Notes under the pieces: generated by a model
What the model was told of the DNA's origin: nothing
Database searches by the model: none
What the model saw: only the letters and a program-made list of their open reading frames with translations
In this document: positions 1-64,000 of the stretch, in pieces
Position numbering within the stretch: position 1 is the stretch's first letter
How the letters are laid out: every line of letters begins with the position of its first letter
Position numbers and translations under genes: made by a program
NCBI GenBank assembly: GCA_036172245.1
Contig: JAYWIR010000001.1
Location: 5,332,001 to 5,396,000, forward strand
Length of the DNA stretch: 64,000 bases
Reading direction: 5' to 3'
DNA from: Raillietiella orientalis
Lineage: Eukaryota

Positions 1-23
1 AGAGAGAGAGAGAGAGAGAGAGA
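1..23. repeat. (AG)n microsatellite, truncated by the window edge
   Basis: Direct reading: agagagagagagagagagagaga. Confidence 0.95.
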
Positions 24-3000
24 AGGACAAAATAAAATAAGATGAGATAAACGAACTGTCGAGAATCTAAATCGAAGATCGGAGCAAACGACGATGGACC
101 TCTTGTTAAAATTGGTGTCTGTGTGTTTCATGTTTTTTTTATATATGTCTCGTCAGCCTTACCACGCCGCGAGAGTTGAGAAAGGGCTGCCATGTCTATC
201 CGCGTCTGAAATCCCCTGCATGAAACCGATATGCATGAAACCCAGATTCCTGGAGGATTTAGCGTGTATTCGTTCCCACAGCCAGGAGCCACGCGAAGGC
301 TCTCTGAAACATCGAGGGCTGCGTTACCGCATTTCGCATTATCTTCGACGGTTTCCCCTGACCAGCTTCGCTTTGATAAGTGCCGTGGCATTCCCGGGAG
401 CAGGGAACTGGGAGAGCGAGGGAAGAGCCAAATCCGATTCCTGAACTGCTTGCTTCGACCGAGAGGGAGTTTTCTTCTTCGGCGGCTTCGCGGAAATCTT
501 TGGAATTTCTCCGTTTTCCTCGCTGCTGATCCCCTACGAGCATGTCCTGCCTAACTGGTTCAGGGATTCTTCCCCACCCCCCACCTCACCTCCCTTTTCA
601 GCCACCCTTTTCTTTCTTTCTTTCTTTTTCATCGGCGTGAATGCCGGTGGGTCGCTGAGAAATGCCGCACGGTCCGAAGAGTTTCGTGCGGGGTGACGTC
701 GTCCGACGGGAACGCTCTGGGAACATTTCCGCGCGCGCGCACGTGCGTTTCGCCCGTCCTCCTACGTCCTTCAGTTCCTCTTGGACGAAAGAGGGACTTT
801 TCAGATCCGTGAGATTCCTGGCGATCGCAGCAAATCCTGAAGCTGAAGTCCCCATCCGAAGGCGGACCCATCGAGCAGTGCTGTCGGGATGGGGATGGAA
901 AGAGGGGGGGGGCTTGCGGAAGTCGAGCGTCCAGAGGAAAAAAAAAAAAGCCGGGATCGATTAACTGTCAGGAGTCAGCAGCGAAGAGTCGGTCGTAGCT
1001 TGACGACCCCGGGATGCGTGACAGCGGTTATGAAATGAATTCCCCGCCACTAATGAGAGGTGGTAAAGGAGGACGGCATTCCTTTGGCGTCACTCTTTGC
1101 CAGAAGTGCAAGCGAGGCATCAGACGTCAAAGCGGAAAGAACTGCCAAAAAAAAATAATAATAAAGCCGCGTCCGGGAACTCCGCAAATATCCTTTCGAG
1201 ACGCCCCGAGGACTTTCCAGGTTTTAGGAGGCAACACGGAGACGTCACTCGGATGGGGGGGGGGGGAATCCAGAACAGCCGGGGAGATAGCATCCGGAGG
1301 CGAGACAAGTGCCCAGGCGGCGCATCCGAGGTATGTGATGAAAGCGCGAGTGGTGGTGACTGCTCGCGAAATGCCCTTATGATTTACGGTCGCCTTTCCT
1401 GGAATCGCAATGGAGAGGAGCGTCCCGTTCCTGCGAGCGAGGGAGGATGGCAGTTGGCGGATGATTGAACGCGCGCTTCCGTCAGGCTGCGGATTCATCA
1501 CATTGCATCGGATGCGTTTCCCGGGAACGACTGGGATCTCCAGTAAAGTCCTTTGCGCGCGTTGGTCTCTCCGACGGGACGCGAGCGTACCTCCGCTTCT
1601 CCCGTCTTCGTCTTCCTTGACAGGAAAGACGGCTTCCCCCGGCTGTACGCTCTGAAGCTCTGTGTCCGCGGACATGTGTACACCCGGAGGTCATCCTTGA
1701 ACCTGGTTCCCTGGCATTGAAATGTCGCCGGACGATGTAAACAAAGGCGAGGGACGAGCAGGCTGTATTGGCACAACTTCTAGACACTCGCCAATAAATC
1801 AAGACATCGGAACGACCGCGGGCGTGTCTGCAGCGGAAGCTGTCCAAGTAAGTGACAAAGCTGCTGCTGCTGCTGCTGCTGCCGTGCACTTCCTTGGCTC
1901 GAGCTGACGGACTCCGTCATGGCGAACCGAAAGACGCGCGGTCACCTTTTCGGCTTGCAGACCGGACTGGGAACCTTTCAGCGGCCAAAGACCGAAGGAC
2001 GCAAAGTGCGGAGCACGTCTCGCCATCTACCACGCCCGAGTCGAGAGTTTACGAGCGGCGCTTCTGTTCTTAAGCCGAGAGTTGTTTGCGTCCGCATTGG
2101 CTTCCTCCGACAGATCTCTTAAAAGACCATGAAGGGTGGGGAGGGGACACCCTTTTTCGAGCACCCGAAGAAAAAAAAAAAAAAATAGTAACGCTGAATT
2201 GATGGCAGGCCTACCACAACCCGGGCGTGTAAATATCATTTTAGGTCATGCGCGAAAGGCAACTGATGCGCGCTCCGCAAGAAATGCGCATGCGCGGATG
2301 CACTCGCAGAGGAATTTCCGGACGGGTCCGTATTCATTGAGCCATCATTCTGGCTCACTAAATTCATCGTCGGACTGCACGACCGGAGGAGGGAGGGCGC
2401 AGCGGCCCTGGGCTCGCAGCTACCGCTCGCTGCTTCGTTCATCCGCAGAGGCGCAGAAAGACGAAAGCGAAACCTCCGGAACGAACTTCCGGTGCGTGGG
2501 TCCGTGCGAGGTGCCTTCGCTCGTCTACGTCCTGAAGGGCGCCCTCCCATGGTCACCGCACCGGATCCGCGGGTGAATCCGCTCCAGAGGAGAGCCAAGT
2601 TCACCCGCAGCCAGCCAGCCCGCCCCGGGGGATGCTGGCGAGTCTCCGCGGGAGACCCAGGGATCGACGAAGAGCTGCTTCTTCGCTCATCCCCGATGGA
2701 ATCCCGTTTTCCGGATGTGCACCCAGGGAGGAGACGCACGGCGTTCCCAAACGGGTGGAAGGGTGCGCTCTCCGCCCTCCGCAGCGCGATTCCAGCCTCG
2801 ACACCTCACGAGAGGTCAGATCGTTCCCAGACTCGAAGAGGGCGCCCTCGCTCAACCGATTTTCTCAAAGGCATCGCTCCCGCAACAAGTATCCCAGGAC
2901 CGCGTGGTCCCGGACTTTTTTCCCGGAATCGGACCAACCCGTAATCAGCATTCATTGGATCCGATCCCTCCTTCCCTTCACACCATTCCGCCGTCCGCAT

Positions 3001-3199
3001 CCAAAGTGAGGGATCACGCGCAGAAATTGTTTCCTTACGGCGCGGGGATTCGGTCCGGGATCCCCACGCGCTTCCCGATACGCCGGGAATCCCAATAGGT
3101 GCGCGGCAATCTGTGGCTGTTTTTTCTTCCCTCCTTCCGCTGCTCCTCGGCGCGGTGGCGTGCACGTCGTCACGCCCGCGTCGCTTCCCGGGAAAAGGA

Positions 3200-6100
3200 A
3201 AGGAATGTGTCTTCCCAGGCTGAGCGGCGAGCCGTTCTTCCGGCGGGGGAGGGAGGGGGAGACCCACCGCGGCCGTCGGTCCTGCGGACAGGTTCCGAAC
3301 CGTGGTCGTGAGAGCTGTGCCCTCCTCCTCATCCTCATCCTCCCCGCCGCCAACTCCTTGAGAGGATCCCGCCTGCGACACTTGCTGTAGGGAACCCCCG
3401 GACGACCAGTGAATCTTCCCGTGTGATGCGCGCAGGCGTTTCCTGCGCGTGCAGGCCGGAAAATCCCCCGCAGAAGACGCTTCGGAAGCGCGTGGAAGAG
3501 GATGCCTCGAGCACCCGAAACCATGAGGGGACCGCCAGGGAGAGGCCACTGGTCCTCCCGGAGTTCCCAGCTGCCGGTATGTTCCGCCTGCACGTGAGGA
3601 GGAGGAGCGCACAAGTGCGGTGCACATCGAACGGGAAGGGAGACATCCTTTACCCCCGCGCGCAGGACAGCGCTCCGTGCTCGAGACGGATGATCTTCGC
3701 CCTCGCGGACTCAGCCACAGCCACTCCATCCAGAGAGCGCGATTCGATGAAGGGGCAGACTCTGCGCCCTTCTCGACTCGACGGGCTGGCGGTCACGTGC
3801 GAAGACGCGACGCTCCTTCCTGAAAGTCCGGACTGCTTCCCCGCCGGGAATGCTGGGGTGCTTCCCCAGGATTCTCGTCTTCTCACGAAAGGACTTTAGT
3901 CTCCCTTCTGCCAGACGCGCGCGCCTTCCGCTCGCCGAGCACGGGTTCCCCAAGTGGGGGTGGGAGGGCGCAGGGTGCCACCGCGTTCGGAGGAAAAGGA
4001 GACGCCCTTCATTCCCGCGGGAGCCTTCTTTCCTCTGTTGTCTTCGGCGCAGTTCGCTTGCTGCTTGTTCACCACTGCATATGCACCCCCATCACGTACC
4101 CCCATCTTTTTCTTGATGGAAAGCTCGGAATTCGAACCGTGGGCAAGGAGGAGAATTTCCACCTTGGTTTCTTCGTCTAACGCCGCGCCTGTCAGCAGCC
4201 ACGAGGTCGCGGCTGTACAGCTCCCGACGGAGTTTCTGGGGTCACCGTCCCCCTCCCCCTTTCCGGTTTCCTAAGCGGATTGTGCGTGTGTGCGTATTGG
4301 ATGCAGGAAGACGTCCGTTCCCGGTTCCCCATTCTTCTTCCCGCTAGGTTCGCCTTTGCTGTTCCCTCTTCTGCGCCGTCGCTCGACCCTCGCTTCTCGA
4401 ACTCAGTCCTCGGGGTCATTGTCGTGCAGGAAGCAGCAGCGATTGCCTCGGGAGCTGGGATCGCGGTCGATCCCGGAGCTCCCCGCGGGCGATTCGAAGA
4501 GGTGGGCACTGGAGATTTCTCACCCGAACAGCTTCTGGGGGTCAGCCCCGTGCCCGTCGGGAATACGCGAGGGGCGGACAGATGCCACGGCCGTGTTCCA
4601 CCCGTCCTGACCATCCTCGGGACGCGGGGGGAGGGGGGATCCCACTCGCAGGACGAGGGATTCCTGCACTCGCCGCCGCGTCCTTCCTTCCCGTCCTGGC
4701 TGCGTACAAGCGAACGAGCTCCTCCTTTTTCGGGGAATCGACCTTCCAGCAGCTCGCAGCTTCCGGGAACGCGCATCGCTGCGCGGAAACTTCACGGCGA
4801 CTTCCCGACGAACGATGGTGCCTGCGAATCCGTGTTCCCGCAAGGGCTGCTGCAGATTCCTGCGTGAAATCGAATCTTCCGAGTCGAAGGGAACGGAAAA
4901 AGCGGAGAGGGAGGAGGGGGAGTGGAGAAAGAAAAAATTGGGATCCTTGAGACTGGGCTTGAAAAGTTCCACGCCTATGATGAACTTCCACGACATTCGA
5001 TATCGGACTTCCCGGCATTCCGATAGCAGCCGGGAGGGGGGGAGGACCGGCTGCCTCCAGATCTCTCGAGCTCACCGTCCTACCCCGGACGTGTTCGGCA
5101 CAGCACGTGATGGAGACGGAAACGACTTTCCTACTCCCCTTCTTTCCGTATCCCATGCCCCGCCTTCGAACAAACTCTTCCCAGCTCTCCGCCCCAGCTG
5201 GTGCTTTCGCCAGCTGCCGAAAACGCCGGCCAGGGGTCGTGACCTGGCTTGTGGATGACTTGCTCCGCAAACGCAGGCAGATGGCCCCGCGCTCCCGTGT
5301 CGCGCGGAATCTCGGGAGCGAGGAGGAACGGGAGCAGGGGTGGCCACCGCCACCTCGTGTCCGCGGCAAGGCAGCAGCGTCTCCCCAGTTCCCCGAGAAG
5401 GGGAGGGGAGGAGGGAAGGTACGCGTACGCGCTGCTGCACCGGACCGGGAGCGCCGCCAGCGGCGCTCGCGCTCCCGAGATTATGTAGCAAAATTGGGAA
5501 GCTTCGACCCGCTGGTGCGAGCGGCGCCGCTTTGAACCACCGCGGGTCCGCTCCTCCCGCTCGCCTTCTTGAGTTTCGCGATCGTGCGCGGGCGGAAATT
5601 CGACGCCGCGGCGGACCAGGTGCGGAGGAGGGTCGCGTTTCTCCAGGAGACCAGCACTCCGGATGGCGGTTACGACCGGGATCAGAGAAGCGCGAGCGTC
5701 CACCGCCGCAGGGTTTCGGTTCCTTCGGGAGCGCACCGCTCAGGCAGGGGCGCACGCCCTCTCTTGCGGGGGAGAGGAAATCCCTGAGTCCTCAGGGAGA
5801 GAGGAGGGGGGACGACATCGAAGGCATCCCCTCGCGTCCGCTGCTCGCCTCCCGTTCGCCTGAGTGGTCTGGAGTGATCTCCCGCGTCGTCGTCGTCCTG
5901 CCCGGGCAGGTCGTCCTTTCCGAGCCGGCGGCGCGGCGCTTTTCCCGTGCCCCGGAGGCGCCGACTTACCGTTCGTTCCGCGAGGCGAGTTGGGTTTCCG
6001 CGGGCGGGGAAAGACGATGACGCCGGTTGGCGACGAAGCCGTCGATTGCGAGCGTTGGATCTCGTCGGGAATCCGTCGCTTCCCGGTTTCCGCGGAAACA

Positions 6101-8300
6101 TCCGTGACGGGTTCCCGGAGCCTCCGAGAGCAAGGTCCGGTCCGCGAGCGGTGGCTCATCTTCGTTTCCAGGTGATGGAGCTCACGCCGACCGGCGGTAC
6201 GACACGTTCGATCTCTGGCGCGCCGGAAGGGCCGCTCAGGAGTCTTGCTGTTTCCCCTCAAGCTGATGGGACAACCCCCTCCCTCCCTGCGTCTCCTCCA
6301 GCTCGCACTCCGCACACCGCCGGCCGAGATTCACCCCGTGGGCATGGCGTCCCTCCAGCGCCTCCCGTCCCAGAAGAGTAGAAGTGAAAGCGTCACCTCC
6401 GCCAGGTGGCGCTCCGTCCGAAGAGGAACTCCCACCAGGAAGCACGGAGCACTTTCCGCCAATAAGGGAAGAGGAAGGGCGGAGGACAGGATAGAGCAGG
6501 CAGAAGGAACTTCCGGCCACTCCTCCTCCTCCTCCTCCAGGGTTCCGCAGGTCGACTGGAAGCGGAGCAGGGCGGCTCTTCGCCCGGCCCGGGGCGTCTC
6601 GGAAGCAGCCGACGCCGTCCATCCTGGCGACCCTCGCGCCCAGCCGGGAATCCGTCGCGGAAAGATCTCCTGGGGAAGAGGCAGCCGGCGGCTCCCGAAC
6701 GGAGGAACGAAGTGGCCCGCGGCGGCGACGGAAAGCCCCGCGGTAAGGGGCAAACCGACGCGAGCGCATCCCGGCCGCCTGCTCCCTCTCCCCCCGCGCG
6801 CGCGCTATTCGCGGCAGATCTTCCCGGATCAAACCCCGGGATTTCACGGTTTAAAGGGGCTTTCCTTTCGGGGAGCAGTTATCGATCCCGGTATCCACGG
6901 GCGACGTGATCCCCTCTGAGATGTGCGAACGCTCCTCGCGCTCTGCCGATGTAATCCGCTGCGACCCGCCGCCTCGACACGCGGGACGCAGGTGACTCTG
7001 GTACGCTGCGCCGGGACTGCGCGCGGCGGCTCCCGCTCCCTAATGTCCTTCCGTCCCCAGTGCAACCCCCCCCTTCTCCCCACACGCAGGCGGGCACTCT
7101 CCTCAGGAGGTCTTCGAGGGCGTGCTCGGGAGGGATCACTTGGCCAGCTCGCGGGTTTTCCGGGCGATCCTCGGACCGCGGGGTCCCGGCTCACAGTGGA
7201 AGGGAGGACCCGGAGGACCTGTGGTGGCGAAGAGGCAGCTCCGTCGACTCTGCCCGGCAGCGCGCGGACAGGGGTGAGGGGGCGGCGGGGACTCTCGAAA
7301 CTGAACACCTGGGGCGTGCAGAGGAGCCGCGTAGGGGTCCCTCGGCCTCGCCTTCGGGCTTCTGGCACAGAAGAAATCAACGCGGATCCGCAGAGGATCA
7401 TTTGCTTTGCTCAGGATGCTGGGGCTGAACGGGTTCGCCTCGCCCCGTAAAGCTTTCCATCCGCGCCTGAGACCCGCGAGACCTTCCTTCCTGCCGTGGA
7501 ATTCCGCTCTCTCATGGACATCATGCGACCGTCCCGACCTGAGTCTTCTCCCCCTCCCCCTCTCCCTCCTTTTTTTTTTTTTCTATGAAAACTGATTAGG
7601 GTGGACTCCGAGATCGTTTCAGGCGTGTAGGCGTCCCTGCTTCGAAGACGGAGCGCCTCATCTCCAAGCAACACGGAGAGGGTGTGCTCCCGTTCCAGGC
7701 CTTCGGTTCAATGCAGGAAGGAGGTCAGGGGTGTCCTGCAGGAGTGCGAGATCAGCCCTGCTTCGAGGAGCGAGCCGTTTCCGGATAGCACCCCGTCTCC
7801 TGGCAACCGTTCCATCCGTGCGGGTTCCGCCGACTTCCCCCTGCCTTTCCTCCGCGCGCGCTTCGGGACCTGGGGAGCGACAGGCCCCTGGACTTTTTAC
7901 AGAAGGGGAGAGGAACGAGGAATCATCGACGGAACGCGAGGGAGGTCGTGAGCCACTCCAGGTGCTGCTGTCCCTCGTCGCGCTGACTCTGCAGGTGAGC
8001 GAACGAGGACGACGGCTAAGGACACGAGGAGGCGACGTCTTGTGCCGGAACCATGGCGTGGCGCCAGCGTTCCCCTCCCCTCTCTCCCGTCTCCGGGATG
8101 GTTCGAGAGCACAGCCATACCGGAAAAAGTCCCCTACGCTCCGCACGGAGGGAAGAGCTGCTCTTTGGTCCAGCTTGCAGATTCCAGCGGGTTTTCCTGC
8201 GGACCCGGCTGCAGATGGAACGCCAGGGTCAGGCGGGCCCTTTCGTGAGGTGGCTCGGAGGTCCGTGCTGGGTCGAGCGCAGAGGGAGTGCGCGCGGCGG
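3200..8300 (-). mobile_element. Heavily decayed L1/Tx1-like LINE ORF2 (endonuclease, RT, zinc finger)
   Basis: Minus-strand motifs in the expected order: endonuclease-like segment at 7420-7860 (homologous to 12330-12610); KPGSDGFP at ~6089-6066 (cf. KSPGPDG); GRSFPILLHNL at ~5500; HQEKDGG at ~4100 (cf. L.PK..GGLG); VFCGG....QETPARI at ~3480-3430 (C-terminal Zn finger). Many frameshifts; ends approximate. Confidence 0.6.
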
Positions 8301-10449
8301 ATCGGAAAGGGGGGGGGGGGAAGGGAATAGGCCCTCCCTTACAAACAAAGGGAGAGCACGGGTGCTCCTGCAAACAAAGCTCACCCGTTCTTTTCTGTCC
8401 GCCTCGCCAGCTGCTCTCCTTCGCCCGTTCCTGGAAGCCGCGCCCGCGCGCGAGGCTGCCGCCTCCGCCGTCTGATCTCGGCGCCCTTCTCGCCTCCGCC
8501 CTCTCCCATCCCCCAGACCCGAGAGGAGGTGAACGGTGTCTTCCTCTCCGCCAGCGTCCCGTGCGCATTTCGTGGGGTCGGACTGGGGGCCGCGAGGGGA
8601 GGAGCACCCCGCGTGGTGGTTTCCAGAAGACGGGGACGCTTCCCGAGCACTCCCTGCGCCCGCACGGATCTCCTCCGCGCACAGGAAGAGGACGATTACA
8701 GGGGGCCGCGCTGCCCGGCGGATTTCCTAATCTGCAGCCGCGCGCGGGTTGCCCGGACGGGCCTGCGCGGCGGGGGTGTTCCCCCCGAACATGCAATCCC
8801 GTTGTTTCCTCCTCGTCACCGGCTGATGGGATGATTGCGGGGTCGCCTCCGGTCCAGCTGCGCCTCCCCCCCTCGGATGGAAGGGTCGTTGCACCGACGC
8901 ATCCCGATTCCGCGGCACCGCCTCCTCACCTTCGCCCCTCTTCCGCGGCCTTTCGCTGGAGACCGGGACAAGGTGCCCCCGTGGTCTCTCCAGGCACCAC
9001 AGGGGCCGCGGCTGCGGCCTGTTGAGCCCTCCTTCCCGTCCTGGCCCTCCTCCCCGCAGCCAGGAGCTGACGATACGCTGGCGCCTAGCGGGAGAGAGGG
9101 AGCTCCCTTTCAGGGAGTTGTGGAGGCGCCCCCCGAGGAGGCGTCCTCTCGTGCGGGCGGCTGCCGTGGCGACGCGGAAGCGTGCGCTTCCCTGGGAGTT
9201 CCTTCGCGCCTGCCATCCTCCTTAGGTTTCTCCCGGTCCATGCCGTGCGTGCCCCTCCCGGCCGAAATCTCCGACCGCCCTTAACTCGTCGCTTCATCTA
9301 CCCTTCCCCGCCGCCACCCCCTGGGCGCGAGCGCCTTCCCCATAGGCAGGCCTTCTCTGGCGTCTCAGAGAGCGGCCGGCGCGACGGGCGGTTGCCCTCC
9401 TTCCCAGGGGGAGAGGGAGGGAGAGGGATGAAAACGAAACTGCGCCCCTCCTTCTCAGAGGTTGGGCGCATCCCCCGCTCTCCCCAGCGGCAGGGGTCGG
9501 CGCCTTGCACGCGACTTTTCTCCGCAACCGTGCGCCCCACGGGCACCCCGCAGTTTCCTTCCCTTCCCAGTTGTGCTAGCGAGAGCGGAGGCGACTTCGG
9601 GCTTAGCTGCTCGACCCGCCTCCGCCGGTGGGGCCCCCTCTCGTTTGGGCACGGCCTCGCTCGGAATCAACAGCGTGAGGGTGGTGCGCATTAGAGCGAG
9701 GACGCCAACTTTCCCTTTTTTCTACTCTCCCATTCCCCTCCCCTCCTCTGCGCCAGCCGGAATCCTCGAATCGTGGTGAGTACCCGACGCTCCTGCGCCC
9801 ATGCATCGCGGGCGAAACGCCGGAACATCTGCCTCGGAAGATTTGTGTGGGCCGCGGAGGAGGAGGAGAGGCGGAGGATCTTGCCGCGAGCATCAGCAAG
9901 AGTTGAGACTTTGGCGTCGGAGTCTCTGGGATGGAGTCTCTCTCCTCAGCGAATTCTCCGGGACGCCCTTCTGCGGTGAGCGGGCGGGCGGCCGGTCGCT
10001 CCCAGCTCGCCCAAGACGCGAAAACGGAAAATTCGACATCGGATAGGGCAGCTGTCGGCAGCCGTGGCCGTGGTGCGGACTCTGCTGACTGCCGTCCCAC
10101 TCGAAGATCGCCTGCCCGGCTTATTACACGGACGAGCTGCCGCGCGCTTCTCGGTGCGAGTAGGAGGAGGAGCCGCGAGGGCCCACTCGGGCGTGCGGGG
10201 TCGCCGCCGCTTGAATGCATCGCTCCCTGTGCCCTTTCAATCGGGGAAGGCCCTACTCATCCGCGTGTAACTTTGGACAGCGTGCTTCCCGCGAAAACCA
10301 ACCGTCAACAGGGAGAGGAAGAGAGGGAGCGTAGGGGCGAAAGAGAGAGGAAAAAGGAAAAAAAAAAGTAAGGGAGAAAAAGAAAAAAGATCGAACCGAG
10401 AAAAAGTGGCTCTTGGGATTTCAAGATCGGATGCATTTTCAAGCAGCAG

Positions 10450-12950
10450 CCGAGTGCGTTCGGCTCGGCCGGCGCTCGCGAAGACTCGCCGTCCAATGGC
10501 TGCTTTTCCTTTCGGAGGCCTCCTTTGTCGCTGCTTCTAAACCCCAGATGAAAGGCCGATCGTCAGGGAATTTTCCTGGACGCTGGGGCGAGCGACTTTG
10601 CGGGAAATCTATTAGGACGTCGGAGACGCGCGCTGGGCTGGGAGCGCGCTCCTCCTCGTCGAGCTCTTCGGTGGGGACCTCAAACATCAGCCGGGGAGGA
10701 GGAAGGAAAGGGGGAGGGGAGGGAGGGGAGACGGAGGAAGTTTCCGTCCTCTCGTTCCCCAGAAGCTGAGGAAGCATTCTCGACAGGCTGGGATGTTCCT
10801 TCCTCGGCGCTCCCGCAGCATCTCCACTTCCGCTTCTGCGTGGCTGAGAGCTGTCGGTCCCATCATCGCGAACCCTTCCCGCAAGAAAGACGCCTTGCCG
10901 ACACCACGGGTTCCACGTTCCGCTCCACTTCCGAACGCTCAATCAATCAGGACCAGAGTGATTAACATTCCAGCTGATGAGCACGGTCCAAGTGAAAAAA
11001 CTCCGCAGAGACGGGGGACGGCGCTTTCGCCAGTGCTCTCCACCACGCCGCGGGCAGAAAAAAAAAAAAAAAAAAAACACCGTTGCGAAGGACAGGCCAT
11101 CTTTCTTTGCTGTCCACGAGCAGCCTCGGAGCTCTTTCTCTCTTGTGACCCGGGATCTCGCGGCGTTGATGGTGGATCCGAAAGTGGGGAATGAGCGAAA
11201 AACTTCTTCCGAAAGCGATCTCGAGGTTCAAAGCACGTGCGCCTGCGCCTTTCCCGTGAGCCGTCGAGGTAGCCGTTCCCGAATCAGCGCGCCATCGTCC
11301 TTCGCTGCACTCAGGGGGCTTTCTTCTGATCAGTAGCCTCCGGATGCTCTCGGTGCGCCGAGCTGCCAGAACCTCCTCATCCGGTTTCGGAATCCCCGCT
11401 GCCTTCCTCTTCTTTCCTTTTGCCCCACATACTGCCAGACAGCAGTGGATGCCGTGCCGTGACCTAGAAGAAAAGGTCGCACCACCGCAGCAGCAGCAGC
11501 AACTCTGACTCCGATGTGATTCGTACGCCCTCTTTTTTTTTTTTTTTTTTTTGTCGTGCAGCCTCACCGAGCCCACCGCCATCAGCAACCACACGCGGCA
11601 TCTTCCCTCGGAGCTCTTCCACTAGCCCTTCTGGGTCGTGCAGCGGAGCAGAGGCGGGAGTCTCCGCCTCCGCACACCGCGCCCCCTTCCCCTCCCCGGC
11701 AGCCCGTTCTTCTTCGCAACAGCCGCTTTGATGAAGATGAGGAGGAGTTCGTCCCGGAAGCTCCCCACCCGATCTCCTGGCTTCCCGCGAACGGCAAAGC
11801 TTCCTCCTCCCCGACGCCCATTCGCCGCGCCTCCTCCGTCTTTCCTGGCCGCTCCGCCCGCGTCTCCGGAAACTCTCGTCTCCCCGTTCTTCTTCTCCTT
11901 CGCCTCCACTCCGCTTCCCTCGTTCCTCCCCCTTCCGGGTCCACGGGAAGATGCGAGGAGAGCCGACAGTTCGCGAAAGATCGGCTGATGTTTCCTCTTC
12001 TTCCTGCGAACCCACGCGATCCCTCCGCGCGACTAGCGGAGGCGAGGGCGCACGGGGACGCTCCTCCTCTTCCAGAGCTCTCCCGGCTCCGCTCCCTCAG
12101 GGGAAATCCGCCCTGAACGACCGCGGATGCGCCTGGACCGAGGGGGAACCTCCTCGGAGCTTATCGTTTTCTTGCATCTCTCCTGCCGCCGGCTTACCCT
12201 TGCGGTGGAAGAAATTCTTCCACGTGCCCACTGGTGGAAGCCGCGGTATGAGGAGCGCCCGCGGACCCTTCGGCGTGTCGGCACGAGCCAATCAAAAGGC
12301 AGCCGGTCATGGTACTGCATGCAGATGAAGGGGCTAAACGGGTTCGCCTCTTCCCGTGGAGCTTTCCATCCGTGCCTACGACCCGCGAGACCTTCCTTCC
12401 TGCCGTGGACCTCCTCTCTCCCGTGATTGCCACGCGACTGCCCCGAGCTGCGATTTCCCCCCTCCCTCCTCCCCTCCTTCCTTTTTCTTGTGGAACCAGA
12501 CGAGGGTGAACTCCGAGGTCGCTCCAGGCGTGTTGGCGTTCCTGCTTCGAGGAGCGAGCCGTTCCCGGAAAGCGTCCCATCTCCTGGCAACCGTTCCCTC
12601 CGTGCGGATTGGTTACAAAGGTTCCTCTCCCGCGCGGGCCTCACTGGGGCACTCGGTCGAATTCCTCGCGGTTCTCCGTGGTTCGTCCTGCCGCAGCTCC
12701 TGCTGGGATGGCGAGGAGGATCTGCCCGCCGGCTGTTCTGCCCGGCGCGGAGGACAGCAGTCTCCCTGGCGTGCAGCTCCCGAGACGCCCGACGTCCAGC
12801 AGAGGCAGCGAGGCCGCCTGCAGCACGCCCAGACTGGAGGGGGGAGCGGGCTTCCTCCTCAGGCAGCCTGTTCCCCTGGGGAAGCAGCAGGAAGGAAGTG
12901 GGACAACGGCCGCTAACGTTCCCGAAGCACCTGAGGGAAAATCCCGCGGC
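10450..12950 (-). mobile_element. Decayed L1/Tx1-like LINE ORF2 (endonuclease and RT)
   Basis: FGNVSG at ~12920 (cf. WNV.GL); WDAFRERLAP...EFTLVW at 12580-12495 (cf. D.FR..P...FTW); HDRLP at ~12300 (cf. SDH); DPEGLVEE at ~11630 (cf. GPDG..EF); DEEVLAARR..IRRLLI...EGR..D at 11380-11280; ALNLEIAFGRSF at 11234-11198 (cf. LD.EKAFDRV). Confidence 0.7.
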
Positions 12951-14699
12951 TCTTTCCTCCTCCAGACGTTCCCTCTTTTGGGTCCTGATCTTTTGAGGCT
13001 CCAGCTTTTGAGGGCACGGAGACACTGCAGTCACCACCCGTCGTCGCCACGACTTCCAGGCGCGTCACCTCGCTCGGGAGCGAGAGTTGGGGAAGGAGGG
13101 AAGAAGGGGACCGGGAATCGCGCGTGGCCCGAACGTTCTCATTCTCCCCTCCAGGAGGCGCGGTTGAGGGTGGTTCCGAGGCTGTGGGCTTTTCACCGGT
13201 AGGGCAGTGGGTGCGCGAGGTCGCCGCGAGCGCGCGCGATGGCGGCGGCGCTGTCATGTGCTCTCTGCATGGCTCCTGGTTTGCTTCGACCGGCATCTGC
13301 GTGGTGCGCCGCCAGCGGCAACACCGAGTGGCGGCTCAGATGCTGCTGCTCTTTCCCACACCCCCTCTTCCAAGTTCCGGAACGGCTCGCGACCACGTGA
13401 CTCGCACCGTCCACTCTGCCGCCGCCAGGAAAACGAGCACTCGTCCATAAATAATGAGTAAAGAAGAGCACTTGCGTGCACACGCAGCACGCTCCCAGCC
13501 AGAGCTTCCCTCCCAGGAAAGCTCGGGATCGGAAGGGAGAGAGGGGAGGAAGTGGAAGAGGGAGGAGGGAGGACACCCCTGCGCATTGGCTGGCTGCTGG
13601 ACGGACAGCCTAGTTACTGGGACTGCGCGGATCTCTCGAGGAGAAGTGGCCAGCCGGGAGCCGCGCCCCGTACCGGCCCGCAGGTCGAAGACGGCGGTGC
13701 CTCCTGGTGGCGGCCTCTGCTGCCGGTCCCTCGCCGCCGCCGCCCGCGCGAACGGCGCGATGCGCGTCCGCGGATTTATCGTTTCCGGAGAGACGGCGAG
13801 GCCGTCGCCACCGCCGTCCCCCGCGGGTCGGTCGCGGCCAGTTGGCGCGCAGCCAGCTGGCGGGGACCTTCCTCGAAGAACTCGCAGCAGCAGCACCACG
13901 GCGCGGAAGACTTGATCGATTGCTCGCCGCTCCGTTTCCACGTGTTCCTCCTCCCTCCTCTCCCTTTCCGTGCGCCGAGACGCCGAAGGAGGAGGAGGGG
14001 AGGAGCGCGGGCTGCAGCGCTCCCCCCACTCTTCCTCCTTTTCCTTCCCCTCCCCCCCTGCCCTCCTGGAGGCTGGCTGGGTCGGGTCGTCGCGCGAAAC
14101 CTTCGCTGTGAAGCCAGCCTTCCCGAATCCCCCCCCCCCCTTTCCCATTTCATATTTCAGCTTTCTTCAACGCATTCTTCTGGGATGTTCGGGAGTGCGG
14201 GTGTTTCCCAGTAAATTTATTAAGGATGTCAACTTGCCCGTTTATTGCAACCGTTCCAGCCGACGGAGGAGAAGAGAAGAAAACGAGATGGAAAAAAAAA
14301 GTAAAAAAAAAACTTTCTGTTCAGCTGTACCGCTGCTTCTCTCCTTCCTCCCCGTCGCACATTTTTGTCCCTCTTCCTCCCTCCTCTCCTCCTCGGCTCT
14401 TGTTTTTTTTTTTTCCTCTTCTTTTTGCTTTGTTCCTTCTTTCCTTCCCTCCCTTGCAGTAGACCCTTCGAGAAATTTCCGGAGCCGCCGGGAGGCCGCC
14501 ACCCCCGATATCACAGCAGCGGACGGCAAGGGACGCACAGTCCCACCGCGGTTTCCGGTTCCAGGCTCGGAGCCCACAGGGAAGGAGACGGGGGAGGGAG
14601 GAGAACAGGTCCTTTGTCCTCCTTCGGCGGTCCCCAGGCTTCGGCCAGGGAGATGCGCAAGTCTCCCGTAGAGGAAAGCAGTGAGGAAACGGGGAGGCA

Positions 14700-16000
14700 C
14701 GGGGGTCGACCTAGGACTCAGGAAAATGATTTTTCCTCCACCGCATCCAGATCCGCCTTCCATCTTTTCTTTGCTTTTTCTCTCTCTCTCGTCCGTGGAG
14801 GATATCGGAGAGCAAAAGTCAGGGGCGTGGGACGAGGCGAGGACTGCGATGGCAGCGGCAGTGCCGTCCGCCCAGCGCATAGGGCGGATAAGCGCGCTAC
14901 AGGGCCGTCCGGACGGCAAGCGCCATGTCTCAGGGACCTTGAGAGCCACCGCCGGATGGTGCTGATGCTGAAGAACACGGGAGATGGGGAAGCTGTCGGG
15001 GTCCCGAGGGGTCCAGGGGAAGGAAGGGGCGGCCCAAGTGCCGAGCAGCACCCGAACATGGGACGAGGGTGAGAGGTCGAAGAAGGATTGCTGGAAACTC
15101 ACCTCTGATCGGCAAGAGCACGCAGTATCCGAGTCCTCAGAGATGTGCGGCGTGGGTTTCGGAGGAAGACTGGGGTGACGGTTTCCTCCCTGAACCGAAA
15201 CGGGGTCAGAAGGGCTGCCCCAGGCACGAGAATGCCGAGAGTTTACGAAGCGGCTGACAGGGAGGCCGAGGAACGAGTCCGGGCATCCGGAGACGCCAGC
15301 CTCAGGCGTCCCAGCCTTCTCCCACCCTCCGCGACCTTCCCCGGCCTCAGTCTTCGGCGCACCTTCGGTGGGGAGGAGCGGGCAGCAGGGTCGGGAGTCT
15401 TGCCCTCGGTCCGGTGGAGGCAGTCCTGGCGAGCCGCTGACCAACAGGGGCTCCCCCGTCGGGCGCCCACGGAATGGAAACCGCCTCCGGCGCGCGTGAG
15501 TGAGGGCTGTCGAGGTCAGCTGCACGCGAGGCGGGGTCGCGAGTCCGTCCCCGCGTCGATCCGACGCAGCTGTGCTTCTACGGGAGGAACGGAGGCGGAT
15601 GACCTCGTGACCGCTCCCCACCCATCCTCCGGGGGTCCCTCCATGTCCTGCAGCACGTGGAAGCAGGACTCCTGGTTTAGGGACAGCGCCCCGTTGTGGG
15701 GAAGGCGACCCAGGAAACGTGGCTTGTGAAAGGAGGCAGGGACCTGAGGTAATGGCTCAAATAGACTCCTCCTCCCCGAAAATGGGGACTCATGGAGATC
15801 AAAGAGGAGGAAAGAGGGGCGCGGGCGCTGCCCCACCACGACGGGAATCGATCTCTGGAGTTGGTTTTTTCCCTAGAGGTAGGGCCCTTCCATAGACGGA
15901 GTCTGCTCTTTCTCCGCCATCTTCTCTTCCCTGAGAGATCCCATAGAGATGAAACAGACGCTCAGTCCAGAAGATACAGCTCCGTGTCCATGTCCTCCTC
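14700..16000 (-). mobile_element. Decayed LINE reverse-transcriptase fragment
   Basis: In ORF 14242..15621(-): LPVSRFVNSRH (cf. RPISL.N.D), VSFQQSFFDL...VLLGTW (cf. LD..KAFD), SGRPCSAL (cf. QG.PLS), STDE (YADD position), in RT order. Confidence 0.5.
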
Positions 16001-19000
16001 AAAGCATCCCCCTCCCCTCCCCTCCTCGTCCTCGCGAACGCCGCTGCGGACGGACGAACCTGGCCTCCTCCAGAGCTGCTCTCCAGCGCACCGCCTCCCC
16101 TCCCGCCTCCGTTAGTGGCGCGTCGGTGGTCCACGAGGAGAGGGACCGAGAGGGATGCGGGAGAGAGGAGTGCGACCTGGCAGGGGGAGGAGAGACAGTT
16201 TTCTTACTCGGGGAGTGCCCGCCTTCAATCCTTCCTTTCCCCGCGAGCGGAGCCTTGCCCTTTCTTTCTCCTTCTCTCCTGGAGGCCTCCCTCCAGGTCC
16301 CCCCTCCCTTTCTGTTCCTTTCGGGGGCATCCGCCTGCGACCGCAGCGGCGGGGGGAGCGGATGCCGCCGGGCGGCGCGCCCGCCTCCGAAAGGGTTGCG
16401 GAGGAAATTGGATTCTGGACCACCCACGCGGCCGGGGGGCGAGGCGAGGAAAACTCTCATCAGCAGCAGCCGCCCGCGACGGCCGCCGCCGCCCGAGAGA
16501 CCTCCCCCCTTCTCCCCTGCTGCTGCTCCTCCTCTTCGGGAAGATGCGGGCGGAACGACCCTCAGAGACCCCGGGGAGAAGGAGGAGGAGGGGCGAGAAG
16601 GGCCGGAAGCGAAGGTAGGAAAAAAGCCCTTTTCTCCCAGATTTCTCCATCCCTTCCCTGGAAGGCCTGCAGTTGCCAGAGGGAGCGGAGAGTCGAGATA
16701 CGACTCCGCCTCCCAGAGAAGTTCCCCTCCTCGATGTTCCCTCGGTTGCAGACTCTCCAGGGGAGACTCCGGAGAAGGTGGCATCTCGTCGCGTGCTCCA
16801 TGTACGATCTCTGTCCCGACCTCGTTCTCCTACCCGACGAGGGTCCACTCATTCCGGGTCGGCGCCCATCTTCGCGCTGAGAACGGGATCTTCTCGCTGC
16901 CGCCGCGCTTTCTCGGGCGACGAACCGCGCTAAAGATTGGGGAAGTAGGGTGGAAGTAGGAGGAGCGGGAGGGATGAAGCATGAAAGATTGCAAGGTGGT
17001 CAATCGCAGAGATGCTTCGCCTCCGAAAGACGCACCGGAAAGAACGCACGCGCTCCTAAGGGGCTAGGAAGGAGCCGCTTCTCTCCCTCCCTCTTCGCGG
17101 AGGCGTCCAGGAACGGTACCCGTCCCCTCGAGAGATTCGTCGGCGGTCCTGCGGAAAACCCACAGGAGAAAAGGAAGAGGAAGTAGGGAAAAGAAAAAGA
17201 GAATTCTTCTGACGCTCTTGCGCGGCGGGACACGGTGCGACTGACTTCGACGCCTTCCCGGCGTCGCCGTTTCCCGGACGGTCTTCGAGTGGCTCCCTCC
17301 TGCGATAAGCGGGGCGGAGGAGACGCAGGTTCTTCCGCCCTTACCGAAGGGAGCTAGGGCCGTCCGCCCGCCCTTTCTCCCACATTCTCAGGGCTGCTCG
17401 CCGACCTTTGGGGTTAAGCAAACCCGGGAGGACCCGGGGCTTCGTCCGTTTTCCTTCTCCACCCGTTCCCTTTCATAGGAGGCGACGAGCTCGTAGGTAT
17501 GGAGTCCTTGCTCCGGAGGATGGGGGCGCTTCGCTCGCATGGGCTTCCCGAACTGCAATGGCCACCCCCCGGCCGCACTCCCGCAGCTCCTGTGTGCACG
17601 TATGTCGTCGTGCCTTCATACGAAACCTACGGGGCAGTTTCCGACGAGGTTGCTGCGGCAGCGAGGTTCGTGGCTGCTTCATTTCCCCGCCGTTTCCACT
17701 GCGTTGTCATTCCATTCGCTGGTTCTTGTCCTTTTGAATCATGCAGTATTGAGTCACTTTTTTTTTTCTTTGTCATGACTTTTTCATTGTTGGGTCTTTT
17801 TTTTTCCCGTCATGACTCTTTGATTGTTGAGTGTTTTTTATCGTCAAGATTTTTGCATTGTTGCCTGATTTTTCGTCGCACCTCTTGCATTGTTTCTCCC
17901 TCTTTGTTACAGTCCGAGCATTGTTGTATCTTCGTTGTCTTCTTTAGCATGCGCATTGCTATCCTTTAGCCACGATATTAAGCAGCAGCCTTGCTATGAC
18001 ATTGAAGGACATTCCTGTCCTTACTCGTGAGCCCTAGGGCGCTCCTGTGAGGCAGAGGCAAACTGCCTTTCACGTCGCGACGAGCTTTCAGCATCAGTGA
18101 GCACAGTCTCACACGAATCTGAACGGAAAGATTCTCCCCTAAAGCAGACGGGTTCACCGACCATCCTACGCGTGAGGAGGAAGAGGGACTTCGTTCCAAA
18201 AAGCTGATGGAATTCGCGGGTGCCTAACCGACTCCTCAGACCTTCTGCAAGACCCACACTCAAGAGGATCGAAAGACGCAGTAGGAGACGCAGGCGTGCT
18301 TTGGAAAGACCAAGGGAAAAGCTCTTGCAAAGAGTTGAAGGCACTCCATCATTCGATCCGCTCATTGGCGGAAGACTGCCTGCCACCGCCAACTCCCACG
18401 GTGTAGGTTTTTCTAGAACACTTCTCTCCGCTCCACTTAAAGGAGTGTGTAATTCGGTTTGGTTGGGATGCAGTCGGGATATCCGAGGGAAGCAGCGTTC
18501 GATTTAGCGGAAAGAGCCGCTGAGCATGAGGAAAATGCACCACACATCTGCCGGATGCACATTCCGCTTGCGAGCGTCGTCTGCAATGCATGAGGCCGAG
18601 CAGCAACAAAAACTAATTGCTGCTCGCGCGCATGACGTCATGAAAAATGAGCTTGCAATGGCTGCGGGGAACACGGCGCCGGAAGGTGTGTACTCCGAAT
18701 CGGGATGGTTCGGTCGCCTCTTCCATGTTTGGGCGACACCAACGTACGGGCGCGTGAGGAATTTCGCCGCGGGCTCGGAGAACGAGAATTCCTCAGAGAA
18801 GCGGGGGAAAAAGGTCGCCTAGGAACTGGACCTCGTCGATCCGGCGCCCCTCACTGTAAGTTTTCGGCAGAGAAGCCCTGCCCAAAAAGGAACGGAGGAG
18901 TCTCCTCGCTCCCTTCTTTCTCTCGCGTCTTCTACCAGGCGATAAGCAGGCGGTCCGGACGCCTCCTCCTCCCGCTTGGTCACACCGCGTCTTTGGGGAA

Positions 19001-19639
19001 CGCTGAGGTTTCCCTCGGATCGCGGGTCGAAAAATGATCGATCGCCCCCATGGATGATCTCCCGGGTCGTCCTTCTCCTCCCCTCCTTCCCCGTAGCGAA
19101 GCCACACGCGGGGGAGCAGTTCCAGGGGACTCCTCCAGTCCGCCTCTCGCTGGCGAAGAAGGGGAAAGGGGGGTGGCTCATCCAACCTCTCCCTCCCCTC
19201 CTCGTCCTCCCTCACCCCCTCCTCCCGACGGCGCGCGGATGGATTCGCATCACCGCATGAATGGATTTCCACGAGCACAATCGATGGGAGGTGTGAAGCG
19301 TTCCCTACTCCGGGAGACGCGTGCGAATGCGTCCGCGGACTCCCGGTTGCGGCGGGCTATGAATAAACATGACCGCAAGTGTGATTAAAACCTTTCCTTT
19401 TTGGTGATGCAAGAAGAGCTTATCATTCATCATCCCAGGTCTTATCTGCGGCGGCGCCTATTTTTCTTCTTCTTTCTTGTTTGTTTTGTTTTGTATTTTT
19501 TTTTTTCTTCTCTCCCTTCCTCCCTTCCTCCCTCCCTCTCTCTCTCTTTCTCTCTTTTTCGCTCTCTCCGTCGTTCGTGTGTGCCCCCGTTGCCGTGGCA
19601 GCACGTGCGTATCCGACGATGGTAAGCAAAGATGGTTGA

Positions 19640-20250
19640 GGGGACACTTTCGGGGAAGCAGAGATGCCCCGAGTTTGCATCGCCACTGTCGGATCCCTCG
19701 GCGGGTTCGTCTCCAGCCTCCGCTTCCCTCCCTTCCCCTCCTCCTCCCCCGCGGACCACGCGGAGAGGGTCTGGCACGGTGCGTCCACACTGTCGTTCCA
19801 CACCTGAGCACCCCGACAAAAGCGGCAGGGGGAGGGTGCGCGTGAGTGAGGAGCTGGATTTGAAGATGCGGCCCGGGCCCTTCGTGCGTCGCGGGCACGG
19901 AAAGAGACGCCAGGCTGCGTCAAAAGGATCTTCGGCGGCGTAAGGGAAGGCGACCCTGGCGCCGCTGCCGGGTGCCTCCTCCTCGTCCTCCCGCGCATGG
20001 GCACACGCGCGCCATCCCCTCCAACCGCGGTCGGAAGAGCAGCGGAGCGGAGCGATGGCCAGCAGCGCGCGCGCGCATCTTCGGAGCTGCAGTCGCCCTG
20101 CGCTCCGGACCGACCGAGTGGGAGGCAACGGGGTGTCCCCCGGAATCCCCGACGGGAAGGAAAAGGAAGGAGGTCAGAGGAAGCAAGCAGGCAGAGGAGA
20201 GGCGCGCGCGGGGAGCGCAGACGCGCGACCGGGCCGGAAACCTGGAGGCG
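19640..20250 (-). mobile_element. Decayed LINE endonuclease fragment
   Basis: DPFDAAWRLFP (cf. L.D.WR..P) followed by NSGHL (SDH position) in ORF 19442..20128(-). Confidence 0.35.
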
Positions 20251-23200
20251 GCCAAGTCCCGCGGGAGAGCGGCGAACGAGTGATGCTGAGAGAACGGGAG
20301 AAGCCTCAGCCGCGCGCGTGCGGGATCGGTGGGAAGAGAGGGATAAAGGAAAGAAAAGGAGAAGAACGGAAAGGTCCATCCCCGCGCGATGCACTCTTTT
20401 CGGAAACGAAAGAAAACAAAGGGGGGACTTGTGTGCACGTTCTTCCACCTGACCTCGGGTTACATCACCGTCGCAACGCCCCTCCTCTTCTCCCTCCTCC
20501 TCCTTCCTTCCTCTTCTTCCTCACCCCTTCCTCCTGTTCCTGCTCCCCCTCTTTTCCTCTCCTCTTCCTCCTCCTCCTCCCTTTTTTGCTTTCGTTTCCT
20601 TCCTCGCGAGCGCGCAAACGCAGATCCCTGATGAAGCAGCCGCTGAAACGCAATCACAGATTCGATTAGAGGCGGCGACGACCGCCTGTCTGCCTCGGAC
20701 GACGACTCCCTCCTTCCCCCCCCTCCCGCTCTCGCCGCAACCAATCAGCGGACGGAAGGGAACCAACGGGCGAAAAGGCAGCAGCAGCAGCAGCACGGAG
20801 ACGTAAATCAACTACTCCTTCTTCTCCTCTCCCCCCCCCCCCCCCACACACACACCTTTTCCGAGCGACCTCTCCCTCTCCAGGCACCAGCAGCACGAGC
20901 GCGCTCTGCGTACACCCCGCCGTCCATTTAACTCCCGCCGGCGCCCCTCTGCGCTCCCCTCTTCTACCCTATCGACGGCGGCAGCGAGAGAGGGACGGCC
21001 GTAGCACCCTTATTGCCGCAACCACGAGGGAAGGTGCGGGGGAGAGGAAACGGCGGCTTCCTCATACCCTTGTGGCCCCGGGTCAGGAAGGGCAGCCTGG
21101 CTCCGGTGCCTCGCCTGCTTTCAGCAGCAGTGAAAAATCCGTCCGAAACCTCAAGACTGGCATGGGAGTGGGAGGGGTCACCCTCGGGGCGCCGCCATTC
21201 CAGGGTGCCGAAGGAACGCGGGGATTTTCGGCGCACACGCCTCGCGCCTGTGGCATCCTCCAGACTCCTCCCTTCTCCTTCCTCCCCACGTCTTCCATCC
21301 CTTCTGAACCTCCCTGCCGGTGATGACTTGGCCCGAGGGGCGACTGGGATGTGCCCATCCTCGCTGCGCGCGTCTTGCAGCCTTGCAGTCGCACCCTCGG
21401 GAACGCCCGTCCCTTCGCGGCAGCGAGGCGGCTACGAGAGGGAAGGGGGGAGGAGAGTTGCCGAGCCCCGCACTCGGGAACCCGGCGTTTCCCGGCTGAC
21501 CGGTCCGCTGCCTGAGCCTGAGGGCACCCTTCCGTCCGTCCAGGTCATCGCCGCTCACTGACCTCCATCCAGTTGCCACCCTCCCTCCCCAACCCTTTCG
21601 ATCCCCATCAGTCACCCTAGCACGCCGGGGGTTTCCAGAAACCGCGAGGACTCGGCGGCAGTGTCCCTCCCGGTCTCTCTTCCCCCCCCCCCCATCCCAC
21701 TCCTTCCCTCTTCCCTCCCCTCGAGCTCGGGAAAGGTGACAGGCTGAGAGGGAGGGAGGGATCTGCGCCAGCAGGGGTCCCCTCCAGGCAAGACGGTACC
21801 CCCGACGAGGGTCCGCAAGAGTCCTGGAGGTTCCGGGATGCGCTCCCGAGGGGAGAACGCGGTCGGGCGTGTTCCTTCCCCCTCCCCCATCCGGGAGGGG
21901 AGTTGACGCCTGCCTACCCTGACGCCGCTACGTTTCCCGGCAGCTACCGTGGCTTCGCCCTCCGAAGGACCGTCGTCTCTTCAGCCGGGTTGCCTCCGCC
22001 CCGCTCGTGGGCCGACGTCCCTGGCGACCTCGGCGTCCCGCTCGACCTTCGCTCCGGGCTACTTACTCGAGCTGCTGAGCGCGCGGGATTCGCACGCGCC
22101 TGCATCTGCGTGGGAGTGCAAGCGGGCACAGATGCGCATGCGCACGAGGGGAGAGAGGCTCGCACGCGCGCGCTTTCGCCTGACCGTGCGCGCCATCGCC
22201 CACCGCGCACGCACCGTCTGCGTATGCGCAAATGCAAAAAAAAAAAAAAATATACACGCACGTCGCAGCGTTCAGGTACGCACCCATGAGCCCGCATCCG
22301 CGCGCAAAATACGCGTCTTCCTGCGTGCTCACGCGCGTACAATAACAGATCCTGACGTTGATGTACGTTGTATGTACAAGTACGAGCGCGTGTGCACACA
22401 GGAAGATGCGGATGCGGGACCACGTTGCCCTGACGACGGCGCGCGTAGGGTCGCGGGCCCTGCGAACGCGCGTGCGCACGGTGGCGGCGCGCGGGCATCC
22501 CGGTTCCGGGAGGAGTCGGGAAGCCCCCCTCTGTGCACGCAGAGGAGGAGCCGGATGCATCCTGCGCCCATCCGAGCGAAGACGAATCGCAATCAGATAA
22601 CCCGGCGGTATCCAGGAAACCGGAAACCGCCGCCGCGATGGAGAAATCCGACTCATCCCCGCCGCATGACGTCATCGGGGAGGGGGGGAATGAGGGGACT
22701 CTTGGAAAACTTTGCGGAGATCTGCCAAAGGGGTGCTCGCGAGCTTGCGGCGGGGCGAAGCTCGTAGTCACCTCGGAGGCGTCTCGTCCCGACGCGGCGC
22801 GGCGGTCGACTCCTCTCAGCGCGCTTGCGACCCCTCCGTGGACCTTCCGTCCTCCGAGCCGCAGAAAGAGCTCCTCCCCAACTCTCGTACTTCCAGAGGC
22901 CTCACGCACGCACGCACGCACGCACGGGGAGAAGGCGAGGTGCCTCCTGATTCGCGCGCGGGGTGGACGGTCGGGGGAGGTTCCCAGGTGTGCCCTCGCC
23001 TTCTCCTCCGGGCGGCGGACTCGGCGCCCGGTACCTCACCGCGTCGCCTCCCCCTTCCTACCGGAGAAGAGGGATGGAGGGAATGGGATCTCCCCTCCCT
23101 TGGCTCGCCCGGATCCCCCGAACGGCGTCTGCAGGAAGCCGAGAGGCGCCGCGGCGTCGGCGCGCGCGCATGCGCCCGCGCGAGAATTTCGGGGAGGAGG

Positions 23201-23679
23201 GGGAGGGAGGAAGGGACTTCCCGCGGCTGCCGCTGCCGCGAGGCGCGCGCGCGCACGCCCGGTAGGGAGAGCGAGCAGGCGGACGGGCAAGCGGACTCGC
23301 AGCGGAGCCGCTTTCGAGGATGCAGCGACGGCCGCTCGCCGGCAGATCTGATTGGCCCTCAGAAATCGAATTCCAATAAGAGGAGGAGGACGCGCAGCTT
23401 CCGCCGCATCCCTCGGAATCCCATCGGAGGACGCGACGCTCCCTTCGCCCCCTCCTCCCTCCTCCTCCCATTCCCCCTCCTAATCGCCTTCCGCGGGCGA
23501 CAGTCCCGAGGCCTTTCGGAGGAACGGGGCTGGCAAAAAGGGCGGAGGGAAAGGGAAGAGGGAGGAGGGGGGGTTAAGGGAAGGGAAGTCCCTGCCGCTG
23601 CTGCTGCTGGCGCCGCCTTTGGTGCGCCGAGGCTTCCGCGGCCACTCGGGAAAAGGGCAGCACGAGGCGGGAAGAAGGG

Positions 23680-24900
23680 TGACAGCTTCCCCGGAGCCGT
23701 TCAGAGAGTCGATCCCCCTTTGCCAGGAGGCATGGACCCGGCAAGCCTCCCCCTCCTCTTCTGTGCCTTCGCGCGGCAGCTCAGGGCTTGCGGAGGTCCC
23801 TTGCGAAGCGCCGCGCGCTTCCAACGGGAAAGTGCAGTCGCTCTCTCCAGCCGTCCCCATGACGACCGGTGCGCCGACCAGCCGACTTCACCGAGGATCT
23901 TCCCCGTTTGCCCCTACCTTTCCTTTCCTTCCATCCCTGCTCCTCCTGTCAGTAGCCCTCGGAAGAGGCCCCACGTGCCCTCGGGGGCAGAGGGAAAAAG
24001 GGCAGCGTGCCAGGCATCTTCTTTTCTGTCAGGGATGGACGGCGCTCCATATTGGGTACTCCCCGGGAGGCGGAGGTCCTCCGAGAGGGTACAGACAGTC
24101 AGAGACGCCCCAGGGTGCTCCCACACTCTTCCTAACCCCCCTACTCCCCCCGACGCGATGGCACCCCGTGCTCCGGCTAGTGGCCCGTCGGCAGGTCCAC
24201 GAGACTCCACTCTCTACGCTGGAGAATGTGAGAAGGAGGGGGAAAGGGCGAGGCGTGAAAGACGGAGGAGGAGGAGAAAGGCGGAAGGTTTGGCCCTGGG
24301 GTGATCTGAAGAAACTCTTCCGCCCTCCACACGGCGGTGCCGCGTCCGCCCTTCTGTCCGAGCCCCGGCACAGGGTTTGGAATTCCGGAGGCTGAGGGGG
24401 GGTCGAGGAAGCTGGGGACCCCCTTGGTTCGTCCTGGAACCTCCGAGGCAGCTCCGCACCCGGGAAGGGGAGGGGACCGGGAGGAAGGGGGGAAGGGAAG
24501 GCACTGTGTGCCCACGCGACGTGACTCTCGTCTACCCCAATCCTCCCCTCCTGCGTTCACCCTCTTGCCCGCTTTTCCCGGGTGACGAGGACAAACCCTC
24601 AAAGCGACACTCGCCTGAGTCTGGCCCCTTCTTTCCCCTCTTCTACCCATTGGGGTGAGCGGTGCCCCATTACGGAGGACCTCGGCTGCCTGGGATCCCA
24701 GAAACAGAGAGGAGGGAAGGAGAAGGCAGCGGAGTGCACCTCTCTGTCCACCGCGAACGACCGCGGGGATCCGCAGCCTCGGGGCATCCCGGGGGCCGAG
24801 TGGGAACTGGCGGCGAGTCGGACCACTCTTCGAACGGCCCCTCCCAGCTTTCAGCAGTGCCCCTCCTCGACCACCGTGGCGGCGGCTTCGACGCGCAGAC
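23680..24900 (+). mobile_element. Decayed LINE RT 3' half
   Basis: GAVQRVDPPL..SLPLLF (cf. GVRQG.PLSPLLF), PHDD (YADD position), YWVLP (cf. YLG.P), WGDLKKLFRPPHGG (cf. W..L..P...GG), in order on the plus strand. Confidence 0.45.
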
Positions 24901-27099
24901 CCCTCGCGGAAACGGTCCTCCCAGGCGCGCGTAAACGACGGCAACCAAAACGACGCTCCCGTAGGCCCGTGGCTGCTGAGAGCCTCCTTGCGGAGACGAA
25001 GCGAGGATGGAGGCGCGCCTGCGGTGGATCGGAGATGACTACGCGCCCCTCGCCGTTCCGGTCGCGGCGGATTCGATCGAAGACCGCCGCCGCTTCCTGG
25101 CGCTCCCTTCTCCCGAGGAGGGGAGAAAAGGAGGGGACCAGCCGCCCTCCGCGCCTCCTCTCTGGAAGCAGGGAAGCGAAGCGGGAGAAAGGAACGCGCC
25201 CGCGTCTCCCCTCCGGGTAATCCCCGAATTCCCCTCGGATCCTGCAATGGGAAGAGGCGGGGAGGGAGGACCAGACCACAGACTTTGTGAAGAGGGGCGG
25301 CGACCTGGGCGCTTCACGCTTGCTCGGCTGCCCCTCCAGACTTTCCGGGACGCCAGCATCCTTTCGGAAGGAGCGGCTCCATCGAAATGGAACGCGCAGA
25401 GAGGCGAGCGCAGGGAGCGAGTAGGAAGGTCGCCCGTGCCTACGGAGAATGCAGCTGGGGGGCCGAAGGGAAGGACAGGCGGGGAGCAGGGAAAAGGAAA
25501 CACGGAAAGAAGAGGAAATCTGAAGGCGTAGATGGGAGGAGGAACGCATGGCGACGGTGACGGTGTCGGAGGTGCTCCTGGTAATAGCGACCCTGCTACT
25601 GCCGATGGTGATTGCGGTCTCGAGGGAGGAAGAGGGAGCATGGAAAGTACGAGGGTGAATAGGAGGAGGAGGAAGGCAGGAGAATGAAGAGAAGAAGAAG
25701 GAGGTGAAGGGAAAGAGTAAGAAGAGAAGGAAGAAATCCCAGAGTGCTCACGGGAAGCCCGTCAAGAGCGAGGGCATCCAACAAGGTGCGCCTACGAAGG
25801 GGAAGGCGAACGGAAGCAAAAGGCGGTAGCTGGAGCGTGGGAAAGTCGTGAGGTCTGCTCTCGTGACGGGGAAAGCGAGGGCAGGAGGAGGAGGGAATGT
25901 TCCGTGGGATCACCGGAAGTTTCGTGGGCACCCGTCCAGCCTGCAATCCCACGGGAAGACCAAGCAGCTGCGTCTTCAGCAAGGCGAGTCGCGCGCGAGG
26001 CCGATTCTCCTCTTCGCCGGCGCCGGCTGTGGCACGCGCGCCCCCTGCTCCTTGGTGTGGACCCCACCGTGCGGGAGGAGGCACCCACGAGGTACCCGAA
26101 GGAGATCGAGGAGGAGGGAGGCCGTGGGGGACGGCAGCTTCCCGAAGAGCGCTCGCGTAGGTCGGGCCGTAGCAGCCCTCCGGAGAAGAGACTTGCGCGT
26201 TTCGGACGCGCCGACCGAGGGAGGCGCAGCCGCATCCACCACGGCGAAGCCCTCGGAGACTCCGTACGAGGGGTCGAGTAGACCGCGGAGGACACCGGCT
26301 GAACACGGTTCTCCCCTCCCCCTCCCCTTCCCGAAAAAGGAGACAGCGGCACCCGTCGCTCCGCTCGCTCGCGTTCCGACGTGCGCGTGCGCGCGCATCT
26401 CGAGCTCGCGTCCGCCGCTTCTCCGTTGCTGTGCGGCATCCCCGGAGCGCGAGTTTACGAGGGCCGCGGGAGCGCTCCCCCTTTCCCCCCTCCCCTCCCC
26501 CGCTCCTTCCCGGCGCCTTCCCCAGCGCGCGCCTGACGGAGACGCATCTGCTTCCCAAACGATGCAAACGACGAAGCAGCGCTGACGTCACGGAGGCAGA
26601 CGCGGTTTCGTGCACGGCGCTTTGAGATTTGGCACGGATGCAGAATTTGGGTCTCTTCCACGCTCGAAGTCGTGCGCCCTCCCTCTTCCATCCTCTCCTC
26701 TTCCTGTTCCTCTTCCACCCCCGCTTCCCCTTTCACGAAGCCGGGAGCAGGGCATCCCTGGAAGAGGAAGAGAGTTTTCTCCCTTGCCTCCGCTTGACGA
26801 GCGTCCCCCACTCCGGAGATGCCTCTCCAGCGGGTCCAGCTGCTAATAGGGAGCTTCGAGCTCTTCCGGGAGGCGGAAGAGCCGACGAGCCGGGGAAATC
26901 CCCAGCCGGTCGCCCGCGGATCGTCGATCGCCTCGGCCGCGGTCCTAGATGGAGGGTATGGGACGCATGAGGAGGAGAAGGAAAGCTCAGGCGAGGGAGT
27001 GGTCTCTCCATCGGGATACTGTGTGTCTCTGTAGATGCCCCGAACACCTCCGTGGGTCGAGAATGGAGCTGAATTTCCCGCAAACGCGGCGGCGCTGCT

Positions 27100-27540
27100 C
27101 CTATTCCTCTCCTTCATCTTTTTTTCCCTCCATTCTTGATTGCCTTCCCTTCCTTAATTACGGTTGCATTTTTATCTTCATCCTACCCTATCTCTTTCCT
27201 TCCTGCACCTCTTTCTTTGCATCCTTCCTCCTCCCTTTCTCCTCTTCTTCTTCCTCTCCTCATTTCTCCTCTTGTTTCTCTTCCTCCTCTCTTCTTCGTC
27301 CTCTACCCTTCCTTCTCCTGCTCCGCCCTTTCTCCTCTTCTTCCTCTCTCCCTCCTCCTCCCCCTCCTCCCTGTCTCTTCTTCTCCTTCCTCCTTTTGTT
27401 TTTTTTTCTCTTGTTTCTCTTACTCTTCTTTTACCTCCTCCCCCTCCATTGCTCCTCTTCCCCCTTCTCTTTTTTTCCTTCTTTCTTCGTCATCTTCCTC
27501 CTCCTCTTCTTTCGTTTCGTCTTTTCCTCTTGTTTCTCGG
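27100..27540. repeat. Polypyrimidine (CT/CTT/CCT) low-complexity tract
   Basis: About 440 bp made almost entirely of C and T on the plus strand. Confidence 0.9.
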
Positions 27541-27749
27541 GAAGAGCTGTCGTGCCAAACCACCTCAAAGAAGACAACAGGAGGGCACGGCATCTGTGAC
27601 AGTCGACTGAGTCCCTGCGGCGATCGTGGAAATCGCTCGCAGGCGACGTCGTCCGCGCCGCCTCCGGCGCCCGCGGAGCGCCCACGAGGATCGCGTCTCC
27701 CGAGGCAGAGGAAGTCGTCGGCAGTCACCTGGACCGTGTCGAGAGGAAG

Positions 27750-28640
27750 AGCAGGGTTCTCTGCGGCTTGCGGTGGGCGGACGCGGGCGCCGTCCCCTCC
27801 CTTCACTTCCCCGGGATCATCCCGACTTCCGGGACGCGCTCGTCCATCGCAGATGCGGAGGTTGGCGATGCTGAGTGGAGAGGAACGCTCTCTCTCTTTC
27901 CTGGCCCCGGAACCGTCCTACAGCCTGTCCCACACGTCGCTGCCTCTGAACCAGAAGGCGAGAGGAAGGGCAGTGCCCTCGTGCCAGGGGGGAAGGAGGA
28001 GGACAGGTGCTCATTGGTTGAGCCGAGGCTTCTTGTGGGGTCGGACTCTCCATCCCTGTCCCCGCCAGGATGATCCCTCCACGGCCGCCATCCGCGCAGT
28101 GCTCGCGAAGCGCCTCCGCCGGAGCTCCAGCAGCATTCCAGGGCAAAAAGGTCTGGCGGTGACCCCTCTCCAGGTGGCCTCCTTATGCCAAGGAGGACGG
28201 ACAGACCTGGTAGAAGCAGAGAGGTAGCGACGGAAGGAAGCTCAAGGTCCCAACACTGTCCGGGTCGAACCTTGGGGGAAAGACTTGGCAGGCGGGAGGA
28301 GAGATGAGTCTTCGAGGGTTAGTGCCATGCTCCTCCGAGCCCCTGGATGGTCCGGTACCTCCGAAGGGTCGTCCGCGGACCTCAGGAGGGCACATCCGAC
28401 TTCCCCAGGCTCAGGGAGGAGTCCACTGCTTTCTCCTCTCCCTCCAGAGCGTCTACTGGGCAGGAGGGGACACTTTGAAGGTGGATGAAGCCCCAGCGAT
28501 CTACGAGCCCACCCAAGCATGTCTTTTGCGGAAAGGGAAGCGTGAGATGCCGCGTGCTCTGGGACTGGAGGGTGGAAGGGGGCGTGCGCGGTTTTCCCTG
28601 TCGTTCAGGACGGAGCGAGGGTCGTCGTGACCACGCCGTT
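27750..28640 (-). mobile_element. Possible decayed LINE post-RT region
   Basis: CLGGLVDRWGFIHLQ at ~28520-28475 resembles the GGLG region; GCRTVPG..RESVPLH at ~27925-27870 resembles an eroded Zn finger. Weak. Confidence 0.3.
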
Positions 28641-28658
28641 CTCTGGAAAGCGCGGCGA

Positions 28659-29175
28659 TGCCACCCGGGTACTCCGGGACGTTTATTAAAAAAACGTTTC
28701 ACTCGTCATTACAGTATGTGGTACAAAGCCCCACTAACGGCCACTTAATGCCGGACCTGCCGGGACACCGGGACGCAGCCCGGTGTGACTCTCCTCGGCA
28801 GTGGAAGGGGATGGGTGGAAAAACAAAAAGAAAAGTAAACCAGAAAACAAAGAAAAAAAAAAAAAAAAGAGTTTTTGGAGGGAAGGGAAGGGATCACGGT
28901 CCACTTTGAGGAGGGTCCATCCTTATCAGAATACCCTCGAGGTCCATCTTCAATCTTCCCAGCTGGGGCCATCCAATAGCTCTCCGCAGGAAGCGAACAG
29001 CATATGGGATGACAGCCATCGCGTTTGAATCCACTCCCTCCTCGCTGGTATCGCTCCAGGCCGCCACGATGCCTCGAATACAGCAGAGTGCTGCCACAGC
29101 TGCAGCTGGCTGAAGGGCGTCCCGAACGAAGAGAAGACGGAGAACGTCGCTGGGTTGGCTGCCCACAGGGAGACC
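28659..29175 (-). mobile_element. Well-preserved 3' end of an L1/Tx1-like LINE (ORF2 C-terminus, 3'UTR, AATAAA)
   Basis: Open frame GLPV...DALQPAAAVAALCCIRGIVA...IPYAVRFL..GWPQLG...MDLEGIL.RMDPP, clearly homologous to 37435-37715. Shared 3'UTR. AATAAA on the minus strand at 28682-28687. Confidence 0.85.
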
Positions 29176-29179
29176 GGAG

Positions 29180-31750
29180 GAAAGCGCGGCGGGGCGAGAA
29201 GAATGAGGGGAACGTTCTCCCTGTTCCCGGGCTCCCGGCATGATGGAGGCAGTGGGACAAGAACACGCCGTCCGGGACTGTGCTGCTTAACTCCTCTCTG
29301 TCCATCTTGAGAGTCCCGACCCCCTCCGCTACCCGTTCGGTGGTCTTCGACTCTCATTGGTCTCCCGAAACTCCTCTAGGGGAGCTCAGGGAGTCCAGAG
29401 TGCGAAGATGCTACGGGCAGCGCCCCGTTTCTTTCATCCTCCTCCTCCTCTCCCGAGAGGAAAATCCACCCACGACCTCGGGAGGCGGATCCCCGACCTT
29501 CCTGGTGGAGCTCTTTGTTCCTTCTCAGACAAGAGGACGCGCAACAGTCCCGGAAGCATCGGAAGCAGGTGGCAGCCACTGCAGCCAGGATCGGGGGGGG
29601 CGCTCCTCCGGGAGAGAACCCGCGCCAGAATCGCGCGACTCCCCCCCCTTTTCGTCGTCCTGAGCTACGCATAGAATCCTGAAAGGATGGAGGGTTGGGA
29701 GAGGAGGGGGACAAGTGGGTGGGGGAGCGCCGGCAGCTTCGGTGGCGCTTAGCGCGTCCCTCTCCGCGGACTGGATCCTCGGAAGGACTGCAAGAGCATC
29801 CCGGGGAGACGTAGCTCGTAATCCCGGAGTAATCCGATCTGACAACGCCGCTCTCCCGAAGGAAGAGCGATCGCTGCAGGGAAGAGACGCGTGTGGCAGT
29901 TCATCAGGCCGTTAATCGGGCGCCTCTTCCGGGATGTCTTCGCGCCGAAGAGGGAGCTTACCGACCCAAGGGGCCGCGAGGAACCGAGAGAGACACGCCG
30001 ACGGTACTCTTCTCCCCTCCTTCCGTCCCTCCTTCCTCCCCGCCATCTCTCCTCCTCGGCCCGTGTCGCTCGCACCGCCGCGAGGGAGTGGTGCGGCTGA
30101 GAGGAGTCCTGAGAACTTCGCGACCGAAGGGAATGCGGACCTGCCCCGCAGGCAGTCGGATGGCTCTTCCGGCTGGGGAGGGACCCGCGGCGGGCGGACA
30201 TCTTCTCCCCTCCCCCCCGTCCCTCCTGCTCCTGGGGCACCTCGCTGAGCTCGCCGCCGCGGATCGGGTTGAGCCAGCCTTCGGGCAGCGGACGCACACC
30301 GTCAACCAGGAAGGTGAGAAGGAATCCGGGGAAGGAATCGGCAGGAGCGAAGAGTCTCCCGTCAGGTATCGAGAGGCCCTGCCGCTCCGCTTGACTCTCC
30401 AGCGAGAGGCTCCTCAGAGGCAGCAGAGGACGTGCCAAAGAGGCTGCAGCGACGTTGGGTTGTGAACCCTCCTCTTCGATTTCTTGGAGGATCCAAGCTC
30501 CCGCACCAGCCTTGCCTTCTAGGAGCGCGCCTGCAGGAAAAGTGCTGGAGGAATGTCCCCGGAGCGAACTGACCAAGGAGCTCCCCACCGGACACCGAGA
30601 GGACTCCCCATCCTTTCGCTCCCGGATCCTTCCTGTTCCCTTCTTCACCCAAGGACCTTCGCTTCGGATCTTCCTTTCGTCGGCACTAGCGGAACCTCCC
30701 TCAGACCCGTAGGAAGATGACCTCTTCCCGAAGGACTCCGTGGCGCTCGGGTGGGGTTTTCGGAGGCGCCCATCCCCCCCATTCCACTGAAACCGTGGGA
30801 CATTTTTCTCAGGGCTCGTTTTCGATCCCCCCAGGAAGGGAGGGGCCAGCCCGACATTTGACTTGCGAGCAGGCAAGCAGAGGCAGAGGCGTGCGACAGG
30901 CCCGGAGGTCATTTTCCGGTCGGCAGGCAGACAACAAGGGTCGACAGCCCGCAGAGTAGGGAGGGTTCCCAGCGAGCGGAATTCAGCAGGGGGCAGCGGA
31001 GTTGCATGGATCGAGTGAAATGGGAGGGAGGGGCATCTGGAGATTCGGCCTCTGCGCAGATCTGCGCTGAAGGCTGGAGAGGGGAGCACGGCGCGGACGG
31101 GACGGAATGGTTGGGCAGCCGATCGGAAACAAGAAAAGAGGAGCTGAGAGGCGCATCGGCGGATCTGCAGCATAGTGCATGGAGGCGCAGAATAGTCTCT
31201 TCTTCCAGACAGAAGTGACAGGGCTTCCTGCAAACCTTCGACGTTCCCGGACGAGAATTTCAAGCGCAAAGACCTTTACCCTAAAGAGGCTCGAAGACCG
31301 CAAGGTCCAAGGATGAGCGGACCAGTTCGTTTCGTGGTGCCGCATTCTGTACATCGCACTATGGAGAGCCGGACTCCGGAACGGTTCCCGCATGGGGGCA
31401 TGTGTGCAAATGCGGAACAAGGAGAGAACCACTTCGTCTGAAGCTTGGATGCCGGGAGAAGAAGTAGGAACAAAGGAGCATCCTGGAGGCGGCCCCTGCG
31501 CTTCGAAGAGGCCGAAGACGGCGAAGCACTCTCTGGACGTTAAGCACGGGACGTGGCGCAAGGGCGGCGGCACCCGGGTCCTAGGGATTCCAGCCCAAAA
31601 GTTCCCGACGAAGCGGAGGAGCAGCGCCTGGGCCTGCGCCTCTAGTGGACGGTCGCAGGCACTCGCGAGGCGTGCCGAAATGGGTCGCGCCTTCCAGAGC
31701 GAGCGAGCTACCCTGCCGCAGGTCTGTGCCAAGGGGGGCAAGCAGCCGAA
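29180..31750 (-). mobile_element. Decayed, internally deleted L1/Tx1-like LINE
   Basis: LKFSSGNVEGL at ~31263-31230 (endonuclease start, cf. LKI.SWNV.GL); RPINGLMNCHTRLF at ~29925-29880 (cf. RPISLLNCDYKLF); PSCREPGNRENVPLILL at ~29250-29195 (Zn finger remnant); possible ORF1 Zn knuckle (GTPREC) at ~31670. Confidence 0.6.
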
Positions 31751-33249
31751 TGATCCCCCGCCCCGGTGCAAACGACGCCAAGGACCTCGTCGCGGCAGGG
31801 CGGTCATTCCAGAGAGAGCGACTGGTTCTCGAGAGTGCTCTGGCGGTAAACGGCGGTGCCGACTCCGCGCTATTTAATGGCGCAAATGGAAGGAAATTGA
31901 ATAATCCGGTGGAAAATCAGACCAGCGTGCAGCGCCACTTGGTGCGGTGGCCGGTCTCCTACTCCCGAACGGCATGGAAAGGGAGAGGAAGGAGGAAGGG
32001 AAGAAAGCGCTCTTTAAAAAAAAAAAAAATCGGAAACTACGACGTGCGTCATATCGGCGGTCAAGAAGGGGAAAAGAACAAAAAAAAAGAAATGTACCTA
32101 GAAGGGAAGAGGAGTCTGTGTGTGCATGAGTGTGTGTGTGTGAGAGAGAGAAGGAGAGATGTGGCCATGTTTGTAAATCGTCCAGAGAAGGAAACTACTT
32201 GACAGATATTTCCTTTCCATCAAATTAGGTAGCAGGACACCGGGAGATAAACATGTGATTGGTACTCCATAATTAACGAATGGGAGCTGCCGTGCGATCG
32301 CTGAGAATTTGAAGAATTAAATTTAAGGACGCCGGACTCCGAGGGCCGAGGAAGACCGACGAGAGACCGCCGTCATGGAAACGCGTCGGCGGCGAGGAGA
32401 CGGACTTGCCAGTCCTCGTGTTCTGGGCAGTAGCAGCAGCAGCCTGTGCCCCGCGAAAGAGAGCAGAGGAATTCACTTTACGACGCGGGAGGAGGAGGCT
32501 GCTGTTTGAGCCGGCTGAGAGACGAGGGACGCAACGGAATCCTTCTGAAAAGAATCGCTTCCAAGATAAATCGTCCTCCACTTCTTGGAAGTGATGCTTT
32601 ATTTATCCCCTTATTTGATTTGATTTGATTTTTTTTCCATTCTATTCTGTACTTCCAATGCAAGCGAGTCGCAGCTTTTCTTTCTTATCGTCGTAGAATC
32701 TTGTAGACGGAAAGCTCCAGCTCTTCGTTTCCACTGTGCGTGGATTTCTTTTTTGTGTGTGCTGCTGTCCACGTTTGGTCCCGCAAAAAAAAAAAAAACT
32801 GCATCAGGTTTCCCGAAAGGGGGAGGAAATCTTTTACAGCGGTCTCACGGGCATGAATGATCATACGAGGAACAACGTGCAGCAGGAGATGGAAACATGT
32901 TGAATATTCGATTCCGTTCGATTGAGGACCCGATGATGGTTACGCCGATTCCGCAAGGTGGAAAACTCCTAGCGTAGCAGGCATCCAATTAGTCACGTAG
33001 CAATTATCCGTAATTTTTCATGATCATAATTGCGCATTTTACTGTTAGTCTGAAAAACGAGTTAAATATAAATTGTGGCATGAGGCGGCGCGCGAACCTC
33101 TCTAAAAGAACACAAATTAAAAAGCGACCGAATTTTTTTTTTTTCTTTTTTTTCTTCCTTTCCTTTCTTTCTTTCTCACTCGCTTTGGAAATTCCATCCG
33201 ACCGATGTTTAGTTTCGCGCGTTTTACTCGTCCGGGCTCTGCAGAGAAA

Positions 33250-33500
33250 CTTCCCCGATCCGAAAGGCGGACGCTTGGGCCTAACGACCGGCATTATTAC
33301 TGATATTGTTGTTGACGTCGATTGTTTGGGGGCGATGCCGATTGTTGAAAGGATGCTCCATTATTGCTGACTCTTGCCGGGCACTGCGTTTAATCGTTTC
33401 CTGTCGGGTGAACTTGTACACAGGCGCCACGCTTACAACTCCCGTGGAGGCTTCTGCACTTTGGAAGCTTGAAATTAAAATTTTATACCTCTTGGAAGCT
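33250..33500 (+). mobile_element. Possible Merlin/IS1016(ISXO2)-like transposase remnant
   Basis: GCSIIADSCRA...VNLYTGATLTTPVEASALWKLEIK resembles GS.I.SD.W.AY...V.P.TGA.T..IE..W...K. No TIRs found. Confidence 0.3.
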
Positions 33501-34280
33501 TAGCACATTTATGTCTTTTTTATTCTCTTCGTGTGACGGGGGCTCTGCTTGTCCTTAGGTTTCCTCCCTCTCCCTCTTGTCTTCGCGCTCCTCCTCCCAT
33601 CTTGAGACTTTGTTTCACCTTGTGACACGGCTGTGATGATTGCTCTACGGGATTTCTCCTAACTTCTGTATCCTGTCGCGCAATTAAAGTAATCAAATCA
33701 AGCCGATGCTTTCCCACCAAATACTTGGGGCACCTACCACAATTAAAAGAACGCGGGCGAACTGCGGTTATTAACGATAGGGAGCCAGCAGGTCCTGATG
33801 AAACACACGAGCCTCCATGCAGCTTATTATTACTGGAGATTATGCAGGAATACATCCGAAATTTTACTCAGCAGCTACTCCTAAACATTTCAGAGCGTGC
33901 AACTTTTCCAAAATTACTGTTTTGGAATCTGATTTACACGTAAATGCGTGAGAAATTACAGGATAGGGCGTCGCTTGAGGGCTGGACTTGCTGCGGTGAA
34001 TTTATCAGCTGATATCTCCGGAATATTTCGGAATCCTCTCTGTGTTCCAGCATCTGGGAAAAACCTGAAAGTGGATCGCCTGAGGGGGAAGGGAGAGAGA
34101 GAAATAGATTCCAAGGATTCGTCCGCCAGCATCCGAATGCGCTTCAGGTCGAACAGGAATGACGACGAAGAACCGATACCGCGGCGACCTCTCGCGCCGC
34201 GATTGGTAACAGCACGCTTCAGGTTCGGCGAGCACGTTTTCCCGGAAGGAGCGTGGATTCCTTCCCATACCCGCGCCCGT

Positions 34281-34575
34281 TCAATCAACAGTGTGCCCCC
34301 ACCAGGAGAGTGTGGGTGTGGGATTCGAACCCGCAACGCTTAGTGCTACGCGCGGAGGCTGCATCTACGCAACTGTTTTCTTCTTCTTCTTCGTCGCCTC
34401 CTTTTTCTTCTTATTCGTCTTTTTCTTTTTCTTCTTCTTCTTCAATCAGCGGAACGCCTTCACCAGGAGAGCGTGGGTGTGGGATTCGGACCCACAACGT
34501 TTAGTGCCACGCGCGGGGACCATAGCCACGCGTCCGTTTTCTACTTCTTCGTCGCCTCCTTTTTCTTCTTCAGTC
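34281..34575 (-). mobile_element. Two tandem tRNA-derived SINE-like units (~161-bp period)
   Basis: Minus-strand B-box GGTTCGAATCCC at ~34320-34331 and a variant GGTCCGAATCCC at ~34481-34492. Both units share caccaggagag.gtgggtgtgggattcg.accc.caacg.ttagtgc.acgcgcgg and a ttcttcgtcgcctcctttttcttctt tract. Units start at tcaatca (34281, 34442). Confidence 0.65.
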
Positions 34576-35371
34576 AACGGAGCACCGCCAGCAGACGAGT
34601 GAATGCAAGAGACCCTCCCCCATTCCCCATTTTAAAAAGCATCTGTAATCGTAATCAGTGACCTCGAAGTTGCTTCTTCTCACAAGTTCCTGTGGCGAAG
34701 GGGCCGCGGAGTCCTCCCTGACGGAGAGGCGGAAGGACTCGCTTGCCCGCATCCTTTGCTATTAATTTCTATTTAGCGCCGTCGCATCGACAGGTTGGTG
34801 CCCGCGCCGGCTGCGACCGAACAAGAGCAGCCCTCCTCGACCCAGGCAATGAATAAGAAAGCAGAGGGACCGTGGAAGACTCAAGGATCGAGGCACTTCG
34901 GACGGAGAACATGCAAACTAGAAGGTTGAGGAGACCGCGTCCTTGTGGTGTCCTTCCGGATATCCTGTTCGCGCTCACATGGGAAGACAGAGAGCGTCCG
35001 ATCGCTGAGTGCTTAAGAATCGTTTGTCTCCTCGGGGGAAGGAAGAGGATGGGGGTGGGGAAGATGGGGGTTTCACAAAGCTCTTTGACACTGTCCACGC
35101 CACTTGAGGGTGCGTGGAACTCTTTAAGTTAGGATGGGGGGGGGGGACTTGGGAGGGACCACCCTATGAACCCAGGAAGGTTCCGAAGGCAGGAGTGCGT
35201 TCCTCTCCCACTCTTGGGAGGGAACCCTCCACCCTGGTTGTCTTCAGAAGGACCACTTGGAGGGAGCCACTCTTCTCCAAGGAGAACCCAGGAAGGATCC
35301 TCCCAGGTGCTTCTTGTTTCCTCATCTGAAAAGAATTCATGACTCACCCCGCGTTTCTCTGAGTCGATCAT

Positions 35372-35430
35372 TCCCTGGGGAAGATTCGAACCCGCAACGC
35401 CTGGCTCCACGCACGGCCACCAACGCGAGC
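35372..35430 (-). mobile_element. Third, dispersed fragment of the same tRNA-derived SINE-like head
   Basis: gattcgaacccgcaacgc is identical to 34322-34339, and the flank is related (..ccacgcacgg). Confidence 0.55.
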
Positions 35431-35439
35431 ACCTGATCG

Positions 35440-37230
35440 AGGGAGCGCCGCTTTCAGTCTTCCCGGTGGGTCGAGTTCTCCTGGCTCTTCTCAAGGACGA
35501 CAGCGGAGAGTTCATCCTCAGCAGCGTTGATAGCGTGCTCGGCGACCGTTCCGGAAGGATCAGAGCTTCCCCTCTTCCAGAGGAGCCTTTCCCACGGAAA
35601 ATCACAGCTGTGGTAGCATCGCGGGAGGATGCAGGAATTCCTGGAAGCAGGGTTGTTGCTCTGTGGAAATCCCCCCCCCCCTTTTTTTTCCTTCTCACCC
35701 TCGCCCAGTTCAACCGCCCAGGCCAGGGCGTGGACTGGGAAGACGGGAGTGCACTGCAGCTGCTGAGCTGGTCGAAGAGGCACAGCCGGGAGCGAGCAGG
35801 CCGCAGTTCGAGACTCCTCAAACCTCCTTCACGATCCGCCGCTTTCCTGGCCTCATCCAGCTAGCCACCCTTACGGCGAAGGCTCCGCCCCCAGGCAGCT
35901 AAGGAAGATTCCAGCGGGGGCATCTCCGCTGCACGTGGACGAAGAAGCGACCGGGTAGACTTCTGCGAATTTTCTCCCGAGCGAGGATTTAGGAAGGAAG
36001 CGGAGCGTGAAGCGCTTCCCTCCCTAGCCTCTGGAAAGGCCCGAAAATCTGCTCGTTTCCAGGATGCTGGCCCTTCGGTTTTTGGCCGGAAGGCATCAAG
36101 AAGCTCGCGACGCCGCTTCGGATGCGGCCAGCTGGCGCCTATGCTACACGTCCTGGCTGACCGAATCAGCGCCTGCTTTTTTTTCCTTCTTCTTCGCCCT
36201 CTTTTTCTTCTTCTTCGTCTCTTGATCCTTTCCGGTGCGTCTGACAAACCGTCGATGCTTCTCGGAGAGCTTGCAACTCTCCCGCACTCCCCAAGCACTT
36301 CCGTCGCTATCCGAGTGGCGTGGACACGGCTTCCTCACCACGTCCATCCCACCCCAGTGCCACCTCGGCATCTCGGGCGGGCGCCTCGCGCAGGACCCGC
36401 TCCACGAGTTCCTCAGGCAAGGCTCGGAGTCGCGCAGAGCTCGTGGGGCGGGCCCACACTGCGGCGCTCGAGGCGGGCGCTCCGCGGAACGCACGAAGAA
36501 ATTCCGCGCCTCCCTTTGGTCCGTTCCGTTCCCTCCTGATTGACGTCCACGTGAGGAGCTGCGGCCGCGCCCGCTCGCAGATCGCAGCGCAACTTTCCAC
36601 GGCTCTTCCGTCGCGAGGGGGAGAAGTGCGCGAAGGCGGCGGCAGGGACCCCCCTAGGAACGCAACACAAAACGACCGCAGGGTTCTCATCTGACGGAAA
36701 GCCGTTCCGGGCAGGATCAAGGCGCACCGGAGATCCCTCATCCGAGATTCAAGTGTTTGGGGCCGCGGTCCTCTCCGACCTGGCCGCATCTCGAAAACTC
36801 GGCAGTGCAGTAAAGATGTTCCAACCCTCGCGCAGGCAGGGACCCCCGATGCATCTCCAGCTCCGGTCCACCTCATCCCGCGTCCTCGAAGAGGGAGGCC
36901 AACGGACAACGCTGCCCTTGCTCGCCCGTGCGACGGTCCTCTGGGACCACCTGATGAGGAAGAGGGGCATCGGATCTTTCCGAACCTGCTCCAGGTGCGG
37001 CGGGAATCGAACCCCTTCCTGCACCTGCCACCGGACTGCGGTGCCCTTGGGACGGGGATGCTCCAGGGACTCGTCTGAGGCGTGCGGAGGGCCTGCTGCA
37101 GTGTCCTCGCGTCCTCGGCCTCGGGACAGCACGTAGCCTGCTGGGGAAAGCGCCGCGAGGCATTCCTCCAGACGCCTCCGTTCTGAGGACAGGGAGGCAG
37201 CCCACTGTCGGAACGACGAACGGCGGACGG
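35440..37230 (+). mobile_element. Decayed, internally deleted LINE ORF2
   Basis: GRVLLALLKDDSGEFILSSVDSV (endonuclease GR.L...NVYAP region), SSRLL (cf. SRLD), and TCSRCGGNR..C.C at ~36985-37030 (C-terminal Zn finger). Confidence 0.5.
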
Positions 37231-37238
37231 ATTGGGGT

Positions 37239-39060
37239 TGCCACCCGGGTACATCTGGGGCATTTATTAAAAACTCTACAATACGTGGTACAAGGCCCCA
37301 CTGACGGCCAATAACACCGGATCTGCCGGGACTCCGGGACGCAGCCCAGTGTGACTCTCCTCGGCAGTGGAAATGGATGGGGGAGAAAATAAAAATAAGG
37401 AAAAACAAAAAGAGTTTGGAGGGACGGGAAGGAATCACTGGCCACTGGGAGGAGGGTCCATCCTTTGCAGGATGCCCTCGAGGTCCATCCGCATTTGTCC
37501 CAGCTGGGGCCATCCCGTTGCTCTCACTAGAAAGCGAACAGCATAAGGGATGACGTCCCTCTCGTTGTGGCTATCTTCTTCGTCGTGGGCATCACTCCAA
37601 GTCGCCACGATGCCTCGGATGCAGCATAGTGCTGCAACGGCTGCGGCCGGCTGCAGGGCGTCCCGCGCGAAGAGAAGCCGGAAAACGTGTCTGGGTTCGC
37701 TGTCCACTGGGAGTCCGAGGGTCGTCCTAAAACGTTCCCATAGGGGTCGGAGGACAGCACAATCAACAGTAAGGTGGGGAAGCGATTCCCGCTCCCCACA
37801 CCTGGCACACTCTTGATGTACTCTCCCCGCGTCCAGTGGAAGCGGAGCGCGTTGCAGGGTAGACCCCAATGCAACAGCAGCAGCGCCGACTCTTGCCACT
37901 TCAGGGGGAGAATCCTGGATCCAATTAACACTGGGGGACACTTCAGGTCATCCGTCGGGATGCCGAGCAGCTCGCCCCATCTCATCAGTCCACGCGGAAG
38001 GACGCTCGGGGTCGTGGCATCCACCAGTTCTCCCGTGGTCCAGCCTCTTAACTTCCTATCTCTGCCTGAGATTCGGCAGGAGACTTGCCACTTCGGCGTC
38101 CGGCCGCTGACAAGGGCCCTCCGTAGGAAGGGCAGCGCCGTAGCTAAAGGGATGGTCTCCGCCCACGTGCTCCTGGCAGGACACTCCAGAATGGTCCGCA
38201 GGGTGCAGCGGGTGTAGGGGCCGAATCGCAGGCAGTTCCAGTTGTAACTTCCCTGATTAATCTTCTCCCAAGTTCCAACTGCTTCCTCCAGCCATGCGGA
38301 GGAGTTTGCGGGGCTGCATACTATCCAGCCGTTCTCCTTCACCAGTGTGGCCATGCATCCAAGGAGAAGGCCTCATCTTCTGACCTTGCTGCCGGGGCAC
38401 AGAAGATAAGACGCGAGTCCTTGCATCCTGGAGACACGGCTGGCGAGCAGGCAGGCCGGGACGCACCAAGGGGTGTTCCACAACTTCGCTGCGATGGCCA
38501 AGGTTCGCCATAGCAGCTGTACTTCCATCCGCTCCAGCGTCAGGAAGCCAAGACCGCCGTCCCAACGCGGAGGGCACAAGTCCTTCAGCTTCACTCAGGG
38601 CCTTCCGTTGTCCCACAGGGCGATACGGAGGAGGCCCTTGGTCCGCTTCTTCAACAGGGAGGGGGACGGGCCAACAAAAAGCAGGGGGCGGAGGATGGGA
38701 GCCACGAACGCGTTTCATACCGCGGCCCGTTCCGGCAGAAGGAACTTGCCTTCCAGGAACGGGCGGATTGGGGTGCACGCGGATGAACGACGACCCCTCC
38801 CGTTCTCCCCAGGAGCACCCTATATTTTGTGTGTGCACCGCAGAGCTCCGGATAACGCGAAGCTGTATAGCACGAGGCGACGAAAGAACGGCGGCAGTCC
38901 TCGTACAACGCGGTCGAACAGTCCGCCTTACGAACGCTGTGGATGAATTCCAACTTGGTGGCAAGGTGGCAGCTCAGGCACTCTAAAAATCTTGTGCCAA
39001 CACGTGATCTAAGCCGGTTGAATCGTGGAACAATGAGGATGATGGAGGCGAACCTACAGA
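37239..39060 (-). mobile_element. 5'-truncated L1/Tx1-like LINE: RT thumb, zinc finger, 3'UTR
   Basis: LCPPRWDGGLGFL at ~38580-38545; KWQE..LLLHWGLP; CARCGERESLPHLTVDC...LW at ~37810-37735 (canonical CCHC finger); stop at 37435; 3'UTR with AATAAA at 37263-37268. Few frameshifts in the 3' 1.3 kb, more eroded towards 39 kb. Confidence 0.9.
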
Positions 39061-39099
39061 ATCGCTTCAATCGTTTCCATGGAAAACGAAACTCCAAAA

Positions 39100-39500
39100 G
39101 CTCTTTTTGTTTTTACTTCAAGTTAAACGAACACCTCTGATTCTCTTCTTTTCTTTCCAAAGCGATATAATTGATACCATACTGTTGTGGCCTTTTAGCA
39201 TACATGTTATGTATTCAGTAAATATGATGTCACAATCTATTTATGACCCATAGGTCTCGTATAATGCGAAACGCATCCCGCGTCGTATGTGTACCTCCTG
39301 CATGCCTTTTGGAGTTCCTGTCCCGGTGTGGACGAAGTCCAAGGAGGACTCAGACCTCTGCAGCAAACCAAGGTCCTCCTTGGGCTCGCATGAAATCCAA
39401 GCATCCGCTTGCGACAATTGGTCCTGCCTCATTTCCGAAAAAAAAATGAACGCTTAGGTGCAACAAGCTGTCTTTTACCATCCTGGATTGCAGGACCATT
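39100..39500 (-). mobile_element. Possible piggyBac-like transposase remnant
   Basis: AT-rich island. The minus strand reads TRDAFRIIRDL, then MYAKRPQQYGINYIA at ~39205-39161, resembling piggyBac MSR.RF..I and MY.P.KP.KYGIK. No TTAA or TIR boundaries identified. Confidence 0.3.
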
Positions 39501-42124
39501 TATTTAATGTATTGAATGGATATAAATAAAATGTGGATGAATAAATTTTCAGAGCAAAGAAAGCACTGAAATCTTTAAACGAAAGTGATCCTCCCTCATT
39601 CGAAACAGAATCGGGATGGGGATGGATAAATAAGCAGAAGACGACTCCCCAACGGAAGGAGAAGGAGATGAGAGAGGTTCCAAGAGTGGATGAAGAATTA
39701 GGGATGGACCAGCCTCATGGTGACGAACACGATGCCTGAGGGTCTACGTCGGAGGGCGACGAGGGAGGGGAGACGAGGCGTTGTCTCTGGTTTCGAGCTG
39801 GTCCTCCCGCAGCTTTCCTGAGACTCCCCCTCTACGCATCCCGGATCGGTCCATTCCATCTCCCTTCGCATGCAGGCGATGGGCGGGTTTGCGATCCTCT
39901 CTCCCAGGGATGACGGCGGCCACGCCCTCCCTCCATTTCGGCGACCACCGTCTCTCGCATGCCAGAGGAGGATCGCGTCGGCGACGAGGCGCGACTGGCA
40001 ACCCTGGAGGAGAGCACATTCCCTTTTTAGAGGTCCCTGGGCTTCAGCACGGCAGGAAGGAGACACGGCGTCTTTCTGCTGAGGCAGCCCTCCGCACCGC
40101 ACAAGCGACGGGGAGTCAGCGTGGCCACCATTCCGCAGCGGGTGCGTTCCCGCTTCCGGGGGAAGCGCCCCAGGGCACTTACTGCAAACGTAGCGAAAGA
40201 GGAATCCCGGAAGCTGGACGTTTTGGTAGGGCGGCCTGAATAAGTCGATTTCCCCTGAGGGCGCCAGACCTTTGGGAGAGGTCTCGTGAGCCAGCCGCGT
40301 TGCTTTCAGTCGGCCCCAACGATCGGGCAGGATTGTCGCATCCCCCCGCTCTGCAGGAGAATTCCCGATGAGTATTCGCCTCTCGCCCTCCTGCCCGACC
40401 GTTGGACCCTACTGGCTGGAGGCGCAGAGTGTGGAACCCGTGCGCCCCCTGCATCCTCGTTCCGGAGGGTGGGAGCTCGTGTCCCCGGAGCAGCGGCTGC
40501 TCCTTTCCCCGCCCAAGCACTCGGTGCCTCCTCGGCACGACGATGCTCCCGGAGCTTCGTCGTCGTCCTGCGTGGCGAGCGAGCGAGTCGCCTCCGCCCC
40601 CCCTCTTCTTCCTCCTCAGCGGTTCCCCGCTCGGTCCCCGCTCGCGAGCGATCGGATCGCTGTGCGCCGCCGCGCAGCGGGGAGGTGCCGCCGGAGTCCA
40701 GTTGCACCCTCTGCGCCTTCGACTGCGGACTCTCTGGCGGGGCTGCTGATTGGCTTCCCCGGCCGAGACGGCCTCGCCAAGGAAGCGCCGCCTTCCGCCA
40801 TTCCTACCTCCGCATCCCCTGCGACCAGGCGAGGTCGCCGGACGAACGGGCCACACGCAAATCGCCGCCCCCTTCGTCCCCCCGCGCTTCAGGGGGAGAG
40901 GAGGAGGGATCAGGGGAGGAAGGGGCGCACCCCGATCCCTCGCGCATCTTCTACCCGAATCTCTTGGAAACATTCGGCAGAGAGGCGCGCCTTGCCGATG
41001 ACGCGGCAGCACCCATTTCAGCGGCTCCACAGGTCTCCAGGCTGCCAGCGAGGCGCAGACCGAAAGCTGCTGCTCAGGGCGAAGCTGGAAGTGGGGCGAA
41101 GGAAAGAGAAGGAAGAGGATGAAGTAAGGTCATCCGTTCCAGCTGTTTTCCTCGTCTGCAGTGTTGCCAGAAGTCACCACAGTGCAAGGAGACATTTTCG
41201 TTGCTGTTTCTTGTCCGGGTCGTCTCCTGCGGGAGTTCCCCTCTTCGAGTCGCTGGCAACCGCCTCCTGAGGACGTCCGAAGGCTGAGGCGTAGCGCTGA
41301 CCTCAGGCAGGAAGCTCGCCTCAGTATTCCAGCCGCCTCCACCTCCCTTCAGCTTGACTGCCTACTCCTCACTATCCCTCCTCAGGCAGGGGAGGCGAGA
41401 GAGCCGACGACGACGGAAGTGACCCCAGCTCAAGAACCCGTGACATCCCCCTGAGCTGCTGCGAGGAAGCGGTGGAAGCGGTCCGTCGACCGAGCAGCGA
41501 ACGGCGACGAGCCGACGGCCAGTCCTGCCAACCCAGTGCGCTCCTCTTCGGAAAGAGCGGGAGTATAGGCGCCGACGCTCTCGGAGGGCGCTCGGCGTTC
41601 CTGCTCGCCGGAGCTCTGGAAGGATGCTGGTCACCCACGCTCTCGTCGACAGCCAGGGTTCCTCAAACGCATCTCCGTCGCCCTCTGCCTCGCGTCCCTT
41701 CTCTCTGGCTTCCCTCCGAATGCTGCCCAGCGGCTCCCGCCTTTGGACCGGGGCTTTCAGGAGCCAGCACGCGCGTGACCGGCATCTGCTTCCCACGCTC
41801 GCGCGTGCGTCTTTGCACTTAGGCGACTTCTGACAGCACTGCAGAGGAGGGAAAGAGCTGGAACGGATGACTTTCCTTCACTTTCTTCTTTCGCTTCCCT
41901 TTGTGGTTGCTTAGCGATGCTCGACTCACCGCCACGTGCAAGTCACTCCGCTCAATCCTTCTTCCTCCTCCTCTTCCCCCTCTGTCTTTGCATATATCTC
42001 TTCCGGTTAAGGCTGCCGCCCAGGTGGCCTGCTCGAGCCTATCTCTCTTTGCATTTCCCACGAATGGAGGAGAAGAATCCTTCCGTCTCCAGTCGCTTCA
42101 CCGACTGCACCATCCCAGCCATCT

Positions 42125-42490
42125 AGCTTCTTCATCCTCCTCTGCTCTTCTTCTTCCTCACTCCTCTTTTCCTTCCCGTTCTTCCTCCTTTCCCCCCTCC
42201 TCCTCGTCCTCCTCCTCCTTCCCTCCCACCTCCTCCTCTTCTCTTCTTCTTCCTCCTCCTTGTCTTTTATATTTTCCTTTCCCCCTCCTCCTCTCTCCTT
42301 TCTCCTCCTCCTTTCCCCTTTTATTCCCTCATTTCCCTTGCCCTTACTCCTCATCCCTCCTGCTTCTACTGGATTCCCTTCTCACCTTCTCCTACACTCC
42401 TCCTGAGCCTCCCTTTCTCCTCGTCCTGGTTTTCCCCCTTCTCTTACATTCCTCTCCTCCTCCTCCTACATTCCTACTCCTCCCCTTCCC
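42125..42490. repeat. Polypyrimidine (CCT/CTT) low-complexity tract
   Basis: Direct reading. Confidence 0.9.
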
Positions 42491-43299
42491 TGAGGTACGG
42501 CTGCACCATCACCATCCATCTTGACGAATCTTCCGAGAATTCACGGAGCGACTCCTTCCCTCTTCGGCCCCCGCCCTCAGCTTCATGAATCTCCGCCGCC
42601 TTCCCAACGGAGCACCTTCTTCCTCGCGGGATGGACCCGGGACTCTGCGCGCTCGGAGACGGACGTCCCCCCGCCTCGAGTCCTCTCATTTCCTTTGCCC
42701 CCAGCGTGCTTGCCGTTCGGCTTGGGCTGCCACGGGCGCTGACCCTCCCCCGGCAAGGCCGACTGCTCTCTGTGGCTCCTCCTCGCGGTCTCGCGTAGCC
42801 GCGTGCCGGAAGATCCCTTGAGGGTGGAGCGTGGAGGAGGGAGGGCGGAGGAGTCATCTTCCCTCTTCCCCTCTCTCCCCCTGCGGCCCAAGACGCGAGC
42901 GAACCCTCCCGTGGAGGAGAGGAAAGCCCTTCTCGGCAATCTTCTACGGAAATCGAACCGCCCCTCTCTCTCCCCCACGGTCCCTACAGAATCCCAGTGG
43001 GATGCGGCCGGACCATTCGACCCTCCTGGGGATCCTTTCGGGCTGGGAGGGGAGCATCCGCTTCCCAGCTAGTGGGCGGCGAAAGCCCAAAGGAGCTTCC
43101 GTCTGAGGCCGATCCTTCCGCGTCGCAGAGGGTCCCCCCCCCTCCTTCCTTTCCTCCTCCGGAGAATCCTGGCGTCTTTGCCTTTAGCAGGAGGAGGAGG
43201 AGCGTTCCCAAGGTCGGGAGGTGGGTACAGTGACCCCTGTCTAGCAGGGCTACTCGCGGCCGCGGCTGCCATCTGGAGTCCTATTCTTCCCCTCCCCCC

Positions 43300-44200
43300 T
43301 TCGCCTTACCTTCTACGTGGGTCACAGCTCTTCCCTTGGTCCCGGCCTGTGGGCCCTCTCAATACGCCATCCCGCAGTGTGTGGATCCTCCTCGACGCCC
43401 ACGCTCCTCCTCCTCTCCCTCTCCTGGTTGCAAATGCCTCCTCCTCCAAGGGCAGAGGGAACGAGGAGAGAGCGGCAGGGGAGGGAGCGGAGAGTAGGAG
43501 GAGGGAGAGGAGACTGCATCTCTCTGCGGCACCGCGAGCACCCTTCCTCTGAGAGGCGGCAGAAGGCGAGGACCACGCACGTACATCCCGCTACCCCTTC
43601 CTCCCTTTAGGGAGTCCTGGAGGGTCAAAGCTAGGGGGGCGAAGAGCCGAAGAAAGGGAAGGGTCTCACCGAGGGTTTCCGGCTCTTCCTTCCTCACGGT
43701 CGCATCAGCCTCCCGGTGCTTTTGTTCGCTTACCGCCTTCCCTCGCAGATCGACCTCCTCTCGGGTGGGACCTTCCTCTGCAGTTCCCGCCCTCCTCTGC
43801 TGTAACCCGAGCCCTCTGAGCGGGATCGGGATAAGTCCGGGCTGAGTATGAGCTCTCAGACGGGTCCGGCACGGACTTCCCCAGCATCGACTCCTCCCGA
43901 CCGCAGACAGTTGCCAGGAAAACCGAGGCGGGAAACGTCTGACCCTCACACGCGAATGGCAGCACTTGCTGGCGGATGGGCTGTGGCCCTCGGGGGCGAG
44001 GAAAGCTCTACTTGTTGGCTTTCAGGTTTCGAAAGTTCCTTCCCGACCTCCTAGCACTCGTAGCGCCAAGAGGTGGTCAGGAAGGCTAGGAGAGAGTCCT
44101 CCGGTTCAGTTTCCCTCCTTCCTTGGCGACCAGGAGACCCGTAATTTTCTCTCGCGGTCCTGTTCGGAGAAGCGGCTGCCAGGGTGCCCTTCATAAGACA
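43300..44200 (-). mobile_element. Decayed LINE reverse-transcriptase fragment
   Basis: QPIRQQV (RPI position), TQPGLIP (cf. Q.GF.P), EVDLRGKAVSEQKH (cf. DL.KAFD.V.H), VRGPRLLPPL (QG.PLSP region), in order. Confidence 0.4.
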
Positions 44201-47109
44201 AGTCCTCGCCCCTTTGACTGTCGCTTGGCGCTCTCTACAGAACCATCCTCCTTGGACCTCATCCACGCTACCCGTCCACGGAATGAACCTCCTCTTGTAG
44301 CACTCCTAAGGCCGAGTAGCCAGAAGCACAGGTAGACACGTGCGCAGGATTCTTAACTCCCGAGAGAAGCTAAGAACCTTTGTTCCTCCACCTCTTTTTC
44401 CTTTCCTCCTCTTCCTTCCTCGTACCCTCCTTTCGCCGTCGCCCTCCTCATCCCTCCTGTTTCTCCCCTTTCTCCCTTCCCGGCTGTTCAGTGTCCCCCA
44501 CCATTGGCAACCCGCAAGCGCCGTCGCTTCGCTAGCGGCTGCTGACACCTGTCGCCGGCACGTGCATGCGCCAGGGGTCCGTCAGCACGGCGCCCTTTCC
44601 TCCAGGTGCGCCGCCTAGGAGACGGCAGGTTTCCCCTGCATCTCTCGCCGGATGAGCAGGGCGCGGTGGTCGACGCGGTAGAGACGGGTGTGCGCGTCCC
44701 TTTTCGCGTTCCCCAGGCACTCTCGGTGCTTCGCAGAACCCGACGCACCGACCAGCGCGTTGCTGCAGCGCCGCGGCTCTCTCGGGAGGGCGCGCGCTCG
44801 TGCGGACGGCCTTCCTCCCTGCACCTCTTCTCAGCACGCTTGGCATGCGAGCTCCCCGTGGTACAGCTGCTCCGGCTTCCTTCTTCTCTCCTCCTCCCCT
44901 TCCTTTTTAAGTGCGCGATCGGGTGTGTTTATGGGTTTTCGCGGGGAAGAGTAGGCTCCCCTTTTAGAGGCCCCATTCATTTCGTGATCGGCCCCGCCCC
45001 ACTTGCGTGGAGGCGGCATCCCTCCGGCCCGCTGCGACCTCCTCGTCACCGAGAGAAGAGGTCCGCGCCCACCCCTCCCGATTGCTCGCGGGCTCGCTCG
45101 AGCCATGCGTGCCCAGACGGGGTGGGAGGGGCATAGCATGGAGGGGAGTGGGGGATGACGAATGGATGGAAGCCGAATCCGGGATCCACCGACTCGTGCC
45201 GCAGTGCCCACGGGGGTTTCTTTTCCGACGCCCACCGGCAGGCGAGGGAGAGCGGAAGGGAGCTGCGGACTCTTCCGAGGACGCCTTCCGGCAGGGTTCC
45301 TTCCGCAGCGGCGTCTAGCCAGGGTCGCCTTTCTCTACTCCTCCGGGAAGACGCGTGCGCCCGTCTTACCCGAGCGAAGGAGCACCTGCATTCCCTTTGG
45401 CCCTTTGGCGTCGGCGCTCTTACTCTCAAAGAGCCCCAGTTCGCTGCGACCTTGCACGGCGGGGCGCCGCGAGTCCGTGACCAGCGACCGCCGAGCAGCT
45501 GACCGAGCCCACGGACGCAGAGGCGTCCTTCCGACATTTGCAATGAAGCCGCCGTCCTGCCCTGCTTAGAAGATCCTTCAGGCTGATGCCCACCGTTCTC
45601 CTGCTCACGGCGCACCTCGCCGGCTGTTCTCTGCCGGCAGCCCTTCCATGCAGGAGGGAAGTTCCCGAAAGGAAGCCAGAGAGGCCCAGTGCACCTCCTC
45701 GGAGTGCCTCCTTAATCCGAGTCCAGTCGAAGGGATCGCAACGGGCTCTTCCCTCCTGACGTGGGCCTGCCGCTTCCCGGAAATGCTTATCGCCCGCCAA
45801 TCCATTCTCCTCCTCCCTCGGCGCCATCCATCCCCGCGGTCCTGCGGCCTCAAGGCAAAGCACGACGAGCGTCCCCAGGAAACGGGCGCTCAAGCACAGC
45901 GGCTCTGGAAGCGTCCCCGGACCTCAGAGTGTCCGTCCCCGGGGACGAAGGAGGTCATCCTGAAGGGACGATGGTCGACGAGACGGAGGAGGAGGGGGAG
46001 AGGAAGAGGAGGCTCCAGCACTCGGTCGCGGTCCTGCGCTCAGGAGGAAACCACTCTCCAGATTGACGGTTGCCATGGCTTTTCGTTCTGCCCCGAGGAG
46101 CGAGCGGCAAATTTCCTTTCCGACTCTCCCGGCCTTTCGCCTCTTCCTTCCTCCCTCTTTCCCCTTTCCCCTTTCTTCCTTACCGGATCGTTCTGGTTTG
46201 CTCAGCGCCTTCCTAGGGAACTTCAGGGACCCCATCGACTCCACTCGACGGCTGCGGCGGAGGGCTGAATCTCAGCTGTGCAGCTTCCGTTCCCCCTCTC
46301 TTCCCTGCGGGTCGCCTTCTCCGTCCCGCATGGTTCTTCGTTCCGGGCGCGTCTCTTTTCCTGGCCTCCCCAGGGCGGAGGGGAGCAGGGGGGGAGAGCA
46401 GAATCCTTGGAGGCCCTTTCCACGGTCCTCTCCTTTTCCTTCTCCCACCCTCTTTCCTCTCCCTCGAGCCAGGCGGAAATCTTACGGGATCTCCTCCCGT
46501 GGGAGGAGGATGGAGGTCGAATGTGGTGACCGGGTGCTTCACCACTGCAGGGCAGCGACGATCAGTCCACTGCAGGCTGAGGTAAGGGTCTGTGGAGGGT
46601 GCGGAGGAAGATAAGGGTGCGGAGGAATATGAGGGCGGGAGGACTGACCATGCGGACGCGGTGGGCTCGTGCATTCATTCCCCCGTGGGGAGCTCCTGGA
46701 AGAGCCCGCCGCTCGGGGACGCGTTCCTGGAACGATCTGGAGCGACCTCACTACATGCTTTCGTGGGGTCGTCAGAAAGAGCGATCGGAAAATCCGGCAT
46801 CGGTGACCTCCGCAGGACGCGGGCCGCCGCTTCCCGGCGGGAACATCCGGGAAGGAGAGCGCCTCTCTTCCGTCCCTATCCCGCGACGCGGCGCCCTTCC
46901 TGTAAGCGCCGGATGCTCGCGCGCTTTCCCGGTGGATTCACCCCGTCTGCAATGGTTCCTCCCGTCTCTCCCATCCCGGTCCAGGAGCGGAGGCGGCGGC
47001 GGCGCAGGTGAATTGATTTTTTGCACCTCCGGTCGCCGCCATCAGGAGGACCCTTGGTGAGTGCATGCCGACCCCTCGGCGGCGTGTGCAAGGGTGAGCA
47101 GGTGGTGGG

Positions 47110-47280
47110 TAGGAGGATGAGAAAATGAGGAAGAGGAGGAGGAAGGCAGGGAAGAAAAAAAGAGGAAGAACAAGAAAGAAAGAGAAAAAAGAGGAGGAAA
47201 AGGAGAAGAAGGAGGAAGGGATGAAGGGTAAGAGAAGGGGAAAGAGGAGGAAAGGATCAGTGAAAGAGGAGTAGGAGGAC
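47110..47280. repeat. Polypurine (GAG/GAA) tract
   Basis: Direct reading. Confidence 0.9.
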
Positions 47281-47799
47281 CCCATCTTTCCGCATCTCCC
47301 CTTTCTCCCACGTTTCCCCACCGTCGGGGAACGACGGTCGCGCGCTGCTGCCGCCGGTACCTGTTCGTGCCCCACCCTCACCCTACTCCTCTTCCTGCTT
47401 TTCCCCGTGCCCTCGGAGCTTTGCAGAACCGTCCTGGGACAACCGCGGGCGTCCTCCTCTTGCTCCCTTCCTCCTCTTTCCTGGATTTTGGTGCTTTCCA
47501 GGCTCGGGATGACAGAAGACAGTCGACCCCGCAATCGTCTCCGCTAGAGAGCACCCCTCTGGGGTGGTGGGGCAATGTCTCTCCTTGCTCCAGGGAGGAA
47601 GAGAACAACGGAAGCGCCCGGGAGACCCTGGGTCGAATCAGGTGGTGGCATCGGATCCGCTGAAGGTTCACCCGCCTCCTTCCAGCCCGAAACGCAAAGC
47701 GAGGCAGGCAGTGCCCAAGGGAGCCCAAAAGTAGTGACTGCCTGGCTCCCGACTCAAGTAGGGTCGGGTAGGGCGGCGGACAGGGCGTGCCTCCTCCTC

Positions 47800-48400
47800 G
47801 GGCAGAGGCGTTGCCTCTTCGTCCTCTCAGATGCGCCCTGCCCTCTCCAAGCGGGCGCCGCCCCCTGCGAGTCGTGCGACCGCGGACGTTGGACGGCGTC
47901 GTCTCCGCCCCGAATGTGGGCGTCTGGCTCTCGAGCCTCCACTTCCACGACACCATCAGTACCATCTTCAGGCACCCTGCCTTCTTTCAGGACTTTCGTC
48001 CCGCTGCCATCCTCATGAACTCCAGATACGTGAGACCCTCGGGAGCAACCGGATGACCGCGGTGGTCTCTTCCGTCTTCTCCTCCTTCTAGAGCCTTCCT
48101 TTATTCATCCGACCTAGCCAGGTTTGCTCCTCGCGGCTCTTTACGCGCGCTTTGGGTGGCGAGATGGAAGCGGAGAATACTCCTCAGGCAGAGAGCCGCC
48201 TCCTAAAAGGAAAGGATGCGCAGTGGGTGACCTGACTCTGGTCCAGCTGACTCTCACGAGACTCGGGGAGCCCGACCAACCGCGGAGGAGCCTCGGACTC
48301 TGCCTCCCCCCTTCTTCCCTCAACTCATCCTCGGCAACCTCGAGGAGGTGGACCCTGGCCTCCTTGGGTTTCGCCTGGCATCATCGCCCGGACACAGGGT
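47800..48400 (+). mobile_element. Decayed LINE reverse-transcriptase fragment
   Basis: TISTIF.....QDFRPAAILMNSRY at ~47950-48030 (cf. I..I.K....YRPISL.N..YK), LLAALYARFG, and RRSLGLCLPP (cf. RG.RQGCPLSP). Confidence 0.5.
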
Positions 48401-48484
48401 GGTCCCACGCAGCGGCGGCGACTCCCCTTCGCCTGCCGGTCTCCTCGAATGACGGGTGTCTCCGAGAGGTCCCGCGCGACATGA

Positions 48485-48665
48485 AAGGAGGAGGAGGAGG
48501 AAGATCAAGTAGGGGGAAGGAGGAGTGGAGAAGGAATGAAGAAGGTGGGATAGAGGAGGAGGAGGAAGAAGAAAGAGAGAAGAGGAAGAGGACGAAGATT
48601 AGAGAGGGAGAAAGAGAAGAAGGAGGAGGAAGAGGAAGGGAGGAGGAAGAAAGGAAGAGAAAAAG
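48485..48665. repeat. Polypurine (GAG/GAA) tract
   Basis: Direct reading. Confidence 0.9.
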
Positions 48666-49444
48666 TCTCTCCTCTCCAGTCGTCGTCAAGTAAGGACCCA
48701 CACCAGCTTCCTCTGCGCGTCCCGAATTTCGGGCAAGCTCCCATCCACCCCGGGGCTTCCTTTGCTGCGCCACTCAGAGCAGCCGCTGACCCCACTCCAC
48801 TCCGTGATCGCGCTCTCGGTCTCCCCTCGTGGATTCCTCGGGAGACTGGATGCGAAGAAGAGCGAAAAGGGGAAAAGGCAGGCAGGACAGGAGGAAAACT
48901 CGCGGGGTTTTCTCTGCCGCCGCCCGGGCGAGCTCGCTCCCGGAGAGCGGAGGGGAAGATCCGTCCTTTCCCCTCCCCGCCGCCCGCCCGCCAGGCAGCG
49001 CTCAGCGCGCGCGTTATCTCTGATTTGCCAGAGGTCACCGGAGACGTGCAAATTGATTTTGGACAGCTGACGCGCACGGACCGCTGAGAACGGCGGCGGG
49101 CCGGGTCTGCGGGCAGGGCCCTCTTTTTCTCTCTCTCTTCCCGTTCCTCCTCCCGCTTTCCTTCTTCCTCCGCGAGCGCGACTGGAGAGCAAAGGAGCAC
49201 CAACCCCTTGGCACGGTCGCAGCTCGGAGGAAAACGACCCACAGACACGCGAAGGAAGAGCCGCGGCCTCCACGGAGACCCCGTGCGACCCCGGGGCGAA
49301 AGAGAAGGACGCGGCGGCGTCCTTCAGTCGTTGATTTTTGTCCCCCAAATTCCTCTTTCGGAGGAGAGCCGCTGAGGCGGTAAGGTTTCCCTCGGCGCTG
49401 CAAGACTAATGGGAAGGAAACTCAGAGGAGGAATCGAGAAGCCA

Positions 49445-49610
49445 TGAAACGGAGGAGGAGAAAGGAGGGTGGAGGAGGAAGAAAAGGGAGGAGGAGATGG
49501 AAGGAGGTGGAGAAGGAAGGGAAGGAGGTGGAGGAGGAAGAGGAGAAGAAAGAGAAAGATGAAGGCAAGGGGTGAAAGGAAAGAGGGAGAAATAGGGGTG
49601 AAAGAATGGA
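49445..49610. repeat. Polypurine (GGA/GAA) tract
   Basis: Direct reading. Confidence 0.9.
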
Positions 49611-49899
49611 GGGAGTCATGTTGAGGAGCCCGAAGTCTTCCTGCGGCCTGGAGTCCCCATTTTGGGGCAGAATGAGATCCTCTCCCGCCTTGCCGAAGAG
49701 ACATCTGAAACTCCTCCTCTGTCTAGAGAACTCCCTCGGGAAAGCGGGCGGCTTTTCCATCCCTCGGGGTTCCCGAAGGCAAGGAGAATCCCCAGGGGGG
49801 CTCTGCCTCCTCCTCTTTGGCAGCTCCCGAGGACGTGCCGGGGCGTGACGGCTTCTCCGGTGCCGCCCTCCGAGGGGGCGCAGCGGAGCCTTGGAGGGC

Positions 49900-51950
49900 G
49901 GGCGAGCACCCCACCTGGTCCCTGCGGCTATCAGCGCCTCTCCTGGAAGTCCGCTTTCCTTCTTCCCTCCCTTCCTCGTCCCTTGGGATCTAGCCGCTGC
50001 TGGGAGCCACCTCGGCGGGGAGCACCCGGGATTCCAGCTGCCGGAGGTTATTCCCGCAGGGGTGAGGCCGGATTCGGGAGCGGGAAAGCTGCACGCGGGA
50101 GAAGAGGGAAAGACCGCAAGAAGGGAAGCGTCGCGATCTTTCCCGAAGGATGCGCAGGACCGAGACCTGAGCGCACTAGGGCTGGGTCGCATCCCACGAT
50201 CGAGTTTCGAGAGGAGAACGGAGGAGCGCCAAGGAGTGCTCATGGAGCCTCCATTTTGGCAAGGAAAACGGCGGCGGAGGGAGCACATTGTCCCGGAAGA
50301 GCGTTCCCGAAAGGGGTCGGATGAGCAAAGGGAGTTCGCTTCGGAAACGGCGCCGGGCAGTGCCCTCGTACGGAAATCGTGCTGGAGGAGGGGGGAAGAG
50401 GAAGAGGCGCGAAAAATGCGCTCTGGGGTGGCGCCGAATCTTCGTGCCCTCTGCTTCCCCATCCCTTCCCTCCTCCAAGGGATGCTGAGGGTTCCAGAAA
50501 CTCCTTCTGGTCTTTTTTTTTTCCAGAGGGATTACCGCTTTCGCACGCACGCTACCAGAGAAACCCGGAGGAGACCCCGGGCAAAGCGCCCACCCCTAGG
50601 GGCGATGCTGACTCCCGTGCCGACCGTGGCGGCGCGCGAAAACTCGGAAGCGGCGCAGGGCGAATCGTCGCCTGGAGTGCCCGTTGCGCCCTCTGTGGGA
50701 ACAGGAAGGGTCGGGTCCTCTCACCCCATGGGGAAACGGGGTGGTCGAAAGCTGGGGAAGTGAAGTGCCTTCCCTTCCTGGTGGACTCCGGATGACTCTC
50801 CCTGCCCGTCAATCATACGCGCACTCTTTCGCCAACTGGTGCCATCTTTCCTCAGCTCCTCAGGTGTATCGCCATCCTGCCGGTAGTCTGCTAATGACGG
50901 GAGTGGGAGCAGCAGAGAAGGAAGGGTGAGGGACAGTGGGGCTTGTCTGAGAACGAGGAACACCGTCGCTCATCCCTGATGAGACGGACTGCCTCAAGGA
51001 ACGCGCCCTCGCCGCTGAGTCCTGAGGGACCCTTTCACGGTGCACTTCCGGTGCGCCCCAGGAGCCTGCAGCAGGGCTGCACTCACGCCGCGGAGACGCT
51101 GACTCCTACCCGACCATGCCCCGAGACGTGGAGGGGGCAGCAGTCTGCTCTCCTCTTCGGCACATCTTCCCTTCCCCCTGCGGGGGTGGTGGCGGCTGTA
51201 GCCAAGATACAAGACTAACGGGCCTCTTCCCGGATGAACCACGGACCGACGAGGAGCGAGCAGACCGTTCCCAGCACTACCCGGCGCGAACCTCCAAGCT
51301 TATCCGCCGCAGTCATGGCTGCAGCGGGCTCTTCCCGTGCTCCAACCAAAAAGCTCATGGTGGGATCGTAGGGATGCCTTAGGCAGCCCTTGCGCCAGCC
51401 TTCCAGCGCCACCGCTTGGAGCGGTCAACCCGTGCCAGCCAAGCAGCAGCTGTGGCCATCAGGCAAGGTGGACAATTTGCCTCCACTCCAGATCAGTGAT
51501 CACCAAGCTCCTCCGGCGACGAACGGTCACTTGGAGCGCGCTGGAGCTAGGGCTGCAGCTGGCAGTCCCTCCTTGGAACTCTGGACAGACCTTCCCACAC
51601 CGAGATACCAGCGCGCAACAGATGCTGTCGCCGCGAGACGAAGCGAAGAGAGGGAGTGGGCCCATACCGCGTCTCCTGGCTGGTTCTGCGGGGCCCTGCG
51701 TTCGCGTTGAGAGAGCCCAAGCCAAAGACCGGCTTCAGTCGAAGGCGAAGAAAGGTCGAATACCATTCCTCGCCTTTGACCGGAGCAGCAGCTGCAGCAG
51801 CCACCTGCGCTATGGCAGGTCTTCCCGAGACCCGCTGCTGGGACCCCTCTGGATGCGGCCAGCCGCCGGCCTCCTCCTCTCGGTCAACTCCTCTCGCCGT
51901 GGGAGATGTCAAGGCGACCTCGTCTGGTTCCAGCAGCAAGAGAAGTCATC
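49900..51950 (-). mobile_element. Decayed LINE 5' portion (possible ORF1 and endonuclease)
   Basis: TPWRSSVLLSKLDRG at ~50235-50195 (cf. TW....SRLDR) and GSWNP (cf. G.WK.N). Upstream FLRLRLKP and LLRAGISV are weakly ORF1-like. Confidence 0.4.
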
Positions 51951-53799
51951 GACTGCGCAGGACCGGCACTGACGGTCAGACGTGCCGACTCCTAGCGTCC
52001 TTTCCCTGTCGGTGTTCATTGTTTTCGCTTATTTTCTGTCTCCTCTCCCGGATCTCTCCTCCAGACCAGCTGCAGGTGAGGCGACACCCCCTTTTCCCCC
52101 TGCAGTCAATAAACACCCGGCTCCCGGCCCGCGTGTTTATTGACTTTTTCGGTAAATGGACGCTCTAGAGTAAGCGGACGACAAGCCCAGGGCACACAGA
52201 GATCAACACCGTCATCGCAAGGCGGACCCATTCCATCCCGCATTATTTATTTATGCATTACACCTTCTTCCGCATCCTCCACCTCCTCCCTATTCATATC
52301 TTCAACCAAGTTCGGCGAGCCATTTGGTTCCTGCCTCCTTCCTAATGTACTTTCCCTTTTTCATTGCATCCTTCCTTATTCATCGCATGCTCCCCTATTT
52401 ATGCCATCTTTCCCCATTTATCCTATTCTTCCCTATTTATCGCAGTTTTGCTTATTCATTCATTTCAAGTGAATGACCCGGATGCTGAGATGGGGGGGAG
52501 GAGGAAGTTCTATCGAAGGCCTCTGGGACGCCCGTGGATCCGTCTCTTGGTGTCTCCCGGTCCTCGGACCCCCGAGGAGAGCTCAACCGCTACGAAGAGA
52601 GCGGGAGTCACCTCTGGATCCCGCCCTGGAGAGTCCGTCCTTCACTCACGAAGGGTCGAGTGGTCCGAAGGAAGGGTGACGATGCAAGAGCTGCTGCTCT
52701 CCCCTCGCAGCGCCCGTGGCCGCGGCTGCAGGGGAGCTTGGCGACGAACCAGGGCAGTGCTGCTCCCGATCCCAGTCTTCCGGGACAGCGATGGGTCGCC
52801 TTTCCCTTGGCCCCATGATGGGCAGTCGAGGGCTCCCGGTGTTCGAGGTTCCTCCTTCCCACACAAGAGGTCAGGGCAGCGGCGTTCTTCGGGGTCTCCC
52901 AGAGTGTGGGGCGGAGAGGCAGCCCGAGGCGAGTTCCCGTTTCGCGGGGCAGCGGCCCGACCCTCCGGCTGACAGAGCGGGAGCAGTGGTTCCGTGACGG
53001 CTCGGGCACGCACCACCTTTCCCCGAAAGAGGGGGAGGAAGGGGCGAAGAAAGGCAGCGCACCGGCCTCAGCCCTTCCCCAGATGGGAGCCGCGAAGCCC
53101 CCAGGGCGTTTTTCCCCGAGGGTGGTGAGGCTGCACGCGCCTGACGGCAGAGGTGGTCGAGCGAGAGAGATTCCCACGCAGCATTCGTTCGGGAGGCTGC
53201 GTTCCCGGATGCTTCCAGGAATTTCGGAAGGAGGGAGGTGGAGCGGGAAAGAAGAGGAGGAGGAGACATGCGGCCTGGCCTTCTTCAGCCTTCCTTCCGT
53301 CCGCGTGCGCGCGCGGCTCGCCTGGGATTTTCTGCCCGTTGGCCAGCAAGAGCCCGAGGCTTACGGCAAACACCGCCACCACCACCGCGCCTCGGCCACC
53401 TGGTGCGCCCCGTAATGCCGGACATACCAGACGTCGGCCCAGGAAAACACCGCGATTCTTCAACCTATCCGGGTTCATATTTTACATCCGCTTGTCGCCG
53501 CCATGTTTTTTTTTTTCTTTTCTTCTCTTTTTTTTGGCGACCCCGCGTAGGAAGCACCCATTACAAGTCGAAGACGACGTGGAAAGAAAAAGACACCCAC
53601 GCACTCACATGCAAGCGCAAGTGTAAAAGGGAAACGTGTGCGTCCATGTCATCACGCGCGGAATTTCGTCACGAGGGGGGGGCGCATCGTACCCCGGCGT
53701 CTAGGAACCACGGCAGGGTACGTGAGGGAAGAAAGACCTATTGACCCCCTCGCACGGAGGGGAGAGGATATTGCCAGAAACTGCTTGCTCCCCTCGACC

Positions 53800-54700
53800 T
53801 CCTCGACAGGGGACCGGCAAAAGTGGAACAGCCAGGGGACAGCGGCTCTGGGCGCCGATGGCGCGCCGGAGCCGCCGAGGGAGAGGGGAGCAGGTCGACC
53901 GGAGGCTGACGTCCTCGGGTGTAAGCGGATGGGACAGGAGAGCCAGGGGCTTTCTTTCTTGGTCGGATCGTCCGGGAAAAGGTGGGTAGGGACCTGGCGC
54001 GGAGAATCCCGCTGCAGCGAAGGGTGCAGAGGAAAGATCCGGTGAGGGGAGTCAACCAAATCCTACAGATGCCCCGAGCGTACCCTTCCATCTCCGTGCG
54101 CCTTCCACGTCCACGGTTCCTCCTTCGAGATTCGGAGGCGAGCCGTGCCCTCGGGCGGCGGAAGGGACGGAGGACTCTCCAGGCTGCAGGCGTCCGCGCT
54201 CCAGACTTCTCCCCCTGGCAGACTTCGGAGGCTGATCCTGGACATTCGCTTCGGCTGTTGGGAGCGCAAAGCTGCGGGGGAAGGAGCCCCTGAGCGCGCC
54301 TCCGAGAAGGCACCAACCAAAGCTGACGTGAAACCATCAATGAAAAAACGGAAAGAAAAAAACTCGAAACACGCAACGAAAGATGACGAGAGCGCACCCG
54401 GTGGCCACGGACTGCGAAGGAGATCAAAGTTCCCCACTCTTTCGGCTGCTGAAAGATGGATCCTTCCTTTCCTCCAGGATCGCTTATTGGCAGTCGACGA
54501 AACAGCATTCGATCTCGCGTCAGCGGCCGCGTCCTCGGAGGACGGAACTGCCGGGGCGCACCCCACGGCAGCGTAGCTCGAAAGCTGCCCGACGACCTCC
54601 TCCTCTGCCGAGAAGGGCAGCCTCTGACGATCATGATGAACTCCTGATTGCCATCTGCTTTCCAGTGAGGCAGCGGCAGTGGAGGACGTTGCAATTACAC
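53800..54700 (-). mobile_element. Decayed LINE reverse-transcriptase fragment
   Basis: GNFDLL (KAFD position), then FRFFIDGFTSALVGAFSEARSGAPSPAAL at ~54355-54270 (cf. VNG..S..F....GVRQG.PLSP.L). Confidence 0.55.
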
Positions 54701-54929
54701 TGGTGACATCGGAATTCCTCGAGGATTTCCGTGTGAGTAGTCAGCACACCACCGAGTCTTTAATCAAAGCCCGAAGAATGCTCTTTCTCTCTCCCCTTCT
54801 CTCTCTCTTTTGGTGCGTGTGGTCCAGCGAGGAAGCGGGACTCTACGTGCACGCGAAGCGAGATCTGCACCAGTGATCTTCTTAAGAACGAGATGAGAGA
54901 GTCACCCGCGGTCGCTCCGACACTGCGCT

Positions 54930-55169
54930 TTGGGTCATTCTTGCGCGAAGGAACGCCCCCGAGCCAGGCAGAGACTTCGACCCTGTGGAACAAACCGTAG
55001 ACGCAACCATGCCTGGAGGCTGCCTGGTTGCGTTTTGCAATGGTATCTCCTCTCCGGATTACACCTGTATAATATAAGGCTAGAAATGGAAAAAAAGGAC
55101 TGGAAGATGGTGGAGAGCCATCCCTGTTATTTGTTTTTGCAACATTACGTTCTTCTTAAAAGAAATAAA
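54930..55169 (+). mobile_element. 3' end of a Tx1-like LINE inserted in U2 snRNA (Keno-like)
   Basis: HAWRLPGCVL...IRLE is homologous to the ORF2 C-terminus of the element at 55800-60300 (22/22-nt identity). It ends in AATAAA (55164-55169) directly abutting U2 sequence. The 5' boundary is not resolved. Confidence 0.65.
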
Positions 55170-55670
55170 TCCGTTCTTATCAGCTCAATACACTGGTACC
55201 TTGGTACTCGTCGGTAATTCGTTCCGGAACCCGTGACGAGTGCCAAAACCAATGAATACCGAACGAGTTCTGTTCTAGGTTTCGTGGTATCATCTTGAAT
55301 CACTTTTAGGACCCATGATTAACGCTTACGATGCACAGAAAGCACAAAAAAGGAACGATTCGGGAGGCACTCTATGGAAGTGTTTGGCAATGTTCGTGAG
55401 CTACCGTGAGACGAAAGCGTTCGCTCCTTTCATCATGAGAGTGGGATGTCGAGTTCCGAGCGTGAGCCGAGTGTCGAAACCTTTCTTTCTCGTCAAAATG
55501 TGACGAGTACTGAGTTCGAGGAGTTCCGGTACCGTCGAGTACCACTGTATCTGATATGCTACCTATCTGGTGGCCAGTATATTAAACTACCTTTTGGAAG
55601 TGGACAAGATGCTTGGAGCTTGTTCCTCTCCCGTCGTGGGTTGACCTGGCATTGAAGTACCTTTGGCCTC
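55170..55670 (+). pseudogene. U2: U2 snRNA pseudogene or fragment (lacks the first ~38 nt; split by a MITE)
   Basis: tccgttcttatcagctcaata [insert] tctgatat gctacc-tatct-ggtggc cagtatattaaactaccttttgga ... ggagcttgttcc ... gggttgacctggcattgaagtacc follows metazoan U2 (TCTGTTCTTATCAGTTTAATATCTGATA ... ATATATTAAA..ATTTTTGG ... GGAGCTTGCTCC ... GACCTGGTATTGCAGTACC). Stems IIa and IIb still pair; the Sm site and loop IV are mutated. Confidence 0.92.
55191..55547. mobile_element. Non-autonomous Tc1/mariner-superfamily (Tigger/pogo-like) MITE, 357 bp
   Basis: TA duplicated at 55189-55190 and 55548-55549. Termini cactggtac...gtaccactg (CAGTGGTAC TIR, 1 mismatch). Subterminal gtactcgtc/gacgagtac inverted pair and a Tigger-like taattcgttccggaa. 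Removing the element restores contiguous U2. Confidence 0.88.
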
Positions 55671-55799
55671 TTCCGATGTCCCTCTGCTGCCGGCCGATCC
55701 ACCGGTAGCGAAGGAAGAGATCAGACCGGATTCGCACTCACCCATAAGTTTGCGCGCTGGCCCCAGTAGGAGATGCAGGGGGGAGGGGGGAAACCGAAA

Positions 55800-58700
55800 C
55801 AGGCAGGGCTATAAAATAAGGGTCTTCCAGACGAAGACTTGTGGAATCCGGAAAAGTGGGGGATGCCTCCTCCAGAACGCAACCAGGCAGCCTCCAGACG
55901 TGGGTTCCGCTCGGCAGAGGGCCGTCCGAAAGGCCGCCGTCCGCTCTCCTCCGCCCCCGTTCTAAAACTGTCCTGATGTTCCGAGGGCTTTCGCAGGCCT
56001 TTTCCGTTTTCCCGTCCTCCTCTGGCCCGATACCTTCCTGGCCGGGTTTAGTCCCTCGTGGCTCTGCATGCACACCCTGGGGCCATTCCGATGGAATCCC
56101 GAGGATTTCCCGTGTTGACGGACGACGGAACGTCAGGCACTTCCTGGACCCCATTAGGACCCTCGGTGAAATTCTCCCCCTGCTCTGCGTTCAGTTGGAT
56201 CGAGGAAACCCCCGGGTCCAGGATCAGCGCGGCGTGAAATTCGTTCCGAGGCGACGCTCCTGCCGAAGGAAGAGGGAAGAAATCAGAAGATAAATGCTCC
56301 GTGGCTCGGAATCCGGGACAGAGATTTCTCTTAATTTTTCTTTCTTTCTTTCTTTATTATTTGAGCATTTCTTAGAAGGAAAAAGACTGGGAGGAACTTG
56401 AACCAAGGTCCTGCACGAAGAACCGACCGTCCAATGGTTGCACGTGTTCGCCAGGAGAAGCTCCTGTGAATCGTAGGGTCCCCTTAGCCGTTCACGTTGC
56501 AATGACGCTTCCTTTAGATGCTCCAGATCAGAGGAATACGAACCCAGCCTCTCTCCTTCCCGCACGGAAGGATTTTCCAGGATGAGAGCACCCCGAGGGT
56601 CTAGACGGCGAAAGCAAGAGGAAACTTCCAGGATGAGGGCCGACCCGAACTCGCAGATGTGCCATCCCCTCCACGAACAGGGCCGAGCTATCCGTGGGAA
56701 ATGGCGACGCTGGCGCGCGAGGTTCCTCGTCCACGCGCGACTGCGGCCAGGCACCACCGAGATCGCTTCCCCGCTACCTTGAAGGAACGTCCCCTAGCGC
56801 GCAAGGAGCCAGGTGTGCCGGGTAGAGAGCTTTTGCGCTGGCCGGCAGCAAATGGGCCTTGAGTGTGAGGATCCCTCCAGATCACCTCGGCGAGCTGCCC
56901 TGTTCCGAGATTTGGACGGTTCACATCCGTGAGACGGAACGCATCTCATCTTGCTCCGCACGCTGGATCTTCCGCTCTCTTGGGTTCAGCGCTCTCCAGG
57001 AAACGGCTTGCGTGACCACGGAAGGTTCTCAAGAACCCTCGCGAGAGGCAAATCGGCGGAATCGCAGGAACTCGAGATTCCCGTCGATGCGGTCAAATCC
57101 CGATTCGAGGATTCCGTCTGCAGCAGCCGGTGAAAATCAACTCGCAGGCGAGGCCGGCGTAGAGTGGGCGTGACCCTCGAGAGAAGCCATCACCCTGTTC
57201 AGAAACCTTCGGGATAGTCAACTGGGTGGATCGCCCATCGGTCACGAACGAGGCCAGCATCTCTCATGATCTCTCCCGCTTTTGGAGCCGCAAGGGAACA
57301 GGCAGTCTTGCGCTCACCCAAGAACTCCCAGATGCTCCTTTGGAATTTTTGGATTGGAAAATTTTCAAAAAGAATGCAACCGTGTAAACGGACGCCAACT
57401 GCTTCACTTGGTAACCAATAGAGATCTGGACTGCCTCTTGGGGCCAACTTGGCAGCGCGGAGACATTTCAGTACTGAGTTTCCGCAACGAAGCAACCACG
57501 GATGAGGAGGTCAGACCGACGAATGGTCGGCATCGCTGCTGCGCAGCCAGCTCGGGTCGTCGGCTCATTCGCGTTCCGGACGGTCATTGTCAGAGGTTTG
57601 TCCCAAGCGCCCGCATCCTCGCTGAACATTTCAAAGGCATCTTGTTTTGGGGGGTGGATGGCGCGTGGGAAACCCGCTTAGGTCCGGGGGAACGACGTCG
57701 CAAGAAATATCAAACGGGCACGGATTTTCCCTAGCTCGAGGAAGTAACCCGTTGCCCCGGACTACACATCCGCGTTTTTTTTTCTTCTTCTTCTACCTGG
57801 GACCGTAGGAGGATGAATTTTCGCGTCCACGCTTCCATAGAAGTTCCAACCTACAAAAGAGGCAGTTAAGGGCCAAGCAGTTCAGGAAACCCAAGTGCAG
57901 CTCATCGATTGTTCTCTGCTGCTCCTCGACACTCTGAGATTTTTGCTTTTTCTAGCTCGAAGAATCTTCAGCCTTTAGTTTGGGCTTCAGAATCGGGAAT
58001 CGTAGATGGTTCATTGTTCACATCAACTCCTTGAGCTGCATATCTGATTAAATACCCCTCTCAAATCGGCGAAATTCCATTTCTTTGCTGACCTCGTGCT
58101 ATCTGAGGAATATTTACGCCCCTTACGACCAGTGATGTCGAAAAATTCCTTGATTCTTTAGCACTAGCATTCTACGCACAGAAACAGCCTTCCACCATCC
58201 AGTGCCCAAGAGGTTTCAATTAAGTGAGGAAACCTACATGCTGTAACCATGATTCTGTGTTCCTTTCAGTACTTCTTGCATTTCGGTAGATTCTTGGGCT
58301 GTCTTGCTATTTGACACTAAATGAGTGCTAGCCAATGGCGGGCATTTTCAGGAGAAGCTTAGCGCTCCACAGCACGTGAAGATGCACATCCCATCTCTGA
58401 AAAAGGAAAGAAGAACCTAGAAGAGATCCGAGTGGGAAGCACTTCGCGCTCGCATCAGTCAGTAGGAGCGGAATGTGTGCTACCTGAAGACTGGAACGCA
58501 GAGCCCTGGATGAAGAACAATCGACTCTTCAGAGGAAGAGAAAAGTGATGTCTTATGAGCGGAAAATGCGACAGAGGAGTTGTGGGCGAACGCTCCGCGC
58601 TATGCTGGACGTAAGCGCGGTCTCCCGAAAGTTGGTCGAGAAAGATCCACTGAGCACTGGTTGGTTCGAAAGCTTCGTGGTCTTCATCCTGCAACGCGGC

Positions 58701-60300
58701 CCACACAATCGACTGAAAAGTGGCCGTTAAATTACAGGAAACAGGAATGGCAGAACTGGCGTAGGAGTGAAAAGTTCATCAGGACGCCTTCGGAAAATGG
58801 GGACAGCAGTCGCAGCCATCGCGTCTCCGTGAACGCCCGTTCTCGAGTTCAGTCTTGATGCAAGGGTCGTGTGTGCTTTCATCTTGCTAAGCAACCCTTT
58901 GGGTACAGAAACTGCAAAATGATGAGGAAGGCAACGGGAAAATGAGCAGCGCGTGATCCTGCCCATCGTTCCGGCCATCTCTCGGTTTGCCAATCTCCAG
59001 AACTTGGCAGATTTTACGGATCAGTTCGTTTTTTGGATGCGGGATTCCATCGTTGGGATTTTCGAACCGCCATTGAAGATTCCAATCATCAGCTTCCAGC
59101 TTTTACGGTTCGAATTTTTCACCACGCATCCACGAACCTTCTGAGAAAATGCTGGTTTCGGAAATGCGGCATTCCGACCGGATTTCGGCTGCAGCAACTG
59201 AGCGCCTTTCCCCTCGGGAATGGTTGCTTTTCCTTGTAATCCCTGAATGCCGCCAACAGTGGCATTTTCCGTCCTCTCAAGAAACTGAACTACAGGAGTC
59301 ATCATTTCTTTAGTTTGCCTTTCTCGGAATCTTTGAGAGAACATTTTTGGGGGGAAAAGGATATTGCTTTCAACTCCTGCCCTGAGCGCCATCCCGACGT
59401 TCCACATAGCAGCCGGTCGCTGCTGCTGAAGAAAGCCGGTATAGCATACTGGCTTTCTTACACAGCAGCGACCTGTTGAGATGGTGACTTCAGTTTATTC
59501 GGACCATTCCAAGGGTGATCAGCAGAAAGTCCCCACATAACCTCGTCCCAAGAGGTGTCGTCGGAACCCGCTCTCGTCTACGTTTTCTCAAGAGAAGGCA
59601 TGGTGTGAGTGTTGCTGACAACCCTTCCTTCTGCGGCTCCCACTATTGGCTTCGCCTCTCAGAGAAAAACAACCACCAGCAGCGGGAGAGCACCCTGACC
59701 TTGAGTGCCGCCACATGGGCAAGAGTCGTGGGCTTGTGGAATAGGGAAGAGACGTGCAAGATCTCAGAGCTGAGAAAGCTCCTGGCATGTCAAGAGACGA
59801 CGACCCTGTTTAGAATGCTAGGATGAGCGCCCCAGCCTCATCCGCAGAAACAGTGCCATCTCCAGTGTGCATTTTTTTGTGTGAGCGCGCGCTCCTCTGA
59901 TTGTTTGGCAGGAAACAAAGGTAGGGAATGAATTTTGGCGCAGTCGTGGATGGTGGCCGATCTTCTGCTTGAATCGCCGGTGTGAACAAGCGAATCAGCA
60001 GCAAGCGATCCCCGGTGACCTCTTGACCGGGAGAGCAAAGAAACTGAGTGGGAAGCGCGAGAAGCATGGAGGTGGAAGCCCGGGCAACGGGACACAGGTG
60101 GTTTAGGAGGGACGGGCAGAGACAAAGCTCAGCCTCAGAAAAAGCTCGAGAAGTGTGGAAGGAGCTGAAGAACTGTTGCAAGTGGGTCTTCTGGATCGAT
60201 CGTGCTCGTGGGAGCCATAAGCCAGAAACGGTGCTCAAAGACTAGTTGGAAGTGGGATGTTCCACCCCTCAACTTCCCACAGTTCTCCTTTCCCAACAGT
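55800..60300 (-). mobile_element. Near-full-length decayed Tx1-like LINE ORF2
   Basis: SIQKTHL at ~60195 (cf. LQETH); GDRLLLI at ~60015; SWKLMIG...FWRL at ~59100-59000 (cf. WKLN...W); ENAR and QHVGF at ~58350-58230; EFFD at ~58145; ISCDV (YADD position) at ~57700; IQKFQRSIWEFLG...LAAPK...GLV at 57355-57250; HVWRLPGCVL at ~55900-55873. Span and order match a ~4.4-kb ORF2. Many stop codons. Confidence 0.75.
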
Positions 60301-60449
60301 GCTCCTGCCTCAACAATATTCCTTCTCTAATAATGCTCCTTCCTTAACAGTGCTTCTTCCCCAGCGATCCGTCTTGGACGTGAAGTCGGCAACAGCGAGA
60401 AACGAGAATTTTTCGGTTCTGGAGTCTTCATGGTGCCGCTAACGGGAAG

Positions 60450-62300
60450 CGGCGGGAACTCGGGGCATACCCGGACTCCGGAAATTCACATCGGAGGAAA
60501 ACTCCCCCAGTCTGCGGAGCCCCAGCTCGACTGCAGTAGTATTAAATGAAACAACTTCCACGGTGGGAGCGTCGGGACGGGTGTGCATCACGGGGTGTGC
60601 AGTCCCGTGACGAAACCGTTCTCCTTCCTTCCCTTCTTCCTTTGGAAGTTCCGGCCAAGGCATTCCCGGGACAGAACGGCAGCAGCGTGGGATGCTTCAC
60701 TCATGTACCCCTCTCGAAAACACGAACAGGAGATCCGCCTTCCTGGAGTGCGGGACTTCCGTTCGGCGGATGCCCGGCGCTCGCTCGGAAGAAGCGACTG
60801 CGAGCAGAAAGCGCACGACGCGGTCCGGGAGGCGAAGACGCTCCGTGGGTTTCCCTTTTTCTTCCCGGAAGCCGCCCTCCGGAGTCCGAATGCTCCCCCT
60901 TGAGTAGTCTGCACCAGCTGGGGCGCCGCCGAATTCCATCCCTCCGTGCGATCCGCCGCGGAGCTTCTGCAAGCGGCGGCACTAGGCGAGTGAAATACGA
61001 GCGACCTCTTCGGGATCTCATCTTCCGGCTTTGGCTTCTGGGGATCTGATCATCCTTCACTAGGGGAAGATGAGTTCTTGTTTTGTTCGTCCAGGAGACC
61101 CAAGGAAGATTTTCCGAGCCGGCGAGCGAGTTATGAGGGCTTTTCTTTCGAAAACAAGATCTCGCGATTGCCCTTGGAGCCTTTCTTTCGTCTCCATGGA
61201 GAGGGAATCAAAAGGGGAAACGTCTCGCAAATCAACTACGATTGCAGTGGAGAGCTTTCTTCTTCTTTTCTTTTCTTTTCTTTTTTTTTTTTCTTCCCCT
61301 CCTGAGCTCCCCTCCTCCTTTCGCTGCGCCACCACCCTTCCGGCGAGGGTCATCAAGACCAGGTTCTTCTGTTAGCATCCTCAAGGCCTCCCGACAGCCC
61401 GCCTGCTGGGCACTCCATTTTCCCTCGAGGTCTTCCCGGACAGCTCCCCTCGGACCACACCGACCTCGGCATCGTCCTGGGCGTCTGCCACGTCCGGGAT
61501 CCACAGCTCTCCTGCTGGAGGTGCGGTCCCAAAGCTACGCACGTCTGAAAAGCGGATGCCCGCCGACTGACTGCCGGCGGCAGCCACTGACGGCCCTCGA
61601 GATTCGCGGAGGAACGAGCAGAGGCGCGATGATGTGGAGGGAGGAAGAGCTCCCTTCTTCAGGGGAGACGGCCTCGAGCCCCACTGACATCCCTCACCGC
61701 TTCCTAGCTCGCCGCCGACTGCATGCTAACCCGGACAGGACGTCTGTTCGGCCGCTGAACTGGCGCACAATCCCTCTTTCCTTCCCTACTCTCGTGGATG
61801 GGGCTCGCTGGCGGCTGGCTCCCTTCCGTCGATCCTTCCCCCCGTTCAACTCCTTCGTCCCCTTCCCGCAGCAGCGTCCCTTCCCTCGGTGTGCTGCGGA
61901 CCCAACCGGTCGTGCAGCGGCAGCTTGCCGACCTCATCCTGGCCCCAGCCCTCCCTGAGGGACCTAGGAAAAGATCCGAGGGACCAGGCCTGAGAGTGGG
62001 AGCGCCCCTGCTCCGAGTTCCCTCCGGGACGCGCGGTCCATCAGGCATTCTGGTCAAAGCTCTCTCGTGCAAGCGTGGACCAGAGCATTGGGATTCCTCC
62101 GTCGTCTTCCCGCTGCCGCGGTTCTGAGCGGCCGGCGCTCTTCCCAGAAGACAGCGTCGATCGCTCCCGCTCCTGCTTTCGGACAGGCCCTTCCCCGTCG
62201 CTCCCTGGATCCCTGGTGATGACCTGCGACCGCCCCGCGGGAAAGCCCCACGCTTCCCCACAGGTGCACTCCACAGCTCTCCAGAGAGGATTCACGGGCA
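60450..62300 (-). mobile_element. Possible decayed LINE RT fragment
   Basis: PGPSDL at ~61985 (cf. PGPDG), AIVVDLRDVSPFDSL at ~61245-61200 (cf. A.V.LDL.KAFDS), GADY at ~60910, ERKS at ~60760. Confidence 0.4.
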
Positions 62301-62962
62301 GGGAAGAAGGGAAAAAAAAAAAAAGCTGGATGGAATTTTCAGCGGGGAGCAAAAAGCGCTCGTAAGGGCTGCTGCTCCACTGCACGCGCGTGCGTGCGTT
62401 GTTCGCGCCATCCGGCACTTGAGAGCGCGCGAAGAGGAACGCCCGGTATGCCTCGCGAACCATCCGCGTTCGGGCGTCCGGGCGTTCTTCTCCAGGCATG
62501 GGTGCGCGCCTACGCCGCGGCCAGCCGCGGCCAGCCTCGGGCAGGCAGGCGCGCGCGCAACAGCGCGGGAGTTTTGCGTGCGCGCGCGCGCTCGCTCGCT
62601 CGCACGAGATCCGTCTCCCTTAAGCGCCGAGCCTCTGGACAGAGGCGCGCGCGCGCGCGTTACCTGGAAACGGCCTCGGCGCTTTCGAGCGAACGCTTTT
62701 TCCTCGAAAAGCCAACCACGCGAGAGTGACGCGTCCTTTCTCCTCCCCCTCCTCCCCGGCGAATAAAAGCGGCGGAAAAAAAAAAAAAAAAAGTCGCAAG
62801 CTCATAACGACTTCAAATGAGCTGAACCTGCAATTAAGATTTACCCCCTGTCGTAAAAACGCGAACATTCCGCGGAGAGGAGCGCACATACCGAAGATTA
62901 GCATTCTGGAAACCGATTCCGCGTCCAGCCCGCATGCAAATGAACGGTTGGCATCTCTCTCC

Positions 62963-62979
62963 GCGTGTGCGTGCGTGAG

Positions 62980-63012
<33 letters not shown>

Positions 63013-63017
63013 GCGCG
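62963..63017. repeat. (GCGT)n alternating purine-pyrimidine microsatellite
   Basis: Direct reading. A (GT)n(GC)n run also lies at ~63276-63316. Confidence 0.9.
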
Positions 63018-63175
63018 TTTCTTCTGCCTTCTCCCGTCCCGAGTTGCTCCTTTGTATTTCAAAAAACCCACTCGCACAACAGCTCCTCCTCTTTACTGGA
63101 AAGACGGCAAAAAAAAGGAGGAAGTAAAAAAAAAAAAAAGGCATCCCCCTCCCCCCCCCAAAAAAACAAACCGAG

Positions 63176-63204
63176 GTTGCCATAGAAACCATTGTTACGC
63201 AACA
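63176..63204. promoter_or_regulatory. Candidate RFX X-box next to a C/EBP/PAR-bZIP-like site
   Basis: GTTGCCATAGAAAC at 63176-63189 matches the X-box consensus. TGTTACGCAACA at 63193-63204. Both lie in non-repeat DNA. Motif match only. Confidence 0.35.
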
Positions 63205-64000
63205 GTGATTCGCTTTCATCCACGCAATCGGAAGCGTCCTTTTTGTAGGCCTTGTTTGTTTGTCTTTCTCTCCTTGTGTGTATGTGTGTGTGTGTGTGTG
63301 TGTGCGCGCGCGCGCGCCAGCGCGTTAGTACGTGTGTGTGTACGTTTTAATGGCTTGGTTTCCTCTCGCTCCCGAATCATCCAGAGAACTCCCAATTAGG
63401 CAGAGCGCTAATACGGGAAACCCTCCGCGTTCGACTTCCATCCATCACCGACGTTCCGTCTCCTCGACCCGCGTGTGCATGTGCTTTCTATTCATGTCCT
63501 CTCTCTGCTCTCAGGATGCTGTGCCGTGCTCCCCCTCCTCCTGACTTCCTCTTCTCCCTCCCCCCTTTCTTTCCCCCCCCTTTTTTTTTGCTTTTCTTCG
63601 GAGAACGCAGGATTCATCTCGGCGCGCAAGCGGAAAGGATTACGACGCGCGCGTTCTCGTCCCTTCCCCGTGATTCCGCGAGCCCACTCGGAAAGAAGGG
63701 CCTGCCCCCGATGGATCGCATGGTCCCTTTCCCTGAGGCGTTCGTTCCTGGACTTCTTTTACTGCCTGACCTGCTTTGTCTCGATCCCTTCCGTCTGCTA
63801 CGGTCATTAATTAATTTAACCACGGCCATCACCATTGGCGCGTCTGTTCTTTTTCAGGGTGCTGGGAGCGAAAATAGGGGAGTTCCCTCGGCGCCCTTTC
63901 CAACAAGATTTTCCTTGCTCTTTCGCAGCTGCGATGCGCTGTTCCTGCCTGTGGGGAAGCGCTGATGATGCGCGTCGAGTTGACCGAAAAGCCCTCCCCA

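Follow-up and report, generated by a model that had tools for sequence, protein, structure and literature searches.

Utopia elements are U2 snRNA gene-targeting RLE non-LTR retrotransposons of the NeSL clade (PMC4640811), and Keno elements are Tx1-clade APE non-LTR retrotransposons that are specific for U2 (PMC4640811, PMC4494074). Kojima and Jurka (2015, PMC4640811) place the start of the U2 flank on the downstream side of Utopia at nt 39, present disrupted U2 genes without the 5'-terminal 38 bp as a signature, and describe the U2 flank on the 3' side of Keno as identical. They also report that a fragment of U2 nt 1-38 was not found upstream of Utopia in Phytophthora, and that weakly specific crocodilian Utopia copies carry short U2-like motifs at their junctions. 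R2 SIDEs are short non-autonomous elements that derive by internal deletion from a site-specific element (Eickbush and Eickbush 2012, PMC3414825).

We compared these systems with a locus in a 64-kb window, the window being the whole stretch of DNA that was analyzed. The locus resembles Utopia (PMC4640811) in a 3' flank that starts at U2 nt 39, in the missing upstream 5' 38 nt of U2 (as in Phytophthora), in the placement of a disrupted U2 beside an element 3' UTR, and in a tag at a second copy that recalls the junction motifs of the weakly specific families. It differs from Utopia in being a short non-coding tail, with no RT, zinc finger or RLE detectable at the locus. The locus is also like Keno, which inserts at this site and has an identical U2 flank on its 3' side (PMC4640811, PMC4494074); in contrast to Keno, neither an APE nor a Tx1-type RT was found, and an ORF2 at 55800-60300 was undetectable. 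In the manner of R2 SIDEs (PMC3414825), a short element without coding sequence that retained the 3' sequences required for target-primed reverse transcription at a specific RNA-gene site would resemble the repeated module described below, although the two module copies fit SIDEs and 5'-truncated full elements alike.

A U2 remnant that begins at nucleotide 39

The initial annotation had proposed that an AATAAA runs directly into U2 from nt ~38/39, and that this junction is the Keno/Utopia target site; both proposals were borne out. The hexamer was followed directly by U2 snRNA sequence from 55170 (Table 1). In the numbering of PMC4640811, the first of these bases is U2 nt 39, an exact match to the 3' junction published there. 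At no more than two mismatches, the published U2 flank motif TCTGTTCTTATCAG matched the window once (0.29 expected by chance), at TCCGTTCTTATCAG (55170-55183), the sequence right after AATAAA.

Table 1. Positions of the features at the U2 locus, in window coordinates.
Feature	Position	Strand	Remarks
Module copy 1, non-coding, taken as a retroelement 3' end	54985..55169	+	Conserved block 55007-55130; A-rich tail ending in AATAAA at 55164-55169
U2 snRNA remnant, piece 1	55170..55190	+	Starts at U2 nt 39, TCCGTTCTTATCAGCTCAATA
Non-coding insertion, 357 bp	55191..55547	 	Terminal inverted repeats and TA target duplication; in the loop of the first U2 hairpin
U2 snRNA remnant, piece 2	55550..55682	+	Reaches the 3' end of U2, with RF00004 aligned up to model position 192 at 27.1 bits; several stem pairs broken
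Junction-like 14-mer AATCCGGTCTGATC	55719..55732	-	12 of 14 bases as in the copy-1/U2 junction AATCCGTTCTTATC; 66 nt 3' of the copy-2 conserved block
Module copy 2, inverted and diverged	55733..55925	-	Conserved block 55798-55903

No U2 match was obtained at the Rfam gathering score, which for RF00004 is 46 bits. At an E-value threshold, U2 was matched at 55529-55682 with 27.1 bits (E = 0.0029 in a 1-kb scan and 0.19 over the whole window), a score that applies to a copy without nt 1-38, split by a 357-bp insert that was still in place. Model positions 85-192 aligned with high posterior probability, with several stem pairs broken, and the 5' part of the alignment was misaligned because of the insertion. 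Once the insert was removed (55191-55549) and the remnant was folded, the hairpins UAUCAG/CUGAUA and GCUACC/GGUGGC were obtained, followed by an Sm-like CCUUUUGG; we take the two hairpins to be U2 stem-loops IIa and IIb. The U2 architecture that follows nt 39, comprising two 5' hairpins, the Sm site and the 3' stem-loops, was present in the 55170-55682 remnant.

The initial annotation had not found the first 38 nt of U2 in the window, and our searches agree with this. A junction-spanning 16-mer and two U2 5' motifs of 20-21 nt gave no match in the window at up to three mismatches, and an Rfam scan of 54600-54960 for the U2 5' part returned no match at E up to 10. In a by-eye comparison, about one quarter of the bases in 55132-55169 were identical to the U2 5' part, which is the random level. 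We rejected a faint by-eye likeness between 54709-54745 and the U2 5' part, as it required a large deletion and Rfam was empty in 54600-54960. The 3' end of the remnant was not followed by poly(A), and the remnant is therefore not an ordinary (LINE-made) processed pseudogene. The U2 gene at this locus is decayed, without its first 38 bases, and abuts foreign repeated DNA at the Utopia/Keno site.

The sequence that splits the remnant has the termini CACTGGTAC... and ...GTACCACTG, with further inverted-repeat matches over ~40 nt, and is bordered on either side by TA (55189-55190 and 55548-55549). Taking out the insertion together with one TA (55191-55549) restored ...ATCAGCTCAATATCTGAT... in the U2 sequence. 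Terminal inverted repeats, a TA target-site duplication and a host sequence restored on excision, by which MITEs are recognized, were thus all found for 55191-55547, and we take these features to indicate the Tc1/mariner-type MITE class (Stowaway-like). The insertion looks like a Tc1/mariner-type MITE that landed in pre-existing U2 sequence. It has terminal inverted repeats, the TA duplication and zero coding capacity in common with MITEs of this type, but differs from them in being single-copy in the window, where a transposase partner was not found.

The repeated module and its inverted second copy

A blastn comparison of 54.0-61.0 kb with the whole window recovered one relative of the DNA upstream of U2, in inverted orientation, with 55007-55037 aligned to 55873-55903 (31 nt, 90%, E = 6e-5). 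An nhmmer search with the module recovered copy 2 at E = 3.5e-5 and no further copy in the window at E below 1. Beyond the 31-nt core, the alignment contained the patches TCCGGATT.CAC, CTGGAAGA and AGCC.T.CCTGTT, which took the similarity as far as 55130 (+) and 55798 (-). The exact 22-nt core had no match in collections of metagenome contigs and genome contigs. Farther upstream of the module, the two copies showed no protein-level or DNA similarity.

The upstream DNA had been interpreted as a retroelement 3' end by its homology to an ORF C-terminus in 55800-60300. The repeated module fits a retroelement 3' end; the homology to a C-terminus did not hold, as the likeness amounts to ~125 nt of non-coding-looking sequence (55007-55130 against 55798-55903). 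Conserved patches alternated with unalignable stretches of unequal length, and the reading frames differed between patches. Since the patches do not lie in one reading frame, they suggest conserved non-coding motifs and not a protein C-terminus. Diverged 3' UTRs would explain this pattern more readily than a recent duplication would.

The junction 14-mer had two matches, including itself, on both strands of the window (128 kb), where 0.25 were expected; the second, with two mismatches, is the minus-strand 14-mer beside copy 2 (Table 1). By our own arithmetic, a 14-mer match would fall by chance within ~100 nt of the copy-2 spot with a probability of roughly 2 in 10,000. The U2 likeness at copy 2 ended after 12 bases, with the 3' end of the plus-strand U2 remnant 36 nt beyond. 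Of the two module copies in the window, one is flanked by U2 from nt 39 to the 3' end and the other by a 12-nt U2-like tag. The unalignable segment before the tag comprised 38 AT-rich nt in copy 1 and 64 GC-rich nt in copy 2. We considered the module as an snRNA promoter element and rejected this reading, which does not fit because the distances to the U2 junction are unequal between the copies (39 nt vs 66 nt).

The same two-tier hairpin was folded by both module copies, with z-scores of -2.1 and -1.15 that are not significant. A 6-bp hairpin with a T-rich run was observed at 55106-55131 (+), CCTGTTATTT, and at 55813-55838 (-), CCTTATTTTA; the bases differ between the two, and equally many such hairpins were seen in shuffled sequence. 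Neither a 5' boundary nor a target-site duplication of the inserted element was found at the locus. A DNA transposon with terminal inverted repeats that captured U2 was rejected, as the repeat fades outward with neither a sharp edge nor a duplication and is sharply bounded on its inner side, where it meets U2.

The junction tags at 55170-55173 and 55727-55730 both read TCCG, and the published U2 target motif reads TCTG. The shared TCCG could reflect a variant of U2 in this host, a tag that belongs to the element, or the duplication of one junction.

Search for coding sequence in the window

The initial annotation had also placed an APE-type, Tx1-like ORF2 at 55800-60300. We did not recover a reverse transcriptase or an endonuclease there by Pfam, by PDB or by a search of 1.84 billion proteins with the 58730-60241 frame, and the claim is not supported. 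Among 103 stop-to-stop ORFs (45 aa or longer) from 54.1-61.3 kb, none matched a reverse transcriptase, endonuclease or transposase family in Pfam; ten of them had weak, unrelated matches (E 0.009 to 0.23), all under the curated cut-offs. Five weak, unrelated matches were likewise obtained from 136 ORFs in 43.4-54.9 kb. Read through in all six frames, 54700-60600 matched no Pfam family (E up to 1). Searched by phmmer against all PDB sequences (E up to 10), the minus-strand frames of 55741-60241 gave 0, 12 and 1 matches (best E 0.051), with no RT or endonuclease among them. The frame at 58730-60241 (-) had no match at E up to 0.001 among 1,835,955,588 representative proteins.

An ORF2 of the Keno type (N-terminal APE and Tx1-type RT) was therefore not detected by Pfam, PDB or the 1.84-billion-protein search. 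For an ORF of the Utopia type (RT, C-terminal zinc finger and PD..D/ExK restriction-like endonuclease), no RT was found in 43.3-61.3 kb by Pfam on ORFs and read-through frames; we know of no Pfam model for the RLE domain. Over the whole 64 kb, the ORFs tested contained no Pfam family at the thresholds applied.

G+C content of the window is 60%, and the observed/expected ratios are 0.94 for CpG and 0.39 for TA; the CpG ratio speaks against a vertebrate host. Stop codons are scarce in all six frames, and long open frames in the window are therefore not evidence of genes. We counted 6 stops in 590 codons at 55741-57510 (-) and 5 in 504 codons at 58730-60241 (-), the fewest of the frames. Over the six frames, 3-8 stops per 500 codons were found in 52.5-54 kb and 8-18 in 58.5-60 kb. 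The low count of 58730-60241 is not special, because TA-poor DNA (0.39 of expectation) leaves stops scarce in every frame nearby. By-eye motifs and few stops had made this frame a candidate for APE-like coding sequence, which we rejected on account of the general scarcity of stops and of the Pfam, PDB and 1.84-billion-protein searches.

A different similarity was found inside the claimed ORF2. The translation of 57382-57555 (-) showed weak co-linear similarity to ribosomal protein S13/uS15 over residues ~23-30 and 67-101 (best E 0.021, ~49% identity), with stops nearby, and 35 of its 36 PDB matches at E up to 10 were to S13/uS15. Judged from this similarity, the segment is probably a decayed S13/uS15 pseudogene fragment.

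Several other features of the window were observed. The window is rich in purine/pyrimidine tracts and in GT/GC microsatellites. Two tandem 131-nt units, 78% identical and 161 nt apart, with TTC-rich tracts after each, were found at 34280-34571; they sit in a G+C-poor stretch (32-34 kb, 46% G+C) in which ARAGORN found no tRNA. A tandem repeat of five copies of a 17-nt unit (69% matches) was found at 60279-60363. A protein-like ORF at 37530-38372 (-) had no relative at E up to 0.001 among 3418 candidates, drawn from proteins of 154-492 residues.

Origin of the locus and its meaning

We favor, as the reasonably probable explanation, that the locus holds one or two fossil insertions of a U2-site-specific non-LTR retrotransposon, 5'-truncated or non-autonomous. 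In support of this proposal, U2 starts abruptly at nt 39, which is the published Utopia/Keno junction, the DNA upstream of U2 recurs in the window, and its A-rich tail terminates in AATAAA. Observed at the locus are the breakpoint and the repeated module with its tag, as well as the MITE; the retrotransposition mechanism and the order of events are inferred. A site-specific non-LTR retrotransposon would have nicked a U2 gene, or else a DNA-level copy of U2, between nt 38 and 39, and reverse transcription primed from the U2 nick would have produced the precise 3' junction, in which the element tail is followed by U2 nt 39. The inserted copy would have been strongly 5'-truncated or non-autonomous, leaving ~160-240 nt of non-coding 3' sequence, and U2 nt 1-38 would have been lost, as in the Phytophthora Utopia insertions. 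The disabled U2 may then have decayed and later received, at a TA within the first hairpin, a Tc1/mariner-like MITE. The inverted sequence 36 nt past the U2 3' end, ending in the 12-nt U2-like tag, would be a diverged second relative of the element. Counting against the retrotransposon reading, only 12 U2-like bases follow copy 2, neither a 5' boundary nor a target-site duplication was found, the hairpin in the conserved block is not significant, the U2 match lies under the Rfam gathering threshold, and only two copies were examined. The window yielded no RT, APE or RLE, so that the module is not tied to a retrotransposon by anything at the locus.

We evaluated the possibility, which overlaps with this explanation, that the module represents a family of short SIDE- or SINE-like retroposons, non-autonomous, with 3' recognition motifs in common with a U2-site-specific LINE that inserts them in trans. 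Similarity between the copies is confined to ~175 nt beside the junction with nothing farther upstream, the patches are not in one reading frame, and no coding remnant adjoins either copy (Pfam, ORFs and read-through frames), all of which agrees with such a family. However, one short 5'-truncated LINE copy gives the same picture, two copies cannot define a family or a 5' end, and no tRNA-like or other head of the module was found; we regard this possibility as rather unlikely. A more specific version, quite unlikely in our judgment, is that the ~175-nt module is a SIDE family directed at U2 nt 38/39 and derived from an element of the Utopia or Keno type; its diverged subfamilies would keep the 3' hairpin and a few short motifs and would carry or select a U2-like tag even outside U2. 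We find it decidedly unlikely that a single insertion was followed by an inverted duplication of the junction region, which would make copy 2 and its 12-nt tag a rearranged duplicate. The arms 55007-55181 and 55719-55903 do form one long interrupted inverted repeat around the U2 remnant, and both tags differ from the published TCTG in the same way, an observation that the host's own U2 sequence would equally explain. Blocks of 85-100% identity alternate, however, with unalignable segments that differ in length and base composition, a pattern that uniform decay would not produce.

Chance offers a further explanation, in which a U2 pseudogene deletion or unrelated rearrangement ended at nt 38/39 and the upstream DNA is not retroelement-derived. 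The lack of RT or EN in the window, the single locus and the decay of the region are compatible with it, but a random breakpoint would fall on a given nucleotide of a ~190-nt RNA in only ~1 in 190 cases (our own estimate), and the upstream DNA is repeated, with a second copy that also has the junction motif; we consider chance very improbable. The reading to which we give least credence, as exceedingly improbable, is a Keno-like (Tx1-clade, APE-type) element with its ORF2 at 55800-60300. The junction site fits Keno as well as Utopia (PMC4640811), and the minus strand has few stops at 55741-57510 and 58730-60241. Against this, low stop counts are general to the six frames of this TA-poor DNA, none of the six read-through frames matched Pfam, no RT or EN was found in PDB, 58730-60241 had no protein match, and 57382-57555 (-) weakly resembles ribosomal protein S13 instead. 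The preference for Keno over Utopia in the initial annotation had no basis at the locus, with ORF2 undetectable and the homology non-coding; the non-coding tail does not decide between Keno (APE) and Utopia (RLE). The locus is without coding sequence, and the element therefore cannot be placed in a family or a tree.

U2-targeting retrotransposons offer a rare case of parasites that inhabit a low-copy essential gene family, and each fossil extends the map of their occurrence. The type of fossil is already known; what this locus contributes is a junction that falls cleanly at nt 39, together with a second, diverged module copy beside a short U2-like tag. The analysis also corrects the proposal of a Tx1-like ORF2 next to the junction. 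The main value of the locus is as a seed for a genome-wide search. If the SIDE reading is true, site-specific snRNA-gene parasites would carry hitch-hikers of their own.
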